From an uncultured candidatus Porisulfidus sp. (GTDB lineage: Bacteria > Pseudomonadota > Gammaproteobacteria > Poriferisulfidales > Poriferisulfidaceae), in assembly GCA_965199755.1 (NCBI GenBank), contig CBDASZ010000002.1, positions 160,001 through 224,000 of the forward strand: DNA of 64,000 nt, given 5' to 3'. Numbering within the stretch: position 1 is the first letter of the stretch; the number at the start of each line of letters is the position of its first letter. A model generated the notes under the pieces. The model was given only the letters and a program-made list of their open reading frames with translations, did no database searches and was not told where the DNA came from. Positions 1 through 64,000 of the stretch are shown piece after piece. The translations under genes were made by a program, and so were the position numbers.

Positions 1-1080
1 AATGCCAAAACGCAAAGAGGAATCCGCAGCAGACTCAGATAGCCCATATGCCAGCAAAATTCTGGATGGCTCTACTGTATCTGAGTGACAGGCCGAGCCG
101 GAAGAAATCAAAAGGCCGTCGAAAGCATTGATCCACTCGTCACTTGATTTTCCTGGGAAGTACAAGTTCAAGATCCCAGGCACTCGGTGGTTCTTTTTAG
201 AGCTTCCGTTTAATTGAGTTTCCGGGTATATCTCGAATATCCCCGTAGTAAATTTTTTTGCTAAATGTTCGATTCGGTGCATGTCATCTTCTAGTTCTCT
301 CGCAATGATCTGACAAGTTTCGCCAAACCCAACACACAATGGCACAGGAAGTGTGCCTGAACGAAGTCCTAATTCCTGACCTCCACCGAAAACAACTGGC
401 CTTATTGCGCGTTGGGCATTCTTCCCGATGTATAAAGAGCCTATTCCCTTAGGGCCGTAAGCTTTATGCGCCGAAAGGGTTATTAGATCCCCTCCAATGT
501 CTTCTACATCAACCGGCAACTTTCCAAGTGATTGTGCACAGTCTGAATGGAATAGAACACCTCCCTGGTGGCAAAGCCTAGCGATTTCATTAACAGGCTG
601 GACTACCCCGGTTTCATTATTGACGTGCATTACGGTGACCAGAAGTGTAGCCTCTGAAATATGCTCCTCAAGTAAGTTGATATCAACGTGCCCTGAAGAT
701 TGGACTGGCAAAACTGTTACCTGTGTTCCTTCCACCCCCATGGCTCTGACAGTTTCCAAGACAGAACTGTGTTCGGTTTCCAATGTGATGATCTCGCGCC
801 TGTTCGAAGGCGCTGCTCTCACTAGTCCCTGAATAGCTATGTTGTTTGCTTCTGTCGCGCCAGATGTGAAAATTACGGCGCGGGGGTCTGCATTAATCGC
901 CTGCGCGATTTGGGATCGAGCCGTATTGACAGCCTTCTCCGCTCTTATACCAGCCAAGTGGTTATTTGAATGAGGATTAGCATAGATTTCTGTGAAATAC
1001 GGAGCCATAGCCTCGTACACACGCGGGTCCACTGGCGTAGAAGCAGGATAATCCAGATATATTGAGTTTGAGGAAAACAC
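1..1080 (-). CDS. Cysteine desulfurase, group I (IscS/DndA-like); 3' end lies outside the window
   Basis: Absent from the ORF track; translated by hand from GTG at 1080: VFSSNSIYLDYPASTPVDPRV..., PLP-lysine motif TLSAHKAYGPKGIG, catalytic motif ISSGSACHS, ...SLRFGI at the window edge. Confidence 0.93.
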   Translation of the reverse strand, partial: MFSSNSIYLDYPASTPVDPRVYEAMAPYFTEIYANPHSNNHLAGIRAEKAVNTARSQIAQAINADPRAVIFTSGATEANNIAIQGLVRAAPSNRREIITLETEHSSVLETVRAMGVEGTQVTVLPVQSSGHVDINLLEEHISEATLLVTVMHVNNETGVVQPVNEIARLCHQGGVLFHSDCAQSLGKLPVDVEDIGGDLITLSAHKAYGPKGIGSLYIGKNAQRAIRPVVFGGGQELGLRSGTLPVPLCVGFGETCQIIARELEDDMHRIEHLAKKFTTGIFEIYPETQLNGSSKKNHRVPGILNLYFPGKSSDEWINAFDGLLISSGSACHSDTVEPSRILLAYGLSESAADSSLRFGI

Positions 1081-1084
1081 TGTT

Positions 1085-2437
1085 TCAGTCAGTACAATCA
1101 CAAGGCAGTAGAGCCTCTGCCGACGGGATGTCGTCGGGTTCAATATCTTTCAGTATGCGGTATGTCCTCTGGGCATCCACTCCCCAGAACCCAATAGTTA
1201 CAGTTTCTTCACTAGATTGCTTTTGATCGGTAGAGCGCTTAACTGGTCTCCGCTGGTAACGTTCTTCTAAATCAGCCCACCATTCGACATCTGATGGGGT
1301 ATTGGGAACACTGCGCAATGCTACCGGCAGGCTTGCATCTAAACGTTTTATTTCGCGCTGGATAACAGGGATAGCATTCTCGCCTTTCATAAAGCAGTAA
1401 ACACAATTTGATAAGTTGCTTTGGTCCGGGAGTTCCAACTGCCACGGCCGAGCACTCCAATAATCCATTACTGCATCTTTATCGACTTCCGCATCGGCTA
1501 GCGGGGTGTACACGATCTCGCCATCCGGCAGATTTGCATTTCCTCGTTCTTGCTTATTTATTCCCTTGCGGTTCCGCTGCTTAACTCTGGAAACTCTCAT
1601 AGGTTCATCAGCCCTCAAGCCAATAAGAGAAACATATTCGATCGCTCCTGACCCTGTCATCGGCGCGGTATCCCCAAGACTCCGATCCGAAAACGCAGAT
1701 TTCATAATGTACCGCGCGCCAATCTCAGAAAAATCATCAAACTTCTGAGGCAAGCAGGCGGGAGGACACCGCCGAACATATTCTTTTTTACGCAAGAGTT
1801 CCTCATCTGCCATCATGCCGCGAGACTTCTTATGGCGAGCGATAACTTCTTCATCAGTTACTAAAGACTCTTGGCGATAGTGGCCTTTGTGAGTAGTAGT
1901 TTCTTTTGCTGCAAACCATTCGCAAAGAAAATTATTTGTTGTCGATAACTTCAGATTGGTAGTGCAAATTCTTGTGTGGCGACTTGGGAGAAACCCTGCT
2001 CTACTAACCATTTCTTCAAACACCTCCCCTTTATAGTGATAACCATCAGAGTTTTCTGGACTAAATGGTTCTTTGTTGACAAGACGAAATGAGTCATGCC
2101 TTGACCAGCCACCATGAGTAGCATCTTCGTATGAAGCGTATTCCAGCCAAAAAAAGGGAATTCCTGCCTGCTCTGTGTAGTCTGCACACTTTCGGACAAA
2201 ATCATACGTTGCAGGATGCTCAGCAGACGTGTTATTGAAAATTACAACATCTCCACGAATCGGATCGAAAACACCATGGTCGAGTAAGGCCATCAGCATC
2301 ATCCCGCTGGAACGTCCACCGGAAAATTTCACAACGTGCGGTAGTCCCTGATGTGATTTCGTTTCGTACTTGATACCCAAACCAGAATGGCTTTCCGCCT
2401 TTGGGGGTTGCGAAGCACTTGAAGAAGGCGATGACAT
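1085..2437 (-). CDS. PAPS reductase / adenine-nucleotide alpha hydrolase family protein (DndC/SspD/BrxP-like), Cys-rich
   Basis: PP-loop variant VVKFSGGRSS, RICTTNLK, IGLRADE, SNCVYCFMKG, C-terminal PCDCTD. Confidence 0.85.
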   Translation of the reverse strand: MSSPSSSASQPPKAESHSGLGIKYETKSHQGLPHVVKFSGGRSSGMMLMALLDHGVFDPIRGDVVIFNNTSAEHPATYDFVRKCADYTEQAGIPFFWLEYASYEDATHGGWSRHDSFRLVNKEPFSPENSDGYHYKGEVFEEMVSRAGFLPSRHTRICTTNLKLSTTNNFLCEWFAAKETTTHKGHYRQESLVTDEEVIARHKKSRGMMADEELLRKKEYVRRCPPACLPQKFDDFSEIGARYIMKSAFSDRSLGDTAPMTGSGAIEYVSLIGLRADEPMRVSRVKQRNRKGINKQERGNANLPDGEIVYTPLADAEVDKDAVMDYWSARPWQLELPDQSNLSNCVYCFMKGENAIPVIQREIKRLDASLPVALRSVPNTPSDVEWWADLEERYQRRPVKRSTDQKQSSEETVTIGFWGVDAQRTYRILKDIEPDDIPSAEALLPCDCTD

Positions 2438-3327
2438 TAGCTAGTTCCAGAAACAATCGGTACTATTTCACTTTTGATGATTTCCTTGACTTGCGGAGGG
2501 GAAAGTGCTCCCAGCGCCTGAGTCGCTGTATGTCGCCCTATCACATCAGCCAGAGTTCTGACTTTTTCTTTGGATCGTTCGTTTGATTCCGCCAGTTGAA
2601 TAATTAAAGCTGGGCGTATATTTTGGTCCCCGATTACAGTAAGGCGGCTCACCATTGACTCAATGAGCACTTCCCAGCGTGCTGATATCCGAAGTACTTC
2701 GGATAACTCTTGAGTGGTGAAAATACTGAAAATACGTTGTGCTTCAGTCGCGTAACGATGCCTCCACCAAGCTTTTGCCAATGGACAATCCAGGTATGTT
2801 GAGCGAGCACCCCTGTCTCTAATAATCCCTCCCAAACGTCTAAGGACATCACGAACACAACTCTCGATCTCTTTGGATCTTTTCTTGGACACACGCTCCT
2901 TATTTACAATCCTGTTAATGCGATCTCTGCCAGATTGTTTCTTTTTAGAAGTTGCTAAGAACGAACTTGAAATAAGTCCTTCCTCGATAAGTTCAACATG
3001 AATCCTCGCCCAAGCACCTGGCTGCGCCGCCATTGCCACAGGGAGATCTGCCCAGGTGCTGGCAATAACTTCCTCTGTAGACCATGGCAACTCCAAGTAT
3101 TCCGACTCCGACAGTTGGTAGGGTAAGACAGAGGGAGAGTTGCCCCTTGTCACCCCCCAAGAACGAACTATTGCACAGAATTCTTGCGAGTCTTCTGCAA
3201 CAATCTCAAGAAACTTAATTCGCTCTCTTTCCGAGCTTTGCAATTCCCTTTTGGACAGCAACACACCCTGAGCTTTCTCTAAACCTCTGTGCTCAATTGC
3301 TTGAATTTCACTAGACTGAATCAGCAT
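2437..3327 (-). CDS. Hypothetical protein, tentatively DUF6339-like
   Basis: 296-aa ORF overlapping both neighbours; segments DLPVAMAAQPGAWARIH, LAKAWW and LGALSPPQV recall DUF6339 blocks (from memory, unverified). Confidence 0.6.
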   Translation of the reverse strand: MLIQSSEIQAIEHRGLEKAQGVLLSKRELQSSERERIKFLEIVAEDSQEFCAIVRSWGVTRGNSPSVLPYQLSESEYLELPWSTEEVIASTWADLPVAMAAQPGAWARIHVELIEEGLISSSFLATSKKKQSGRDRINRIVNKERVSKKRSKEIESCVRDVLRRLGGIIRDRGARSTYLDCPLAKAWWRHRYATEAQRIFSIFTTQELSEVLRISARWEVLIESMVSRLTVIGDQNIRPALIIQLAESNERSKEKVRTLADVIGRHTATQALGALSPPQVKEIIKSEIVPIVSGTS

Positions 3328-4168
3328 TGCTTACTCCACTGAATTTGAACGGTCTAAACCTAGCGGCAGCTACCTCTGCATGGAAATCTTCGTTGTCCCA
3401 AGTAGCAATACCTTCGTTTTCTAGCATCGTGTGTAACTCTCTCAAAACAGGAAACTCTTCCCAGAGGTTCCCTGAACCTTCTTTTGAACCGTATTCCCGC
3501 CGAAGGATTTCGAATCCCACTGTCAGCGCACTAGTCAAAATGCCGTTCCTATAATCTCCCTGTCCTTCAGGAGGGGTCACCAGAAAGGAATATAGTTCAG
3601 GGTGTGCAGTGACCTTAAAGTGGAATCCTTCGCTAGAACTTTCCTCTACTTTATATTCACCGGGCTTTAATTCTCCCTTTGGATCTTCAAGTAGCCTCAA
3701 CAGACTTTCAAAAGTAGACCTAAATGCCCAGAACTGGTCAATAGCAAGAATAGTTCCAGAGCGCAATTGAATTTCTCGACCGTCCCAAATGCTATGGACT
3801 CCGTGTCTCTCAGTTGACAACTTTATATTTTGGGGTTCTGCCAGCTCAACTACAACAATAGGACGAATATATACGGGAGGAACAACTTCCGCCGCATCCC
3901 AAGAGACCTTTTGAGTGCATGATATTTCGCCTCGAATCTCGCTTTTTTCTATATGCCGGAACGTTGCATACGGAGAAGAAACCTCGACCGCGAATACAGC
4001 CTTGGACTCTTTCAGTAACGATGCAACCAAGTTTTTCCCTTGAATTTCATGTCTTACATCCATGCTGTGTTTATCATCTCCCTGATCAACTGATATGCGG
4101 TATGTGCTGTTGGCATAGTCCATCCGTGATTCCTCCAAGAGAGGCAGTACTGTCGTGCTTAATGTCAT
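3311..4168 (-). CDS. Hypothetical protein (~285 aa) in the GHKL operon
   Basis: Long ORF; likely start MTLSTT at 4168 forms an ATGA overlap with the upstream stop at 4165. Confidence 0.75.
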   Translation of the reverse strand: MTLSTTVLPLLEESRMDYANSTYRISVDQGDDKHSMDVRHEIQGKNLVASLLKESKAVFAVEVSSPYATFRHIEKSEIRGEISCTQKVSWDAAEVVPPVYIRPIVVVELAEPQNIKLSTERHGVHSIWDGREIQLRSGTILAIDQFWAFRSTFESLLRLLEDPKGELKPGEYKVEESSSEGFHFKVTAHPELYSFLVTPPEGQGDYRNGILTSALTVGFEILRREYGSKEGSGNLWEEFPVLRELHTMLENEGIATWDNEDFHAEVAAARFRPFKFSGVSNADSV

Positions 4169-6094
4169 TTGGAAGTCTCCTGTTTTGAGGTCGCACGCTT
4201 GATAACTTCGACTCGGACACTCCCATGACCAGGATGTTGGCATGGAACTTGTATATCCACCTCTTTACCCAAGTCTAATTTGCCCAGGTCAATAGATACG
4301 CGCTGACCATTCGCATCTTTGTGCACATTTTCGACGCGCTTCCCATCGAGAGTCGGGTCTCCGCAGATTTCCAAAAACTGATCTGCCGGCGGCGAATCAC
4401 AAGTTTTATCAGCACCACTTGCATGCACTAGTCGCAACTCTACGTTTCTGTTCTTTTCAAGAGGCTTAAGACGAATTTGCATGCCTCCATTTTCCCAAAC
4501 GGAAGCCTGTTGTACCTTCAAATGACTTCCATGGCGCTTTATAGGGCTTGGGTTTGGAGGATAAGGTCCTAGGCGCTCGCCACCAGGATAAACTTGCGGA
4601 TCAGGTTGGTTTTGGCGCTCTGGTCGGCCAACACTTCCTTTGGGAGACTTCGGGTTTTTCTCGCGCCCGCCGCCGGTAACTTCAACCGAGAAAAATCCCG
4701 GATCAATCTCACGAGCTTCTAACTCAGGAGCAAATTCGCGGAGTTGCGCGTGTATTTCTTGGAAAAGTTTGTCGAACTGCTCACGTTTTTTCGATGTTCC
4801 CTTTCGACCCAAACGCGAAAGGTCTAGATCTATGTGCCGAGGACCTTCGGCATCGCGGATTAAATTGCATGCCTCTCCTGCAAGATCAGGATCTAGCAGT
4901 ATAAGTGCATTGAAGGGTGCCGAGCGACCGAAATTTGCTGGCTGATTGAGATGAATGGCATTGGTGACCCACATCCCGTTTCTGTACAGTTGAAGATGGG
5001 TGCCCCCCCCCCCCCTCCATAAGTTCTGATGTGTACTGGCGGAAGGCCACAGGCACAGATCCAAATGAAGTTTCGATATTTATCCGATTGGCTTCATCTA
5101 GCGTAATTGCTGCGTCCCAAGCTTGTCTTCCACTTGGCCCAATTGAATGATTCTTCCTTCGAATACGCTCCTTATAGTTTTCGAGGATTTCCCGAAGCCT
5201 ATTCCGATCGATCACACTCTCTTCCCAAGAGGGTGCTTTAACATGAATGTTCATCTTCCCTGCATGAATAGCAGGAGCAAAATGAGTAGCCGAAACACGT
5301 TCAATTTCTCTCACTACTTCCTGATCATCATCATACCGGTTAAAGCGGTTGAAACCCAAGATCCCGACCACCGATCCGGTGCCATATTCCTCTTCGATCC
5401 AATCTAGTTTTTTGCTAATAATTTTAGGAACGTCTCCATCCCAATAGTACAGAAAACGGTCTATGAGATCTTCTTCAAGTTTCGCGACTAAAAAACCGTC
5501 TTTCCCATAGTTTTCCCCGTTCAGAGCATGTGTTGCGAGGATAGTTTGGCCTGCAGCAATTCGACGCTTCTTGCCATGTTGCTCGAACACACCTCCGTAC
5601 ACGATGTAGCGAAGATCTGATGCGGGGAATGTCGTCATATGTCCATTCCCATAAGACCCTGTCGATTTCTCATCAGACTTCGTGCTTGCCCCATCCGACA
5701 ACAAGCGATTCATATTATCGGGGCTCAGCCCAATTCCGTTATCCATGACCCAAAGTATTGATGATTTATCAGCGTCAAGGGTTTCCTGCATTGCATCCGT
5801 AATGCCTTTTGCTTGCTGCAAGGTTTTTGCCCTCCGCTGAGTCTCGATCGCGCCTTCAAAATGTTCTCTGTAGTTACTGATTACCGAGATAGACTTGGTC
5901 TTCATCTCTTCAATATGAAAATGAATGTGCGCGGTATCTGATCCCTTCTTTGCCTGAAGGAAAGCATCAAGACCGTTCTGAATCAATTCGCGAAGCAGTG
6001 TGTCAGGGTCAATATTGTTGACCATGGACAGACCTGTTGGCCGGAAGCCTTCCAGTGGCCCCGCTGGATGGAACTTTAAAGTCGGTTTAGCCAT
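4165..6094 (-). CDS. GHKL (HATPase_c/MORC/Hsp90-like) ATPase, frameshifted at a G13 tract (5003-5015); ~642 aa if one G is removed
   Basis: N-box LLRELIQNGLDA, G1 VMDNGIGL, G2 GSYGNGH; ORFs 4886-6094 and 4165-5064 join at MEGGG|GTHLQLYRNG. Confidence 0.8.
5003..5015. repeat. C13 homopolymer (G13 on the coding strand)
   Basis: Counted directly; coincides with the frame switch in the GHKL gene. Confidence 0.95.
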
Positions 6095-6112
6095 AAAACA
6101 GATTTTTCTTGA

Positions 6113-6379
6113 TTAAGGATTGGGTGCGAATGCTAGCATAGTCCAAAAGCGAGCGTGTGACAGTATTCCCCCATCATAGGTCCCACCTGTACCAAAACTA
6201 CCCAGTCCTGCCCAATCGCGACTTTTCCTCTCGATAATCTCAGCTAGTGCTTTCGCGTCCTTGATTAAGTCGGAAAATAATTTTTGGGCATCAGCGAATT
6301 TCTCGCAATAATCTTGATAGATCCGGTCCATCTCAAATAGGGGATCTACATAGGACAACCACTTCTGAACATCAGCCAT
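6113..6379 (-). CDS. Small hypothetical protein (possible gene fragment)
   Basis: 88-aa ORF, co-oriented and ending 18 bp before the GHKL start. Confidence 0.4.
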   Translation of the reverse strand: MADVQKWLSYVDPLFEMDRIYQDYCEKFADAQKLFSDLIKDAKALAEIIERKSRDWAGLGSFGTGGTYDGGILSHARFWTMLAFAPNP

Positions 6380-6380
6380 C

Positions 6381-6653
6381 TCAAGCAGGCCATGCTTGCC
6401 AGTATAGCGAAGTATGTTTTTTATTATGGCTTGCTTGAAGAGGAGGACGACGATTTTCTTCGTGGTAATCAGGCTGACATTTCATCAGTATATGCCTGAC
6501 CTCTGTCAGCACCAAAAAGGAAGTCACAGCACAAACATTACGAGTCCCATCATGGTCAAGCTCATCCGGCTCGGCTTCCTCGCGCCTAGCTAAATTATAC
6601 TTAAGTTGCTCAATGTATATTTTCAAAAGTTCTATATGGTCGCTCATGCTCAT
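6381..6653 (-). CDS. Small hypothetical protein (possible gene fragment)
   Basis: 90-aa ORF preceded by a GGAG-type RBS. Confidence 0.45.
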   Translation of the reverse strand: MSMSDHIELLKIYIEQLKYNLARREEAEPDELDHDGTRNVCAVTSFLVLTEVRHILMKCQPDYHEENRRPPLQASHNKKHTSLYWQAWPA

Positions 6654-6843
6654 GGTAGATCTCCCAAGTTATTCAGTAAATTATGGACGTATTACCCCTT
6701 TCTTCCCGTGCGTTATCAAATCACAAATTCACTCCATTTTATGTGATTTATAAGAGGGTTAAACACTGATTGGAGCCACATCGAGATTTTCTCGGAGTAG
6801 CTAATCCTCTTATATAATTACTTTTTGACTTTGGACATCTCTG

Positions 6844-7341
6844 ATGACTGATCCAAATCCGGCCCCGCCCGTCGCCATCGTGATGGGCAGTAGTAGCGAC
6901 TGGAGCACCATGAAGGTCGCGGCTGAATACCTCGACACTCTGGAAGTCTCTTTTGAGGCGCGCGTGGTGTCTGCTCACCGCACGCCAGATCTGATGCGTG
7001 ACTACGCCCGCAGCGCCCGCGAACGCGGCATTCGCTGCCTGATCGCCGGAGCCGGAGGGGCGGCGCATCTGCCAGGCATGCTGGCCGCCATGACCCCTGT
7101 CCCGGTACTGGGCGTCCCTATCAACGCCACCGCACTGGACGGTCAGGATTCTCTGCTGTCGATCGTGCAGATGCCCAAGGGCATTCCGGTCGCCACTTTC
7201 GCGATTGGCAAGCCCGGAGCCGCCAACGCAGCGTTGTTCGCCGCCGCCATGCTGGCTGGCAGCGACCCGGAACTGGCGACGCGCATTGATGCCTTCCGAG
7301 AGTCCCAGACACGCGCCGTTCTTGAACAGACCCTTGACTGA
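6844..7341 (+). CDS. purE: N5-carboxyaminoimidazole ribonucleotide mutase
   Basis: [42 protein letters not shown]. Confidence 0.98.
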
Positions 7342-8485
7342 AACTGCGCCCGCCGGCGCGTCACTCGGCATTCTCGGCGGCGGCCAACTCGGCCAGATGT
7401 TCGCCCAAGCCGCCCAAGACATGGGCTACCACGTCACGGTGCTGGAACCCGGTGCCGAATGCCCCGCCTCCCGACACGCCGCATTGCACCTGATCGCCAA
7501 TTACGACAACACCCAGGCACTGGACACCATGGCCGCCGACTGCGTGGCCGCCAGTTTCGAGTTTGAGTCGGTCCCAGCAAAAGCGGTCGAATACCTGCAG
7601 TCTCGCATCCCAGTCCGCCCGGATGCCACCGCACTGGAGATTGCGCAAAGCCGAAGTCAAGAGAAAGCCTTTGCCCAACAACACGCCACACACACCCTGC
7701 CTGTCCCTTACGCGCCCATCACGGACGATGCCCAAATCCCTGAAGCACTGGAACGTCTCGGCACCCCGTGCATTCTCAAGACAGACCGTCTGGGCTATGA
7801 CGGCAAGGGCCAGCAGCAGGTCAGCGACGCACAACAAGCGAGTGACGTCTTTCACAAGTTTGGCCACGTCCCTTGCGTCCTTGAGAAAGCCATTGACTTG
7901 CAGTGCGAAGTTTCCGTAATCGTCGCACGCCAGGCAGAACAGTTCGCCGTCTATCCGGTTGCCGACAACGAACACCGCAGCGGCATTCTGCACCGCTCCA
8001 TGGCTCCCGCGAACATCTCCAACAGCATTCGCCAGCAGTTGCAAGACTCAGCCTGCGCCCTCGCGAACGCCCTGCAATATCAGGGTGTGATGGCGGTGGA
8101 GTACTTCATCGCGCAAGACGGTGCGCTTTATTTCAACGAACTGGCACCGCGTCCACACAACAGCGGCCACTACACCATCGACGCTTGCGCCACCTCACAA
8201 TTTGAACAACAAGTCCGCGTCTTGTGCGGCATGGAACTCGGCAGCACCGAACAGCACAGTCCGATCGTCATGATCAACTTGCTCGGCGATCTCTGGCGTG
8301 ATGGTGCAGAGCCGGACTGGACGGGAATTCACGACGAACCAACCGCACGATTGCATCTGTACGGCAAACGAGACGCGAGACCTGGTCGAAAGATGGGACA
8401 CTTCTGCGTGCTAGACCCGGATCTCAGCACGGCGCTGGAATGCGCCGAGCGGCTCTATCAAAACCTCAGCCAGCCCACTTCCTGA
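7334..8485 (+). CDS. purK: N5-carboxyaminoimidazole ribonucleotide synthase
   Basis: [36 protein letters not shown]; probable TTG start overlapping purE. Confidence 0.97.
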
Positions 8486-9486
8486 TGAGCGCCCCCCAGT
8501 ACCGCGCTCTGCGCATCCACCACGATGAGCACAGTCACCATTGCGAACTGACACAGGTCTCGCTTGATGATCTGAGTGAAGGTGGTGTTGTTCTCGCGAC
8601 CGAATACTCCGCGATCAATTACAAGGATGCTCTGGCCGGCACCGGCTCCGCGCCCATTCTGCGCAAATCTCCGCTGGTTGGCGGCATTGACGCCGCCGGG
8701 TGCATTCTGGAGAGCGACGATCCCAACCTTGAACCCGGACAGATCGCTCTGGTCACCGGTTGTGGCTTGTCCGAAACCCGTGACGGTGGATACTGCGAAC
8801 GCCTGCGTGTGCCACCGGAGTTCGTCGTTCCCATCCCTGATGGATTCACCCACCAAGATGCGATGATTCTAGGGACGGCCGGCTTGACCGCCATGCTGAG
8901 CATTCAGCGATTTGAAGACAACGGCATCACTCCCGATCGTGGGCCGGTGCTTGTGACCGGCGCGAGTGGTGGCGTCGGCAGTCTCAGTGTACTGCTGCTC
9001 AACCAATTGGGCTACACCTGTATTGCGATGACCTCCAAGGACTCCGAACACGAACACTTACGCAGTGTCGGAGCCGACGAAATCTGGACACCCGAACAAC
9101 TGCAACACGACAGCAAGGGACTGGGCAAAAGTCAGATCGCCGCAGCCATCGACAACCTCGGTGGCAACACGCTGCCCGCCCTCGCACGTATCACGCAACC
9201 TTGGGGTTGTGTGGTCAGTATCGGCGTCGCCACAGGCATGGAATACACCGGCTCTGTCGCCCCCTTCGTGATACGCGGCATCAGCATTCTGGGCGTCACT
9301 TCGGCCAACTGTCCGCCTGCGCGGAGGCAGGAAGCATGGAGGCATATCTTCCAGACGATCACGCCAGAATCTCTTAACAGAATATCAATACAAGTTATTG
9401 ACCTGAATGAAGTTTCTGAACACTTCCAGGAATTCCTCGACGGTCAGGCACGCGGTCGCACTGTGGTGCGTGTCTCCACAGACTAA
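8485..9486 (+). CDS. YhdH/AcuI family MDR oxidoreductase (acryloyl-CoA reductase-like)
   Basis: YSAINYKDALA, GTAGLTA, VTGASGGVGS, PFVIRG, GRTVV. Confidence 0.9.
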   Translation: MSAPQYRALRIHHDEHSHHCELTQVSLDDLSEGGVVLATEYSAINYKDALAGTGSAPILRKSPLVGGIDAAGCILESDDPNLEPGQIALVTGCGLSETRDGGYCERLRVPPEFVVPIPDGFTHQDAMILGTAGLTAMLSIQRFEDNGITPDRGPVLVTGASGGVGSLSVLLLNQLGYTCIAMTSKDSEHEHLRSVGADEIWTPEQLQHDSKGLGKSQIAAAIDNLGGNTLPALARITQPWGCVVSIGVATGMEYTGSVAPFVIRGISILGVTSANCPPARRQEAWRHIFQTITPESLNRISIQVIDLNEVSEHFQEFLDGQARGRTVVRVSTD

Positions 9487-9495
9487 GCCCTAATG

Positions 9496-11514
9496 TCAGC
9501 TCGCCATATCCAGCGACTCCTTGAAGGTGCGATCGTGAATCGCACGCGCCTGATCTCGCAACTTCGCGGCTTCCTCAAACTCCAGATCACGCGCATGGCG
9601 ATACATGCGTTTCTCCAGATCCTTGATTCTGGCGAGCGCCTCATCCGGGCTCAATATCGGCACCGGCTCCGCCACTTTGTCGCGTCCTTTCTGACGCCGT
9701 TTGCCCACCCGCACCGGCGCGGCCTCCAGAATATCGGCGACTTTCTTTTGGATGCCGCGCGGCGTGATGCCATGCTCTTTATTGAACTCTTGCTGCCGCC
9801 GTCGTCGCCGCTGCGTCTCATCAATCGCGCGACGCATGGAATCCGTCACCACATCAGCGTACAGAATCGCCCGCCCGTGCAGATGCCGTGCAGCGCGACC
9901 AATGGTCTGGATCAAGGAACGCTCCGAGCGCAGGAATCCTTCCTTGTCTGCATCGAGGACCGCCACCAGCGCCACCTCGGGAATGTCCAGTCCCTCGCGC
10001 AGCAGATTGATGCCGACCAATACATCGAACTCACCGCGACGCAGATCCTGAATGATCTCCACGCGCTCCACTGTGTCAATGTCGGAATGAAGATAGCGCA
10101 CACGCACGCCGTGCTCGCGCAAGTATTCGGTCAGATCTTCCGCCATACGCTTGGTCAGCGTGGTCACCAGCACCCGACTGCCCATCTCCACTATCTTGCC
10201 AATCTCTGACAGCAGATCATCCACCTGGGTGCGCACATCGCGCACTTCCACGGCCGGGTCAACCAGACCGGTCGGGCGCACAATCTGCTCCACTACCTGC
10301 CCCGCATGCTCGCCTTCATAAGGGCCGGGCGTGGCCGACACGAAGACCATCTGCGGCGACATGACTTCGAATTCCTCGAATTTCAGCGGTCGGTTGTCCA
10401 GCGCCGACGGCAACCGAAACCCGTAATCCACCAAATTCTTCTTGCGCGAGTAATCGCCGCGATACATGCCGCCGAATTGCGGAATGGTGACATGGCTTTC
10501 ATCCACAAACATCAGCGCATCCTCCGGCAGATAATCCAGCAGACACGGCGGCGGCTCGCCCGCGGCGCGCCCGGACAGATAGCGTGAGTAGTTCTCAATG
10601 CCCGCGCAGTACCCCAAAGTCTCAATCATCTCCAGGTCGTAGCGCGTGCGCTGCTCCAGACGCTGCGCCTCAACCAGCGCATCTTGCGCACGCAACAGCG
10701 CCAGATGCTCTTCCAGCTCCTCGCGAATCGAGACAACAGCTCGCTTCAGCACCTCCTCCGGTGTAACGTAATGCGTCTTGGGGTAAATAGTGAGACGCGG
10801 CACATCGCGCAGGATGTCACCGGTGAGCGGATCGAAGACACGCAACCGCTCGACTTCGTCATCAAGCAGTTCAATCCGTACCGCTTCGCGGTCGGAATCC
10901 GCCGGATGCACATCAATGACTTCGCCACGCGCGCGGAAGGCACCGCGGCGCAATTCTGTTTCATTGCGACTGTACTGCATTTCCGCCAACCGCCGCAGAA
11001 TCTTGCGCTGCCCGCTTCGATCGCCCCGATTCAGATGCAGCACCATCTGGTGATAGGACTTCGGATCGCCCAACCCGTAAATCGAGGACACGGTCGCGAT
11101 GATGATGGTGTCCGGGCGCTCGAACAGCGCCTTGGTTGCGGACAAACGCATCTGTTCGATGTGGTCGTTGACTGAGGCGTCTTTCTCAATGTAAGTGTCG
11201 GACGCCGGCACGTAGGCTTCCGGCTGATAATAGTCGTAATAGGAGACGAAGTACTCCACCGCGTTGCGCGGAAAGAACGTCTTCATTTCTCCGTACAACT
11301 GCGCGGCCAGTGTCTTGTTGTGCGCCAGCACAATGGTCGGGCGCTGCACCTGCTCGATGACTTGCGCCATGGTGTAGGTTTTGCCGGAGCCGGTCACCCC
11401 CAGCAAAGTCTGATGACTCAGACCGCTGCGCAGCCCACCCACCAGCGAATCAATCGCCTGCGGTTGGTCGCCCGCCGGCGCAAATTCAGAGTGAATGGCA
11501 AAGGGGTCGCTCAT
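9496..11514 (-). CDS. uvrB: Excinuclease ABC subunit B
   Basis: [39 protein letters not shown]-terminal UVR domain. Confidence 0.99.
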
Positions 11515-11589
11515 CTCACAAATATGATGCGGTCAAGCCATTCAGTATAAACGGCAGTGGAGTACACTATGCGCGCTCGGAGACTCGAC

Positions 11590-12763
<1,174 letters not shown>

Positions 12764-12771
<8 letters not shown>

Positions 12772-13636
12772 GCACTCCTCCACTCCCGACTGGTGGAAGC
12801 TGGAGGACACGCCAGCCTGGAGAACGTGGCGAGAACAGTACTTAAGCCGCAGTGCGATTCAATACACTCCGGTCCCTCTTGACAATCCCGCACAACTGAG
12901 CTCCTCCGAAATCGAGGCGCTGCAGACACGCATTCAGACCAGCGGCGTCGCGCTGTATCAAACGGAAACTGATCCCGGAGAAAACACTCTGCTCGCGCTT
13001 GGTGCGCAACTCGGCCTGCGCGAGATTGATCATCACCAATGCGCCGAAGCCTCCGGCGTGGCGCGCCTGAGTGTCCGGGGGGACGTAGCGAGCCGATTCA
13101 TCCCTTACACCAGCAAACGCCTGCGCTGGCATACCGATGGCTACTATCAGGGCGACACCACACCGATCCGCGCCTTCCTGCTGCACTGTGTGCGCCCGGC
13201 TGAAGAAGGCGGCAGCAATCACCTGCTCGATCCACGCGCCCTGTATATCGCTTTGCGTGATGAGAACCCTGAATATATTGCCGCGCTCAGCCGTCCCGAC
13301 GTCTTCGAGGTGCCCCCCTTTGTCGAAAACGGTGTTGAGAAACGCCCGGCCACGCAAGGCGCAGTATTCGCGCTTGACGATGGCCATCTGTACATGCGCT
13401 ATACCGAGCGCAGCGTCAATATCCACTGGCGCAATGATGCGCACGCCGCGCTGGCGCGCATCCATGAACTGCTCAATGAATTGCCACAGGCGCGGCGAGA
13501 ACACAAACTGGAGTCTGGCTGCGGACTCATCGCCCATAATGTATTGCATTGCCGCAGCGCCTATACCAATGTTCCCGACAACCCTCGCCTGCTCTACCGA
13601 ATCCGCTACCGCGACCGGATCGTCCTGCCATGCTGA
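12764..13636 (+). CDS. TauD/TfdA-like Fe(II)/2-oxoglutarate dioxygenase
   Basis: HxD motif WHTDGYY, distal HNVLHCRSAY, RLLYRIRY. Confidence 0.85.
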
Positions 13637-13821
13637 CACTCAGTGAGCTGCTCATCCAGTACCACGACCTAGTGTCGTTTGAGGAACTCAAGGAACGCAT
13701 CGCTGAACGCATTGATGTCGGTGAGCGCTTCCTCAGTCTGGACGTGCGCCCGCCTTTCGCGGATACGCCATCGGATTGGGAGGAGCAACTGGAAAGTTTC
13801 TTCACCGCGCGTCGCCCCTGA
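13630..13821 (+). CDS. Small protein (63 aa) resembling those annotated 'sulfur relay protein DsrC-like' in sulfur oxidisers
   Basis: MLTLSELLIQYHDLVSFEEL...DVRPPFADTPSDWEEQLE; overlaps the upstream stop and abuts cas6. Confidence 0.65.
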   Translation: MLTLSELLIQYHDLVSFEELKERIAERIDVGERFLSLDVRPPFADTPSDWEEQLESFFTARRP

Positions 13822-13823
13822 AC

Positions 13824-14510
13824 ATGCTTTGGGAAGACCCGGCCTCGCCTAATCCCCCGAAGATCACCGCCGACTCGGTAGATGTCCGCTATCGCATCCG
13901 CTGCCCGGCCTTGCCGGTCGATCACGCACACGCCCTGCATGGCGCCCTGCTTGCCGTGTGGCCGTGGCTGGAGGAGGACGAACGCGTCGGTATTCATACC
14001 ATTCATGGTGCGGAATCCGGCAATGGCTGGATTCGCCCGGACAACCCGGACAGTTATCTGCCTCTGTCGCGGCGTACCCGTCTGGTGCTGCGCCTCCCGC
14101 GCGAGCGGCTGCAAGCCGCGCAGGAACTCCGCGGCACCACCTTGCATCTGGGCGCGGACACGCTGGAGGTGGGTGACGCGAACTTGCATCCATTGCAGGT
14201 GCATGAGACGGTGTTCGCGCGTTACATAGCGCTGGAATCCGAGCAGGAAGATGATTTCCTGCAGCAATGCGCCGCACTGTTGAACGAACAGGGCATTGAC
14301 GCGCCACGCATGCTGGCGGGACGCGCGCATACGGTGGCCTGCGGCGAGACGCCGTTGCACTGCCGCAGCCTGATGCTCGACGGTCTGAAACCGCAAACCT
14401 CGATACAGTTGCAGGAACAGGGACTGGGCCCGCATCGACTGCTGGGCTGCGGGCTGTTTTTGCCGCACAAAAGTATTGCGCCAGTCGGCTCGGCAGCCGA
14501 TCTGGAATAA
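13824..14510 (+). CDS. cas6: Orphan Cas6 (type I-MYXAN Cmx6-like RAMP protein)
   Basis: LPVDHAHALHGAL, VGIHTIHG, C-terminal Gly-rich loop QEQGLGPHRLLGCGLFLP. Confidence 0.85.
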   Translation: MLWEDPASPNPPKITADSVDVRYRIRCPALPVDHAHALHGALLAVWPWLEEDERVGIHTIHGAESGNGWIRPDNPDSYLPLSRRTRLVLRLPRERLQAAQELRGTTLHLGADTLEVGDANLHPLQVHETVFARYIALESEQEDDFLQQCAALLNEQGIDAPRMLAGRAHTVACGETPLHCRSLMLDGLKPQTSIQLQEQGLGPHRLLGCGLFLPHKSIAPVGSAADLE

Positions 14511-14550
14511 GTCCACAACGCCATCATCTGCTAGAATAGCCGCCACATAA

Positions 14551-14600
14551 CCTCCTTGCTCCACCGCTATAACGGGGAGCTGGCAAACCACAGGGAGCTC
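14551..14600 (+). promoter_or_regulatory. Putative S6:S18 ribosomal protein leader (autoregulatory RNA)
   Basis: CTCCTTG can pair with the RBS-containing CAGGGAG, with an internal GCTCC/GGAGC hairpin; TAGAAT -10-like box at 14532. Confidence 0.5.
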
Positions 14601-14604
14601 TCTG

Positions 14605-15117
14605 ATGCGACACTACGAAATCGTGTTCATGGTCTATCCGGACCAGAGCGATCAAGTCCCCCAAATGATCGAGCGCTACGGCGACATCGTGAAGCGCGAC
14701 GGCGGCCAAGTCCACCGCGTGGAAGATTGGGGTCGCCGCCAACTGGCCTATTCCATTGACAAGCTGCACAAGGCGCACTACGTGCTGGTGAATGTCGAGT
14801 GCACCAGCGAGGCGCTGGATGAAATCCAGCATTCGTTCCGCTTCAATGATGCCGTGCTGCGCAATCTGATCATCCGCCGCGACGGACCTATCACCGATTC
14901 CTCGCCGCTGATTAAATCCGCCGAAGAAAACGAGGAAGAGGACAAGGGACACTGGAATCAGACCCCCGACGCCGACGCCCCGGCAGCTGCCGAGACCGCA
15001 GAGACCTCAGGCGATGAGAGCGCTGAGGCGGCAGAGACCGTGGAAGAAGCGGCTGAGGCCGCGTCCGAGTCAGAGACCGAACCCCCCGAATCCGAATCAC
15101 CCAAGGCCGAATCATGA
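14605..15117 (+). CDS. rpsF: 30S ribosomal protein S6 with long acidic tail
   Basis: [28 protein letters not shown]. Confidence 0.98.
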
Positions 15118-15353
15118 GTACCGCAAGTCCCACGACCAACCCCAAGCGCAACCGTACGCGGCGTTTCCAGCAGCCGGAGCCGCCGGAGATCGACTACAAG
15201 GATCTGGAGTTGCTAGAAGATTACCTCACCGAGACCGGTCGCATCATGCCAGCCCGTGTCAGCGGCACCCCCGCGCGCTTTCAGCGCCAGTTGTCCACGG
15301 CGATCAAACGCGCCCGCTTCCTCAGCCTGCTGCCGTACTGCGACAACCACTAA
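15114..15353 (+). CDS. rpsR: 30S ribosomal protein S18
   Basis: [29 protein letters not shown]. Confidence 0.97.
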
Positions 15354-16264
15354 TGGCCGCCGCACTGGGCCGCTTCCTGCTCGGACCTCCCGCCCCGATC
15401 ATCGGAGTGCTGGTCACCGCACAGTTGCTGGCCGTTTATGTGCCCGGACTGCTGCTCGGGTTTCTGGTGGTCGCTGTGGCTTCCGCGTTTGTGTTTCTGA
15501 GCCGCCCCTATCAGGAGGCCGGCAGCATCCTCGCGATCAGCTGGGCACTGTACGCGCTTGCGATGGTCGTCCTGATGGATGATGTCTCCGCAGCCTTCCT
15601 GCCACTCGCATATCTGTTGACACCCGCCGTGCTGGCTTTAATCCTGCGCCAAAGCGGCTCGCTGGCGCTGGCGATTCTGAGCGGCTACGGCTTTGGCTGG
15701 GCAGCCGCCGTACTGTTGGGTTCCAGTATTCCCGGCCTTGAACAAGGCCTGGCCGAAGCAGCAGAACGATGGGGAGAGATGGCCGGGGAAGCCCGCCAGC
15801 CGGAACCCGTGATCGCCATGTTCGAGACCATGATCGTCCGCGCCGGCATGGAATTGGTGATGGCCTCGACCATGACCCTGCTGGTCCTGCTGCTATTCAC
15901 CGCGCGCAGTCTGCAAGGCGTCACCAGCGGCAAACCGACGTTCCGCGCCGAGTTTCGCGCCCTGCGTTACGGCTATGCGGCCGGTCTGGCATTCTTCGCC
16001 GTACTGCTGTCGCTGTGGTGGCAACCGCATTCAGCATGGCTGATGGGGCTGATGCTGACCTTGCTGATGGTGTTTGTGTTTTCCGGCATTGCGCTGGCGC
16101 ATCGTGTGGCTGACCGAATCCGCCACCCGCTGGTCTTGCTGGTGCCGTTTTATGTGCTGCTGATCGGCCTGCACCAGGTATTTTTGCTGGTCGCCACGAT
16201 TGGCGCGGTAGACAATGTGACAACGTTGAGTCGCCGGCTGATGCCTGACTCCGGTGCCCACTGA
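15353..16264 (+). CDS. Integral membrane protein (DUF2232-like) between rpsR and rplI
   Basis: Many hydrophobic segments, FRAEFRALR motif, conserved position; TAATG overlap with rpsR. Confidence 0.75.
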   Translation: MAAALGRFLLGPPAPIIGVLVTAQLLAVYVPGLLLGFLVVAVASAFVFLSRPYQEAGSILAISWALYALAMVVLMDDVSAAFLPLAYLLTPAVLALILRQSGSLALAILSGYGFGWAAAVLLGSSIPGLEQGLAEAAERWGEMAGEARQPEPVIAMFETMIVRAGMELVMASTMTLLVLLLFTARSLQGVTSGKPTFRAEFRALRYGYAAGLAFFAVLLSLWWQPHSAWLMGLMLTLLMVFVFSGIALAHRVADRIRHPLVLLVPFYVLLIGLHQVFLLVATIGAVDNVTTLSRRLMPDSGAH

Positions 16265-16282
16265 ACTTTTTGGAGAGAAGCC

Positions 16283-16810
16283 ATGGAAATTATTTTGCTT
16301 GAGAAAATCCCACGACTGGGTGAATTTGGAGACGTGGTCAAAGTCCGTCCCGGCTATGCCCGCAACTACCTGATCCCGTCTGGCAAGGCCAAGTTCGCGA
16401 CTGAAGAAAATCGCGCCGAGATCGAACAGCACCGAGAGGAATTGCGCCAGCAAGAACTTTCATTGCTGAGCACCGCCGAGGAACGCGCCAAAAGCATTGA
16501 CGGACTGGTGGTCAGCGTCTCGGTCGAGACGCATGAAGATGGCCGCATCTTCGGATCGGTCGGGGCCAATGACATCGCCCGCGCCATTGCCGAAGCGGGC
16601 GCGGATGTGCAGCGTCACGAATTGCGCCTGCCAGATGGCCCGCTGCGCGATCTGGGCGAGCACGAGGTGGACGTTCACCTGCACGCCGATGTAGACACCA
16701 CGGTGAAAGTTCTCGTCTCAGCGAGCGATGTGATCGCGACCGAACTCATTGAGGAAGAAGAGCCGGAAGCGGAAGAGTCGGACGAAGACGCGGAGACCAC
16801 CGCGCAATAA
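16283..16810 (+). CDS. rplI: 50S ribosomal protein L9
   Basis: MEIILLEKI, VRPGYARNYLIP, GRIFGSV. Confidence 0.98.
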   Translation: MEIILLEKIPRLGEFGDVVKVRPGYARNYLIPSGKAKFATEENRAEIEQHREELRQQELSLLSTAEERAKSIDGLVVSVSVETHEDGRIFGSVGANDIARAIAEAGADVQRHELRLPDGPLRDLGEHEVDVHLHADVDTTVKVLVSASDVIATELIEEEEPEAEESDEDAETTAQ

Positions 16811-16850
16811 CATGGCTGAGACGCACGCGCGTCTCACCCATCCAATCAGC

Positions 16851-16967
16851 TTATCCACACCCTTACAGCACTGCTGTTGGGGGCTTTCGCCCTGCCTGAA
16901 TGACTTGTCCGCAGTTATCCACTTCTTGTCCACAGTTTGCTCCAGACTTGTCCGCATCTTATGCACG
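16851..16967 (+). promoter_or_regulatory. Cluster of co-oriented DnaA-box-like 9-mers upstream of dnaB
   Basis: TTATCCACA 16851, TTGTCCGCA 16905, TTATCCACT 16915, TTGTCCACA 16926, TTGTCCGCA 16948, TTATGCACG 16959. Confidence 0.75.
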
Positions 16968-17057
16968 ATCTATTCCATTGACGGCATGCCGTCCACCCTA
17001 TAAAGTAAGGTCTAGTTCAACGCCGCCGCCCGCACCGCCTCACGCCCCCTCAAAATC

Positions 17058-18572
17058 ATGCCAGACACCCCAGACCTCAACGACGACTTCCTCAGCGACG
17101 AGATCGACACCGACTCAAGCCCCTCGCCTCTGCATCCCAACGAGGCGGAGTGCGCCGTGCTCGGCGCGCTGATTAACGACAAGGCCGCCATCGACCACAT
17201 CGGAATTCTGCACCCTGAAGACTTCAGCGAGGCCATGCACCGAGTGATTTTCGGGGTCATCCAAAAACTGGAGCAAAGCGGCAAACTGGTCGACCTGATC
17301 ACGCTCTCGGATGCCCTGCGCCGCCATTCGGACTTCCATGAATATCCCGAATTGCTGGACTACACCCGATGGGTCACGGACGAAAACTTCAGTTCCGAAG
17401 GCGTACAGCACTACGCCAATCTCATTCGCGACCACGCCACCCAGCGCCGACTGCGCAGCGCCTGTAACCAGATTCGCGCCATCACCAATGATCCGAAAGG
17501 CCGGGACGCCGCCGAACTCATCAATGTCGCGGAAGCCCTCATCCACGGCGTCTCGCAAACCGAACAGCAAGGCCGGGATGATTTCAGAAAAATCAGCCAT
17601 GCCGCCCAAACGGCCATGGCGGACATTCAGGAACGCTATGAGTGGGCTCAGGCGCACCCCGGCAAAACTCCGGCTTCCGGCGCACCAACTGGATTTGGCT
17701 ATTTTGATACCCAGACTTCCGGCATGCAGCCCGGAGAACTGGTGATCCTCGCGGGCAAGCCCGGCATGGGCAAGACCTCTCTAGCCATGACCATCGCCTC
17801 CAACATTGTGGCCGGCAACACTCCCGGTACCGAAGATGCCGTCGTCGGGATCTTCAGCATGGAGATGTCCGGTGAGCAGTTGGCCAACCGCCTGCTCGCC
17901 ATGATGGCCGGTGTCAATCAGAAGAAACTGCACAAGGGCAATCTGGAAGATGCCGACTGGACCAAGATTGAATCGGCCTACAGAATGCTCGATGGGCCTA
18001 ACCTTTATATTCAGGAAATGCCCCACGCCACACCGAGCTTCATTCGCCGCACTGCACGCCGGCTCAAGGCGCAACACCGAAGCGAAGCACACAAGGAAGG
18101 ACGGCTTGACCTGATCATCATTGACTACCTGCAGCTGATGCCGACCGACCAGCAGCGGCGAGACAGCAACCGAAACGCGGAGTTGTCGGTCATCACGCGC
18201 GAACTCAAGTCGATTGCCACCGAACTGAAAACTCCGGTGCTGTGTCTGTCGCAGCTCAACCGTCAGGGCTCAGGCCGGGATGCTGGCGAGGCTCCCAAAC
18301 TGCAGGAACTGCGCGACTCCGGCGCGATTGAGCAGGATGCCGATCTGGTGATCTTTCTATACGAGGCGGCGCAAGAAGACGGCGAATCTGAAAACGCCGA
18401 CATCTGCGATACCATTCTGGAAGTCGCCAAAAACAGAAATGGACCGACCTTCCGAATGGAGTTGATCTTCACCAAGAGCCTGACGCACTTCCTGCCCAAG
18501 GCACCTGAGGCGTACGACGTGGAAGTGGTCCGGTTCGGCAAGGTCCGCGGCTTTGAGGAAGAAAACAGGTGA
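17058..18572 (+). CDS. dnaB: Replicative DNA helicase
   Basis: AGKPGMGKT, FSMEM, IIIDYLQLM, LSQLNR, LRDSGAIEQDAD, KNRNGP. Confidence 0.98.
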   Translation: MPDTPDLNDDFLSDEIDTDSSPSPLHPNEAECAVLGALINDKAAIDHIGILHPEDFSEAMHRVIFGVIQKLEQSGKLVDLITLSDALRRHSDFHEYPELLDYTRWVTDENFSSEGVQHYANLIRDHATQRRLRSACNQIRAITNDPKGRDAAELINVAEALIHGVSQTEQQGRDDFRKISHAAQTAMADIQERYEWAQAHPGKTPASGAPTGFGYFDTQTSGMQPGELVILAGKPGMGKTSLAMTIASNIVAGNTPGTEDAVVGIFSMEMSGEQLANRLLAMMAGVNQKKLHKGNLEDADWTKIESAYRMLDGPNLYIQEMPHATPSFIRRTARRLKAQHRSEAHKEGRLDLIIIDYLQLMPTDQQRRDSNRNAELSVITRELKSIATELKTPVLCLSQLNRQGSGRDAGEAPKLQELRDSGAIEQDADLVIFLYEAAQEDGESENADICDTILEVAKNRNGPTFRMELIFTKSLTHFLPKAPEAYDVEVVRFGKVRGFEEENR

Positions 18573-19669
18573 CCCGCCCGGCACGAGTTCGTATCTCTCG
18601 CCGAAACCTGCTGCATAACGCCCGCATCGCGCGACAGTGCGCACCGGACAGTTCCCTAATGGCCGTCATCAAGGGCGATGCCTACGGCCATGGCGCGGCA
18701 TTGTGCTACGACACCTTGCGCGACGTCGCCGACAACTTCGCGGTCGCCACCATCTCGGAGGCACGCGCCCTGTTCGAGGCGCTCGATTCGGATCTTCCCA
18801 AACTGACCATCCTGCATGGTGCCGGGTGCGCTGATGACCTCGCCTTCGCCTTGCAGCACGGCTTAGACCTGGTCCTGCCCGACCATCGGCAACTGGCGCT
18901 ATGCGAAGAGTCCCGCCTGCGGCCCCCGCGCCCGATGCGATTGTGGCTGAAGGTCAACACCGGCATGCATCGTTTGGGGGTGAACCCAGATCAGGTGGTG
19001 CCCGCCTTGCAGCGCATCGCCGCGCTCAGCTGGAGCGAAAAGCCGCTGGGCCTGATGACTCATCTCGCCTACGCCAGTGCTGCCGACGGGGCGGAAGCCA
19101 CCTACGCACAACTCGAACAATTCGAGGCGGCCTGCGCACAACTGCGCGAGGAGGCTCCTGAACTCTCCTGGGTGCGCTCCGCGGCCGCCTCAGCCGGCGT
19201 CCTCAAGTTCCCGGAAAGTCATCAGGAATGGGTCCGGCCCGGGCGCATGCTGTACGGCCCGTCGCTGGGACTGCAGAAACAAGACAGCGAACTGCACCCG
19301 GTGATGACGCTGGAAGCGCCCGTGCTGAGCATCCGCGATTGTCAGACTGGTGACCGCATCGGCTATGACGGCCTTTTCACGTGTCCCGAACCCATGCGCA
19401 TCGGCATTGTCGAAGTCGGCTACGCGGATGGCTATCCCCGCGCCGCCGGCGGGCTCGCGGATGTATTCGTAGGCGGACAACGCCGCCGCACGCTGGGGCG
19501 GGTGTCCATGGACATGATCGCGATCGACCTCAACGGCACCTCCGTCGAGGTCGGAGACTGGGTCGAATTGTGGGGCGAGAATATTCGTGTGGCGGAAGTG
19601 GCCGCGCAATGCGATACAATAGATTACGAAGTACTTTGCAACGCCGGCCATAGTTGCCGTCACGTCTGA
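18569..19669 (+). CDS. alr: Alanine racemase
   Basis: AVIKGDAYGHG, KVNTGMHRLG, GYADGYPR, GRVSMDM. Confidence 0.97.
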   Translation: MTRPARVRISRRNLLHNARIARQCAPDSSLMAVIKGDAYGHGAALCYDTLRDVADNFAVATISEARALFEALDSDLPKLTILHGAGCADDLAFALQHGLDLVLPDHRQLALCEESRLRPPRPMRLWLKVNTGMHRLGVNPDQVVPALQRIAALSWSEKPLGLMTHLAYASAADGAEATYAQLEQFEAACAQLREEAPELSWVRSAAASAGVLKFPESHQEWVRPGRMLYGPSLGLQKQDSELHPVMTLEAPVLSIRDCQTGDRIGYDGLFTCPEPMRIGIVEVGYADGYPRAAGGLADVFVGGQRRRTLGRVSMDMIAIDLNGTSVEVGDWVELWGENIRVAEVAAQCDTIDYEVLCNAGHSCRHV

Positions 19670-19868
19670 GTACGACAGGGGCTTTGTCGGGAAGTTGCCA
19701 CGCCCGACGAAGAACAACAGGGGACTAACCGAGGCGTTGCCGGAGTTAGATATGTTGGCATTAATAAATCTGTTACTGAACTCGATTATCGAGCGTCTTT
19801 GCGCTTGTTTCGGGCGTCCCCTGCGCGTGCAACAATGCCCATTTGGGCATGCACGAATCTTTTAATAA

Positions 19869-21576
<1,708 letters not shown>

Positions 21577-21604
21577 CTGGTCGCCCTGCGATTCAGCACA
21601 GATC

Positions 21605-21633
21605 AGAGGGGCGCTTCGGTGCCCCTCTTTTTT
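21605..21633 (+). terminator. Rho-independent terminator after amtB1
   Basis: AGAGGGGCGC-TTCG-GTGCCCCTCT followed by a T run. Confidence 0.85.
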
Positions 21634-21710
21634 GATGGTACACACACCATTATTGCGTCGGGGGTGTGTTAAGATGAAGGCAGACGGCGTGGTCACTGCG
21701 GCCACGATAA

Positions 21711-23364
<1,654 letters not shown>

Positions 23365-23385
23365 TCCGGGGCTGTCCCCCCTAAC

Positions 23386-23413
23386 AGAAAAGGCACCTTC
23401 GGGTGCCTTTTCT
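23386..23413. terminator. Bidirectional-looking intrinsic terminator
   Basis: AGAAAAGGCACC-TTCG-GGTGCCTTTTCT between convergent genes. Confidence 0.85.
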
Positions 23414-23433
23414 TATGCCGCCGCAAGAACCAA

Positions 23434-23655
23434 CTACTCGTCTACCTGCTCCCACTGTGTCAGATCGGCCGACACGTCAACGTCGCTGTTATCCCACACG
23501 GCATAGCCGCTTTCATGCCGCGCCACCGCTTCCGCGCCCTCCTCTGGCGCGGCATACGTCAAAGTCGGTGTGCCGTTGACCCAGAGATCCCACAAACCCA
23601 GCGGCTCGCGCTTGAGCTCAAAGGTGGCGATGTCGGCATGCAGTCGGTAAAACAT
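23434..23655 (-). CDS. Small hypothetical protein
   Basis: ORF MFYRLHADIATFEL...GYAVWD; ends at the terminator. Confidence 0.55.
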   Translation of the reverse strand: MFYRLHADIATFELKREPLGLWDLWVNGTPTLTYAAPEEGAEAVARHESGYAVWDNSDVDVSADLTQWEQVDE

Positions 23656-23698
23656 ATTTGACAGTATAGTGTTATCAGGCAAAACCGCAACATGATCC

Positions 23699-24043
23699 AT
23701 GGCACACGCATGCTGCATATTTCACGGCGTCTTCCCGGACGAGATTCGCCAAGACGGACAAACATTGGTCTCGCGCGTCCTGTTCGATATTGACTATCGT
23801 GGCACCCTGCACTCCCATCACATGGCCTACGTTATTCATGTCGATGGGGAGGAACAACCGCAAGTGACTTCAGATTTCGCGCTGCCCTGCGTCGGTCTTG
23901 CCGATGCCGTATTCGCTTATCTGGACTACGTGTTCGGGCGGCAAAGCCAGAGTATCTCGCATGGCGGGCCGAAAGGCCCCAACCTGATGGGGAATGTCAT
24001 GCACGTCACCTGGGAGACCCAACTTGAGATCCCTGATGCCTAA
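23699..24043 (+). CDS. Hypothetical protein
   Basis: 114-aa ORF filling an intergenic gap. Confidence 0.55.
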   Translation: MAHACCIFHGVFPDEIRQDGQTLVSRVLFDIDYRGTLHSHHMAYVIHVDGEEQPQVTSDFALPCVGLADAVFAYLDYVFGRQSQSISHGGPKGPNLMGNVMHVTWETQLEIPDA

Positions 24044-24049
24044 ATAGGC

Positions 24050-25021
24050 TCACGGCATCCAGCAGCTCTCCATCTCCAACAGCAAGTCCCCTCGGCATAA
24101 CGGACTGTGCAGCACATACTGCGGTGCCGCGACACGCTCACGCAGCACGGCACTGACCGCCGACACATCCTCCGGTCGCGCCAGATACACTTTCTCAAAC
24201 GGCAATGCTTCAACTTGCGTCGGACAGGTGGGGTTCAGTTGATGCGCCTGCTCCAGAACCGCCGTGTGATTGCGTAGCACTTCCCGCGTTTGCTCAGCGA
24301 CATCTCCCGCGTGCTGGGTCTCATGCCCGGTGATGCTGGCCGTACCCGATAAATACAAGCGGCAGATTCCGGTTTCTTCATGCAGCATGCCGCGTGAGAA
24401 AGAAGGCCCGTGCGGTCCGAGTTCTGGTGGATATTCCGAAGGTGCCGTCTGTCTGGGATTGTGCAACGCCACGCCCGCCTCTCGCGCAGCCAGAAAATAA
24501 ACAACCAGCCCCTGCGCCTGACTGCCCGTCGTAGTCACCGCCGGCAGTGGCGCTTGCGCGCTTGGCGTATCCGCGAGCCATGCCTCGCGGCGGCCGTCAC
24601 AAAATTCCCGATAGCGCGCCCCGACACCATCCGACATACAGATTTCAGGGAAATGATTCCACACCCGCAGAATCGACGGATACCCGTACTCGCGGGTCAA
24701 TGCCAGCAGTCGCTGGTACACCTGTCGCGTACACACTTGCAAGCCGGCATCCGTCTCCTCGAACACCCCGTACGCGAACATGAAAGAGCCGAAACAGGCA
24801 GTGTGAAACCCGGACTCCGCACCTCGCACCACCGGCTGATCACTGCTCCAGACCTCATGGAGGATGCGTGCGCCGAGAAGCGGCAGCGCTAAACGCAATT
24901 GCGTCGCGTCGGCGTTACTGGCTGCCCCGTATACAATGCGGGCGATGGTTTGTTCGGAATTCTCGGGTGGGTCGGTGTCCTGAAAATAGGCGATACGGAA
25001 AGTCTGAGGCACCCCAAGCAT
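24050..25021 (-). CDS. Chorismatase-like protein, FkbO/Hyg5/XanB2 ('pteridine-dependent deoxygenase-like') family; start uncertain
   Basis: LRVWNHFPEI, YREFCDGR, NPRQTAPSEYP, PSFSRG, LSGTASITGHET, LCRGDLLLEME. Confidence 0.85.
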   Translation of the reverse strand: MLGVPQTFRIAYFQDTDPPENSEQTIARIVYGAASNADATQLRLALPLLGARILHEVWSSDQPVVRGAESGFHTACFGSFMFAYGVFEETDAGLQVCTRQVYQRLLALTREYGYPSILRVWNHFPEICMSDGVGARYREFCDGRREAWLADTPSAQAPLPAVTTTGSQAQGLVVYFLAAREAGVALHNPRQTAPSEYPPELGPHGPSFSRGMLHEETGICRLYLSGTASITGHETQHAGDVAEQTREVLRNHTAVLEQAHQLNPTCPTQVEALPFEKVYLARPEDVSAVSAVLRERVAAPQYVLHSPLCRGDLLLEMESCWMP

Positions 25022-27063
25022 GGGCAAAATGGCACAAGGCGATAGTTTGAACCTGAATTTTAACACCGGCGCAGCCGAGACTTTGCGCGTCGGTATCGAC
25101 ACCGGCGGCACCTTCACTGATTTTCTGGTCTGCTTCGAAGAGCGCTGGTACATCCACAAGGTGCTGTCTGATCCTGAAGACCCGGCCCGCGCCATTCTTC
25201 AAGGTCTCCAAGACATCGGCATCAGCACCGAGCAGGAGTTTTATCTCGCCCACGGCACCACGGTGGCCACCAATACGGTGCTGGAAGGCACTGGCGCGGT
25301 CTGCGCCTACATTACAAACCGCGGATTCGCCGATGTGCTGCGTCTGGGCCGTCAGGCGCGTGCGGAACTCTATAACCTCACGCCACCGCTTGAACCGATC
25401 CCCGTTGCAGAGGAGTTGTGCTTCGAGACCGGCGGGCGTGTGAGTGCCGACGGGGAGATTCTCGAACCGCTCACTGAGGAAGACCTGCGCACGCTTTGTG
25501 AGCAGGTCCAATCGGCAAACGTGAAGGCCGTCGCCATCAATCTGCTGTTTAGCTGGCGCGACGCCGAAGCCGAACACCGCATTGAAGCGGCTTTGGATGA
25601 AGTCATTGTTTGTCTCTCGCTCCTCCCGTGTCTTGCCAGAAATCCGAGAGTACGAACGCGGCATGACGACTTGGCTCAACAGTTATGTCGGCCCCGGTGT
25701 CGGCCACTATCTGGAACACCTGCACACCGCGCTTCCTCATGCGCGAGTGGACATCATGCAAAGCCACGGCGGCACCTTGCCGGGGCATCTGGCCGCACCC
25801 AACGCAGTGCGGCTGCTGTTATCCGGCCCGGCAGCGGGATTGGCCGCGGCGCTGGAGATCGGCAAACGCGCCGGCACCGAGCGCATTCTCAGTCTGGACA
25901 TGGGCGGCACGTCCACTGATGTCGCTTTGATCGACGGCCGCATCCGGCTCAGTTCCGATGGCGAGATCGGCGGATTTCCGGTCGCCACCCCGATGGTGGA
26001 TATGCACACGATCGGCGCGGGTGGAGGCTCACTGGCCTATCGGGATGAAGGCGGGCTATTGCGAGTCGGGCCACGCTCCGCCGGCAGCCGCCCCGGACCC
26101 GCTTGTTATGGCCGCGGCGGCACCCACGCGACCGTCACGGATGCCCATGTGGTGTTGGGCTGGATCCCGGCTGAGGCCCGGTTGGCTGGGAGTCTTGAAT
26201 TGGACGCGGGGGCCGCGCACAACGCGGTACGCCGATTGGCTGATGATTTGGAACTGGACCCCCTGGACACCGCACGCGGCATCGTGCGCGTCGCCAATGA
26301 AAATATGGCGCAGACGTTGCGGGTGGTTTCTATCGAGCATGGTCACAATCCCCGGGACTTCATACTGATGGCCTTCGGAGGTGCCGGTGGACTGCATCTG
26401 TGCGCACTAGCCGAAGCGCTGGACATGCGCCACGCCATTGTGCCCGCATATGCCGGGGCGTTTTCAGCCCTCGGCCTGCTGCTCGCCCCACAAAGCCGTG
26501 AATTGACGCAATCCCTCGGCCGTCCCTTGCAGGAACTTGATGATGCCACCGTGGAACAGCACTTCACGCAGCTGCAACAACGCGCCCATACCGAACTGGA
26601 AGTCCCTGAATCTCCGCCCTGGGAGGCGCAGCATAGTCTGGACTTGCGCTATGTCGGACAATCGGCAAGTCTGCGTCTGTCCTGGACTTCTGTCGCACAG
26701 GCCGGTGAGGACTTTCATGCCCGGCACCGGAAACACTACGGGCACGCGCTGGATGTGCCGATCGAACTGGTGACTTTGAGGCTGTCGCTGACCCAGCAAA
26801 GCACCACAGCACCCCTGCCCTCAGCGCCCACACGCGACAGTGCTGCACCGCACTACCATGCTCTGGTGGAAGGCCGTGAAGTGCCCGTCTATCAGCGCGA
26901 AAAACTTGCACTCGGTCAGCCCGTTGTCGGGCCGGCCATCATTCTTGAGGACACCGCCACCACCCGCGTCTCCGAACACTGGTGTGCGGAACTCGACCCA
27001 TGTGCTAATATCCGACTTGCGCGAAGTTCGCGATGCGCAGATTCTTTCTCACTTACGGTTTGA
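25020..27063 (+). pseudogene. Hydantoinase/oxoprolinase subunit A family, split by a +1 frameshift near 25600 (pseudogene or sequence error); start uncertain
   Basis: GIDTGGTFTD and HGTTVATN in one frame; REYER, LLSGPAAG, DMGGTSTDV, IGAGGGS, GPACYGRGG in the next. Confidence 0.85.
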
Positions 27064-27066
27064 TCA

Positions 27067-28272
27067 ATGGTTGATGTGCTTGCCCTGTGGCACGGGGTGT
27101 TCCTGCTACCGGTCTGGAGCTATATCCTGCTGGCGCTTGTTCTGACCCACATTACGATCGTCTCGGTGACACTCTACCTGCACCGGGATCAGGCGCATTG
27201 CTCATTGCAACTGGGCGCACCGCTGCGCCATGCTTTCCGTTTCTGGCTATGGCTGACCACCGGCATGAAAACGCGCGAATGGGTCGCCGTGCACCGCAAG
27301 CATCACGCGCGTTGCGAAACTGAAAACGATCCGCATAGTCCGGCCATCCATGGCATCGCCGCTGTGCTCTGGTCTGGCGTCGCCCTGTACCAGCAAGAGA
27401 CCCGCAACTCCGAGACCCTGACCCGCTACGGCCATGGCACACCGGACGATTTTCTGGAGCGGCACCTGTATTCCCGTCACACACTGGGCATCACCCTGAT
27501 GCTCATCCTGCAGCTGCTCCTGTTCGGACTTCCGGGACTGGCGATATGGGCGATACAAATGTTGTGGATTCCGTTTTTCGCGGCGGGGGTCATCAACGGT
27601 CTGGGACACTGGTTTGGCTACCGGAATTTCGCGACCCATGACATTTCGACCAACCTCACCAACATCGGCATTTTGATCGGCGGTGAGGAGATGCACAACA
27701 ATCATCACGCCTATCCGTTCTCCGCGCGCTTCTCCATCCGCTGGTGGGAATTTGACATTGGCTGGATGTACATTCGGCTGCTGCGCGCCCTGCGGCTGGC
27801 GACCATCCGCCACGAAGCGCCGCGCTTGCGGATGTGCCGCAGCAAAACCCAGATTGATCAGGAAACCATCCGCGCTTTGCTCAGTAGCCGCATTATGGTG
27901 ATGGGGCAATACGCCCGCACCGTGTTGCTGCCAGCCTTGCGTCAGGAAGCCCGGCGCACCGCAGGCAACAGTTACCGCCGCCAGTTGGTGCGGCTGCGCA
28001 AACTGCTGCCGACCCTTGAACACCGCATGACGCCCGGTGAGCATGAACAGTTGCAACGGCTGCTGGTGCACTATCCGCAGCTGCAGGAAGTCATGCGCTA
28101 CCAACAGCGTCTGCAGGAAATTTTTCGGGCACGCCACGAAGGCTATCGGTTGATGCGCGAGCGATTGAATCAGTGGCGGCTGGGCGCTGAACAAACCGGC
28201 ATCGAAGCGCTGGAGAAGTTCTCACGGCAATTATGCTACTATTCTTTAGCGCCTGAGCGCATAAAACTATAA
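27067..28272 (+). CDS. Delta-9 type fatty acid desaturase (DesA-like) with C-terminal helical extension
   Basis: His boxes HRDQAH, HRKHH, HNNHH; WWEFDIGW. Confidence 0.92.
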   Translation: MVDVLALWHGVFLLPVWSYILLALVLTHITIVSVTLYLHRDQAHCSLQLGAPLRHAFRFWLWLTTGMKTREWVAVHRKHHARCETENDPHSPAIHGIAAVLWSGVALYQQETRNSETLTRYGHGTPDDFLERHLYSRHTLGITLMLILQLLLFGLPGLAIWAIQMLWIPFFAAGVINGLGHWFGYRNFATHDISTNLTNIGILIGGEEMHNNHHAYPFSARFSIRWWEFDIGWMYIRLLRALRLATIRHEAPRLRMCRSKTQIDQETIRALLSSRIMVMGQYARTVLLPALRQEARRTAGNSYRRQLVRLRKLLPTLEHRMTPGEHEQLQRLLVHYPQLQEVMRYQQRLQEIFRARHEGYRLMRERLNQWRLGAEQTGIEALEKFSRQLCYYSLAPERIKL

Positions 28273-28318
28273 TTTTCTTCGTTCACCCCTCTTCACTTTT
28301 GGACTGAACCGCACCACT

Positions 28319-28633
28319 ATGAAACGTACTAACTGGATTCTGCTACTTGCTCTTCCACTGGCCTTGGCGGGCTGTGAGACTATGGATAACATGACTTCCT
28401 GGTTCGACGATGACGAACCTGTCGCAGAAGCCGGTCAGGAACAACCACAGGAGAAATACGTCACCCTCAACGTGAAAGATCGCTGGGGATTTCGTATCAA
28501 GGAGCCGATGGGCTCACGCACCACCGGCGGAAGTTGCGCGGTCTGGACTGACACGGAAAAAGAAGCCAAAGGCAGTTGTTGCTGGAACCAGCGCGGGGAG
28601 TGTTCCTGCCCCTGTCCAGAACGATCGGAATAG
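28319..28633 (+). CDS. Predicted lipoprotein with Cys-rich C-terminus
   Basis: Lipobox LAGC; C-terminal GSCCWNQRGECSCPC. Confidence 0.7.
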   Translation: MKRTNWILLLALPLALAGCETMDNMTSWFDDDEPVAEAGQEQPQEKYVTLNVKDRWGFRIKEPMGSRTTGGSCAVWTDTEKEAKGSCCWNQRGECSCPCPERSE

Positions 28634-28663
28634 CCTCAGGGCGTTTCGGGCCGACGCGACCCC

Positions 28664-28831
28664 TTATTTGATTTTCGCTTCCTTGTAGAGGACGTGCTTG
28701 CGCACGACCGGATCGTACTTGCGCGTCTCCAGCTTTTCGGTCGCCGTGCGCTTGTTCCGGGTGGTCGTGTAGTAATGCCCGGTGTCCGCGCTGGACACCA
28801 GTTTGATTTTCTCGCGGACTTGCTTGGCCAT
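28664..28831 (-). CDS. rpmG: 50S ribosomal protein L33
   Basis: [28 protein letters not shown]. Confidence 0.98.
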
Positions 28832-28832
28832 A

Positions 28833-29069
28833 TCAGACCTTCTCGCCGCGGGCACGCATTTCGATCAACACTGACTCAATGCCTTTCTTGTCGATGATCC
28901 GCATCCCCTTGCGGGACACCCGGAGTTTCACCCAGCGATTCTCGCTCTCCACCCAAAAGCGCTGCATGTGCAAATTGGGCAGGAAGCGTCGGCGCGTCTT
29001 GTTATGCGCGTGCGACACATTGTTGCCCGCCATGGGGCGCTTCCCGGTGACCTGACAGATTCGAGACAT
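28833..29069 (-). CDS. rpmB: 50S ribosomal protein L28
   Basis: [30 protein letters not shown]. Confidence 0.98.
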
Positions 29070-29197
29070 TGCCGTGTTGTGCGTGAATTGTGAAGGGGCT
29101 ATTTTAGCAAATATGTCTGGCATTAAGCACCATTTCTGTGGGACAGGATTCTGTGCAATACGCCATTTTTTCAATATTTACAATATTATTTAGGTCG

Positions 29198-29840
29198 ATG
29201 GTGCTGGCCCCGGGCACCAATACCAACTCAGCGACGCAGTCACACACCATCAATGTCGCCACCCCTTTCGGAGAACTTCCCTTTAGCCTGAGCGACGAAG
29301 CGCGAGAGACTTCCGGGGTCGGACTGCTGGTGTCCGCTTCAGGGGAATATTGGCACCCGTTAGCTGTTTGGCGGTCAGTTACACACGCGTGAATATAAGG
29401 GACACCAGTTTGACGATATGGACGTCAGTCTGCGCAGCGGCCCGCGATTGTTCTTTCCTAGCACTGATGTCAGCGTGCAGGCCAAGGTGTCACAACGCTG
29501 GTTTGGCGGCACGGTCTACAGCAAAGGATTTGGCTTCCGTGTCGAAAACAACTGGTATCTGGGCCGGCGCACCTGGACCAGCGGCAATTTGGAACGGATG
29601 CAACTGCGCAACCGTAATGAAGGTCTGGGCGAAGGCCCGCGCTGGAATGCGACACAATGGGTTTTCGCCCGCCACCATTCTGGTTCGACAACGGCAGCGC
29701 TCAAATTTTATCCTTTCAGAATACAGCCGAACCCGAATGGAACTCTCGGTGCGTCGCTTGTTCTGACGCACCACAAACTCCCCAAGCAGCATAATGGACG
29801 GCGCGAAACACTCGCGCGGCTCCCTATTGGACATATCTGA
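29198..29840 (+). pseudogene. Fragmented outer-membrane beta-barrel gene (Slam/DUF560-like)
   Basis: LAPGTNTNSAT..TINV..PFGELPFSLS..AR..SGVG followed in another frame by SLRSGPR..QRWFGG..Y; no N-terminus, frames broken. Confidence 0.55.
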
Positions 29841-29855
29841 TTTCTCTCCCCGTCC

Positions 29856-30881
29856 ATGACTCTCATTCTCGGCATTGAAAGTTCCTGCGATGAAACCGGT
29901 GTCGCCATTTGGAACGATGCGCAGGGCCTACAAGCTCATCGCCTCTACAGTCAGGTCAAAACACATCAGCGCTACGGTGGCGTGGTGCCTGAATTAGCGT
30001 CACGAGATCATATCCAGCGACTGCCTCAGTTATGTCAGGAGGCGCTGTCTGAAGCGCAGTGCGAAGCCACAGATCTTGACGCCATCGCCTATACCGCAGG
30101 CCCTGGGCTGATCGGCGCACTGATGGTCGGTGCCTCTTTCGCCTGTGCGCTGGCCTACACCGTCAAGCGCCCCACACTGGCCATCCACCACATGGAAGCG
30201 CACCTGCTGGCTCCTCTGATGGGCACTTCCGATCTCCACCCACCGTTCGTCGCGCTATTGATCTCTGGTGGTCACACGTTGCTGATACGGGTGGATGAGA
30301 TCGGCCAGTACACCTGTCTGGGTCAGAGTTTGGATGATGCCGTCGGCGAAGCGTTCGACAAAACCGCCCGACTACTAAACCTCCCCTACCCCGGCGGGCC
30401 CGCTCTGGCGCAACTTGCCGAACAAGGCAATGCCAAGCACTTTGCGTTCCCTCGCCCCCTGCTGGATCGACCCGATTGCAACATGAGCTTCAGTGGCCTG
30501 AAGACCCACGTGCGTCGCATGATCGAAAAACACCCGCAACCGGAACAGGCACCCGACATTGCCGCCGGCTTTCAGGAAGCCGTGGTGGATGTATTGATCG
30601 GGAAGGCGCAGCGAGCCTTGGACGAGACCGGACTATCGGATCTGGTTGTCTCTGGCGGCGTCGGTGCCAACGTGCGCTTGCGTACGCGCCTGACTGAAGA
30701 GTTGCAGCATTGTGGCCGCCGCGTGTTCTATCCGCCGCCTGAATACTGCACGGATAACGGGGCCATGATTGCCTATGCCGGATTTCGGAGGCTGGACGAT
30801 GCTCGCCCGAATGAGCGTCCGCAGATTCTAAGCCGGGCTCGCTGGCCGCTTGAAGAACTCAAGCCCCCCGGAGCCACTTGA
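29856..30881 (+). CDS. tsaD: tRNA N6-adenosine threonylcarbamoyltransferase
   Basis: LGIESSCDET, GGVVPELASRDH, HHMEAH, SGGHT, CTDNGAMIA. Confidence 0.98.
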   Translation: MTLILGIESSCDETGVAIWNDAQGLQAHRLYSQVKTHQRYGGVVPELASRDHIQRLPQLCQEALSEAQCEATDLDAIAYTAGPGLIGALMVGASFACALAYTVKRPTLAIHHMEAHLLAPLMGTSDLHPPFVALLISGGHTLLIRVDEIGQYTCLGQSLDDAVGEAFDKTARLLNLPYPGGPALAQLAEQGNAKHFAFPRPLLDRPDCNMSFSGLKTHVRRMIEKHPQPEQAPDIAAGFQEAVVDVLIGKAQRALDETGLSDLVVSGGVGANVRLRTRLTEELQHCGRRVFYPPPEYCTDNGAMIAYAGFRRLDDARPNERPQILSRARWPLEELKPPGAT

Positions 30882-31416
30882 TCGAACACCCCATTGACGA
30901 TGTCTGCTGCTCAGGCCCCACTCCGGTCTGTGCAATCTGCACCATCGCGTCAAACAATTCGCGCGGCGCGTCTGAAACCTCCTGCAGGCCGCCGGAATCA
31001 AGCCGACCGCGATACTGCAACTCCAACGCGGCGTTGTAGCCAAAGAAGTCCGGGGTACAGACCGCGCCGTAATCACGCGCAGCCTGCTGCGTCTCGTCCC
31101 ACAGATACGGAAACGGAAACTGGTGGCGTTGCGATACCGCCGCCATGTTGTCGAAGGAATCTTCCGTATATTCCTGCGGATCGTTCGACATGATCGCGAC
31201 CGAACGGATGCCGTGCCCGACCAGTTCCGCGGTATCGCGCACGATGCGCTCCAGGCAAGCTTTGACGTAAGGGCAATGGTTGCAGATAAACATGATCAGC
31301 ACCCCGGATTCACCGCGGCATTCCTGCAACGACCAGTCACGGCCATCCACACCCGGCAATGAAAAATCAATCGCCGCAGCACCAAAGTCGCAGACCGGCG
31401 TGTGCTTGAGACTCAT
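30859..31416 (-). CDS. Thioredoxin-fold (AhpC/TSA-like) protein
   Basis: MFICNHCPYV, AVCTPDFF, YRGRLD, SMGCSIKW. Confidence 0.9.
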   Translation of the reverse strand: MSLKHTPVCDFGAAAIDFSLPGVDGRDWSLQECRGESGVLIMFICNHCPYVKACLERIVRDTAELVGHGIRSVAIMSNDPQEYTEDSFDNMAAVSQRHQFPFPYLWDETQQAARDYGAVCTPDFFGYNAALELQYRGRLDSGGLQEVSDAPRELFDAMVQIAQTGVGPEQQTSSMGCSIKWLRGA

Positions 31417-32183
31417 TGCCGCAACGCTTCCAAAGCGGCATTGACCGCACCAGACAGATACATCGCATCCACTCCGAGACCGAGCAAGCTGAAGCCCTGC
31501 TCCCGATAACTGCGAACGACATCCGCCTGTACTCCGAAAATTCCCGGAACCTTGCCGAACTCCTTGCACGTCGCCAACACCTCAGCGATACAGTCCTGTA
31601 TCCTGGAATCGTTGACTTCTCCGGGAATGCCCATGCTCATGGACAGGTCATAAGGACCAACGAACAAGGCGTCAACGCCTTCCACTGCCGCCAGTTCCCT
31701 CACATTGCGCACCGCATCAATGTGTTCGATCTGGATCACGGTCAGCAGTGAATCATTCGCATGCTCCAGATACTCCGTCAGGCTCGCCCCGTATCGCTGC
31801 GCCCGCGCTATGCCGACGCCGCGCTCCCCTACGGGCGGATATTTGGCGTACTGCACAATCAACTCCGCCTGCTCAACCGAGTTGACTTGTGGCGCGATGA
31901 TCCCGGATGCACCGACATCCAGCATCTTCTCAATCCAACATTCCTCATGCACTGGAATGCGCACCAGACACGGCATCTTGTTGCCCACTGCCTGAATCAG
32001 CGCTTCCACCGCAAGTGGTCCATAAGCACCATGTTCGGCATCAATAAACAGCCAGTCGAAGCCGGCATCCGACAGAATCTCGGCTACCTGGGGACTGTTG
32101 AGGCTCACAATCGGACCGACCAGATTCTCTCCGGCACACACGCGCTTGCGAAATTCGTTTCCAAAGACCAGATTTCCGTTCAT
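31413..32183 (-). CDS. HpcH/HpaI family class II aldolase
   Basis: [32 protein letters not shown]. Confidence 0.92.
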
Positions 32184-32833
32184 TCCAGTACCTCCACTTC
32201 AGTATCATTGCCAACCAACAATACATCCGCCCCCCGCTGTGCAAATATTCCAACCGTCACGACTCCCGGAATCACATTCAGCGTCCGTTCCATTTCATGC
32301 GGCTGCTGGATTTCAAAATTATGTACATCCAATATGACATTGCCATGATCCGTGACAAAGTCCTGACGCCATTCCGGCATTCCGCCCAAGCGCACCAGTT
32401 CACGCGCCACCATCGAACGCGCCATCGGAATCACTTCAATCGGCAACGGAAACTGACCCAGATGCGCCACCAGTTTGCTGTCATCCATAATGCACACAAA
32501 GGTCTCGCTGCACTGCGCGATGATTTTCTCACCGGTCAGCGCGCCGCCACCGCCCTTAATCAGGCTCTTGTGCCGCGTGGCTTCATCGGCACCATCCACA
32601 TACAACCGCAATGGCCCGGCGGTGTTCAGATCAACGACACGAATGCCTAGTTCACGCAGTCGTTGGGTGCTGGCCTCGGAGGAAGAAACAGCCGCGTCGA
32701 TCTTGCCGCGCAGCGGTGCCAGTGCGTCAATAAAGAAATTGACGGTGGAGCCAGTCCCCACGCCCAACACCTCGTCAGGCTGGATATAATCCAGCGCCGC
32801 TTGCGCGGCGGCTTGTTTTTTAGAATCGCTCAC
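32180..32833 (-). CDS. rpiA: Ribose-5-phosphate isomerase A
   Basis: [24 protein letters not shown]. Confidence 0.98.
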
Positions 32834-32873
32834 TTACAATCTCCCTCTCGACAATAAAGTGTAACCTACACTC

Positions 32874-33110
32874 ATGCCCTATTATGTGTTTCAGGTCGCA
32901 GAAGATGCCGCAGTGCATGACCGCTTCACTGAACTCAATTCCTTCGAGGCTTACCGGGAAGCCCGCGACTTCGCTCGCGCCCAGCGCGAAGAGCAGCCCG
33001 ATCTTGATGCCCGCAGCATTCGGATTGTATTTTCTGAATCTGCGGAACTGGCGGAAAACCTGCTGCGCCAGCCTCGAGAAGCACCCATTCTTCGTGAGTG
33101 GGAGAAGTAG
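32874..33110 (+). CDS. Small hypothetical protein
   Basis: 78-aa ORF MPYYVFQV...REWEK filling an intergenic gap. Confidence 0.65.
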   Translation: MPYYVFQVAEDAAVHDRFTELNSFEAYREARDFARAQREEQPDLDARSIRIVFSESAELAENLLRQPREAPILREWEK

Positions 33111-33123
33111 CCCCGCACCTGAC

Positions 33124-33882
33124 CTACGCCGGATTCGGCAGATCCACAAAGGTGTGCGACACCCCCAGATGCTCCTCCAGATGTGCCCCTAAAGCACGCA
33201 CACCGTAACGTTCCGTCGCGTGATGACCGCAGGCGAAATAATGTACGCCGCATTCCCGCGCAATGTGCGCGGTCGGCTCGGAAATCTCACCGCTGACAAA
33301 AGCATCCAACCCTAATCGCGCGGCCTCTTCAATCATCCGCTGCCCGGCTCCGGTACACCAGCCAACCGTCTGCACCGGCACGGACGTCTCCGGTCCCGCC
33401 CATATCACCGGATGCTCAAGAATGTCGCTGAAGCGCGCTCGCAACACTGACGCCTCGGCCGCTTCCCGCACGCGCCCTTGTCGCCCCATGCTGGGATCTT
33501 CCGAAACCAGCAAATCGTCTACCTCAAATCCCAGAACCTGCGCCAGCTGGACATTGTTGCCCCACGTCTCATGCGCATCCAGCGGCAAGTGATAGGCGAA
33601 CACATTGATTTGCGCCTCAAGCAGGCTGCGCAGACGCCGGGCTTTCATGCCGGTCACTCTTTGATCCTCACCGCGCCAGAAATATCCGTGATGCACCAGT
33701 ATCGCGTCCACGCCGGAATCAATCGCATGATCAATCAGTGCCTGACTGGCCGTGACACCGCTCATCAATGACGTGATCTGTTCACGCCCTTCGACCTGCA
33801 GGCCATTCGGACAATAGTCCGAAAACCGCTCCGGCTGCAGTACCTCGGTGAGATACGCCGCAAGCGCGTCACGTGTCGTCAT
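33124..33882 (-). CDS. Nif3-like dinuclear metal centre protein (YbgI family)
   Basis: DYCPNGLQVEG, VHHGYFW, YHLPLDAH, GHHATERYG. Confidence 0.95.
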   Translation of the reverse strand: MTTRDALAAYLTEVLQPERFSDYCPNGLQVEGREQITSLMSGVTASQALIDHAIDSGVDAILVHHGYFWRGEDQRVTGMKARRLRSLLEAQINVFAYHLPLDAHETWGNNVQLAQVLGFEVDDLLVSEDPSMGRQGRVREAAEASVLRARFSDILEHPVIWAGPETSVPVQTVGWCTGAGQRMIEEAARLGLDAFVSGEISEPTAHIARECGVHYFACGHHATERYGVRALGAHLEEHLGVSHTFVDLPNPA

Positions 33883-35191
33883 GATCCTCTGTGCGCCAGC
33901 GCGCTGAGGCCGCGTGCGCGGCCAAGCCTTCTGCTTCCGCCAGACACGCCGCCAGTTCGGCGAGCTGTGAGGCACCGGCTACGGACAATTCAATGACGCT
34001 GCTGCGTTTCTGGAAGTCATAACTTCCCAACGGCGACGCAAAGCGCGCCGCGCGCGCGGTCGGAAGAACATGGTTCGGACCCGCACAGTAATCCCCCATC
34101 ACCTCAGCGCTGCGGGCACCCAAAAAGATCGCCCCGGCATGCTGAATCTGATCAAGCACCGCGCGTGGCTCGCGCAGCGCCAGTTGCACGTGCTCCGGTG
34201 CCATGCGATTCACCAATGCGATCGCCTCGTCAATGGTTTCGGTCTGAATCAACGCGCCGCAGTTCTTCAGCGACTCACGAATGATCTCCTGACGCGGCAT
34301 CGCATCCAACTGCGCCTCTAGTTCTGCTGCGACAACCTCCAGATGCGCCGCATCCGGGCTGACCAAACAGGCTTGCGCCTCCACATCATGCTCCGCCTGC
34401 GCCATCAAATCACTGGCCAGCCAGCGCGGATCCGCGCTCCCGTCACTGACGATCACTATCTCGGATGGACCCGCCGGCATATCAATGCCGACGATCCCAA
34501 ACACCTGTCGTTTCGCTTCCGCCACCCATACATTACCAGGCCCGACAATCTTGTCCACCGCCGGGATGGTTTCAGTACCGTATGCCAACGCGCCGATCGC
34601 CTGCGCGCCACCAAGCGCCCAGCCTCGATCCACTCCGGCCACATGCGCCGCCGCCAGCACTGCGGGATTGCTTTGTCCCTTTGGGGTCGGACTGACCATC
34701 AGTACTTCCTGCACGCCGGCAACGCGCGCCGGAATCGCATTCATCAAGACCGAGGACGGATACGCGGCCGTACCGCCCGGCACATAAATCCCGACCCGTT
34801 TCACCGGTAACACACGCTGGCCCAGCCGTGACCCTTCGGCGTCAGCGTACTCAAAGGAATCCAGCGTCACATGCGCGGCATAGTCGCGTACGCGCTCAGC
34901 TGCCGCCTGCAGAGCCTCTTGCAATGGCGAGCCCAACGACGAGAAGGCCGCCTCAAAATCCGCCGCATTGACAGCCAGTGCTTCCACGCTTTGCGGATCG
35001 TGGCCATCATACGTCCGGGTCGCTTCCAGCACGGCCGCATCGCCACCACACTGCACGGCGGCCAGAATCTCGGCCACCGCCCGGCGGCGGTCCGGATCAC
35101 AAGCTGATGCCCGCGCGGACGTGATGACCGCAAAGGCTTCATTGAAATCCGGCTGGCGGGTCGATAAGTTGCCCGCAAACAGCGTGCTCAT
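33869..35191 (-). CDS. hisD: Histidinol dehydrogenase
   Basis: YVPGGTAAYPSS, KIVGPGN, AGPSE, AQAEHD, APEH, GPNHVLPT. Confidence 0.97.
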   Translation of the reverse strand: MSTLFAGNLSTRQPDFNEAFAVITSARASACDPDRRRAVAEILAAVQCGGDAAVLEATRTYDGHDPQSVEALAVNAADFEAAFSSLGSPLQEALQAAAERVRDYAAHVTLDSFEYADAEGSRLGQRVLPVKRVGIYVPGGTAAYPSSVLMNAIPARVAGVQEVLMVSPTPKGQSNPAVLAAAHVAGVDRGWALGGAQAIGALAYGTETIPAVDKIVGPGNVWVAEAKRQVFGIVGIDMPAGPSEIVIVSDGSADPRWLASDLMAQAEHDVEAQACLVSPDAAHLEVVAAELEAQLDAMPRQEIIRESLKNCGALIQTETIDEAIALVNRMAPEHVQLALREPRAVLDQIQHAGAIFLGARSAEVMGDYCAGPNHVLPTARAARFASPLGSYDFQKRSSVIELSVAGASQLAELAACLAEAEGLAAHAASARWRTEDHDDT

Positions 35192-36258
35192 GCCGCGGCA
35201 GTGGCGGCCGCACGCCTACCGCGTATGGCGTCCGCCAGATCCTCCAGCAAAACTTCCGTGTCTTCGAATCCAAGACAGGCATCCGTAATACTCTGCCCGT
35301 ATTGCAACGACTCTCCGGCGACCAGTTTCTGGTTGCCGCCGATCAGGTGGCTCTCCACCATCACCCCGACGATCCGACGATCGCCTGTGCGCATTTGCGC
35401 ACCAATGGTCGAGGCGACCTGCACCTGCTTCTCCGGGTCCTTGCTGCTGTTGGCGTGGCTGCAGTCAATCATCACCCGAATCGGGAGATCCGCGGCCTCC
35501 AGTCGCGCGCACGCTTCTTCCACAGCATTGGCGTCGTAGTTCGGCTGACGCCCGCCGCGCATGATAATGTGCGTATCAAGGTTGCCTGTGGTGTGAAAAA
35601 TGGCGCTGTGCCCGTCCTTGGTCATGGACAGAAAACGATGCGGCTGCTGCGAGGAGCGAATCGCGTCGACCGCAATCTGAATGTTGCCGCTGGTACCGTT
35701 TTTGAAGCCCACCGGACACGACAGCCCGGAGGCCAGCTCACGATGACACTGGCTTTCGGTCGTCCGCGCGCCGATCGCGCCCCAACTGATCATGTCGGCC
35801 ACGTACTGCGGGCTGATCAGGTCCAGATATTCGGTGCCGGCCGGAAGTCCGATGTCGCACAAGTCGCGCAACAGGCCGCGCGCCGTGCGCAGGCCCTTGT
35901 TGATGTGGAAGCTGTCGTCGAGGTCCGGATCGTTGATCAAACCTTTCCAGCCGACGGTGGTGCGCGGTTTCTCGAAATACACCCGCATCACAATCAGCAA
36001 TTCTTCTTGCAGGCGCTCGCGCACCGCCAAGAGGCGCTCGGCGTACTCGTGCGCCGCGCTCACGTCATGGATCGAGCAAGGCCCGACCACGACCATCAGG
36101 CGATCATCCCGACCGTCCAGCACCTCACGGATTTGCGTGCGGGCATTGAACACCGTCTGCGCGCCACTCTCCAACAGCGGCAGTTCACCCAGCAGGGTTT
36201 GCGGCGCGATGACATCATGCGTGTCCGTAATGCGCAGATCATCTGTTGCGTACTTCAT
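35188..36258 (-). CDS. aroG: DAHP synthase class I-alpha
   Basis: GPCSIHD, RVYFEKPRTTVGWKG, AIGARTTESQ, DCSHANS; regulatory isoform (aroF/G/H) not resolvable. Confidence 0.93.
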   Translation of the reverse strand: MKYATDDLRITDTHDVIAPQTLLGELPLLESGAQTVFNARTQIREVLDGRDDRLMVVVGPCSIHDVSAAHEYAERLLAVRERLQEELLIVMRVYFEKPRTTVGWKGLINDPDLDDSFHINKGLRTARGLLRDLCDIGLPAGTEYLDLISPQYVADMISWGAIGARTTESQCHRELASGLSCPVGFKNGTSGNIQIAVDAIRSSQQPHRFLSMTKDGHSAIFHTTGNLDTHIIMRGGRQPNYDANAVEEACARLEAADLPIRVMIDCSHANSSKDPEKQVQVASTIGAQMRTGDRRIVGVMVESHLIGGNQKLVAGESLQYGQSITDACLGFEDTEVLLEDLADAIRGRRAAATAAA

Positions 36259-36266
36259 CAGTTGTG

Positions 36267-36896
36267 TTACTCCGTCTCTACGGCTTCTCGAAGGCGCGTC
36301 AACATCGGCACCATCTGATCGTGATGCAACTTCCAGGCACCCTTGTTGACAATCAAGCGGGAACTGACATCGGCGAGCGTCTGATAGGTCTCCAGACCAT
36401 TCGCCTCCAGTGTCTGCCCCGTATCCACTAGGTCTACAATGCAGTCCGACAGCCCCGCCAGCGGTGCCAACTCCATGGAACCATATAATTTTATCGTAAG
36501 GGCCTGTTGCCCTCGCGACGCAAAGTAGGCGCGCGCCAGACGAACATACTTCGTTGCGACCCGAATTCGAGGCTGCTGCAGGCAGGACTCCCCGCCTTTC
36601 GGTCCCGCCACCACCAGCCGACAGCGAGCGATACGAAGATCCAGCGGCTCATACAAGCCGGCGACACGAGACTCGGACAGCACATCGCTGCCGGTCACGC
36701 CCAGTTCAGCCGCGCCGAGCGCGACATAAGTCGGCACGTCCGCAGCGCGCAGGATTACCAATTCCAGATCCGAGTCCCGACACGGCAGAATCAACTGGCG
36801 ACTGCGCTCCGGGTCGCCTTCCGGCGCAATCCCGGCGCGCGCGAACACTTGCAGCGCCTCACGCAGGATGCGTCCTTTGGAGACTGCGATTTTCAT
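36267..36896 (-). CDS. hisG: ATP phosphoribosyltransferase, short form
   Basis: IAVSKGRIL, RVATKY, KLYGSMELAPL, IVDLVDTG. Confidence 0.96.
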   Translation of the reverse strand: MKIAVSKGRILREALQVFARAGIAPEGDPERSRQLILPCRDSDLELVILRAADVPTYVALGAAELGVTGSDVLSESRVAGLYEPLDLRIARCRLVVAGPKGGESCLQQPRIRVATKYVRLARAYFASRGQQALTIKLYGSMELAPLAGLSDCIVDLVDTGQTLEANGLETYQTLADVSSRLIVNKGAWKLHHDQMVPMLTRLREAVETE

Positions 36897-38164
36897 GTCT
36901 CTTCCCTCTCGCTGAGCCGCTGAATCTGCGCGCCTAGGCGACGGAATTTCTCTTCCACGCATTCGTAGCCGCGATCAATGTGGTACACGCGATTGATCAC
37001 CGTCTCGCCTTGCGCCGCAAGGCCAGCCAGAATTAGACTCGCGGAAGCCCGCAAGTCAGTGGCCATGACGGGTGCGCCTGACAACTGCTCCACCCCATAA
37101 ACCGTGGCCATGTTGCCGTGCGTCTCGATCTTCGCGCCCATGCGCGCCAACTCGGAAATGTGCATGAAGCGGTTCTCGAAAATCGTCTCCGTAATCGCAC
37201 TCGCGCCTTCCGCAATCGTGCTGACCGCCATCATCTGCGCCTGCATGTCGGTGGGGAAACCGGGGTATGCGGCCGTACTGAAATCGATCGCACGCGGGCG
37301 GGTGTCCGCCATGTCCAACTGCACGAAGTCTTCACCCGTGACGATATTCGCGCCGCACTCTCCAAGCTTGCACAGGACCGATTCCATGGATTGCGGGTCG
37401 ACCTGATTGACCCGCACATTGCCGCCTGTAATGCAGCCCGCAGCCAGATAGGTCGCCGCTTCAATCCGGTCCGCTGGCACCCAGTGCGTAGCACCGCCCA
37501 AGTTGTCGACGCCGTAAATGCAAATGCGTTCGCTTCCAGCTCCTTCGATTTGCGCACCCATTTTGACCAGACAGCGAGCCAGATCCTGTACTTCAGGCTC
37601 CTGCGCGGCATTTTCGATCTCTGTCTCCCCTTGCGCCAGCGAGGCCGCCATCATCAGATTCTCGGTCCCAGTCACCGTGGGTTGTCGCAGGGTAAGCCGA
37701 GCGCCTTGCAAGCGCTTTGCACGGGCCTGGATATAACCGTCACTCACCGTGATCTGCGCGCCCATGTCGGCCAGCCCTCTGAGGTGCGTATCCACTGGTC
37801 TTGTGCCAATCGCGCAGCCTCCGGGCAGCGACACCGTCGCCTCACCGAAACGCGCAAGCAACGGACCGAGCACCAGAATGGATGCCCGCATGGTGCGGAC
37901 CATCTCGTAGGGGGCATGGTAGCGGCACACGCCGCTGGAATCCACGCGCAGGCGCCGTTTCTCTCCTAGAGTCACGCGCGCACCCATGTCGCTCAGCAAC
38001 TTCACGGTGGACGCCACGTCTTGCAAGTGCGGGACGTTGTCGAGAACCAGCGGCTCCTCGCCCATCAGCGAGGCCGCAAGCACCGGCAGAACGGAGTTTT
38101 TCGCGCCCGAAACCAGTACGTCGCCACGCAAAGGCGTGCCGCCTTCAATCAGAAGCCGGTCCAT
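36893..38164 (-). CDS. murA: UDP-N-acetylglucosamine 1-carboxyvinyltransferase
   Basis: SGAKNS, MRASILVLGPL, LPGGCAIGTRP, PGFPTDMQAQ, ATDLRAS. Confidence 0.98.
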   Translation of the reverse strand: MDRLLIEGGTPLRGDVLVSGAKNSVLPVLAASLMGEEPLVLDNVPHLQDVASTVKLLSDMGARVTLGEKRRLRVDSSGVCRYHAPYEMVRTMRASILVLGPLLARFGEATVSLPGGCAIGTRPVDTHLRGLADMGAQITVSDGYIQARAKRLQGARLTLRQPTVTGTENLMMAASLAQGETEIENAAQEPEVQDLARCLVKMGAQIEGAGSERICIYGVDNLGGATHWVPADRIEAATYLAAGCITGGNVRVNQVDPQSMESVLCKLGECGANIVTGEDFVQLDMADTRPRAIDFSTAAYPGFPTDMQAQMMAVSTIAEGASAITETIFENRFMHISELARMGAKIETHGNMATVYGVEQLSGAPVMATDLRASASLILAGLAAQGETVINRVYHIDRGYECVEEKFRRLGAQIQRLSEREET

Positions 38165-38182
38165 AACAATTCAGGTGCCGAC

Positions 38183-38869
38183 TCAGGAGTTGAGCCAGTG
38201 CGGATAACGCGCCGAGGCATCAGGCGAGGATTCGCGCAAACGCTTGATCACTGCCTCTAAACCGTTCTGGTCTATTTCCGGGCGCAGACTTTTCTGCAAA
38301 CTTTTAAGCAGGAAAATTCCGGCCGCGCGCACCTCAAAGACGCGCCACGACCCGTCCACCTCACGCATCAGGTAGGTCAGATCCACCGGCTCACGCGACG
38401 GCAGCAAAAATTCCGTGCGCACCACCTGATACGACTTGCCAGGTTTGCTCTCAAACGGCAGATAACGAACCTCACCATGCACGTAGGCCAGAATGGTCTT
38501 GGAATACAGGCGGATCAACTGCCGCCGTATGGACTGAAGGAACGCTTCGCGCTGATCCGTTGACGCCTGCATGTAGTGCTGCTTGCCGAGAATGATCCGC
38601 ACGATGCGCTCTTCATCAAGAAACGGGGTCAGCGTCTCATCCACAAAGGCGAACAGCCGTGCGTCATCGCCACGAAATTCAGCCTCGCGAGAGCGCATGT
38701 TGGTCAATAACTGATCAGTGATTTCCTTCAGGCGAACATCCGGCGCGTCGGCCGCCACAGCCGGCAACGCGCACAGGCACGCGGCCAGCGCAAACGCGCC
38801 CGCGCTCAAGCCTTTCAGGCTCAGGGTGCTCGATTTCACAACAAAATGCCCCAATAAACTGCGCGCCAT
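38183..38869 (-). CDS. MlaC/Ttg2D-like periplasmic phospholipid-binding protein
   Basis: Signal peptide, helical N-domain, Y.M...DGSWRVFEV, position upstream of murA. Confidence 0.8.
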   Translation of the reverse strand: MARSLLGHFVVKSSTLSLKGLSAGAFALAACLCALPAVAADAPDVRLKEITDQLLTNMRSREAEFRGDDARLFAFVDETLTPFLDEERIVRIILGKQHYMQASTDQREAFLQSIRRQLIRLYSKTILAYVHGEVRYLPFESKPGKSYQVVRTEFLLPSREPVDLTYLMREVDGSWRVFEVRAAGIFLLKSLQKSLRPEIDQNGLEAVIKRLRESSPDASARYPHWLNS

Positions 38870-38950
38870 TATAAGCGTTTGCGATTAATCTCTCTTTCGT
38901 ACCACCCGAACAAGTTAAACTACTGTCTCTCTCACGCCCGTGCGCTGCTC

Positions 38951-39376
38951 ATGCTCTGGCTCAAAGCTTTTCACCTCATCTTCATGGTGACCTGGTTCGC
39001 GGCCTTGTTCTATCTGCCGCGTCTGTTCGTTTATCACGCCCAGTGCGAAGACAAGCCGGGCCGTACGCGCTTTCGCGTGATGGAGCGCAAATTGCTGTGG
39101 GGCATCGCCACGCCCGGAGCAGTACTGACGCTGATCTTCGGTTTCGCCACTCTGGCCTATCGTCCGGATCTGCTTGCCGCGAGCTGGATGCAACTCAAAC
39201 TCGCTCTGGTCGGAGCGCTCCTCGCCTATCACGTCTACTGCGTGCATCTGACGCGGCAGTTCGCCCGTGAACAAAACCGCCGCAGCCATGTCTGGTACCG
39301 TTGGTTCAACGAGATTCCGGGGGTGTTTTTAATTGCCATCATCCTGCTGGCCGTGTTGCGCCCAACATGGCTGTGA
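38951..39376 (+). CDS. hemJ: Protoporphyrinogen oxidase HemJ (CopD family)
   Basis: WLKAFHLIFMVTWFAALFYLPRLFVYH, MERKL, RWFNEIP. Confidence 0.92.
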   Translation: MLWLKAFHLIFMVTWFAALFYLPRLFVYHAQCEDKPGRTRFRVMERKLLWGIATPGAVLTLIFGFATLAYRPDLLAASWMQLKLALVGALLAYHVYCVHLTRQFAREQNRRSHVWYRWFNEIPGVFLIAIILLAVLRPTWL

Positions 39377-39386
39377 TGATCCGGCC

Positions 39387-40046
39387 ATGAACGCGACCGT
39401 CTTCTATGACCTCGACCATACACTGATCAGTTGCGACAGCGATTATGAATGGGGACGCTTTCTGTCCGCTTCAGGCGAAGTCGACACCGAGCGCTATGCG
39501 ATCGAAAACCAGAAGTTTTACGACGATTACGTCAACAACACTCTGGATGCGCGCGCCTACCTGCAGTTCGTACTGGAACCGCTGGCTGCGATAGACCCTG
39601 AACGCCTGCAACAGATGCAGGCGCAATTTATGCAGGAACGCATCGAGAGCACCATTCGAGAAAAGGCCCGACAACTGATCGTCCGGCACCGCGAACAGGG
39701 AATGCGGCAAGTCGTGGTCACCTCAACCAATGCGTTCATTGCCGAACCAATCGTGCGCGCTCTGGGCTTGTCGGTGCTGATCGCGCCGCAACCCGAAATA
39801 AAGGATGGCCGCTACACCGGGAAGTTGCTGGACGGTCCGTGCTTCAGAACTGACAAGCCCGAACGGGCCGCCGCGTGGGCTGAAGAGGCGGGTGTGCGGT
39901 TGGGAGAGACCTGGGGGTATTCCGATTCCTACAACGATTGCCCGTTGCTGGAGTTCGTCGATCACGCCGTCGCCGTGGATCCCGACCCGAAACTGCGCGC
40001 ACACGCCGAAAAGCAAGGCTGGGACATCATCAGTCTGGCAGACTGA
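39387..40046 (+). CDS. HAD-IB family hydrolase (possible histidinol-phosphatase)
   Basis: DLDHTL, YSDSYND, AVDPD. Confidence 0.9.
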   Translation: MNATVFYDLDHTLISCDSDYEWGRFLSASGEVDTERYAIENQKFYDDYVNNTLDARAYLQFVLEPLAAIDPERLQQMQAQFMQERIESTIREKARQLIVRHREQGMRQVVVTSTNAFIAEPIVRALGLSVLIAPQPEIKDGRYTGKLLDGPCFRTDKPERAAAWAEEAGVRLGETWGYSDSYNDCPLLEFVDHAVAVDPDPKLRAHAEKQGWDIISLAD

Positions 40047-40058
40047 CGCGCGGATGAC

Positions 40059-40991
40059 TCACAGCGAGTAATCGAACGCCTCGCGGAATCTGACTTCCAG
40101 CCACGCCATATCCAGCGTGTGGTTCTGGCCGCCGAGGTGCTGCACCTTCTCGGCTCCAAGCAAAGCGCCAATGCGCCCGCTGGTCTCCCAATCCATGTCG
40201 TGCAACAGGCCATACAGCAAGCCGGCGCGATAAGCATCACCACATCCGGTGGGATCCACATCACGCATTACCTCTAGCGCGGGAATGGACAGCACTTTGC
40301 CGCCGGACAGGTAAATTTCGGAGCCGTCCCCGCCATGCGTGACGATGACCGCCTCCAGGTGTTCTGTCAGTTGTGCCAGCGTCATGCCGCTGCGCACCTG
40401 CATCATGTCCGCTTCATAGGCATTGAACGCGGCCCACGTGGCTTGCTCTACGAAGGTCACAAACTCTTCCTCCTGAAACATGGGCATGCCTTGTCCGGGA
40501 TCAAACAAAAACGGAATGCCGGCTTCCGCCATTTGTTGCGCATGCGCCACCATTCCGGCGCGCCCTTCCGGTGACACCAGACCCAGTTGGATTCCTTCGG
40601 CGAGCACATCCTGTTCGTGGCAGCGCCCCATCGCACCGGGGTGAAAGATGGTGATCTGGTTGTCGTCGAGATCGGTGGTGATAAAGGCTTGCGGCGTGAA
40701 CTCATCATCGAGTATGCGAATGCGCGCTTGCGACATTCCGGTTTGCGTCATCCACTCGCTGTAGTCCCGAAAATCCTGACCGACCGTCGCCATCGGATAG
40801 GCCTCCACGCCCAACAAACCCAGATTGTAGGCAATATTGCCGGCGCAACCGCCAAATTCGCGACGCATGTCGCTCGTCAGAAATGAAACATTCAAATGCT
40901 CCATCTTGTCGCCGAGAATATCCTGATTGAAGTGCCCCTCATAACGCAAGAGCACGTCATAGGCCACTGAGCCGCAGATCAAAACCGACAT
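40059..40991 (-). CDS. PfkB-family carbohydrate/nucleoside (adenosine-like) kinase
   Basis: GGCAGNIAY, FDPGQ, DPTGCGDAYRAG. Confidence 0.92.
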   Translation of the reverse strand: MSVLICGSVAYDVLLRYEGHFNQDILGDKMEHLNVSFLTSDMRREFGGCAGNIAYNLGLLGVEAYPMATVGQDFRDYSEWMTQTGMSQARIRILDDEFTPQAFITTDLDDNQITIFHPGAMGRCHEQDVLAEGIQLGLVSPEGRAGMVAHAQQMAEAGIPFLFDPGQGMPMFQEEEFVTFVEQATWAAFNAYEADMMQVRSGMTLAQLTEHLEAVIVTHGGDGSEIYLSGGKVLSIPALEVMRDVDPTGCGDAYRAGLLYGLLHDMDWETSGRIGALLGAEKVQHLGGQNHTLDMAWLEVRFREAFDYSL

Positions 40992-41024
40992 GGAGATGCC
41001 AAAAAGTTGTGGATGCCCGGATGC

Positions 41025-41604
41025 TTATTGTGGACTGTGTGCGTGCCCTTCAAGAGCCGGCTCCAGAGCCTGATGTACTTTCAGCTGGGGAGTCGGGTTG
41101 CCTAAATAACCCGCCGGCACAAAGCCACCCGTGTGCTGAATGCGCCAACTGTAGTAGCACAATGTGAGGCTGCGCATCAGCATAAAGAGGGTCAGCGCCA
41201 ACCACAGCCCTTGGTTGCCCCACTCCGTCAGCAGAAATTCCCACGCCAGCATATACACCAGAGCCGAGATGGTCATACTGTTGCGCATCTCCCGGGTGTA
41301 GGGTGTAGGTGGTGCCCAGGAACAAACCGGTGAGCAGCAGTGGCAGCATTACGAGCCAGAACAAATGTTCGAGTGCACCCTGCTGCACCGCCACAACCGG
41401 GGTCAGAAATTCAATAATCAGATTCCCGCCCACGGCGACCGCACCGAGATAGTACTCACTCAGCTGGCTCATCACAAAGGAGCCCACGATCCCTGGGATC
41501 GAGGTCGCAAGACCGACCACGATCATGAGCGCGGCCAGCCGCCACACCCGCATGTGGTACTCGCGGGTTAAGTGATCACGGAATAAACGTTCAAATAGTC
41601 CCAT
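41025..41604 (-). pseudogene. Internally deleted, frameshifted MATE (DinF-like) transporter remnant
   Basis: N-terminal VWRLA...YLGAVAVGG and C-terminal REMRNSM...GNQGLWLALTLFMLMRSLTL in different frames within 580 bp. Confidence 0.7.
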
Positions 41605-41792
41605 ACACTTCGGCAGTAAAACCCGGTCTGCGCTCTCTTGTTATCAAAAATCCAGCAACCTCAAAACACACAGCGAAAGCAAACCGATCTTTACGGCCAG
41701 AACCAACAGCAGTCTGGAGGGATTCGCCCGATATTATAGAGAAGTCCCCGCAAATCTATAATAGAGGCACGCACGCACTCCCCCCACAATCA

Positions 41793-42386
41793 ATGCGCCC
41801 CCTCATTCTTGGCAGCAGTTCCCCTTATCGCAAAGAACTCCTCAAACGCCTCCGCCTGACCTTCGAAGTCGAAGCGCCTGAAATTGACGAGACGCCGCAT
41901 TCCGGGGAGCCTGTTGAAGACTATGTGTACAGATTGGCCCATGAAAAAGCCGCCGAGGTCGGGCAACACCACGAAGACGCGCTGATTATCAGCAGCGACC
42001 AGTGTGCCACTTTGGGTGGCGCGCTCATGGGCAAACCTGGCACTTATGAGCAGGCGCAGCAGCAATTGACGCAAATGAGCGGTCGGGAAGTTCTCTTTTA
42101 CACCGGCTTGTGTCTGCTGGAGACAGGTTCTGGAACTACGCACTACCGTGAAGCCCGACATGCGGTTGGCTATCGGACGCTGGATGCCGCGACCATTGAT
42201 GCCTATTTGACTCAGGAAGAGCCGTACAACTGCACGGCCGCATTTCGCTCGGAGGGTCTGGGCGTCGCGCTGACCCGCTATATTCGCGGCGATGACCCCA
42301 GTGCGCTAATCGGACTGCCGCTGATTCACCTGATTGAACTGCTGCGCGAAGTCGGCGTAGCGGTGCCGCCCGACGCTACTCTTTAG
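41793..42386 (+). CDS. Maf family nucleotide pyrophosphatase (YceF-like)
   Basis: LILGSSSPYRKELL, IDE, SDQ, GKP, LIGLPL. Confidence 0.93.
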   Translation: MRPLILGSSSPYRKELLKRLRLTFEVEAPEIDETPHSGEPVEDYVYRLAHEKAAEVGQHHEDALIISSDQCATLGGALMGKPGTYEQAQQQLTQMSGREVLFYTGLCLLETGSGTTHYREARHAVGYRTLDAATIDAYLTQEEPYNCTAAFRSEGLGVALTRYIRGDDPSALIGLPLIHLIELLREVGVAVPPDATL

Positions 42387-43309
42387 TACAGTTCCGGCAT
42401 TCGCAGTCGCATCTGCAACCATTGCGTGATCTGGCTGCCCACCCGGTCACCGAATTGCTCCAGCAAGTCCGGCTGATAGGTGTAGTCCACTACCCGCTCC
42501 GCGCCAATCTGCTCTCGCGCCAGTTCACCCGCGCTCGCGAACCCGTCGACCAGTCCCAACTGATGCGCGCGAGTTCCGGTCCAGATACGCCCGTCATACA
42601 GCGGATCGGCTGTCTCATCCAGACGCTCGCCGCGTGATTCCTGCACGATCGCGACAAAACGCTGATGCAACGTATCGATCATCTCCTGCAAATGCCGCCT
42701 GTGCGCCGGATCCTGTGGCTGAAAGGGGTCCAACATATCCTTGAACTCACCAGACTTTGCAACCCGTCGCTCAATGCCCCAACTCTCGATCAGATCGACC
42801 AGACCGAAACTGGTCGCGATCACCCCGATAGAGCCTACCAGGCTGGATTTATCGACGTGCACTTCCTGCGCCGCCATGGCGATGTAATAAGCGGCTGAAG
42901 CGCACATGTCTTCCGCCACTGCATAAACCGGCTTGTCGGGATGGGCTTCACGCAGGTGATTGATCTCTGTATAGATGCGGTGCGCCTGAACGGGCGAGCC
43001 TCCGGGACTGTTGAGTCGCAACACCACGCCCTTGACCTGCGGCTCCTCAAACGCAGCGCGCAGACCTTTGGTGACATCATCCGAGTTGGCGGGGAATTCC
43101 GGCCCGATCACACCGGAAATATTGATCATGGCGGTATGCGCCTCACCCGGTGACACTATCGAAGACTCGTCGGAACTCACGACGAAGAAAATCAGCACCA
43201 GAAGCAACAGCGGTGCCAATCCCATCAGCAAGCGCCAGCGGCGTGCGCGACGGAACTCCGCGGTCAATTCCCGAACCGCGACAACCAAAGCGGAGTCTTT
43301 TTCGTCCAT
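42383..43309 (-). CDS. S49 family peptidase (SppA-like)
   Basis: RLNSPGGSPVQ, CASAAYYIA, VGSIGV. Confidence 0.93.
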   Translation of the reverse strand: MDEKDSALVVAVRELTAEFRRARRWRLLMGLAPLLLLVLIFFVVSSDESSIVSPGEAHTAMINISGVIGPEFPANSDDVTKGLRAAFEEPQVKGVVLRLNSPGGSPVQAHRIYTEINHLREAHPDKPVYAVAEDMCASAAYYIAMAAQEVHVDKSSLVGSIGVIATSFGLVDLIESWGIERRVAKSGEFKDMLDPFQPQDPAHRRHLQEMIDTLHQRFVAIVQESRGERLDETADPLYDGRIWTGTRAHQLGLVDGFASAGELAREQIGAERVVDYTYQPDLLEQFGDRVGSQITQWLQMRLRMPELY

Positions 43310-43409
43310 TAGCCTGATCTGCTTGAGAAGGGAACGTTCCCGAACCGTTCAACACGCATCGGCATGATGGCCTCGGCCCAAACGGCTTTCACCGAAGATG
43401 TTTTGAGCC

Positions 43410-44255
43410 TCACCAGCCCCAGATGTATGCGAGTGACAAGCCCCACTCCTCAACATCATAATCGTAATGCAGCAGCGGTGTGGAGGCGGTCAGGCCCGGT
43501 CCGCCCGCATGAAATTCAATATCGTATTCCGTGCGGAAGATCTCTATCGCGAAATGGCGACCCGGATCGCCGAACTCAATGCCGGCACCGATTGTCCATG
43601 CGGTGGATTTGTCACTGTGGAAGTCACTGCCCTGCGCCAGAGTCGCGCTGTTGGTCGATTCGTTGGTGAACGATGACGTGACATCCAGTTTGCGGCGGCT
43701 CACACCGGTCAAGGCATAAACGGAGCGCTCCGCTCCCAGAAACGTCATGCCATCAATACGGCGTCCCAATTTCAAATTCACCCCGTATTCATACTCCCGC
43801 TCCAGCTCCCACCGGCCCGGCCAGACATCCCCAACGGAACGCCCCCCATCCGGCCCGCGATCATGATCAAGTGTCCCTGCCATATAGCCTGATGCGTCAT
43901 CAGAAAACCAGGCGGCGGTCAGTTCCGTCGCAGCATACACAGTGTCGGACAAATCCCAGCGGGTGCCGGCCAAAATACGGAAGGCAAATCCCTCATCAAC
44001 AGAAGAAGCGCTTGCGCTGTTTGAGTAATTGACCAGATTGGGATTGCTGGTCGCCCGAAGCGCACCGGACTCCCGATAGGTGATTCCCTTTGAGAAATCA
44101 ACATCCGTCGAGGTGATCCCGACACCTGTACCCAAATAATAGCGAAGGTCTTTCGCCTGCGCCGATCCGGCCCACACCACAACCAGTGCCGCGGTCAGCC
44201 AAAGCCAGTGTCCGCGATAATGCGAGCGTAGCAGTGATATTCCTTGGGCATCCAT
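43410..44255 (-). CDS. Putative outer-membrane beta-barrel protein
   Basis: Signal peptide ending AQA, alternating beta-strand pattern, aromatic C-terminus (LSLAYIWGW). Confidence 0.7.
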   Translation of the reverse strand: MDAQGISLLRSHYRGHWLWLTAALVVVWAGSAQAKDLRYYLGTGVGITSTDVDFSKGITYRESGALRATSNPNLVNYSNSASASSVDEGFAFRILAGTRWDLSDTVYAATELTAAWFSDDASGYMAGTLDHDRGPDGGRSVGDVWPGRWELEREYEYGVNLKLGRRIDGMTFLGAERSVYALTGVSRRKLDVTSSFTNESTNSATLAQGSDFHSDKSTAWTIGAGIEFGDPGRHFAIEIFRTEYDIEFHAGGPGLTASTPLLHYDYDVEEWGLSLAYIWGW

Positions 44256-44429
44256 GATGTTTCCGGGTTTAATTCCGTGCTTGTCGCGGTTCTTATTCTA
44301 GTCAATTAAATGGTACCATCGCAGGTGCCTGCCCTCACCAGCCCCATATATATGAGAGTGGCAACCCTCACTTCGTAATCGTGATACAGCATCGGCGCGT
44401 ATACGCAAGAAAACTCGCCTATGGATGCC

Positions 44430-45605
44430 TTATGTGACTTCATTCAAACGCCGCAGATAATGCAGCGACACCCAGCCCAGCACCATACCGACCAATGCCA
44501 CAGCGGTTGCCGCATAAAACGTCGTGCTCGACCCCATACTTTCCCACGCGACTCCGGCCAGCAAGGAACCCAGCGCCGCACCAGCACCGTAACTCAAGGA
44601 AGAATACAGCGCCTGCCCGCGACTTTGCAGGCGTCCCTTGAACAACTGATGCACAACGCGCACCGCCACCGCATGGTAGACACCGTAGGATGCGGCGTGC
44701 AGTGTCTGGGCGAACAGAATCGCCCCCCAGTACATCGGGAACGCGCCCACCACCAGCCAGCGCACGCCCGCCAGCAAGAACGCCACAGCGAACAGCGCCC
44801 GCGCCGGGTGATGCGCCAGATAGTGCGAGAAGAACAAGAACACCAGAATCTCGCCGAACACGCCCACCGCCCATAGTGATGCGATGCCTTGCAATGGATA
44901 GCCGTGCCCCTGCAGATAGATCGAAAAGAACGCATAGAACGGTCCGTGGCTGACTTGCATCAGCACAAACGCCGACAACAGGCCCAGCATGGCCGGATTG
45001 CGCAACAGGCGCATCAGGGTCAGATGTGGAGGATGCTCCAGAAGCTTCGTACTGGTGCCGAGCAGCAAACTGAGCAGAAAGCCGCCTGCATGACACAGCA
45101 ACATGGCGAACGGCACAATCGTCCAGTCTTCTCCGTGCATCGTCGCAAGCCACGCCACACTTGAGCATGAGGCGACAAAGCCAAAAGATCCCCACAGACG
45201 CACATGCGTGTAGGAGTAGTGACTGCTCGGATGATGATCCAGAAAGGACATCGTGAACCCTTCCACCAGCGGTAGCGTCGCGTACCAGAAGAAACTGAAC
45301 ACCAGCAAAAGCGCCGCCATGCCGGTGAAATCCGTCACCCATTGCAGCGCCAGTATTCCCAAGGTGCTGCCAAGCGCGGCACCGCGCGCCAACAGTAGGC
45401 GGTGTCCCGTGTGATCCGCCAGCCAGGCCCATACGTTCGGTGCGAATATCCCGGCGAACATCACCACCGCGAGCAACTGACCGATTTCCAGCGCGCTGAA
45501 TCCCAGCGATTGCAGATACAGCGGCCAGAACGGCAGAAAGATGCCGAGCGAGGCGAAATAAAAAAAGTAGAACCCGGAAAACCGGGCATACTGCAAGTGA
45601 TTCAC
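44430..45605 (-). CDS. MFS transporter (HcaT/MFS_1-like)
   Basis: FYFFYFASLGIFLPFWPLYL, VRLWGSFGF, GQALYSS; about 12 hydrophobic segments. Confidence 0.9.
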   Translation of the reverse strand: MNHLQYARFSGFYFFYFASLGIFLPFWPLYLQSLGFSALEIGQLLAVVMFAGIFAPNVWAWLADHTGHRLLLARGAALGSTLGILALQWVTDFTGMAALLLVFSFFWYATLPLVEGFTMSFLDHHPSSHYSYTHVRLWGSFGFVASCSSVAWLATMHGEDWTIVPFAMLLCHAGGFLLSLLLGTSTKLLEHPPHLTLMRLLRNPAMLGLLSAFVLMQVSHGPFYAFFSIYLQGHGYPLQGIASLWAVGVFGEILVFLFFSHYLAHHPARALFAVAFLLAGVRWLVVGAFPMYWGAILFAQTLHAASYGVYHAVAVRVVHQLFKGRLQSRGQALYSSLSYGAGAALGSLLAGVAWESMGSSTTFYAATAVALVGMVLGWVSLHYLRRLNEVT

Positions 45606-45618
45606 GACTTGCCGGGAG

Positions 45619-46692
45619 TCAGGAGTCTGCCACGTGTCCGCACTGGGCCTGATGACGCAATGCGTGATCAGCCAATGTCAGCGCCAGCATCGCTTCGACG
45701 ATCGGCACCGCGCGCAGCGCCACGCACGGATCATGGCGGCCTTTCGTCACCACTTCCGCCTCTTCGCCCGAACGATCCAGCGTGCGTCCGGGAATGCGGA
45801 TGCTGGAGGTCGGTTTGAACGCCACCGACACCCGCAGGTCCTGCCCGGAACTCAGCCCGCCCAGCGTGCCGCCGGCATGATTGGACAAAAAGCCCTCCTT
45901 CGTCATCTCATCACGATGCTCGCTGCCGCGCTGCTCCACCACCGCGAAGCCGTCGCCAATTCCGACCGCCTTGACCGCGTTGATGCTCATCATGGCTCGC
46001 GCCACGGTCGCGTCCAGCCGATCGAAGATCGGATCACCCCAGCCGACCGGCATGCCGCAGGCTTCCGCCTCGACACAAGCCCCGACTGAATCGCCGGCTT
46101 GGCGTAGCGCATCAATGAATTCCTCGAGTTCAGAGACGCGCGCGGTATCCGGGAAGAAAAACGGGTTGGCTTCCACCGCCTCCCAGTCCACTTTTTCGGC
46201 GCGGATGTCCCCGACCTGGCGCACGCACGCGCGCAGTTCTACGCCGTAGGTGTCGCGCAGCCATTTGCGTGCGATCGCCCCGGCCGCCACCCGCATGGCG
46301 GTTTCTCGCGCTGAGGCGCGCCCGCCGCCGCGGTAGTCGCGAATGCCGTATTTGCGCTGATAGGTGAAGTCGGCGTGTCCGGGACGAAACAGATCCTTAA
46401 TCTCGCTATAGTCCTTGGAGCGGGCATCCTGATTCTCAATCAGCAGCGCGATAGGCGTGCCGGTAGTCCGACCTTCGAACACGCCAGACAGAATCTGTAC
46501 CTGATCCGGCTCCTTGCGCTGACTGGTGTGACGGGTCTTGCCGCTGCGGCGGCGCTCCAGGTCGCGCTGCAGGTCGGCTTCCGCCAATTCCAGATCGGGC
46601 GGACAGCCATCAACCACGCAGCCGATCGCCGGGCCGTGACTCTCCCCGAAGGAGGTCACAGTAAACAAGGTGCCGAAAATATTGCCTGACAT
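45619..46692 (-). CDS. aroC: Chorismate synthase
   Basis: [34 protein letters not shown]. Confidence 0.98.
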
Positions 46693-46716
46693 CGTGGCAC
46701 CGATTTTATCAGGGCG

Positions 46717-47055
46717 TCATTGTGGCGCGTCTTGCTGGTGTCGGCGATCCAGCCCGTCGGCATTGAGCAGCGCATAGTGCGCGTCTGTCCCGAACACGGT
46801 CAGTTGCGCCGGCTGCTCCTCGCTGACTTCCCAGCGGCCATGCACATTCTGCTGCGCATCTTCCAGAATAAACTCGCTGGCATACACTTCAGTCGCGTAC
46901 ACGCGAATCGGGCCCAGCCAGCCCATCTCGGAAGTGGCCTGCCAGAGGATTAATGATGCGACCGCGATCAGACCGATCCGCAGGCGCATCACATAGCGCT
47001 CCAGTTCCACAATGCGTTCCTCGGTGGATTTGGGGGTATCGTCTTTACGGGACAT
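46717..47055 (-). CDS. Hypothetical membrane-anchored protein
   Basis: ORF with AGGAG RBS, short coiled coil and one TM segment. Confidence 0.65.
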   Translation of the reverse strand: MSRKDDTPKSTEERIVELERYVMRLRIGLIAVASLILWQATSEMGWLGPIRVYATEVYASEFILEDAQQNVHGRWEVSEEQPAQLTVFGTDAHYALLNADGLDRRHQQDAPQ

Positions 47056-47075
47056 GGTTTTCTCCTGAGGGTAAT

Positions 47076-47990
47076 TCAAAAAGTCGAGTCGCCGCACAGG
47101 CGGCGGCCAATCTGTTCATAGCGTTCGGTCGTGCCACGCACCACGTCGTCGGGCAACTCTGGGCCCGGCGGGCGCTTGTCCCACGCTTGCTGCTGGAGCC
47201 AATCGCGCACGAACTGCTTGTCAAAACTTTCGGGGGCATTCCCTGGATGCCAGTGCGCTGTTTCCCAGAATCGCGAAGAATCCGGGGTCAGCGCCTCATC
47301 AATCAGTACCAGTTTTCCCTGCGCATCCAGTCCGAACTCGAACTTGGTGTCGGCAATGATGATTCCTCGCGCTTGTGCATGCGCGCACGCCGCCTCATAC
47401 AGCCGCAGACTTAAATCACGCACTTCTTGCGCGCGCTGTGCTCCGATCAGATCGGTGGCCGCCTCAAAACTGATGTTCTCGTCATGAGCGCCCACTTCGG
47501 CTTTGGTGGCCGGGGTGAACAACGGCTGCGGAAGACGCTCCGCTATGCGCATACCCGATGGCAGGGGAATGCCGCACACTTCACCATCGCGCTGATAATC
47601 CGTCCAGCCGGATCCCACCAGATAGCCGCGCACCACTGCTTCGATCGGCAGTGGCTGCAGTTTCCGAATGCGCATACTGCGCCCGCGCAACAAGACGCGC
47701 TCCTCATCCGTCAGCGATACGTCGTCCAAGTCTCCCCCCAAACTGTGATGCGACACAAGGTCGCGCAAGTGCTCAAACCAGAATGCGGAAATCGCGGTCA
47801 GCGCGCGCCCCTTACCCGGCACCGGCGTTGGCAGCACCACATCAAAGGCTGACAGACGATCGGTCGCCACCATTAGCCATTCATTGGCGTCAATCTCGTA
47901 CAAATCACGCACTTTGCCACGCTGTACGCACGGCAAATGCGTCAACTGCGTCTCAAACACGACGGGTGCGTCAGTCACCACACGCCTCAA
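47076..47990 (-). CDS. purC: SAICAR synthetase
   Basis: RGKVRDLY, DRLSAFD, EAVVRGYLVGSGW, ADTKFEFG, TPDSSRFW. Confidence 0.98.
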   Translation of the reverse strand: MRRVVTDAPVVFETQLTHLPCVQRGKVRDLYEIDANEWLMVATDRLSAFDVVLPTPVPGKGRALTAISAFWFEHLRDLVSHHSLGGDLDDVSLTDEERVLLRGRSMRIRKLQPLPIEAVVRGYLVGSGWTDYQRDGEVCGIPLPSGMRIAERLPQPLFTPATKAEVGAHDENISFEAATDLIGAQRAQEVRDLSLRLYEAACAHAQARGIIIADTKFEFGLDAQGKLVLIDEALTPDSSRFWETAHWHPGNAPESFDKQFVRDWLQQQAWDKRPPGPELPDDVVRGTTERYEQIGRRLCGDSTF

Positions 47991-48592
47991 CGATAATCCG
48001 TGCGATCCTCGAACGCCGTCATCACCGTATTAGAGTCCAGATATTCCAGTTCACCGCCGACTGGTACGCCGCGCGCGAGGCGCGTCACCCGAATGTCGTA
48101 GCGCCCGGCGATCTCATGCAGCACATGCGCGGTGACGTCGCTCTCAACGCCACTGCCGACCACCAGAATCATTTCCTCCACCTCTTCCACTTCCAGCAAC
48201 CGTTGCAGTTGCGGCAGGCCCAGTTCTTCCGGCCCCACCCCATCAAGCGGTGACAACCGCCCCATCAGCACAAAGTAGCGACCACGAAAATCCGTGTGCG
48301 CTTCCAGCAGGCGCACTTGCGCGGGATTCTCGACCACACACAATTGTTTGGAATCGCGGTTCGGATCCGCGCATATCGAGCACAGTTCATGTTCAGTGAA
48401 GTTGCGGCAGCGGGCGCAGTGGCGGATATTGTCCAGTGCCTCCTTCATCACCCCCGCCAGCTTGCGCCCGCGCGGGCGATCCCGCTCCAGCAGGTGGTAG
48501 GCCATGCGCTGCGCGGTCTTGACCCCGACCCCCGGCAGGCAGGTCAGGCTGTCGACCAGTCGATCCAGCAAGGAATCCTGTGTGTTCGTCAT
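47987..48592 (-). CDS. recR: Recombination protein RecR
   Basis: LPGVGVKTAQR, C4 zinc finger, LARGVPVGGELEY. Confidence 0.97.
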   Translation of the reverse strand: MTNTQDSLLDRLVDSLTCLPGVGVKTAQRMAYHLLERDRPRGRKLAGVMKEALDNIRHCARCRNFTEHELCSICADPNRDSKQLCVVENPAQVRLLEAHTDFRGRYFVLMGRLSPLDGVGPEELGLPQLQRLLEVEEVEEMILVVGSGVESDVTAHVLHEIAGRYDIRVTRLARGVPVGGELEYLDSNTVMTAFEDRTDYR

Positions 48593-50181
48593 TCAGAGGT
48601 CGGCGCGTTGCCGGGCGCCACGCCCGTCGGGAGTTCGATCTGCCGCGCCCCCAGTTGCTCGCGCAGCGCCTTCGGCACCGGCGCTTCTTCCAGTTCCTGG
48701 CGCACTTCCTCCTGATGGGTTTCGTGAGCCTGATTCTCCAGTTGCTGCAGGGTTTCCTGCGTCACTTCGCCCAAACGGATCGAAACTTTAAGCGCACAGC
48801 CGAAATGCGTACTCAAAGCGGACTCCAGTGCTGATTTTGCATCCGCCTTCGGCGTCTCCTTTTGTTCACACACCAGAAACAGCGTATCGTCTTCCACACG
48901 CTCCAGCATGCACTGCTTCGCCAGCATACGCGGTATGCCCACCAGTTTTAATTGACCTACCAGATCATTCCAGTCCTCCACTTCCCCTTGCCACTCACTC
49001 GCCGGCGCTTCCGGCTCAGCCGGTGGTTGGGCCTTGAGGGTCGGATCAGGCGCGGGTTCGGCTGCAGGTGCTGGTCGCGCGGGGGCGACCGAAGGTTGTG
49101 TATTCGGGACAAAGCACAGCACGCGCAGCAACAGCATCTCCAGTCCGGTCTGCTCATCAGGAGCAAACTGCAATTCCTGCTTGCCCGTCAGCAGCATTTG
49201 CCAAGCAAGTTGAATATCGGCCGGGGAGAACGCGGCATTGAGAGCGACGACCGCCTCAGCACGTTCTTCAGGGACGGCCGCACCGACTCCCTCGGCGCTC
49301 ATGGCGCAGGCGTGAAACACCGCGGCCAGTTCGTCCAGAATGTCTGGGTAGGATGGTGCCGTCTCGCTCAAGCGGCGCACCGCCTCCATGACTTCCTGCG
49401 CATCGCGCGTCGCCAGTGCGCGCACCAAAGCGTCAAAACTCTCTTGCGGCAGCAAGCCGAGCATGTGACCGAGTTCCGCTTGTGTCAGATCCGCCACGCA
49501 ATAGTTGATGGCCTGATCCAGCAGACTGAGGCCGTCGCGCATACTGCCGTCTGCCGCGCGGCCCAAAGCCGCCACCGCGGCCTCCTCGAAACCTACCGAC
49601 TCCTCCTGAAGAATGTGGCTCAACTGCTCGCTGATCTGGCTCGGCGTCAGACGCTTGAGGTGAAATTGCAGGCAGCGCGACAGTACGGTGGCCGGAAGTT
49701 TCTGTGGGTCGGTCGTCGCCAGCAAGAACTTGACGTGCGATGGCGGCTCCTCCAGAGTCTTCAGCAGCGCATTGAAACTGCTCTGCGAGAGCATGTGCAC
49801 CTCGTCGATCAAATAAACCTTGAAACGACCATGCGTCGGTGCGTAAGAGGTGTCGCTCAACAGCTCACGCATCTCCTCCACACGGGTACGCGACGCGGCG
49901 TCAATCTCAATCAGGTCCGGGAAACTGCCGTCGTCAATGCCGCGACAGTACTCGCACACGCCGCACGGCTCCGCACGTACGCCTTCGGCGCAATTCATGC
50001 ACTTGGCGACAATCCGCGCCAGCGTGGTCTTGCCGACTCCGCGTGTACCGGTGAACAGGTAGGCATGATGCAACCGTTCGTTCTCGAACGCCTTGTCCAG
50101 CACTTGCAACACGTGCTGCTGTCCGACTACTTCGGAGAACACGCGCGGCCGCCACTTGCGAGCCAGCACTTCGTACGTCAT
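48589..50181 (-). CDS. dnaX: DNA polymerase III subunit gamma/tau
   Basis: YEVLARKWRP, GTRGVGKTT, IDEVHML, FNALLKTLEEPP. Confidence 0.98.
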   Translation of the reverse strand: MTYEVLARKWRPRVFSEVVGQQHVLQVLDKAFENERLHHAYLFTGTRGVGKTTLARIVAKCMNCAEGVRAEPCGVCEYCRGIDDGSFPDLIEIDAASRTRVEEMRELLSDTSYAPTHGRFKVYLIDEVHMLSQSSFNALLKTLEEPPSHVKFLLATTDPQKLPATVLSRCLQFHLKRLTPSQISEQLSHILQEESVGFEEAAVAALGRAADGSMRDGLSLLDQAINYCVADLTQAELGHMLGLLPQESFDALVRALATRDAQEVMEAVRRLSETAPSYPDILDELAAVFHACAMSAEGVGAAVPEERAEAVVALNAAFSPADIQLAWQMLLTGKQELQFAPDEQTGLEMLLLRVLCFVPNTQPSVAPARPAPAAEPAPDPTLKAQPPAEPEAPASEWQGEVEDWNDLVGQLKLVGIPRMLAKQCMLERVEDDTLFLVCEQKETPKADAKSALESALSTHFGCALKVSIRLGEVTQETLQQLENQAHETHQEEVRQELEEAPVPKALREQLGARQIELPTGVAPGNAPTSE

Positions 50182-50408
50182 TTCGCTAGCGCCATTAGGG
50201 CTGAATCCACAAAAATCATCAGTTCTCGCCTCTCCGCCTCATTATAGAGGGGACTTCGGGGGTCTGAAATCTCTGGTGAAGGGTTTCATCCGCTCCCCCT
50301 GCTATTTCCGGTGCTTATAAGTGATCCCCGGAATTAAATTAAAAAAGCGCCGCGACAAAACTGTTGCACGACGCCTTTTATTCTATATCCGTCCCCTACA
50401 ATAACCCC

Positions 50409-51626
50409 ATGCACGGCATTCGGCACAACCTCGGCCAATTCAGCCACCAGCTGGCGCAAGTCTTTCTGGTCGGCATGACGTTAGGCATGGTGCGCACGGT
50501 GGTGCCCGCGCTGGCAGAGACCGAATTCTCCATTGAGCGCCAATCCTACCTGTTGCTAACCACCTTCGTGGTCGCGTTCGGGTTTATCAAGGGGGCAATG
50601 AATTTTGTAGCCGGTCGCGTCGCGGATCGCTTCGGTCGCAAGCCGGTGCTGCTGGCTGGATGGCTGGTCGCCCTGCCGGCTCCCTTTCTGCTGTTATATG
50701 CCACAAGTTGGAATCAGGTTATTCTGGCCACCGCCCTGCTCGGTATCAATCAGGGACTGTGCTGGTCTGTAACCCAAGCCAGCAAACTGGACCTTGCGCA
50801 TCCGCAGCAGCGCGGATTCGCAGTCGGGCTGGATGAGTTCTCCGGCTACCTCGGTGTCGCCGCGGCCGGGGTGATCACCGGCTATCTGGCCAGTCTGTGG
50901 GAAGTCCGCGACGCCTTGTGGGGCTTTGGTCTGTTCTGCATCCTGATGGCGCTACTGCTGCTGCTGGGCTGGGTACGTGAAACCCTGCCGTGGGCGCATC
51001 ACGAAGAAGTCCAAGAGTCTTCTTCTGACCCCGTCCCCGCAACCACTTGGGAGGCTTTCGTGCGGGTTTCGTGGGGTGACCGACGCATGTTCGCGGTCAG
51101 TCAGGCGGGCCTGGTTGAGAAGTTCGTCGATACGCTGGTGTGGATTTTCTACCCGGCCTATCTGTATGCCAACGGCTTCAGCCTGCTGGACATCGGCTGG
51201 ATTGTCGGTGTGTACGGGACGGTCTGGGGTGCCAGTCAGTTCGCGACCGGGCGTTTGTCAGACCGCGTCGGCCGCCTGCTGCCCTGTGTCAGTGGTATGT
51301 GGCTGTGCGCTGTGGGCGTGCTCGGTGCGCTGTGGAGTTCCGCTTTTGAGGCGTGGATTGTCAGCGCCGCCATCACCGGGTTCGGCATGGCCTTGCTGTA
51401 TCCCAATCTGAGCGCCGCCATTAGTGATCTGGCCACGCCCGTCTGGCGCGGCTCCGCCATTGGCATCTACCGCTTCTGGCGGGATCTGGGCTACGGGATT
51501 GGCGCGCTGGCCTTGGGGGTGCTGGCCAGTATGAGTGGTCAGGTAGAAGCCGGCTTCTACGGTGTTGCGGTCAGTATGTTTGTGTCTGGCGTGGTGCTGG
51601 CGTGGCTAGGGCCACGACGCGCATAA
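50409..51626 (+). CDS. MFS transporter
   Basis: GRVADRFGRK motif A, GIYRFWRDLGY. Confidence 0.9.
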   Translation: MHGIRHNLGQFSHQLAQVFLVGMTLGMVRTVVPALAETEFSIERQSYLLLTTFVVAFGFIKGAMNFVAGRVADRFGRKPVLLAGWLVALPAPFLLLYATSWNQVILATALLGINQGLCWSVTQASKLDLAHPQQRGFAVGLDEFSGYLGVAAAGVITGYLASLWEVRDALWGFGLFCILMALLLLLGWVRETLPWAHHEEVQESSSDPVPATTWEAFVRVSWGDRRMFAVSQAGLVEKFVDTLVWIFYPAYLYANGFSLLDIGWIVGVYGTVWGASQFATGRLSDRVGRLLPCVSGMWLCAVGVLGALWSSAFEAWIVSAAITGFGMALLYPNLSAAISDLATPVWRGSAIGIYRFWRDLGYGIGALALGVLASMSGQVEAGFYGVAVSMFVSGVVLAWLGPRRA

Positions 51627-51635
51627 CGACGCGGA

Positions 51636-53012
51636 TCAGGAATCCGCAACCGCCAGCATTTCTTCGCGGCGCGTGAATTTCTCGCGCGGCTTGCCCTTCG
51701 GCTCACCACGGCTTACTTCTTCCGTATCAATTTTCTGCCAATCCGCAAATTCCACCACGCGCGTCCCGCGTTCGGACAGGATCGATAGCAAAGCCTCCGT
51801 TCCTGCCTTCTCCGTTGGCAATGATCCCAGATCCTCCAGCAAGGAGCCGACCGTCTCCACCGCGCAGGCGCGGTTGGTGCCGATGATGCCGGAAGGACCG
51901 CGCTTGATCCAGCCGGTGGTGTACAGACCGGGCACAACCGCCCCCTCCGGGGTATCAAGCATACGCCCGGCTTCATTCGGGAATACTCCCCAGGAATCAT
52001 GGAACGGCACACCTTCGATCGGTACGCCGCGATACCCTATCGAGCGGAATAGCAGTCCGCATTCCAGCTCTTCCGTTTCCCCGGTACCACTTGCGCGCTG
52101 ACTAAACGGCTCGCCGGTCAAGGCATTGCGCTCCAGCACCACACGCTCAAGTTTGCCGTCACCTAGCAACTGCACCGGACTGCGGCAGAATGTCATCTTG
52201 CAGGTACGCGCTTTGTCGTCGCGCGGTGCCATTTTCTCGAAGATGGCCAGATTCTTGGTTGCCACCAGACTGCGCTTGCGGTCTTCCAGTTCCGCCTGAG
52301 TGGCCTCATTGAGTTCCAGTTCCTGCGGATCAATCACCGTCTGGCAATTCTCAAGTTCCAGAAACTCACGCAATTCCTTGGTGGTGAACTTGGCCTGAGC
52401 CGGTCCGCGTCGCCCGACCACCACGATTGTGCGGATGCGGCTTTCGGCCAGCGCATCCAGCGCATGCTGCGCGATGTCGGTATGTTTCAGCTCGTCGATT
52501 GATTTTGACAGGATGCGCGCGACATCCGCCGCCACATTGCCCTGCCCAATGATCACCGCGGTTTCGTGCGAGAAATCAAACTGCCGATCGCGATAGTCCG
52601 GGTGGCCGTTGTACCAGCCGACGAATTCCGTGGCCGTATGACTGCCCGGCAGATCCTCACCGTCAATCCCCAGACGCCGATCGGTTTCGGCACCGCAGGC
52701 GTAGATGACGGCATGGTAATTCTCGTTTAGCTCTTGCGGGGTGACGTCCTCTCCTACCGCCACATTGCCAAAGAAGCGGAACCCCTCCAGCGCGGCGACT
52801 TTCTTGTAGACTTCAATAGACTGCTTCAGTTTCGGGTGATCCGGTGCCACGCCGCTGCGCACCAGCCCATACGGCGACGGCAGACGCTCGATCAGGTCCA
52901 CGCATACGGCATGCTCTGATTTCAGCAGGGCCTCGGTGGCGTAGAAACCGCTCGGCCCGGCACCCACTACGGCAACCCGCAGGGACGAGGCTTCTGTCCC
53001 CAGTTGACTCAC
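51636..53012 (-). CDS. Ferredoxin-NADP+ reductase (adrenodoxin reductase/FprA type)
   Basis: VVGAGPSGFY, GLVRSGVAPDH, IIGQGNVAADVAR, GWIKRGPSGIIGTN. Confidence 0.93.
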   Translation of the reverse strand: MSQLGTEASSLRVAVVGAGPSGFYATEALLKSEHAVCVDLIERLPSPYGLVRSGVAPDHPKLKQSIEVYKKVAALEGFRFFGNVAVGEDVTPQELNENYHAVIYACGAETDRRLGIDGEDLPGSHTATEFVGWYNGHPDYRDRQFDFSHETAVIIGQGNVAADVARILSKSIDELKHTDIAQHALDALAESRIRTIVVVGRRGPAQAKFTTKELREFLELENCQTVIDPQELELNEATQAELEDRKRSLVATKNLAIFEKMAPRDDKARTCKMTFCRSPVQLLGDGKLERVVLERNALTGEPFSQRASGTGETEELECGLLFRSIGYRGVPIEGVPFHDSWGVFPNEAGRMLDTPEGAVVPGLYTTGWIKRGPSGIIGTNRACAVETVGSLLEDLGSLPTEKAGTEALLSILSERGTRVVEFADWQKIDTEEVSRGEPKGKPREKFTRREEMLAVADS

Positions 53013-53015
53013 AGG

Positions 53016-53321
53016 TCAGAAACCCAGTTCTGTCTTACGTTCTTCGGCTCCGTCCAGCGGATCTATCTTCTCTTCAATCACCGGCAGATCCGGGGCGCGC
53101 TCGGCGTTGATGTCAACCCACTCCATCTTGTCATCCGGCAGGTCATCAATCTCGTAGATAGCCTCTACCGGGCATTCGGGAATACACGCGCTGCAATCAA
53201 TGCAGACATCTGGATCGATGTACAGCATCTCGTCGTCATAATGAAAGCAGGCCACCGGGCAAACCGCCACACAGTCGGTGAAGCGGCAACCCTTGCAGTT
53301 GTCGGTTACGATCGTGGTCAT
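53016..53321 (-). CDS. Dicluster (7Fe FdxA-type) ferredoxin
   Basis: CKGCRFTDCVAVCP and CIDCSACIPECP. Confidence 0.93.
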   Translation of the reverse strand: MTTIVTDNCKGCRFTDCVAVCPVACFHYDDEMLYIDPDVCIDCSACIPECPVEAIYEIDDLPDDKMEWVDINAERAPDLPVIEEKIDPLDGAEERKTELGF

Positions 53322-53389
53322 GGAATCTCCTGAATTAAGTCACTGAACGCTTGTGCGCCACAGAAAGGTAGACAAATTATAGACGACAG

Positions 53390-54202
53390 CTACCGCGCGT
53401 CGTAAATCAATAGTTCGCCGCGAGTCTCCTCTATCGCGTCACCGCAGTACCGGCGGTAGTTTCCGCTCATCATCTCGTCACCAATCTCAAAGCCGCTTTG
53501 CCCAAGGTGGCACAAATAAAAGCGCAGGAAAATCGGCCGAAAGCGGCACGAATAACTGAAGCTCGGCAGGATGTCCATCGGCGTAAAAGAAACGATGCTG
53601 CCGCGCACCATGCCGGCACCGGCGCGAATACCCATACCGCCCATCACCACGATCGTGCCGGCGCGCATGTTGACGCCAGCAAAATCACCAGCCTGTCCGC
53701 CCACCGCAATCAGACCGCGGCGCATGGCCGAGCCCAATTCGTTTTTGACATTGCCGTGAATCAGGATCTCTCCGCCCTGCAGGCCGACGGTCTGGCCCCG
53801 GTACGCACTGCCGACCATATGTCCGGCGTCTCCCATCACGGTGATGCGCCCACCGGTCATTTCCGGTCCCACCCAGTCCGAAGCATCACCGGAGACCTGA
53901 ATCAGCCCTCCTGACATACCGGCTCCCAAGTGCATTCCCACTGAGCCATTCACACGCACTTCGCCTTCGCTCATGCCCGCGCCGATATATTTGACGCGAG
54001 ATAAATCACCTTCCAGATGCAACTGCAACTGTCCGTTGCCAGACACCTTGAAAAAGTCGCCCACCATCGCCTTCTCGTTGCCGTGCATGACTTCTAGATG
54101 CTCCACACCGGCTTGCGACAGCCCGGCGATACGTGCCGGTGACAAACATTCCGCTTCCAGTGGCACTTCCGGGCGGGTGATCAACTTCAATGCCGTGTGC
54201 AT
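53390..54202 (-). CDS. fwdC: Formylmethanofuran dehydrogenase subunit C (FwdC/FhcC)
   Basis: GxxMxxG beta-helix repeats (GAGMSEGEV, GAGMSGGLI, GSAMRRGLI); cluster context. Confidence 0.92.
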   Translation of the reverse strand: MHTALKLITRPEVPLEAECLSPARIAGLSQAGVEHLEVMHGNEKAMVGDFFKVSGNGQLQLHLEGDLSRVKYIGAGMSEGEVRVNGSVGMHLGAGMSGGLIQVSGDASDWVGPEMTGGRITVMGDAGHMVGSAYRGQTVGLQGGEILIHGNVKNELGSAMRRGLIAVGGQAGDFAGVNMRAGTIVVMGGMGIRAGAGMVRGSIVSFTPMDILPSFSYSCRFRPIFLRFYLCHLGQSGFEIGDEMMSGNYRRYCGDAIEETRGELLIYDAR

Positions 54203-54206
54203 AAGC

Positions 54207-55100
54207 CTACGCCCCTTTCAGCAGTTCGTGGAGCCCGAACTTGTACTGCCCAAGCGTGCCGCCGTAGTTGCCGGCACTGATGTAATCCGCGCCCTTGGTG
54301 GCCGCGGCGTGGATGCCGCGCTGCATCGCGTCCCGCAGCGCTTCTTCGTTCAGACCATTGACCACCACTTCGTAGACGGCGGTGATGCCCTCCGGCAGCG
54401 CGCTATCCTCCACGCGACCGCGCAAGGTTGGACAGTAGGCATGGTTGGTTGATGCAATCAGGCTCTTGTAGCGTGACCCCACCTTGCTGCCTGAACCCAC
54501 TACTCCATGCGGAAATGGCAGAAACACGCCCGCCACCTCACGCATCGCCTCAACCGCGCCGACCGCCGCGCGTAGCGCATTGCGGTGGCTGGTGCTCATC
54601 AGCAACAGGTTGCCGCCGCCAATCGTGGGCTGCACCCCGAACACATCGTCAACCAGAAACTCTCCGCCCATAATCGGAATGCGCCACATTCGCCGATCGC
54701 CAATCACCTTGGAGATCTGATGGCCATCGCCAAAAAATCGTAAGCGTTGTCCGACCGGTACCTGATTGTCACTCGCAAGCCCGTTGTAACAGGCCGTGGT
54801 GGGACAGGTCATCACGCTTTGTCCGATCCGCTCAACCAGACGCGCTGACATATCCTTTTCGCTCATGGTGAACAACAGTACGCTAACACCGGGGCGCAGA
54901 TCCGGCGTGTCCGTATCGGGCAGTTCGCATTCCACCGCCGCCTCGCACTTGCAGCGAATGACGGAGGTGGCAAATCCGGTGATCGATTGCGCCGCCGCCC
55001 GCGCCCAGTTCTTGGTCTCGGCGGTGATGATGACGCGCGAACCCCACATGCCGAAGGCTTCGGCAAAGGTATCGACGACTTCAGTCTTGCCAATATGCAT
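54207..55100 (-). CDS. ftr: Formylmethanofuran:tetrahydromethanopterin formyltransferase (Ftr/FhcD)
   Basis: DTFAEAF, GFATSVI, RIGQSVMTCPTT, FFGDG, GSKVGS, SAGNYGG. Confidence 0.96.
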   Translation of the reverse strand: MHIGKTEVVDTFAEAFGMWGSRVIITAETKNWARAAAQSITGFATSVIRCKCEAAVECELPDTDTPDLRPGVSVLLFTMSEKDMSARLVERIGQSVMTCPTTACYNGLASDNQVPVGQRLRFFGDGHQISKVIGDRRMWRIPIMGGEFLVDDVFGVQPTIGGGNLLLMSTSHRNALRAAVGAVEAMREVAGVFLPFPHGVVGSGSKVGSRYKSLIASTNHAYCPTLRGRVEDSALPEGITAVYEVVVNGLNEEALRDAMQRGIHAAATKGADYISAGNYGGTLGQYKFGLHELLKGA

Positions 55101-56818
55101 CAGGACTTCTTCTTGGTGGTCTTGCGCGCCGGTTTCTTGCGCGCGGCGGGTTTGCGGGTCGCCTGCTGCGGTTGATGTGGCGGAATGACTTCGTCATGTT
55201 CGTGCAGGTAAGAGTCCTGCACCGCGTAATTGTTGAAACGAATGGAGTAGTAGGAATCGAAGAACGGACGCAACTGCTCCTCAATACTGTCATCGTATTG
55301 CGGCTGCGCGTACAGCAACTTGCCGGTGTGATCCGCCACGAACTCGTGATCCTCAATGATCACGCGGCCGTCCTTGATGACATAGCGCGGCGCGTCGAAC
55401 ATGCGCTCGCGATCCTCATCATCGGTATACAACGTGATGTCGGCATCCGCGCCCACTCCGAGATGCCCTTTGCGCTTAAGGCCCAGCGCGCGGGCCGGTG
55501 CGGCGCGCGTGATGATGGCAATCTCGTACAGGCTGTATTCACGTTCCAGTTGCGGCAGCAGCGTCTGGCTGATCGCTTTCTGGTTGACCGCACCCATCAT
55601 TTCCTTGCGGAAGCCATAATCCATGAGCAGGCGGATCAGACGCGGATAGGTGCGGAATGACGCGCCGTTGGGGTGATCAGTCGAGAACATGACCCGCCAC
55701 GGGTCTTGCGACAGCAGGAACAACTCCAGACCAATCGCCCACTGCATGGTGTGCGTGAAATTATCTTCCTGATAGGAAAACGGCATGATGCCGCAGCCGC
55801 TTTCGCACTCGGTGTCGGCGTTCACCCACTTGGTGTCCTTGTTGCGCAGCATCCACGCAAGCGGCGCATCCGCGGTCATCGCGGTGGCCCTGCCGAACAG
55901 CACACAGCCGATATCGGTGGTGATGTTTTCATGCGTGTTGATGTAGTCGATAATCGCCTCGGAGCCGGTTTTGACGCGCGAACCCGGCTCACCACCGTAA
56001 CTGTGGAACTGGATATGCGCCATGTGCACCCGACGGCCTTCGGCCGATTTCATGGTGTCGATCGTGGTCGCGATATTGCCGCTGTGTCCGAGATTGTTAC
56101 AGTGAATGTGCGTCGGATGCGGCAGATTCAATTCGTCCACTGCCTCAATGAATGCGGAGGTGATTTGCAGAGGCGTGAGTTCAAACGGATCAATGGTCTG
56201 GTTAACATTGGTGACATTTTCGTTGCGCTTGCCTTTCCAGAGTTCATCGCTGCCTGCATTCACCAGTTTGACGGCTGTGGCACGGGTTGCATTGACCCAC
56301 CAGCCGATCGCATCCTTGAAATCCTGCTTGCGGCCTTCCTTTAGCAGGTCGTACAGGAACATGTTGTTACCCAGCAGGATATAGAAGCCCTTGTCAATCA
56401 CGGGCGTGTCGTGAAATTCCTCGATCACGTGCCGCGCCGCCATCGGCGGCACCGCGGCATCAAAGGCAGTGGTGTAACCCAGCATCGCATAGCGGTAGCC
56501 GGTGGCGAAGGTCGAAGGCGTGATGCCGCCGACGCCTGAGCGCGTCACCTCAGTGCCCGGATGCACGTCAAGGCGATGATCTTCAGGCTGCAGTTTGCGC
56601 GACAAATTGACCTTGGGCCCGGCAATATGGCAGTGGATGTCAACCCCGCCGGGCATCACCACCATGCCATGCGCGTTGATCGAGCGCGCCTGCTTCGAGA
56701 CCTTGTCCGTGATACGCCCGTCGCGTACCAGTACTTCGCGTACTTCGCCGTCCACGCCGTTGGCCGGGTCGTACACCCGCCCACCGTGAATGCGCAGTTC
56801 CGTGCCGTTGCCCGCCAC
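55100..56818 (-). CDS. fwdA: Formylmethanofuran dehydrogenase subunit A (FwdA/FhcA amidohydrolase)
   Basis: DIHCHIAGPKVN, KLVNAG, HIHCNNLG, HIQFHSYG, STDHPNG. Confidence 0.96.
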   Translation of the reverse strand: MAGNGTELRIHGGRVYDPANGVDGEVREVLVRDGRITDKVSKQARSINAHGMVVMPGGVDIHCHIAGPKVNLSRKLQPEDHRLDVHPGTEVTRSGVGGITPSTFATGYRYAMLGYTTAFDAAVPPMAARHVIEEFHDTPVIDKGFYILLGNNMFLYDLLKEGRKQDFKDAIGWWVNATRATAVKLVNAGSDELWKGKRNENVTNVNQTIDPFELTPLQITSAFIEAVDELNLPHPTHIHCNNLGHSGNIATTIDTMKSAEGRRVHMAHIQFHSYGGEPGSRVKTGSEAIIDYINTHENITTDIGCVLFGRATAMTADAPLAWMLRNKDTKWVNADTECESGCGIMPFSYQEDNFTHTMQWAIGLELFLLSQDPWRVMFSTDHPNGASFRTYPRLIRLLMDYGFRKEMMGAVNQKAISQTLLPQLEREYSLYEIAIITRAAPARALGLKRKGHLGVGADADITLYTDDEDRERMFDAPRYVIKDGRVIIEDHEFVADHTGKLLYAQPQYDDSIEEQLRPFFDSYYSIRFNNYAVQDSYLHEHDEVIPPHQPQQATRKPAARKKPARKTTKKKS

Positions 56819-56841
56819 TTGTGATATCCCGGTGTCTGGTT

Positions 56842-58203
56842 TCAGGCGGCGACCGCAAGAGAGCCGTTCGCGCGCAGCGCACGAAGCCGATCGTAAATGC
56901 CTTGCAACACGGTCTCATCGCTCGGAAACGGTGAGTCGAAAGCCGGACGCAGCGTAATCGGCACATCGTCCATGCGATATACCGTGCCACCCGTGTTGAT
57001 CCCGTAAGTCGCCACCATAAACGCCACCTGGGCCTGACGGCTGGTGTAGGTGGGCTTGGCGTCCAGCGTGATCAGCGGTATCTTCTTCAAGTGCTCAATC
57101 GCGCGCTTGGGGAAGTTCGAAGCCGGATCGGTGGCAATCATCATGGCCGCATCCGCATCGCCGCGCGCCAGCAGATCCACCGTGGTAAACTCACCCGGAT
57201 TGAAGCGAGGATAGCCGCGATGGAAGTTGACGCCAAAGGGGTAGCCGGTTTGCCAGGACACCACATTGTCGGCACCGGTCACATTGCCGTGACCGCGCAC
57301 CGGCTTGGCGACAAAATGGGTATGCTCATTGAGATCATTGGCTAATGCCAGCAAGGCACCTGAATTGAAATGCCGCCCGCGCGTCATGGTCAGTCCCATG
57401 CCGAAAAACAACACGCCATAGTTGCAATTCTTCATGCGCTCCACCAGCGCCTCGACGGTCTCGCGCGACACACCGGTTATCTCCTCTATATCTCCTGATA
57501 CGCGCCGCCCGCGCACCAGCGCGCGCAAAATCCACAGTAACTCGAAGTCGCGTCCGGGACGCACCTGGATGAATTCATCGGCGACCGGCGCACTGGGGGT
57601 CTTGCGGACGTCCACCAGCACCACATGGCGGTCTTTCTTGCCGTTCGGGATATAGCGACCTTTCGGTGTCACCGCGTAGCGTGTGAAGTGTCTTGGGTGG
57701 GACTCGGCGGGATTGCCGCCCCAGTAAATCACCAAGTCGGCGCGATTCTTGATCTCGCCGAGGGTCGCGGTGCTCTCGCCGACGCCCTGGAAAGCGATGC
57801 CCGAGGGCCCATGGCAGACCGACGTGGTAGTGTCGATATTGCCGCGTACCAGATCATTGATGGCGACGGCGACGCGCTGCGCCTCGCATGGCGAATCACT
57901 CAGCCCGTAGGTGATCGGAAAGCGCGCCTCATGCAAAATGCGCGCCGCATCGTCCATGGCATCCTCAAGCGGGGCCTCGCGGCCGTTGATCATGGCCATC
58001 GGATGATCTTCGATACCGTGATTCAGAAACCAGGCACGGCCCAGAACGCACGCATTCTTGGCCTTGGTGATGCGCATCTCATCCAGATCCACGGTCAAAT
58101 CCATGTCGTCGCACACGCAACCGCAGAAGGTGCAGGTGGCATCCTCAACAATGCGAATGTTGGGCGGAGTCTCTTTGTCCGGGGCCTCTTTGGTCTCGCT
58201 CAT
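56842..58203 (-). CDS. fwdB: Formylmethanofuran dehydrogenase subunit B (molybdopterin oxidoreductase fold)
   Basis: CTFCGCVCDD...NAC, SVCHGPS, TLGEIKNRAD, SHPRH, RGHGNV. Confidence 0.94.
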   Translation of the reverse strand: MSETKEAPDKETPPNIRIVEDATCTFCGCVCDDMDLTVDLDEMRITKAKNACVLGRAWFLNHGIEDHPMAMINGREAPLEDAMDDAARILHEARFPITYGLSDSPCEAQRVAVAINDLVRGNIDTTTSVCHGPSGIAFQGVGESTATLGEIKNRADLVIYWGGNPAESHPRHFTRYAVTPKGRYIPNGKKDRHVVLVDVRKTPSAPVADEFIQVRPGRDFELLWILRALVRGRRVSGDIEEITGVSRETVEALVERMKNCNYGVLFFGMGLTMTRGRHFNSGALLALANDLNEHTHFVAKPVRGHGNVTGADNVVSWQTGYPFGVNFHRGYPRFNPGEFTTVDLLARGDADAAMMIATDPASNFPKRAIEHLKKIPLITLDAKPTYTSRQAQVAFMVATYGINTGGTVYRMDDVPITLRPAFDSPFPSDETVLQGIYDRLRALRANGSLAVAA

Positions 58204-58246
58204 GGTCTTTCCTCTGATAATGCGCGTACGGGATTGGGGAATAGGT

Positions 58247-58603
58247 TCAGGAAGAGGCACCGAGCACTTCAAGTTCGACCACCATATGCTTGGATAAGGG
58301 CATCCCACTACCCGCGGTGTCACTTTCCATTAACTCGCTCGACGATGGGCCGTACGGAATAAACGCCATGCCGTCCGGTAAATCCTCGTCCTTGCGCGGC
58401 TTGCCGCACACCACCTCGACCGTTCCGGTCGGGCAGGACAGGCGCACCTTGTCACCGACGCTCAGATCGAGCCGGGCCATCAGGCTCTCGTTCAACTCCA
58501 GCGTTGAGGTGACGGTCTGATACTCCTCCTTGAGCTTGCCTCCATTGAGGGAGGTGCCCTGCTTGTTCGACCGTCCTGGAATCAGGATCAACTGTTCGGG
58601 CAT
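58247..58603 (-). CDS. fwdD: Formylmethanofuran dehydrogenase subunit D (molybdopterin dinucleotide-binding)
   Basis: ILIPGRSNKQG, GMAFIPYGP, TAGSGMP; directly upstream of fwdB. Confidence 0.85.
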   Translation of the reverse strand: MPEQLILIPGRSNKQGTSLNGGKLKEEYQTVTSTLELNESLMARLDLSVGDKVRLSCPTGTVEVVCGKPRKDEDLPDGMAFIPYGPSSSELMESDTAGSGMPLSKHMVVELEVLGASS

Positions 58604-58865
58604 GGCCACATCGTGCGGCTTCTGTAGGAAGCACGGATTATACAGGATACCCCGCAAGCGCTATAAGGATTGCAGGGTGTGGTGCGGGTGGGGATTTTCG
58701 ACTTGAACGGTGTCGGCAGCACTGAAAGAATTGACCACTCTACCACTGCAGATTCAGATTGATCCGCGCACCACTACCATCGCTGTGGCTGGTAAACGCT
58801 TCCACACCCAGGTAGCGCAGAGGCTAGGCCGCCGGAAAGGCTAGAAAGAGTGTCACGGGGGCTTG

Positions 58866-58879
58866 CCCCCCCCCCCCCC
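58866..58879. repeat. C14 homopolymer, part of a GGGGG-CTTG-CCCCC hairpin
   Basis: Counted directly in the truB-fwdD intergenic region. Confidence 0.9.
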
Positions 58880-58981
58880 TAATATGGATTGGCATTGCGC
58901 TCAGGGGGCTCATGCGTTGCAATTCCAACTGAATGATGTTTACGGCAAGTCCAGGTTTTCATATAGCATAAGACAGGCGCT

Positions 58982-59875
58982 TCAGTCCAGAGGCAGCAGA
59001 CGTTTCGGGCGCAAAAGACCTTCGGCATCTGCTTCGCCCAAACCCAGAAAATCCCCCTGCTCCGTATACAACCGAACTGGCCCGGACCGCCCAGAATCCA
59101 CCACCACGCGCCCTTCCTTTAACGCGCACCCCTCCTGCATCGTGCAGTGATATTGCGGCCAGTCGGGCAAGCCGTCTTCATCCGGCAGCAAGCGAGCCAT
59201 CCGCGCAGCCTCAGAAAGTGCCTCCAGATCATCCAGACGCATGGCCTGAGCCACATCGAATGGCCCCACCCGCAGGCGCCGCAAACTTCGAACATAGGCA
59301 CCACAGCCCAACGCCTCACCCAGATCCGCTCCCAGTGTCCGCACATACAATCCCTTGCTGGCGTCGACTTCAAGCTCCCATTCATCGCCGCGCGCCGTAT
59401 ACAATTCCAGACGCCGCACTTCCACTGTGCGCGGCTGACGCGCCACCACTTCGCCGCGCCGCGCCAAACGATACAGCCGCGTGCCGTCAATCTGCACCGC
59501 CGAATACATCGGCGGAATCTGCTGAATGGAGCCACGAAACCGCGCAAGCACAGCCTCAATTTCCGCAGCGCTCAACTCCGGCACCGGATTCGGTGAGGCT
59601 TGCTCCACCTCTCCTTCGCTGTCCTGCGTTGCGGTGCGCACACCCAAACACAACGTAAAACGATATGACTTCTGTGCGTCCAGCAAATAACCGCACCAGC
59701 GCGTGGTCGCCCCCACCGCGATCACCAGCAAACCCTCCGCCAAAGGATCCAGCGTGCCGGTATGCCCTACACGTTGCACTGAAAACAAACGCTTGACGCG
59801 CGCGACCACGCGCGCGGAACTCGGCCCGGATTCCTTGTCGAGCAGCAACCAGCCAGACGGTGTCTTCGCGGTCAC
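58982..59875 (-). CDS. truB: tRNA pseudouridine(55) synthase
   Basis: LLLDK, GHTGTLDPLA, QIPPMYSA, SKGLYVRTL. Confidence 0.97.
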   Translation of the reverse strand: MTAKTPSGWLLLDKESGPSSARVVARVKRLFSVQRVGHTGTLDPLAEGLLVIAVGATTRWCGYLLDAQKSYRFTLCLGVRTATQDSEGEVEQASPNPVPELSAAEIEAVLARFRGSIQQIPPMYSAVQIDGTRLYRLARRGEVVARQPRTVEVRRLELYTARGDEWELEVDASKGLYVRTLGADLGEALGCGAYVRSLRRLRVGPFDVAQAMRLDDLEALSEAARMARLLPDEDGLPDWPQYHCTMQEGCALKEGRVVVDSGRSGPVRLYTEQGDFLGLGEADAEGLLRPKRLLPLD

Positions 59876-60240
59876 GAAGTCGGTGGCAGGGCGTCGCGCA
59901 GCAGACGTTCAATGCGCTGCGCGCGTTCAGCAGTCTCGTCGAGTACGAACTTCAACGTCGGGGTATTCCGCAAGCCACCACGTGCGGCCAGCAGGCTGCG
60001 CAAATACGTGCGACTGCTCTCCAGTCCCTGCTCCACCTCCGCTGCGCGGGTGACCGATGCGCCAAGCACATAAACCGTCGCATGACGCAAATCCGTGCTC
60101 AAAGACACTTCGGAAATACTCAACTGCTGCAGGCGCGGATCCTGAATGTCGCGCCTCAGCGCGGTCGCTAGCACCCGACGCACCACTTCCGCGACCGCGG
60201 CCGGGCGATGGCGTCGATGCTCAGGGACCTTGCCTTTCAT
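59872..60240 (-). CDS. rbfA: Ribosome-binding factor A
   Basis: IQDPRL, VSLSTDLRHATVY, LRNTPTLKF; lies between infB and truB. Confidence 0.93.
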   Translation of the reverse strand: MKGKVPEHRRHRPAAVAEVVRRVLATALRRDIQDPRLQQLSISEVSLSTDLRHATVYVLGASVTRAAEVEQGLESSRTYLRSLLAARGGLRNTPTLKFVLDETAERAQRIERLLRDALPPTS

Positions 60241-60284
60241 GCTCCGATCCACTACAGGTTTCAGAGGGCGGATGGCGGACTGCG

Positions 60285-62717
60285 CTATAGCGTACGCGCC
60301 GTCTCCACCCGACGATAGACTTCGATCTGGTCGCGCACTTGTACGTCGTTGTACTTGGCGACGGCAATGCCGCATTCGGTGCCAGAAGCCACTTCTGTGA
60401 CATCATCCTTGTGCCGGCGCAGCGATTCCAGTTCGCCTTCATAGATCACCACTTCATCACGTAGCACCCGGATCGGATAGCCGCGCAATACAGACCCTTC
60501 GGTCACCCGACAGCCCGCCACTGTGCCCATCTTGCTGGAGGAATACACTTCCAGCACTTCGGCCAGTCCCACCATCTCCTCGCGTACTTCCGGCTGCAAC
60601 TGCCGCTCCAGCATCTGGCGAACATCATCAATCAACTCATAAATCACGCTGTAGTGCCGAAACTCCAGACCTCGATCGGAGATCATGCGTCGCGCCGCAG
60701 TGTCGGCGCGAACATTGAAGCCCAGCAGTGTGCTGCCTGAAGTCTCCGCCAGCGAGGTGTCCGACTGCGTGATGCCGCCGACCCCCACATGCACCAGATT
60801 CACTTCCGCCTCCTCCGTCGCCAGCGCCGCCAGCGACTCGCGCAAGGCCTCTGCGCTACCGCGCACATCCGCCTTGAGAATAATGTTGAGCGTCACCATA
60901 CCGGCCGCATTCATCTGATCAGGCCAGTCGAAATTAATCCCTGGCTGCTGTATCTCGCGCAGCGCACCGTTGCGCTGTTTGCGTCCTTCGGCAATCTCGC
61001 GGACTTTTGATTCATCCTTCAGCACGTGCATCGGGTCACCGGCCTGCGGTACTTTTGACAAGCCCAGCAACTGTACCGGCACCGAAGGCCCGGCCTGCTT
61101 GAGCGACTTGCCTGCATCATTGAGCATCACCCGCACGCGCCCGGATTCCTCACCGCACAAAATCAGATCGCGCGGCTTGAGACAACCGGCCTGCACCAGC
61201 ACTGTTGTCACCACGCCGCGACCGCGATCCAGACTGGACTCCACCACCACGCCGCGCGCCATACCACCCGCAGGTGCCTTCAATTCCAGCATTTCAGCCT
61301 GCAGCGAAATCGCCTCCAGCAAATCCTCAACGCCCTCGCCGGTCTTCGCCGACATGGGCACAAACACCGTGTCGCCGCCCCAGGTCTCATCCTGTACTTG
61401 CAGCGCCGCCAGTTCCTTGCGCACTCGATCAATATCCGCTTCCGTCTTGTCCATCTTGTTGACCGCCACAATGATCGGCACTTCCGCCGCACGTGCATGC
61501 TGCACCGCCTCTTCGGTTTGCGGCTTGACGCCGTCGTCCGCCGCCACTACCAACACGACAATGTCAGTGCTGTGCGCTCCACGCGAGCGCATCGCGGTAA
61601 ACGCGGCATGGCCCGGAGTGTCCAGAAATGTAATCTCCCCGTACGCCGTCTCAACTTGATAAGCGCCAATATGCTGGGTGATGCCGCCGGCTTCCCCCGC
61701 CACCACGCGGGTGTCACGGATATAGTCCAGCAATGATGTCTTGCCATGATCCACATGACCCATTACGGTCACTACGGGTGGGCGAGTCTGTGCCTCACCT
61801 TCCGGCACCGACAGTCGCTCCAGTTCCCCTTCCTCGTCTTCCGCCTGTACGCGAACCGCCTTGTGACCGAGCATCTCCACCACCAGTTCCGCCTGCTCCG
61901 GTGACACAATATCCTCCAGCGACACTTCCTCTTCCAGACTTTCCAGCGCCGACAGCACCTCGCTGGCCTTGACCGCCATCGCCTGCGCCAGTTTCACCAC
62001 CTGAATATCACCGCTCAGTAACACTTCGCGTGCCACCCGATCCTTCGGCCGCTCAAATTCATTGCGCTTGGCGACTTTTACCGGCGCGGTCTTCTTCACC
62101 CGCCGACGTCTGCGGCTGTCGTGCCCATCTTCGATTTCCAGCCGACCGCGCTGTTTGCGGTCCTGCTTCGCCGAGGCCTTCGCGGCGGGACGTCCCTTGC
62201 GCTGCTGTGCGCCAGAACGTTTGCCTGATGCCGGTTTCGCGTCACGTCGCTGTGTCCCCGCCTCAGATCGGGGCGGTGTCGGCTGTGCTTCGGCTTTGGG
62301 TGCCGAAGTCTCCTCCACCGGAGGAGCAATCTGTTCATCAGTACGCGCGGGAGTCTCCGGCTCCGCCTCTGGCTGCGGTGCCGTCTCCGCGGCCGGCTTA
62401 CGCGCCTCTTTGTCGCTCTGACCAGGGGGAGACAGTGATAACGGTGCCGGTCGCGCCTTGGTCTGACGTCCCTTGCGCCTCACCTTGACTAAATTGCGCC
62501 CACCGCCGGTGCGCGATACTTCAACCGGACCCGAACGTGCCGCAGTCTTGCGCGTCTTTTGCGCCCCTACCACCAGATAACTGCGCAGACGCTTCTTGTC
62601 GTCTTCGCTCAGCGTGTCGTCTTCACCGCTCTTGCTGAGTCCGGCCAAAGCGCACCACTCCAGGACTTCCTGGGGCGGCTTCTTCAGCGTCGCGGCAAAT
62701 TCGGCGATCGTTAGCAT
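60285..62717 (-). CDS. infB: Translation initiation factor IF-2
   Basis: MGHVDHGKTSLLD, GGITQHIGAY, DTPGHAAF, NKMD. Confidence 0.99.
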   Translation of the reverse strand: MLTIAEFAATLKKPPQEVLEWCALAGLSKSGEDDTLSEDDKKRLRSYLVVGAQKTRKTAARSGPVEVSRTGGGRNLVKVRRKGRQTKARPAPLSLSPPGQSDKEARKPAAETAPQPEAEPETPARTDEQIAPPVEETSAPKAEAQPTPPRSEAGTQRRDAKPASGKRSGAQQRKGRPAAKASAKQDRKQRGRLEIEDGHDSRRRRRVKKTAPVKVAKRNEFERPKDRVAREVLLSGDIQVVKLAQAMAVKASEVLSALESLEEEVSLEDIVSPEQAELVVEMLGHKAVRVQAEDEEGELERLSVPEGEAQTRPPVVTVMGHVDHGKTSLLDYIRDTRVVAGEAGGITQHIGAYQVETAYGEITFLDTPGHAAFTAMRSRGAHSTDIVVLVVAADDGVKPQTEEAVQHARAAEVPIIVAVNKMDKTEADIDRVRKELAALQVQDETWGGDTVFVPMSAKTGEGVEDLLEAISLQAEMLELKAPAGGMARGVVVESSLDRGRGVVTTVLVQAGCLKPRDLILCGEESGRVRVMLNDAGKSLKQAGPSVPVQLLGLSKVPQAGDPMHVLKDESKVREIAEGRKQRNGALREIQQPGINFDWPDQMNAAGMVTLNIILKADVRGSAEALRESLAALATEEAEVNLVHVGVGGITQSDTSLAETSGSTLLGFNVRADTAARRMISDRGLEFRHYSVIYELIDDVRQMLERQLQPEVREEMVGLAEVLEVYSSSKMGTVAGCRVTEGSVLRGYPIRVLRDEVVIYEGELESLRRHKDDVTEVASGTECGIAVAKYNDVQVRDQIEVYRRVETARTL

Positions 62718-62726
62718 GGGTCGTCC

Positions 62727-64000
62727 TCAACTCTCCGCAGCAGCGGCTGAATCGTCATCTTCCGCCTCCTGAGAGGCTTCCAGCACCAGATTCTCGCGCG
62801 CCTTCATGATCAACTCACCTGCGCGCTCCTCTTCCAGACCATCGATCGGCGGCAACTCATCCAGCGCCAGCTCGGCCAACTGCCGGCGGGTCGTGATGCC
62901 GTGCATGGTGAACTGTAAGGCCAGGTCAATATCCATGCCGTCCACATTCAGAAGGTCTTCATCCTCGGAACTCTCGGTGCGGGATTCGATGCTGTCGCGA
63001 GCACGCTCGCGAAGCTCCAGCGCCACCTGCTCGTTGAACTCATCAATTTCCGCCAGTTCCTGATCCGTAGCGTAGGCCAGTTCGTGCACTTCCCGATAGC
63101 CATTTTCAACCAGAATCGCCGCGATGTATTCGTCCACGTCGAGTTCTTCCTGAAACTGCTCCTCCAGCGCCCGCTGCTCCTGCTCGGTCTTTTCGCGCAA
63201 CTCCTGCACCGTCATTACATTCAGCGTCCAGCCGGTCAACTGACTGGCCAGCCGCACGTTCTGCCCGCTGCGCCCGATCGCCTGCGACAGCCGCTCCTCT
63301 TCCACGGCAATATCCATGACGTTGTTCTCATCGTCCTGCACAATCTCATCGACCGCCGGCAGCGACATCGCGTTGATCACATACTGGGCGGGATTCTCAT
63401 GCCAAGTGATGATGTCGATGCGCTCCCCGGATAACTCGTTGGACACCGCCTGTACGCGCGATCCGCGCATGCCGACGCAAGCGCCGACCGGATCCACACG
63501 GGAATCGTTGGTGCGCACCGCAATCTTGGCGCGAATGCCCGGATCCCGCGCCGCATCCATAATCTCAATGATGCCCTGATCAATCTCCGGCACTTCGAGG
63601 CGAAACAGCATGATCAGAAACTGCGGGTCCGTGCGCGACAACAACAACTGTGGCCCGCGGGTGTCTTTGCGCACCTCGCGCAAATAAGCACGCAGACGGT
63701 CACCGCTTCGAATGATCTCGCGCTGGATGGTCTCGTCGCGCGGAATAAAGCCCTCCACGTTGCCGCCCAAGTCAATGTAGGCACCGGAATACTCCACGCG
63801 CTTGACAATGCCGGTCAGCAAATCGCCCACCTTGTCCTCATAAGCATCCGCAATCTGCGCTCGTTCCGCATCGCGCACGCGCTGCACGATCACCTGCTTG
63901 GCGGTATGCGCGGCGATGCGCGCAATATCCACTGAATCAATCGGCTCCTCGACATAGTCCCCGGCGGCAATGTCGGGATTGTTGTGTCGCTCCTGCGCGA
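62727..64000 (-). CDS. nusA: Transcription termination/antitermination factor NusA; 5' end lies outside the window
   Basis: RIAAHTAKQVI, ARDPGIRAKIAV, DPVGACVGMRGSRV, AIGRSGQNVRLA. Confidence 0.98.
   Translation of the reverse strand, partial: AQERHNNPDIAAGDYVEEPIDSVDIARIAAHTAKQVIVQRVRDAERAQIADAYEDKVGDLLTGIVKRVEYSGAYIDLGGNVEGFIPRDETIQREIIRSGDRLRAYLREVRKDTRGPQLLLSRTDPQFLIMLFRLEVPEIDQGIIEIMDAARDPGIRAKIAVRTNDSRVDPVGACVGMRGSRVQAVSNELSGERIDIITWHENPAQYVINAMSLPAVDEIVQDDENNVMDIAVEEERLSQAIGRSGQNVRLASQLTGWTLNVMTVQELREKTEQEQRALEEQFQEELDVDEYIAAILVENGYREVHELAYATDQELAEIDEFNEQVALELRERARDSIESRTESSEDEDLLNVDGMDIDLALQFTMHGITTRRQLAELALDELPPIDGLEEERAGELIMKARENLVLEASQEAEDDDSAAAAES

Follow-up and report, generated by a model that had tools for sequence, protein, structure and literature searches.

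A candidate phosphorothioation island in a sponge symbiont that joins an SspD-like sulfur enzyme to a GHKL ATPase trio and carries a likely phase-variation tract

What does a bacterium do with a cysteine desulfurase and a sulfur-inserting enzyme that are encoded next to a GHKL ATPase rather than next to the usual partners of DNA phosphorothioate (PT) systems? The question is raised by the left end of the window, a 64,000-nucleotide stretch of contig CBDASZ010000002.1 of an uncultured candidatus Porisulfidus sp., where a first-pass annotation had noticed co-oriented genes with near-zero spacing on an AT-richer island and had predicted an effector gene past the left edge. All three points were borne out. 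Six minus-strand genes, g1 to g6, form an operon, the last of them outside the window. The first, g1 (4165..6094), is listed as two open reading frames (4886-6094 and 4165-5064), which are pieces of one gene split by one frameshift and would encode about 640 amino acids if read through. Its stop at 4165 overlaps by 4 bp the likely start of g2 at 4168, which is Met-26 of the listed frame (3311..4243) and the point at which the homologs start as well. Overlaps of 17 bp and 1 bp join g2 to g3 (2437..3327) and g3 to g4 (1085..2437), and a 4-bp gap separates the end of g4 from a GTG at 1080 as the start of g5, whose listed TTG start at 1143 would overlap g4. In the window g5 is open at the edge (1..1143); the whole gene (locus L002, 13878-15143) overlaps at its end by 4 bp with g6 (L002 12121-13881, equivalent to window positions -1879 to -119), which encodes a DUF262-HNH nuclease of 586 amino acids. 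The GC content is 45-49% over positions 1-6500 as compared to 57-63% from 6500 on, and a tRNA Pro-Arg-His-Lys cluster after g6 forms the left limit of the island. Between the operon and purE, and still within the low-GC island, lie two small minus-strand frames of 88 and 90 amino acids (6113..6653), which had no family match in profile searches, are unrelated to a conserved upstream protein of 71-76 amino acids in other loci and are not conserved with the system. The reading that we favour, and consider rather probable, is that of a six-gene DNA modification-restriction island whose writer represents a new PT architecture and whose run of 13 G in g1 serves as an on/off switch, the whole most likely protecting the cell against phages.

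The case for sulfur chemistry begins with g4, for which a PAPS-reductase-like protein had been proposed and has been upheld. It appears to encode an SspD-like PP-loop ATP pyrophosphatase, a Cys-rich sulfurtransferase of the PAPS-reductase superfamily. Single models match it at 0.012 (PAPS_reduct, weak), 4.6e-8 (SspD, PADLOC model, over a 34-residue stretch only), 5.2e-5 (BrxP, over 64 residues only) and 1.6e-4 (DndC), with TIGR03183 at 0.0024 far below its cut-off; among 48 family members 19 match PAPS_reduct at E<=0.01 and 29 do not. Alignment of g4 with SspD by hhalign gives a probability of 98.4% (E 6.6e-15, 183 columns), and the two have in common the motifs SGGxxS, LPSxxxRxCTxxxKL, GxRxDE and SxCxxCF as well as a matching 1+2+2 pattern of invariant cysteines. 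Invariant throughout the g4 family are KFSGGxxS, C158, C345xxC348 and C446xC448. A search with the g4 profile found no solved relative; among the named clusters of the ESM Atlas, PAPS_reduct comes closest (0.94). Judged by its sequence, g4 is best regarded as a distant homolog of SspD and not as its ortholog.

The remaining sulfur gene, g5, had been called a cysteine desulfurase, and its part within the window matches Aminotran_5 (5e-78), SspA (4.2e-132) and DndA (2.6e-131) accordingly. For the full protein the values are 1.2e-137 for SspA, over full length, and 4.4e-137 for DndA, and because DndA is matched equally the SspA match is not Ssp-specific; we refer to an SspA/DndA/IscS-type enzyme. 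The putative effector g6 matches GmrSD_N (DUF262, 3.3e-23) and HEC-05 (1.4e-19), has an HNH-like C-terminus and keeps the invariant motifs DGQQR and HHxFP...N...N...H (His-Me); none of the SspE models matches it.

Which substrate would g4 modify? Natural fusions of g4 to a C5-cytosine DNA methylase (Dcm-g4), found in P0154 (M.HhaI 9.2e-35) and P0271 (PF00145), argue that it acts on DNA. The neighbourhoods point to PT. In locus L006 a full-length SspE (3.8e-209) occupies the position of g6, and in seven loci a Pbe-like set, consisting of a PbeA-like protein (5.9e-146), a PbeC-like protein and a 689-aa partner, stands beside the module, with the Pbe-like genes of L112 inserted between g4 and g1. 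According to the abstracts that describe them, SspE is a PT-recognising effector (mBio 2026) and PbeABCD is tied to DndCDEA-dependent PT (Pbe paper), and it is only with PT that these partners are known there. A different sulfur mark, that is a thiolated DNA base such as cytosine or a thiolated RNA, would nevertheless be conceivable, and the locus would then still serve epigenetic defence. The methylase domains fused to g4 flip out their target cytosine, the PP-loop relatives TtcA, ThiI and MnmA carry out thiolations of this kind, g4 is far from every curated DndC, SspD and BrxP model, and the enzyme activity is, according to the BREX-4 paper, common to tRNA thiolases. Yet SspD gives the best profile match of g4 and agrees with it in motifs and in the arrangement of cysteines, the recruited effectors speak for PT, and genes related to RNA do not recur around the module, so that we regard such a mark as improbable. 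We thus retain PT as the product to be expected from homology and neighbouring genes.

If g4 and g5 provide the sulfur, what replaces the missing partners? Models of DndB, DndD, DndE, SspB, SspC, SspE, BrxC, PglZ and BrxL matched no island frame at E<=0.1, and Pfam detected no DUF4007, the domain of SspB, in agreement with the absence of the usual Dnd, Ssp and BREX partners reported earlier. In their stead stand g1, g2 and g3. The GHKL ATPase named for g1 can be accepted: HATPase_c_3 matches weakly (3.7e-4), a sacsin-type ATP-binding domain at 1.8e-7, and PDC-M33A at 6e-18 for the N-terminal fragment and at 3e-28 for an intact homolog, the PDC-M33A alignment covering about the first 470 of the 643 residues of a PT-type g1. 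Both pieces of g1 align end to end with intact homologs of 630-655 amino acids. The GHKL signature (N box ExxxNxxDA, DxGxG and a glycine-rich lid) is nearly invariant in the alignment, and the window copy keeps its Bergerat-fold motifs (ELxQNxLDA, DNGxG and GSxGxGH); the g1 profile weakly matches Topo VI-B, MORC and PMS2. The g2 protein matches PDC-M33B at 2.9e-8 and always lies between g1 and g3 in complete loci; in its AF2 model (pLDDT 86.7) a beta-sandwich at the N-terminus is followed by a helical C-terminal part, and structure searches with the model returned generic Fn3-like matches only (Z<=7.5). The AF2 model of g3 is all-alpha (pLDDT 93.1), and a fold search with it gave no match. In sequence the window copy of g3 reaches DUF6339 at 0.023, below the Pfam cut-off, and 14 of 46 members of its family match DUF6339 at E<=0.01 (best 1.1e-8); neither the window g3 nor its homolog in L010 matches PDC-M33C.

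The first-pass annotation had placed two unknown proteins beside the GHKL ATPase, a view that has to be revised, as the three have a precedent and are distant members of PDC-M33, an unvalidated candidate system of PADLOC in which the GHKL ATPase is component A and DUF6339 component C, and for which no paper using the name was found. The gene order A-B-C is identical to g1-g2-g3, g1 and g2 match A and B, and the small upstream protein of 71-76 amino acids recurs with 43-57% identity, both on plasmids of Priestia and Deinococcus and in 14 loci of the PT type. Different from the island studied here, however, canonical PDC-M33 loci lack g4 and g5 and adjoin C5-cytosine methylases, and the matches are distant, with none to PDC-M33C for g3. 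In G184 the methylase lies directly upstream of the canonical trio on the same strand, and on Deinococcus, Priestia and Halobaculum plasmids it is found within about 2.5 kb of the trio. Since the trio thus exists without a sulfur enzyme and next to methylases, its core role would not be sulfur transfer as such, and it may be a chemistry-independent platform or itself an interference arm.

A survey of gene neighbourhoods, which had been recommended for the same set of genes, bears on how far the trio and g4 belong together. The genes g1 to g4 occur together in 55 of the 80 loci fetched with g4 and in six of eight further loci from relatives, the hosts being Alpha- and Gammaproteobacteria, Thermodesulfobacteriota and Nitrospirales. 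Their arrangement follows two circular permutations, g1-g2-g3-g4 (19 of the 55 complete loci) and g4-g1-g2-g3 (17). The other orders are g4-g5-g1-g2-g3 in nine, g4-g5-g6-g1-g2-g3 in three, g1-g2-g3-g4-g5 in three, the window order g1-g2-g3-g4-g5-g6 in two and two further orders in one locus each. The gene g5 is optional (37 of 55 complete loci do without it), and so is g6, with a DUF262-HNH gene inside the operon in seven of the 55 complete loci and in four of the eight loci from relatives. In two loci, L012 and L113, g4 stands alone without the trio. Among uncultured sponge symbionts the family is common, being present in 6 of the 15 congeners searched. This co-occurrence, together with the finding that no described system is matched completely, sustains the earlier claim of a distinct architecture.

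Does the trio also contact g4? Complex prediction for g2, g3 and g4, with g4 as the partner, gave a g3-g4 score of 0.69 (0.69, 0.69 and 0.72 in three runs; best of three controls 0.00), the runs sharing at least 95% of contacts at a partner pLDDT of 80-81. In calibration, 58 of 80 solved complexes attained the mark, as did 2 of 110 mismatched pairs; these counts hold only roughly here because we used our own alignments and three chains, unlike the calibration. The predicted interface joins g3 residues 70-84/132-139/213 to g4 residues 105-111/183-192/253-259, and its g4 side consists of segments that have no counterpart in SspD and contain the family-invariant E104, G185 and H186. The prediction supports binding of g4 to g3, its position on g4-specific inserts suggests a physical coupling of writer and trio, and it lends support to the earlier proposal that the GHKL module would engage DNA for sulfur transfer.

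But could the trio not be the interference, restriction-like arm, with g4 and g5 alone writing a protective sulfur mark and the trio dispensable for writing, as in a restriction-modification pair whose marker has been exchanged? The canonical trio does occur without g4 and adjoins C5-cytosine methylases, and such methylases carry their own target recognition. Moreover, if the 48 of 55 complete loci that lack a g6-type gene do defend, some other part must interfere. TdpC alone suffices for PT synthesis, as stated in the BREX-4 paper (PMC12914056). Against this, structure searches recognised no nickase or nuclease fold in g2 or g3, SspE and Pbe are recruited beside the module as they are beside complete writers, and the predicted g3-g4 interface suggests that writer and trio are coupled; furthermore, the methylase lies outside the operon of the trio on three of the plasmids, and on the Priestia plasmid its partner is an endonuclease of the MutH/Sau3AI type. 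We consider an interference arm of this kind unlikely, if clearly less so than a different sulfur mark, and it could also be combined with the favoured reading if, as in BREX, one complex both writes and excludes.

Under the favoured reading, g5 would take sulfur from cysteine, and g4, with its five invariant cysteines, would activate the DNA backbone with ATP and insert the sulfur. The GHKL clamp complex of g1, g2 and g3 would engage and select the DNA and hold g4 via g3, thereby standing in for DndD/DndE or SspB/SspC, and would presumably be needed for writing. As the effector, g6 would distinguish the cell's own, marked DNA from invading DNA that lacks the mark, a mode of discrimination that we infer for it.

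Among known systems SspABCD-SspE comes with an SspA-type desulfurase, a PP-loop enzyme homologous to g4 with the same motifs and cysteines, and a DUF262-plus-nuclease effector such as the one in the operon or the true SspE of one related locus. It differs in that SspB (DUF4007) and SspC (P-loop, BrxC-like) here give way to the GHKL ATPase and two further proteins of unknown fold, that g4 exceeds SspD by some 170 residues and has two family-specific inserts and a C-terminus of its own, and that g6 of the window lacks an SspE-model match. From Dnd the island is set apart by the weak DndC match and the lack of matches to DndB, DndD (an ABC ATPase) and DndE, and from BREX type 4 by the weak BrxP match and the lack of BrxC, PglZ and BrxL. 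A conserved ATPase platform with a swappable methylase or PAPS-reductase-type sulfur enzyme has parallels nonetheless: according to the sources, BREX types 4 and 1 combine an ATPase-centred platform with the sulfur enzyme BrxP or the methylase PglX, respectively (PMC12839542, PMC12914056), and a DndD-DndE core is paired with PT or cytosine methylases (PMC10853773). The platform here, however, is the GHKL trio and neither BrxC/PglZ/BrxL nor an ABC ATPase with DndE. The TdpABC system of thermophiles, in which TdpC writes PT through an adenylated intermediate, resembles the island, by description only, in its PAPS-reductase-type writer and the lack of a recognisable nickase, and differs in that the writer here is linked to three more genes. 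PMC12914056 (January 2026) counts dnd, ssp, tdp and BREX type 4 as the four established PT systems and describes a survey that required a P-loop NTPase next to a DndC/SspD homolog; a GHKL-based writer could therefore not be found there.

We put forward a bolder version more tentatively, and would not call it the likelier outcome: that the trio is a chemistry-agnostic epigenetic writer platform, served by a C5-cytosine methylase or an SspD-like enzyme depending on the lineage, that g4 docked on DUF6339 via its inserts constitutes a fifth, mechanistically distinct PT route without a P-loop ATPase or recognisable nickase, and that G/C tracts in g1 make it a phase-variable 'sulfur phasevarion' in sponge symbionts. 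If true, a fifth architecture would show the sulfur enzyme to be a portable unit that can be taken over by different DNA-scanning machines. It would also provide a first functional entry to the orphan PDC-M33 and to DUF6339, and a compact gene set with which the choice of target sites for backbone sulfur can be tested. Phase-variable PT, if true, would carry the 'phasevarion' concept beyond methylation to modification of the backbone, in this case in uncultured sponge symbionts.

Is the frameshift in g1 then damage that needs repair, as had been assumed? It coincides exactly with the G13 homopolymer of the coding strand (5003..5015), which is the only disruption of the gene; a tract of 13 G is out of frame, one of 12 or 15 in frame, and the other five genes are intact with invariant motifs. 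This run is one of nine G/C runs of at least 11 in the genome, 25 times the 0.36 expected, whereas those of 7-10 are under-represented and lengths of 9 and 10 do not occur at all. The other long runs sit mostly in restriction-modification, methylase and LPS (heptosyltransferase) genes, and the g1 genes of two congeners carry such runs at their 5' ends. The run is thus likely a slipped-strand phase-variation tract rather than a lesion; slippage would turn the system on and off in vivo, and this genome would read OFF. A decaying relic, inactive now, whose frameshift reflects either ordinary loss of genes from a small symbiont genome or a homopolymer assembly error, would fit the out-of-frame g1, the genome size of 1.39 Mb and the solo g4 remnants of L012 and L113. 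It would also fit the tracts of all three congeners, each of which reads one base too long and leaves room for homopolymer sequencing bias as an alternative source of such lengths. Given the single disruption confined to the run and the excess of long runs, we nevertheless hold a relic to be very improbable, and a uniform sequencing bias would explain poorly why the runs lie in contingency genes of the classic kind and why some of them are in frame. Finally, a contig from another study has the same tract length, and one assembly breaks exactly at the tract.

The six genes of the low-GC island at the left end of the window appear, by comparison of their sequences, to form a conserved new combination of a PDC-M33-like trio with an SspD-like enzyme, with or without a desulfurase and with or without a nuclease. 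All of them lie on the minus strand and encode a GHKL ATPase (g1, 6094..4165), a PDC-M33B-like protein (g2, 4243/4168..3311), a distant DUF6339 relative (g3, 3327..2437), the SspD-like enzyme (g4, 2437..1085), a cysteine desulfurase (g5, 1143/1080 to past the window's left edge) and a DUF262-HNH nuclease of 586 amino acids (g6, 13881..12121 of L002, the DNA left of the window). The ORF listing confirms the tight gene spacing claimed in the first-pass annotation, which had also guessed that an effector might lie past the left edge; extension leftwards turned up g6, and this guess was therefore right. The island spans window positions 1 to about 6700 (GC 45-49% versus about 58-63% outside) and continues for 1.9 kb to the left, where it is bordered by a tRNA-Pro/Arg/His/Lys cluster, while its right border lies before purE and purK. 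No flanking direct repeat and no att-like site were found at these borders, promoter-like sites of the island occur at the level of shuffled sequence, and no terminator was found. The first gene of core GC content to the left of the island, beyond the tRNA cluster (L002 10893-11645), encodes a metallo-beta-lactamase-fold protein (Lactamase_B, 4e-20). The host genome comprises 1.39 Mb in four contigs, and the window's stretch is also present in metagenome runs whose sponge origin is given by the run labels only.

The operon as first described is borne out by the neighbourhoods of its homologs. When the 80 loci fetched with g4 (12 from genomes and 68 from metagenomes) were scored with g1-g4 profiles, g1 to g4 were all present in 55, in two arrangements. 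In 18 loci the contig ends beside g4, so that they cannot be judged, five contain a short PP-loop-like match alone that falls outside the family, one has no match, and one (L012) has a complete g4, flanked on either side by 10 kb in which no trio is found even at E<=10. Of another eight loci, from relatives, six are complete, one is cut at g2 and one (L113) is a solo g4. Throughout the complete loci the order of the trio is invariably g1-g2-g3 and g4 stands either before or after it; g5, where present (18/55), always follows g4, and a g6-type gene is found in 7/55. Because the gene set is kept through this circular permutation across Alpha- and Gammaproteobacteria, Thermodesulfobacteriota and Nitrospirales, there is strong evidence that g1 to g4 are one functional unit. 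The solo g4 genes lie at L012 9896-11242 and L113 9150-10541. That of L113 occupies an islet of 1.5 kb with a GC content of about 55%, surrounded by DNA of 72-82% GC; this is unexpected, given that its genome carries the label of the host's genus and the host has 58% GC. In one clade (L061/L062 11121-13591 and L065 5203-7718) a gene for a RibD-like deaminase/reductase (dCMP_cyt_deam_1, 7.4e-12; RibD_C) and two more conserved genes come after g4.

When 1.84 billion cluster representatives were searched with a g4 profile, 222 matched at E<=1e-30, fragments included. The closest homolog, P0005, is 84% identical. Among the 120 best matches of an earlier g4 search none had a functional name, those named by their source being called hypothetical protein. 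Within the host's genus, g4 homologs were found in 6 of the 15 genomes searched and most are just 38-45% identical, a patchy and divergent distribution that is typical of defence genes. The phage and plasmid collections searched with g4 gave a single weak plasmid match.

Curated models barely detect g4. PAPS_reduct matches 19/48 members of its family at E<=0.01 and is also the nearest named cluster in the ESM Atlas (0.94). Comparison with SspD, represented by nine proteins that the PADLOC SspD model had retrieved from genomes, gave a profile-profile match with a probability of 98.4% (E 6.6e-15, 183 columns). Common to both are the PP-loop, LPSxxxRxCTxxxKL, GxRxDE and SxCxxCF motifs and a 1+2+2 set of invariant cysteines (C158, C345, C348, C446 and C448 in g4; C88, C173, C176, C270 and C273 in SspD). 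Two segments of g4, at roughly residues 95-135 and 187-265, have no counterpart in SspD. The desulfurase g5 is matched equally by SspA and DndA (~1e-137). A sequence search of solved structures with g4 matched 14-3-3 entries, which were rejected as a His-tag artefact, and nothing else.

The genes adjoining the module point to DNA phosphorothioation (PT), the same direction as the homology to SspD. In L006 a full-length SspE (3.8e-209) follows g5; SspE is the effector of the Ssp system and recognises PT, according to an abstract in mBio (2026). Seven loci have, next to the module, genes for a PbeA-like helicase (5.9e-146), a PbeC-like ATPase and a 689-aa partner, and in L112 this Pbe-like set is placed between g4 and g1. 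PbeABCD is presented in the abstract on it as a partner of DndCDEA PT. Other loci have DUF262-HNH or HNH_2 genes. This resembles the Dnd and Ssp systems, in which effectors are swapped around a constant writer. A PD-Lambda-5_A-like gene (2.2e-27) directly follows g3 in two symbiont loci (L009 14874-15959, L014 5176-6282) and is another candidate effector beside the module.

The trio has been found in the company of a different chemistry as well. DUF6339 is rare: a sample of 401 genomes of the phylum had it in one. There (L084) it is the last of four genes on one strand, in the order C5-cytosine methylase (PF00145, 1.7e-63), PDC-M33A (2.2e-91), PDC-M33B (2.1e-38) and PDC-M33C (8.5e-37; DUF6339 Pfam model, 3e-40). 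A PDC-M33-type ATPase is found on 23 plasmid records; of four that were opened, three have a DNA cytosine methyltransferase annotated near the trio and two an annotated DUF6339, the fourth being cut by the record's end. Moreover, a well-conserved protein of 71-76 amino acids is encoded upstream in 14 PT-type loci and also precedes the trio on Priestia and Deinococcus plasmids, with 43-57% identity between phyla (L035 1127-1342, L086 5671-5901, L085 5690-5920); it matches no family and is missing from the genome of the window. Methylase and g4 are even fused: the N-terminal half of P0154 (823 aa) matches M.HhaI (9.2e-35) and its residues 389-823 match g4, P0271 (797 aa) contains PF00145 followed by g4, and in P0149 and P0146 part of a C5-cytosine methylase is fused to a g4-type enzyme. 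In a search of the phage collection the matches of the fusion protein were confined to its methylase half. Because the trio occurs both beside methylases and beside g4, it would appear to be a platform found with either methyl or sulfur chemistry. Parallels to such alternatives are offered by BREX type 1 versus type 4 (PMC12839542, PMC12914056) and by the DndD-DndE core (PMC10853773).

What the proteins of this platform look like can be judged in part from models. g2 matches PADLOC PDC-M33B, and DUF6339 matches 14/46 members of the g3 family. From alignments of 46-50 sequences, AF2 gave confident models of an all-alpha g3 (pLDDT 93.1) and of a g2 made of a beta-sandwich and helices (pLDDT 86.7). 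Foldseek searches of the PDB with both models gave nothing at E<=0.001. The best matches in a wide VIA-align search, AAA-lid-like helices for the last ~85 residues of g3 alone (Z 5.8) and generic Fn3-like sandwiches for g2 (Z 7.5), have scores of a size that, by the notes to the method, may reflect no more than a common arrangement, parts of both models being barely tested. We do not claim new folds for g2 and g3, for which the models suggest no convincing solved relative. Sequence searches of solved structures gave no match for the g2 profile and nothing but designed repeat proteins for that of g3. The nuclease g6 contains a DUF262 domain (GmrSD_N, 3.3e-23), its DGQQR and HHxFP...N...N...H motifs are invariant in eight homologs, and the same type of search gave for it a weak DUF262 entry alone (7p9k, 0.017), which we take to be BrxU.

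Complex prediction with g2, g3 and g4 submitted together, g4 being the scored partner, gave a score of 0.69 (0.69, 0.69 and 0.72 in three runs), the best of three controls scoring 0.00. Of the calibration cases, 58/80 solved complexes and 2/110 mismatched pairs reached the mark, counts that hold only roughly here, as own alignments and three chains were used. The runs share at least 95% of contacts, with a partner pLDDT of 80-81, and all confidently predicted contacts are between g3 (70-84, 132-139, 213) and g4 (105-111, 183-192, 253-259). On the g4 side the predicted interface lies in or beside the family-specific inserts and includes the invariant E104, G185 and H186, and on the g3 side it includes the conserved E74/E76, P81 and T84. 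The model supports binding of g3 to g4, and our reading is that the sulfur enzyme has gained a surface by which it docks on the trio platform. No nickase was recognised in the fold searches of the g2 and g3 models, which would fit a Tdp-like mechanism in which the backbone is activated directly, as is suggested by the title under which the Tdp work is cited in PMC12914056.

The first-pass annotation had proposed a new sulfur-modification defence system. The distinct architecture is largely supported, yet the trio itself is already a PADLOC candidate (PDC-M33-like). The locus lies outside the described Dnd, Ssp and BREX-4 systems and, as far as testable, outside Tdp; that the chemistry is PT, that the trio is required and that the system switches are what we infer. 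A literature search that left most subscription journals and supplements outside found no paper describing the combination, nothing on DUF6339 or PDC-M33 and, by title or abstract, nothing joining GHKL or the Bergerat fold to phosphorothioation; across GHKL/MORC and DndC/SspD no listed paper included DndC or SspD. Mentions of GHKL, MORC or PAPS were not found in PMC10853773, supplements aside, nor those of PAPS or Dnd in PMC2292703.

Switching comes into view with g1, which is listed as two ORFs overlapping by 179 nt. Together these align end to end with intact homologs of 630-655 aa, and the frame changes within 13 consecutive G on the coding strand (window 5003-5015), where a length of 12 or 15 would put g1 in frame. 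The same alignment reveals no second disruption and shows the Bergerat-fold motifs to be preserved. g1 matches PADLOC PDC-M33A; in a sequence search of solved structures its profile matched GHKL entries weakly, with E 0.15 at best, and its nearest ESM Atlas clusters are all without a name. The G/C runs of the genome are bimodal against a first-order Markov expectation: 14 of length 7 (85.5 expected), two of length 8 (20.4) and none of length 9-10 (about 6), but nine of length 11-16 (0.36). The nine start at 137170, 137446, 142479 and 850197 of contig C1 and at 9879, 131557, 165003 (window 5003), 218866 (window 58866) and 266339 of contig C2. Of two Type ISP R-M genes that contain such runs, one has two of them and is in frame, and the other is broken at its run. 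A further run adjoins a Type ISP specificity-domain fragment, others are inside a Dam-like methylase gene that is in frame, a heptosyltransferase fragment and g1, and two more have no clear gene link. This looks like a contingency-locus set of a sponge symbiont with a genome of 1.39 Mb. The six-gene order is shared by two congeners (G409 and G413), which have runs of C19 (L118 13957-13975) and C20 (L119 5484-5503) directly after a g1 start codon, a position different from that in the window, and four other loci have runs of 10-28 within the system or within ~500 nt of it.

The tract is likewise 13 in a contig of another study, and a different assembly is interrupted precisely at this tract; raw reads at the locus (6 in X7 and 70 in X8, ~1-2x depth) include almost none across it. 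Since the three congener g1 runs are each one base above the in-frame length, a sequencing length bias is possible. However, other long runs of the host genome are in frame. If g1 is nevertheless switched as part of a contingency set, a writer-off state would be tolerable provided that the effector needs the mark to act. SspE has been reported to need the mark, and loss of Ssp modification is tolerated while that of Dnd modification is toxic. The other long run in the window, C14 at 58866-58879, is intergenic, lying 103 nt beyond the truB stop codon (truB 58982-59875, minus strand) and ~200 nt ahead of an ORF of 136 aa (58247-58657).

What the first reader, a model, noticed from the sequence alone, without database searches (positions are those of the whole stretch)
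53390..58603. Archaeal-style, apparently redox-competent formylmethanofuran dehydrogenase in a gammaproteobacterium
Seen: fwdD-fwdB-fwdA-ftr-fwdC. The B subunit keeps the [4Fe-4S] motif CxxCxxxC..C, the Cys-His pair (SVCHGP) at the Mo/W-ligand position and RGH, and a separate D subunit is present. Known: the characterised Methylorubrum Fhc complex has a degenerate FhcB with no pterin or Fe-S, has no FwdD, and releases formate. Inference: this organism may oxidise formyl units to CO2, or reduce CO2, within the complex, representing an intact ancestral form of bacterial H4MPT/methanofuran C1 metabolism.
Basis: partly seen in the sequence, partly recalled or inferred. Interest (0 to 1): 0.8.

Follow-up and report, generated by a model that had tools for sequence, protein, structure and literature searches.

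The report
Bacterial formylmethanofuran dehydrogenase wired to NADP
A small-genome gammaproteobacterium carries a formylmethanofuran dehydrogenase that looks catalytically complete and always sits beside its own ferredoxin and an NADPH-ferredoxin reductase, so it probably burns one-carbon units straight to CO2 and makes NADPH instead of releasing formate as the textbook bacterial enzyme does.

Summary
fwdD-fwdB-fwdA-ftr-fwdC lies on the minus strand at exactly 58603..53390. FwdB keeps the four Fe-S cysteines, the Cys-His pair and Arg-Gly-His, and matches archaeal FwdB far better than Methylorubrum FhcB (E 2e-113 against 6e-12).

New here: the operon runs on into two more genes, a 7Fe ferredoxin and an FprA/adrenodoxin-reductase-type NADPH:ferredoxin reductase.
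- They accompany intact FwdB in 41 of 43 viewable related loci, even where gene order is rearranged.
- In 61 related genomes they are found in the same genomes as intact FwdB (41 hold all of them).
- None of the 8 genomes in that set with only a degenerate FhcB has them.
- In one lineage FwdD is inserted inside FprA as a single 577-aa protein.

The genome also encodes fae, mtdB-like, mch, an MfnB homologue, MoeA, MoaE, MobA and a TupA-like tungstate-binding protein.

Best reading (confidence 0.55): a formyltransferase/dehydrogenase complex that oxidises formyl-H4MPT to CO2 and passes the electrons through the dedicated ferredoxin and FprA to NADP+.

The type is widespread (20 of 401 sampled class genomes) but I found no description of it. 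The "ancestral form" claim could not be tested. It is a new variant of a known kind.

The parts
58247..58603 (-). fwdD: the small 'domain IV' cap of the pterin site (118 aa from the ATG at 58603)
   Evidence: Pfam Molydop_binding 32.8 bits. NF042908 FwdD 58.6 bits, below its cut-off of 175. Solved FwdD chains: 2ki8 E 1.6e-11, 5t5i_D E 3.1e-10. 52-row alignment A2 with 71% mean column identity.
56842..58203 (-). fwdB: Mo/W-bisPGD and [4Fe-4S] subunit with all catalytic residues kept (453 aa)
   Evidence: TIGR03129 498.5 bits. 8rja_B E 2.2e-113 and 5t5i_B E 1.6e-108, against FhcB 6s6y_B E 6.1e-12 over the C-terminal half only. Motifs located and kept in 55 of 56 rows.
55100..56818 (-). fwdA: amidohydrolase-type formyl-MFR hydrolase/synthase subunit (572 aa), ending in a Lys/Arg-rich tail
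   Evidence: TIGR03121 684.7 bits. 8rja_A 472 bits and 5t5i_A 444.9 bits, against FhcA 6s6y_A 366.3 bits. Tail compared across relatives.
54207..55100 (-). ftr (= fhcD): formylmethanofuran:H4MPT formyltransferase (297 aa); its start overlaps the end of fwdA by one base
   Evidence: NF002554 415 bits, TIGR03119 395.5 bits. 1ftr_A 285.9 bits, 6s6y_D 276.3 bits.
53390..54202 (-). fwdC: beta-helix scaffold subunit (270 aa)
   Evidence: TIGR03122 252.1 bits. Archaeal FwdC chains align to residues 10-222 only, whereas FhcC 6s6y_C aligns over 19-266.
53016..53321 (-). fdx: dedicated 7Fe (Azotobacter FdI-type) ferredoxin, 68 nt downstream of fwdC (101 aa)
   Evidence: Fer4 families plus DUF3470. A. 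vinelandii FdI chains E about 1e-27. The fwd-linked paralogue (66-100% identity) is in 42 of 61 genomes; a separate 44-55% copy lies elsewhere, in the own genome at C1:713509-713793.
51636..53012 (-). fprA: FAD-dependent NADPH:ferredoxin reductase of the FprA/adrenodoxin-reductase type, 3 nt downstream of fdx (458 aa)
   Evidence: M. tuberculosis FprA 1lqt E 1e-114; adrenodoxin reductase 1cjc E 5.7e-110. Found in 42 of 61 related genomes. Adjacent to intact fwd in 41 of 43 viewable loci. Fused with FwdD in L031.

Best explanation
The seven genes fwdD-fwdB-fwdA-ftr-fwdC-fdx-fprA encode one machine, a formyltransferase/dehydrogenase complex that finishes H4MPT-linked formaldehyde oxidation without releasing formate.

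Proposed steps.
1. Ftr moves the formyl group from formyl-H4MPT to (methylo)furan.
2. FwdA hydrolyses formyl-MFR.
3. The formate is oxidised to CO2 at the Cys-ligated W (or Mo) bis-pterin site of FwdB, which FwdD caps.
4. The two electrons leave through the FwdB [4Fe-4S] cluster to the dedicated 7Fe ferredoxin.
5. The ferredoxin passes them to the FAD of FprA, which reduces NADP+.

Net reaction: formyl-H4MPT + NADP+ -> CO2 + H4MPT + NADPH.

Shown by sequence: gene content, residue conservation, gene linkage, the natural fusion, and the cofactor pathways in the genome.

Inferred: that the metal cofactor is really bound, the direction, the order of electron carriers, NADP+ as final acceptor, and whether ferredoxin and FprA are bound subunits or soluble partners.
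For: 1. The catalytic kit is intact and under selection. Nine key residues are kept in 55 of 56 intact-type rows and lost in 9 of 9 degenerate paralogues. FwdB matches cofactor-containing archaeal FwdB at E 2e-113. FwdD is present.

2. Linkage. Of 48 loci found with FwdB, 5 end too early to judge. Of the other 43, 41 have fdx and/or fprA next to the fwd genes.
- 37 have them downstream.
- 4 are rearranged: fdx-fprA upstream in L073, L069 and L070; fprA upstream in L071.
- 2 have none (L064, L066).
- In an evenly drawn class sample, 9 of 9 viewable loci outside the order also have fprA adjacent, and 3 more were cut by contig ends. Some of these records repeat those.

3. Co-occurrence in 61 related genomes.
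- 42 have intact FwdB (490 bits or more).
- 42 have FprA.
- The same 42 that have FprA have the linked ferredoxin.
- 41 have all of them.
- The exceptions are G029 (87% complete, gene at a contig end) and G014 (76% complete).
- None of the 8 genomes with only a degenerate B has FprA or the linked ferredoxin.

4. The ferredoxin is a dedicated paralogue. A second FdI-like copy at 44-55% identity is present in 15 of the 19 genomes without the linked one, and also in the window's own genome.

5. Natural fusion. In L031 (G018) a single 577-aa ORF is FprA with FwdD inserted mid-chain, and there is no separate fwdD. The protein database holds it as one cluster of 9 member sequences on 5 contigs from four sources, with Pfam PF13450+PF07992+PF01568.

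6. Precedent. The best solved match, 8RJA, is an oxidative Fwd wired to a bound flavin reductase that reduces F420 (PMC11493965, abstract and passages).

7. Energetics. CO2/formyl-MFR is about -0.53 V (passage). NADP+/NADPH is about -0.32 V (textbook value, recalled), so oxidation is downhill.

8. Cofactor supply in the same genome: fae, mch, an mtdB-like gene, RFAP synthase, MfnB; MoeA, MoaE, MobA, an FdhD-like protein; TupA/TupB-like proteins, and no ModA found.

9. Weak hint of expression. Contigs from four metatranscriptome libraries of one study match at 99% or more. One bridges fwdC-fdx-fprA (52886-53506).
Against: - There is no biochemical evidence at all. Metal content, activity and acceptor are inferred.
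- FwdD scores well under its NCBIfam cut-off (58.6 against 175), the FdhD-like protein is under its cut-off (120.9 against 140.9), and TupA/TupB are under theirs.
- The genome also has a complete FdsA-type NAD-linked formate dehydrogenase (TIGR01591, 747 bits, with a NuoF-like partner). A route through free formate therefore exists, and the Moco genes are not specific evidence for FwdB.
- A 68-nt gap containing a TATAAT-like string separates fwdC from fdx. In three relatives 0.9-2.3 kb is inserted there. So fdx-fprA may be transcribed separately.
- Two intact-type loci (L064, L066) show no fdx or fprA nearby.
- The RNA-library contigs cannot exclude DNA carry-over and cannot show a single transcript.
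- Related genomes are not independent, so the co-occurrence counts overstate the support.
- No formaldehyde source was identified. No PQQ methanol dehydrogenase was found: TIGR03075 best 27.6 bits against a cut-off of 480.
Confidence: 0.55

Rival explanations
1. FwdBD is redox-active, but the physiological acceptor is the ferredoxin itself, or another carrier. The complex would then supply low-potential reduced ferredoxin for biosynthesis. FprA would only balance the ferredoxin and NADP(H) pools, or would run the other way.
For: Archaeal Fwd/Fmd complexes are generally taken to be ferredoxin-linked (PMC11493965 passages). In all but one lineage FprA is a separate protein. The fwdC-fdx gap and the insertions there allow separate regulation.
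Against: FprA is as tightly linked to intact fwd as the ferredoxin is: the same 42 of 61 genomes. It stays adjacent through rearrangements. In one lineage it is covalently fused to FwdD, which is hard to explain for a mere pool-balancing enzyme.
Confidence: 0.15
2. The fdx-fprA pair is a general NADPH:ferredoxin system that merely travels with the fwd genes. FwdB hands its electrons to something else.
For: FprA-type reductases form a very large family: 8000 candidates were all scored at E <= 1e-20. Ferredoxin-reductase pairs serve many enzymes. Two intact-type loci lack the pair.
Against: A separate FdI-like ferredoxin already exists in these genomes. FprA was not found in any of the 8 related genomes that have only a degenerate FhcB. 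Adjacency survives four different rearrangements. The FwdD insertion in FprA exists.
Confidence: 0.1
3. The complex works like Methylorubrum Fhc. It would be a formyltransferase/hydrolase that releases formate, with FwdB and FwdD as scaffolds whose redox motifs persist without use. Formate would then go to the FdsA-type dehydrogenase.
For: The gene order B-A-ftr-C is that of fhcBADC. The FwdC C-terminus aligns only with FhcC. A complete NAD-linked formate dehydrogenase is present.
Against: All nine Fe-S and active-site residues are kept in 55 of 56 rows spanning 62-93% identity, while true degenerate paralogues lost the active site in 9 of 9 rows. FwdD is retained everywhere. Many genomes carry a degenerate Fhc cluster right beside the intact one, which argues for different jobs.
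Confidence: 0.08
4. The complex runs in the methanogen direction and reduces CO2 to formyl-MFR for C1 assimilation.
For: Fwd is reversible in archaea. The [4Fe-4S] cluster of FdI-type ferredoxins is very low-potential (recalled).
Against: NADPH is about 0.2 V too positive to drive CO2 reduction at -0.53 V (the NADP value is recalled). No electron-bifurcating or polyferredoxin module is encoded in the operon. fae, mtdB-like and mch fit an oxidative pathway.
Confidence: 0.05

Closest known systems
F420-reducing formylmethanofuran dehydrogenase of Candidatus Ethanoperedens thermophilum (PDB 8RJA; PMC11493965)
   Same: It is the best solved match for both FwdB (E 2.2e-113) and FwdA (472 bits). It is an oxidative Fwd whose electrons are led to a flavin-dependent reductase that loads a hydride carrier.
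   Different: Here the reductase is an FprA/adrenodoxin-reductase-type FAD enzyme acting on NADP, not an FrhB-like F420 reductase. The bridge is a separate 7Fe ferredoxin rather than Fe-S domains of bound subunits. Ftr is encoded inside the operon. The host is a bacterium.
Tungsten formylmethanofuran dehydrogenase FwdABCDFG of Methanothermobacter wolfeii (PDB 5T5I)
   Same: FwdA, B, C and D are all present. Cys118, His119, Arg288 and the N-terminal Fe-S cysteines are matched.
   Different: No FwdF polyferredoxin or FwdG is encoded. The 7Fe ferredoxin matches 5t5i_G only at E 3.8e-4. The likely direction is oxidative. ftr lies inside the operon.
Formyltransferase/hydrolase complex FhcABCD of Methylorubrum extorquens (PDB 6S6Y; PMC6926001)
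   Same: Same gene order B-A-ftr(D)-C. It works on H4MPT and methylofuran in an aerobic bacterium. The FwdC C-terminus aligns with FhcC. Ftr is equally close to it (276 against 286 bits).
   Different: FhcB (361 aa) lacks the Fe-S domain, Cys118, His119 and Arg288, and there is no FwdD; formate is released. The window's FwdB matches it only at E 6e-12 over its C-terminal half.
fwdDBA-ftr-fwdC operon of Hakuba Actinobacteria single-cell genomes (PMC7325909)
   Same: Identical five-gene order. FwdB has an N-terminal [4Fe-4S] domain and Cys118. There are no fwdE, fwdF or fwdG genes (passages read).
   Different: That paper reports no methanopterin biosynthesis genes, and the passages I read describe no ferredoxin-FprA partner. 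Here the H4MPT and MFR pathways and the fdx-fprA pair are present.
FprA / 7Fe-ferredoxin electron-transfer pair (M. tuberculosis FprA, PDB 1LQT; A. vinelandii FdI)
   Same: FprA-like protein E 1e-114; ferredoxin E about 1e-27. That FprA reduces 7Fe ferredoxins is recalled. Of PMC6208970 I saw only the search listing.
   Different: Known pairs pass electrons from NADPH to P450s and other acceptors. Here the flow is proposed to run from a molybdo/tungsto-enzyme to NADP+.

Membership tests
Redox-active formylmethanofuran dehydrogenase (Fwd/Fmd) | FwdB with a Cys or Sec metal ligand followed by His, and the catalytic Arg | tested here: met
   C131-H132 and R304 align with Cys118, His119 and Arg288 of 5t5i_B. 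Kept in 55 of 56 rows.
Redox-active formylmethanofuran dehydrogenase (Fwd/Fmd) | N-terminal [4Fe-4S] domain in FwdB (CxxCxxxC...C) | tested here: met
   C25, C28, C32 and C53 are present and conserved.
Redox-active formylmethanofuran dehydrogenase (Fwd/Fmd) | FwdD cap domain | tested here: met
   Pfam PF01568 is above its cut-off and solved FwdD chains are hit. The NCBIfam FwdD model is below its cut-off (58.6 against 175).
Redox-active formylmethanofuran dehydrogenase (Fwd/Fmd) | FwdA amidohydrolase and FwdC subunits | tested here: met
   TIGR03121 684.7 bits and TIGR03122 252.1 bits, both above their cut-offs. The individual metal ligands of FwdA were not mapped with a tool.
Redox-active formylmethanofuran dehydrogenase (Fwd/Fmd) | FwdG/FwdF-type (poly)ferredoxin electron-transfer subunits | tested here: not met
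   No such gene lies in or beside the operon. In their place stands an FdI-type 7Fe ferredoxin together with FprA.
Redox-active formylmethanofuran dehydrogenase (Fwd/Fmd) | Bound W- or Mo-bisPGD and formyl-MFR dehydrogenase activity | not testable with these tools
   Only the supply genes were seen: MoeA, MoaE, MobA, an FdhD-like protein and a TupA-like protein.
Formyltransferase/hydrolase complex (Fhc) | ftr (fhcD) within the operon, in the order B-A-D-C | tested here: met
   fwdB-fwdA-ftr-fwdC; compare fhcBADC in Hemmann 2019.
Formyltransferase/hydrolase complex (Fhc) | B subunit without pterin-binding or Fe-S motifs, and no FwdD | tested here: not met
   All motifs and FwdD are present. 6s6y_B is matched only at E 6.1e-12.
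Formyltransferase/hydrolase complex (Fhc) | Formate is the released product | not testable with these tools
   This needs an enzyme assay.
FprA/adrenodoxin-reductase-type NADPH:ferredoxin reductase | Full-length similarity to solved members with FAD and NADP domains | tested here: met
   1lqt_A E 1e-114 over residues 13-455; 1cjc_A E 5.7e-110. Nucleotide specificity was not tested.
Azotobacter FdI-type 7Fe ferredoxin | CxxCxxxxCxxxCP and CxxCxxCxxxCP motifs plus a C-terminal extension | tested here: met
   The motifs are read directly from the sequence. DUF3470 is present. FdI chains E about 1e-27. That this pattern binds [3Fe-4S] plus [4Fe-4S] rests on the names of the solved entries and on recall.

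The most novel reading that the evidence does not exclude
A widespread but undescribed bacterial enzyme, a seven-protein formyl-H4MPT:NADP+ oxidoreductase. In it an Fhc-like formyltransferase/hydrolase core keeps a working tungsto- or molybdopterin dehydrogenase. That core is wired to NADP+ through its own 7Fe ferredoxin and an FprA reductase that docks on FwdD.

In about one in twenty sampled Gammaproteobacteria genomes, C1 oxidation would then bypass free formate and yield NADPH. Close homologues come from Candidatus Porisulfidus bins and from a bin named 'USCg_Taylor'. Where the intact cluster sits in tandem with a degenerate Fhc, the cell could split flux between formate and CO2+NADPH.
Probability: 0.5. 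Interest if true: 0.82.

Novelty: new variant of a known kind. Interest (0 to 1): 0.7.

Why it matters
The accepted picture is that bacteria using H4MPT and methanofuran end the pathway with the redox-dead Fhc complex, release formate, and oxidise it with separate formate dehydrogenases. On that picture a working formylmethanofuran dehydrogenase belongs to archaea and a few anaerobic bacteria.

A review states that fwdD is not present in Proteobacteria (PMC5020050). Here an intact fwdDB is common in Gammaproteobacteria:
- 20 of 401 evenly sampled genomes (four of the 20 are unpublished genomes);
- 5119 database proteins at E <= 1e-30, the best 120 all at least 74% identical.

It also carries its own route to NADP. 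If confirmed, this would:
- change carbon and redox budgets for C1 oxidation in these bacteria;
- give a second natural example, after the F420-reducing archaeal enzyme, of Fwd rewired to a hydride carrier;
- provide graded intermediates for how Fhc lost its dehydrogenase, since there are degenerate B subunits that still keep the Fe-S cysteines;
- offer an NADP(H)-linked CO2/formyl enzyme from bacteria whose relatives are aerobes, which is of interest for biocatalysis.

Tried and rejected
1. Complex prediction with FprA (alignment A1) and FwdD (alignment A2). The tool was unreachable. It accepted the job and returned 'no answer' (score 0.00, mark 0.32). This is neither support nor evidence against binding.

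2. Structure of the FprA::FwdD fusion. The combined alignment A3 put the middle of FprA onto the FwdD insert, so I did not send it to structure prediction.

3. Rooting the family.
- The search of protein representatives gave 150 representatives, but the listing of cluster members named an organism for only one of ten clusters (Pirellulales, degenerate type).
- No archaeal sequences could be labelled, so no rooted tree was built.
- The A-subunit tree is the quick search only (the careful one did not finish). It is midpoint-rooted and bacterial only.
- It separates A subunits that accompany an intact B from those that accompany a degenerate B by one branch (SH-aLRT 99). One long-branch Gemmatimonadota paralogue sits beside the intact clade. 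The tree says nothing about which state is ancestral.
- Rows left out of it: L021 and L030 (duplicates of L074 and L040), matches under 500 residues, matches containing a stop, and identical sequences.

4. Promoter and terminator scan. It found 3 promoter-like sites (3.3 expected) and 9 terminator-like sites (6.5 expected), which is uninformative.

5. Parts of the stretch without RNA-library contigs are not evidence of silence.

6. A PQQ methanol dehydrogenase as the formaldehyde source was not found. The C1 source remains open.

7. Literature. Searches returned no paper that links formylmethanofuran dehydrogenase with FprA or ferredoxin-NADP reductase, or that describes an intact fwdDB in Proteobacteria. 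This covers only the open-access library. Supplements are closed, so the supplementary tables of Wells 2023 and Figure S4 of Merino 2020 were not seen. They may list the bacterial taxa or alignments.

Full report
WHAT IS THERE

The region holds seven tightly packed genes on the minus strand, not five:
- fwdD 58603..58247
- fwdB 58203..56842
- fwdA 56818..55100
- ftr 55100..54207
- fwdC 54202..53390
- a ferredoxin gene 53321..53016
- a flavoprotein gene 53012..51636

The gaps between them are 43, 23, -1, 4, 68 and 3 nt. Upstream lie nusA-infB-rbfA-truB. Downstream lies a convergent MFS transporter gene, then dnaX and recR.

Curated models name four of the five above their cut-offs:
- FwdB: TIGR03129, 498.5 bits (cut-off 327.8)
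- FwdA: TIGR03121, 684.7 bits
- Ftr: NF002554, 415 bits
- FwdC: TIGR03122, 252.1 bits

FwdD is weaker. It scores 58.6 bits on NF042908 against a cut-off of 175, but it passes Pfam Molydop_binding and it matches solved FwdD chains.

IS FwdB OF THE WORKING KIND?

- Against solved structures, FwdB matches archaeal FwdB over its full length (8rja_B E 2.2e-113, 5t5i_B E 1.6e-108). It matches Methylorubrum FhcB (6s6y_B) only at E 6.1e-12 over its C-terminal half.
- In the printed alignment, C131-H132 and R304 of the window protein lie on Cys118, His119 and Arg288 of the M. wolfeii enzyme.
- Hemmann et al. 2019 (PMC6926001, passages read) state that these residues are replaced in FhcB. They also say FhcB lacks the N-terminal [4Fe-4S] domain and that FwdD is absent from Fhc.
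- The four N-terminal cysteines (C25, C28, C32, C53) are present.
- I extracted 64 B-subunit homologues from fetched loci. At least two genomes appear twice (L021/L074 and L030/L040). All nine residues are kept in 55 of 56 intact-type rows, the window included; the 56th row was a failed extraction.
- The nine degenerate paralogues (23-35% identical) have all lost C131, H132 and R304.

THE NEW ELEMENT: A DEDICATED FERREDOXIN AND AN NADPH:FERREDOXIN REDUCTASE

The 101-aa protein is an Azotobacter FdI-type 7Fe ferredoxin (E about 1e-27; Fer4 plus DUF3470). The 458-aa protein is an FprA/adrenodoxin-reductase-type enzyme (M. tuberculosis FprA E 1e-114, bovine adrenodoxin reductase E 5.7e-110). Five lines of evidence tie them to the fwd genes.

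(a) Synteny.
- In 12 loci fetched from relatives, all 8 with an intact B have D-B-A-ftr-C-fdx-fprA. All 4 with a degenerate B have only B-A-ftr-C.
- In the 48 loci found in public genomes with FwdB as query, 5 are cut too early to judge. Of the other 43, 41 have fdx and/or fprA adjacent.
- 37 of those 41 have them downstream.
- 4 of those 41 are rearranged: fdx-fprA upstream in L073, L069 and L070, and fprA upstream in L071.
- 2 loci (L064, L066) show neither.
- In an evenly drawn class sample, 9 of 9 viewable loci outside the order have fprA adjacent, and 3 were cut by contig ends. Some of these records are the same as.

(b) Co-occurrence in 61 related genomes.
- Intact FwdB (490 bits or more) is in 42.
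- FprA is in 42.
- The linked ferredoxin (66-100% identity) is in the same 42 as FprA.
- 41 genomes have everything.
- G029 lacks FprA and the ferredoxin; it is 87% complete and the gene lies at a contig end.
- G014 lacks FwdB; it is 76% complete.
- None of the 8 genomes with only a degenerate B has FprA or the linked ferredoxin.
- Kin are not independent, but within one family three genera have the whole set and three have none.

(c) The ferredoxin is a dedicated paralogue. A second FdI-like gene, 44-55% identical, lies elsewhere in 28 of the 42 genomes, including the window's own (C1:713509-713793). It is also in 15 of the 19 genomes that lack the linked copy.

(d) A natural fusion.
- In L031 (G018, a fourth family of the order) one 577-aa ORF is FprA with the whole FwdD domain inserted mid-chain, and no separate fwdD precedes fwdB.
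- The protein database holds it as one cluster of 9 member sequences on 5 contigs from four sources, with Pfam PF13450, PF07992 and PF01568.
- The other 119 listed relatives are unfused proteins of 456-465 aa.
- The fusion is rare, but it was seen in several assemblies, and it puts FprA physically on the Fwd complex in that lineage.

(e) Weak support from RNA libraries. Contigs from four metatranscriptome libraries of one study match at 99% or more. One bridges fprA-fdx-fwdC (52886-53506), one bridges fwdA and fwdB, and one bridges fwdB and fwdD. Contigs cannot prove a single transcript or exclude DNA carry-over.

THE REST OF THE PATHWAY

The genome is 1.39 Mb in 4 contigs and 98.9% complete. 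It encodes the following.
- An H4MPT island: RFAP synthase, an Mpt_N (mtdB-like) dehydrogenase, two ATP-grasp proteins, mch, a CitG-like protein and fae, next to moaE and moeA.
- An MfnB homologue for the furan cofactor (168.5 bits).
- MobA (212 bits) and an FdhD-like protein (120.9 bits, below its cut-off of 140.9).
- A tupB / ABC-ATPase / tupA-like cluster (TupA model 222 bits, below its cut-off of 400), while ModA was not found. This hints at tungsten but does not show it.
- An FdsA-type NAD-linked formate dehydrogenase with a NuoF-like partner. Free formate could therefore also be oxidised, and the Moco genes are not specific to FwdB.
- No PQQ methanol dehydrogenase was found, so the source of formaldehyde is unknown.

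MECHANISM PROPOSED

Ftr transfers the formyl group from H4MPT to the furan cofactor. FwdA hydrolyses it. FwdB/D oxidises the formate to CO2. Electrons then pass from the FwdB [4Fe-4S] cluster to the 7Fe ferredoxin, to the FAD of FprA, and to NADP+.

- CO2/formyl-MFR is about -0.53 V (passage in PMC11656701). NADP+/NADPH is about -0.32 V (recalled). So oxidation is strongly downhill, and CO2 reduction by NADPH is not feasible.
- There is a structural precedent. The best solved match for both FwdB and FwdA is 8RJA, the Fwd of an ethane-oxidising archaeon, which carries a bound flavin reductase and reduces F420 (PMC11493965, abstract and passages).
- The complex is a hybrid. B and A are nearer to archaeal subunits.
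- On the Fhc side, the order B-A-ftr-C is that of fhcBADC, Ftr is equidistant from archaeal Ftr and FhcD, and only FhcC aligns with the C-terminus of FwdC. Hemmann et al. describe FhcC as the binding platform for the formyltransferase FhcD and note that its C-terminal part differs from FwdC.

All of this is inference from sequence. Nothing here shows a bound metal, an activity or an acceptor.

HOW COMMON, AND IS IT KNOWN?

- In 401 evenly sampled genomes of the class, 55 have a B homologue at E <= 1e-40.
- Scores are bimodal: 20 genomes score 494 bits or more, from at least 11 families, and the next best is 409 bits.
- 14 of those 20 also carry a lower-scoring paralogue. Four of the 20 are unpublished genomes (G091, G192, G346, G358). 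Without them the count is 16 of 397.
- The two genomes with intermediate scores that I fetched (G229, G390) are of the degenerate type.
- The protein database holds 5119 relatives at E <= 1e-30 among 8000 scored. The best 120 are all at least 74% identical. Where named, they are filed under Gammaproteobacteria or Chromatiales, and one is annotated 'Fhc subunit B' in a bin called USCg_Taylor.
- Wells et al. [quoted passage not shown]
- Merino et al. 2020 describe the same fwdDBA-ftr-fwdC order with an Fe-S domain and Cys118 in Actinobacteria single-cell genomes.
- None of my nine searches returned a paper that links Fwd to an FprA-type reductase. Supplements were closed.

I therefore rate this a new variant of a known kind. 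The gene set is routinely annotated, but its difference from Fhc and its NADP link appear undescribed.

THE 'ANCESTRAL' CLAIM

- A quick maximum-likelihood tree of 69 bacterial A subunits puts all 55 that accompany an intact B on one side of a branch (SH-aLRT 99) and 13 of the 14 that accompany a degenerate B on the other.
- The split is therefore old, and in this sample it is not a matter of repeated recent decay.
- The tree has no outgroup, and the gene tree does not follow taxonomy. Families f2 and f4 of the order group with other families of the class. Bins labelled Gemmatimonadota, Betaproteobacteria and Anaerolineae sit inside or beside the clade.
- Retention, transfer and mis-binning cannot be separated here.
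- Many degenerate B subunits still keep the four Fe-S cysteines. Among the 94 of 150 representatives with all nine columns filled, 92 keep the four Fe-S cysteines, but only 15 keep the Cys-His and Arg set. These look like intermediate stages towards the truncated Methylorubrum FhcB.

VERDICT

The added finding is the conserved link to a ferredoxin and FprA, including a natural fusion. Confidence in the full NADP-linked mechanism is 0.55, and interest is 0.7.

Noticed in passing
window 1085-6094: A low-GC stretch (46-47% against about 59% elsewhere) with five consecutive minus-strand ORFs (450, 296, 310, 299 and 402 aa). None has a Pfam match at E 1e-5. It may be a foreign island.
   Followed up: partly
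L026-L029, L065, L069-L071, L075 (degenerate B paralogues); representatives P0241-P0390: Degenerate FhcB-like proteins of about 420-440 aa mostly keep the N-terminal four-Cys Fe-S motif although the Cys-His and Arg site is gone. In one search, 5 of 9 keep four Cys and 3 of 9 keep three. In one search, 92 of 94 representatives keep four Cys and only 15 keep the active site. This differs from the truncated 361-aa Methylorubrum FhcB and suggests stepwise decay, or a remaining Fe-S role.
   Followed up: partly
L065, L075, L090, L091, L095, L097, L100; L069-L071: In many genomes the intact seven-gene block stands in tandem with a degenerate fhcB'-fhcA'-ftr' cluster. In the Gemmatimonadales-labelled bins the two are interleaved around fdx-fprA.
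   Followed up: partly
L031:2857-4590 (minus strand), G018: A single 577-aa ORF is FprA with the FwdD domain inserted between its two halves. The database holds it as one cluster of 9 sequences on 5 contigs.
   Followed up: yes
P0241, P0242, P0244, P0248, P0253, P0269, P0303, P0368: Eight of the 150 nearest representatives are FwdD-FwdB fusions with D at the N-terminus (570-640 aa). Five of them keep the Cys-His and Arg site.
   Followed up: partly
window 55100-55190 (C-terminus of FwdA); same-genus loci: In this genus FwdA ends in a Lys/Arg-rich tail that other families lack. It might touch the polyglutamate chain of methylofuran, but that is pure speculation.
   Followed up: partly
L036, L042, L044 between fwdC and fdx; L065:3840-4184: In three relatives 0.9-2.3 kb is inserted between fwdC and fdx. 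In L065 the fwdD match contains one in-frame stop.
   Followed up: no
G000:C2:354.3-356.4 kb (L086) and whole genome: A tupB-like / ABC-ATPase / tupA-like cluster is present (all below their NCBIfam cut-offs), while no ModA was found in this 98.9%-complete genome. The molybdo/tungsto-enzymes here may use tungsten.
   Followed up: partly
G000:C1:352-356.5 kb (L020): A 979-aa FdsA-type formate dehydrogenase alpha subunit with a NuoF-like partner lies beside a MauG/MbnH-family di-haem enzyme and a TlpA-like thiol-disulfide oxidoreductase.
   Followed up: no
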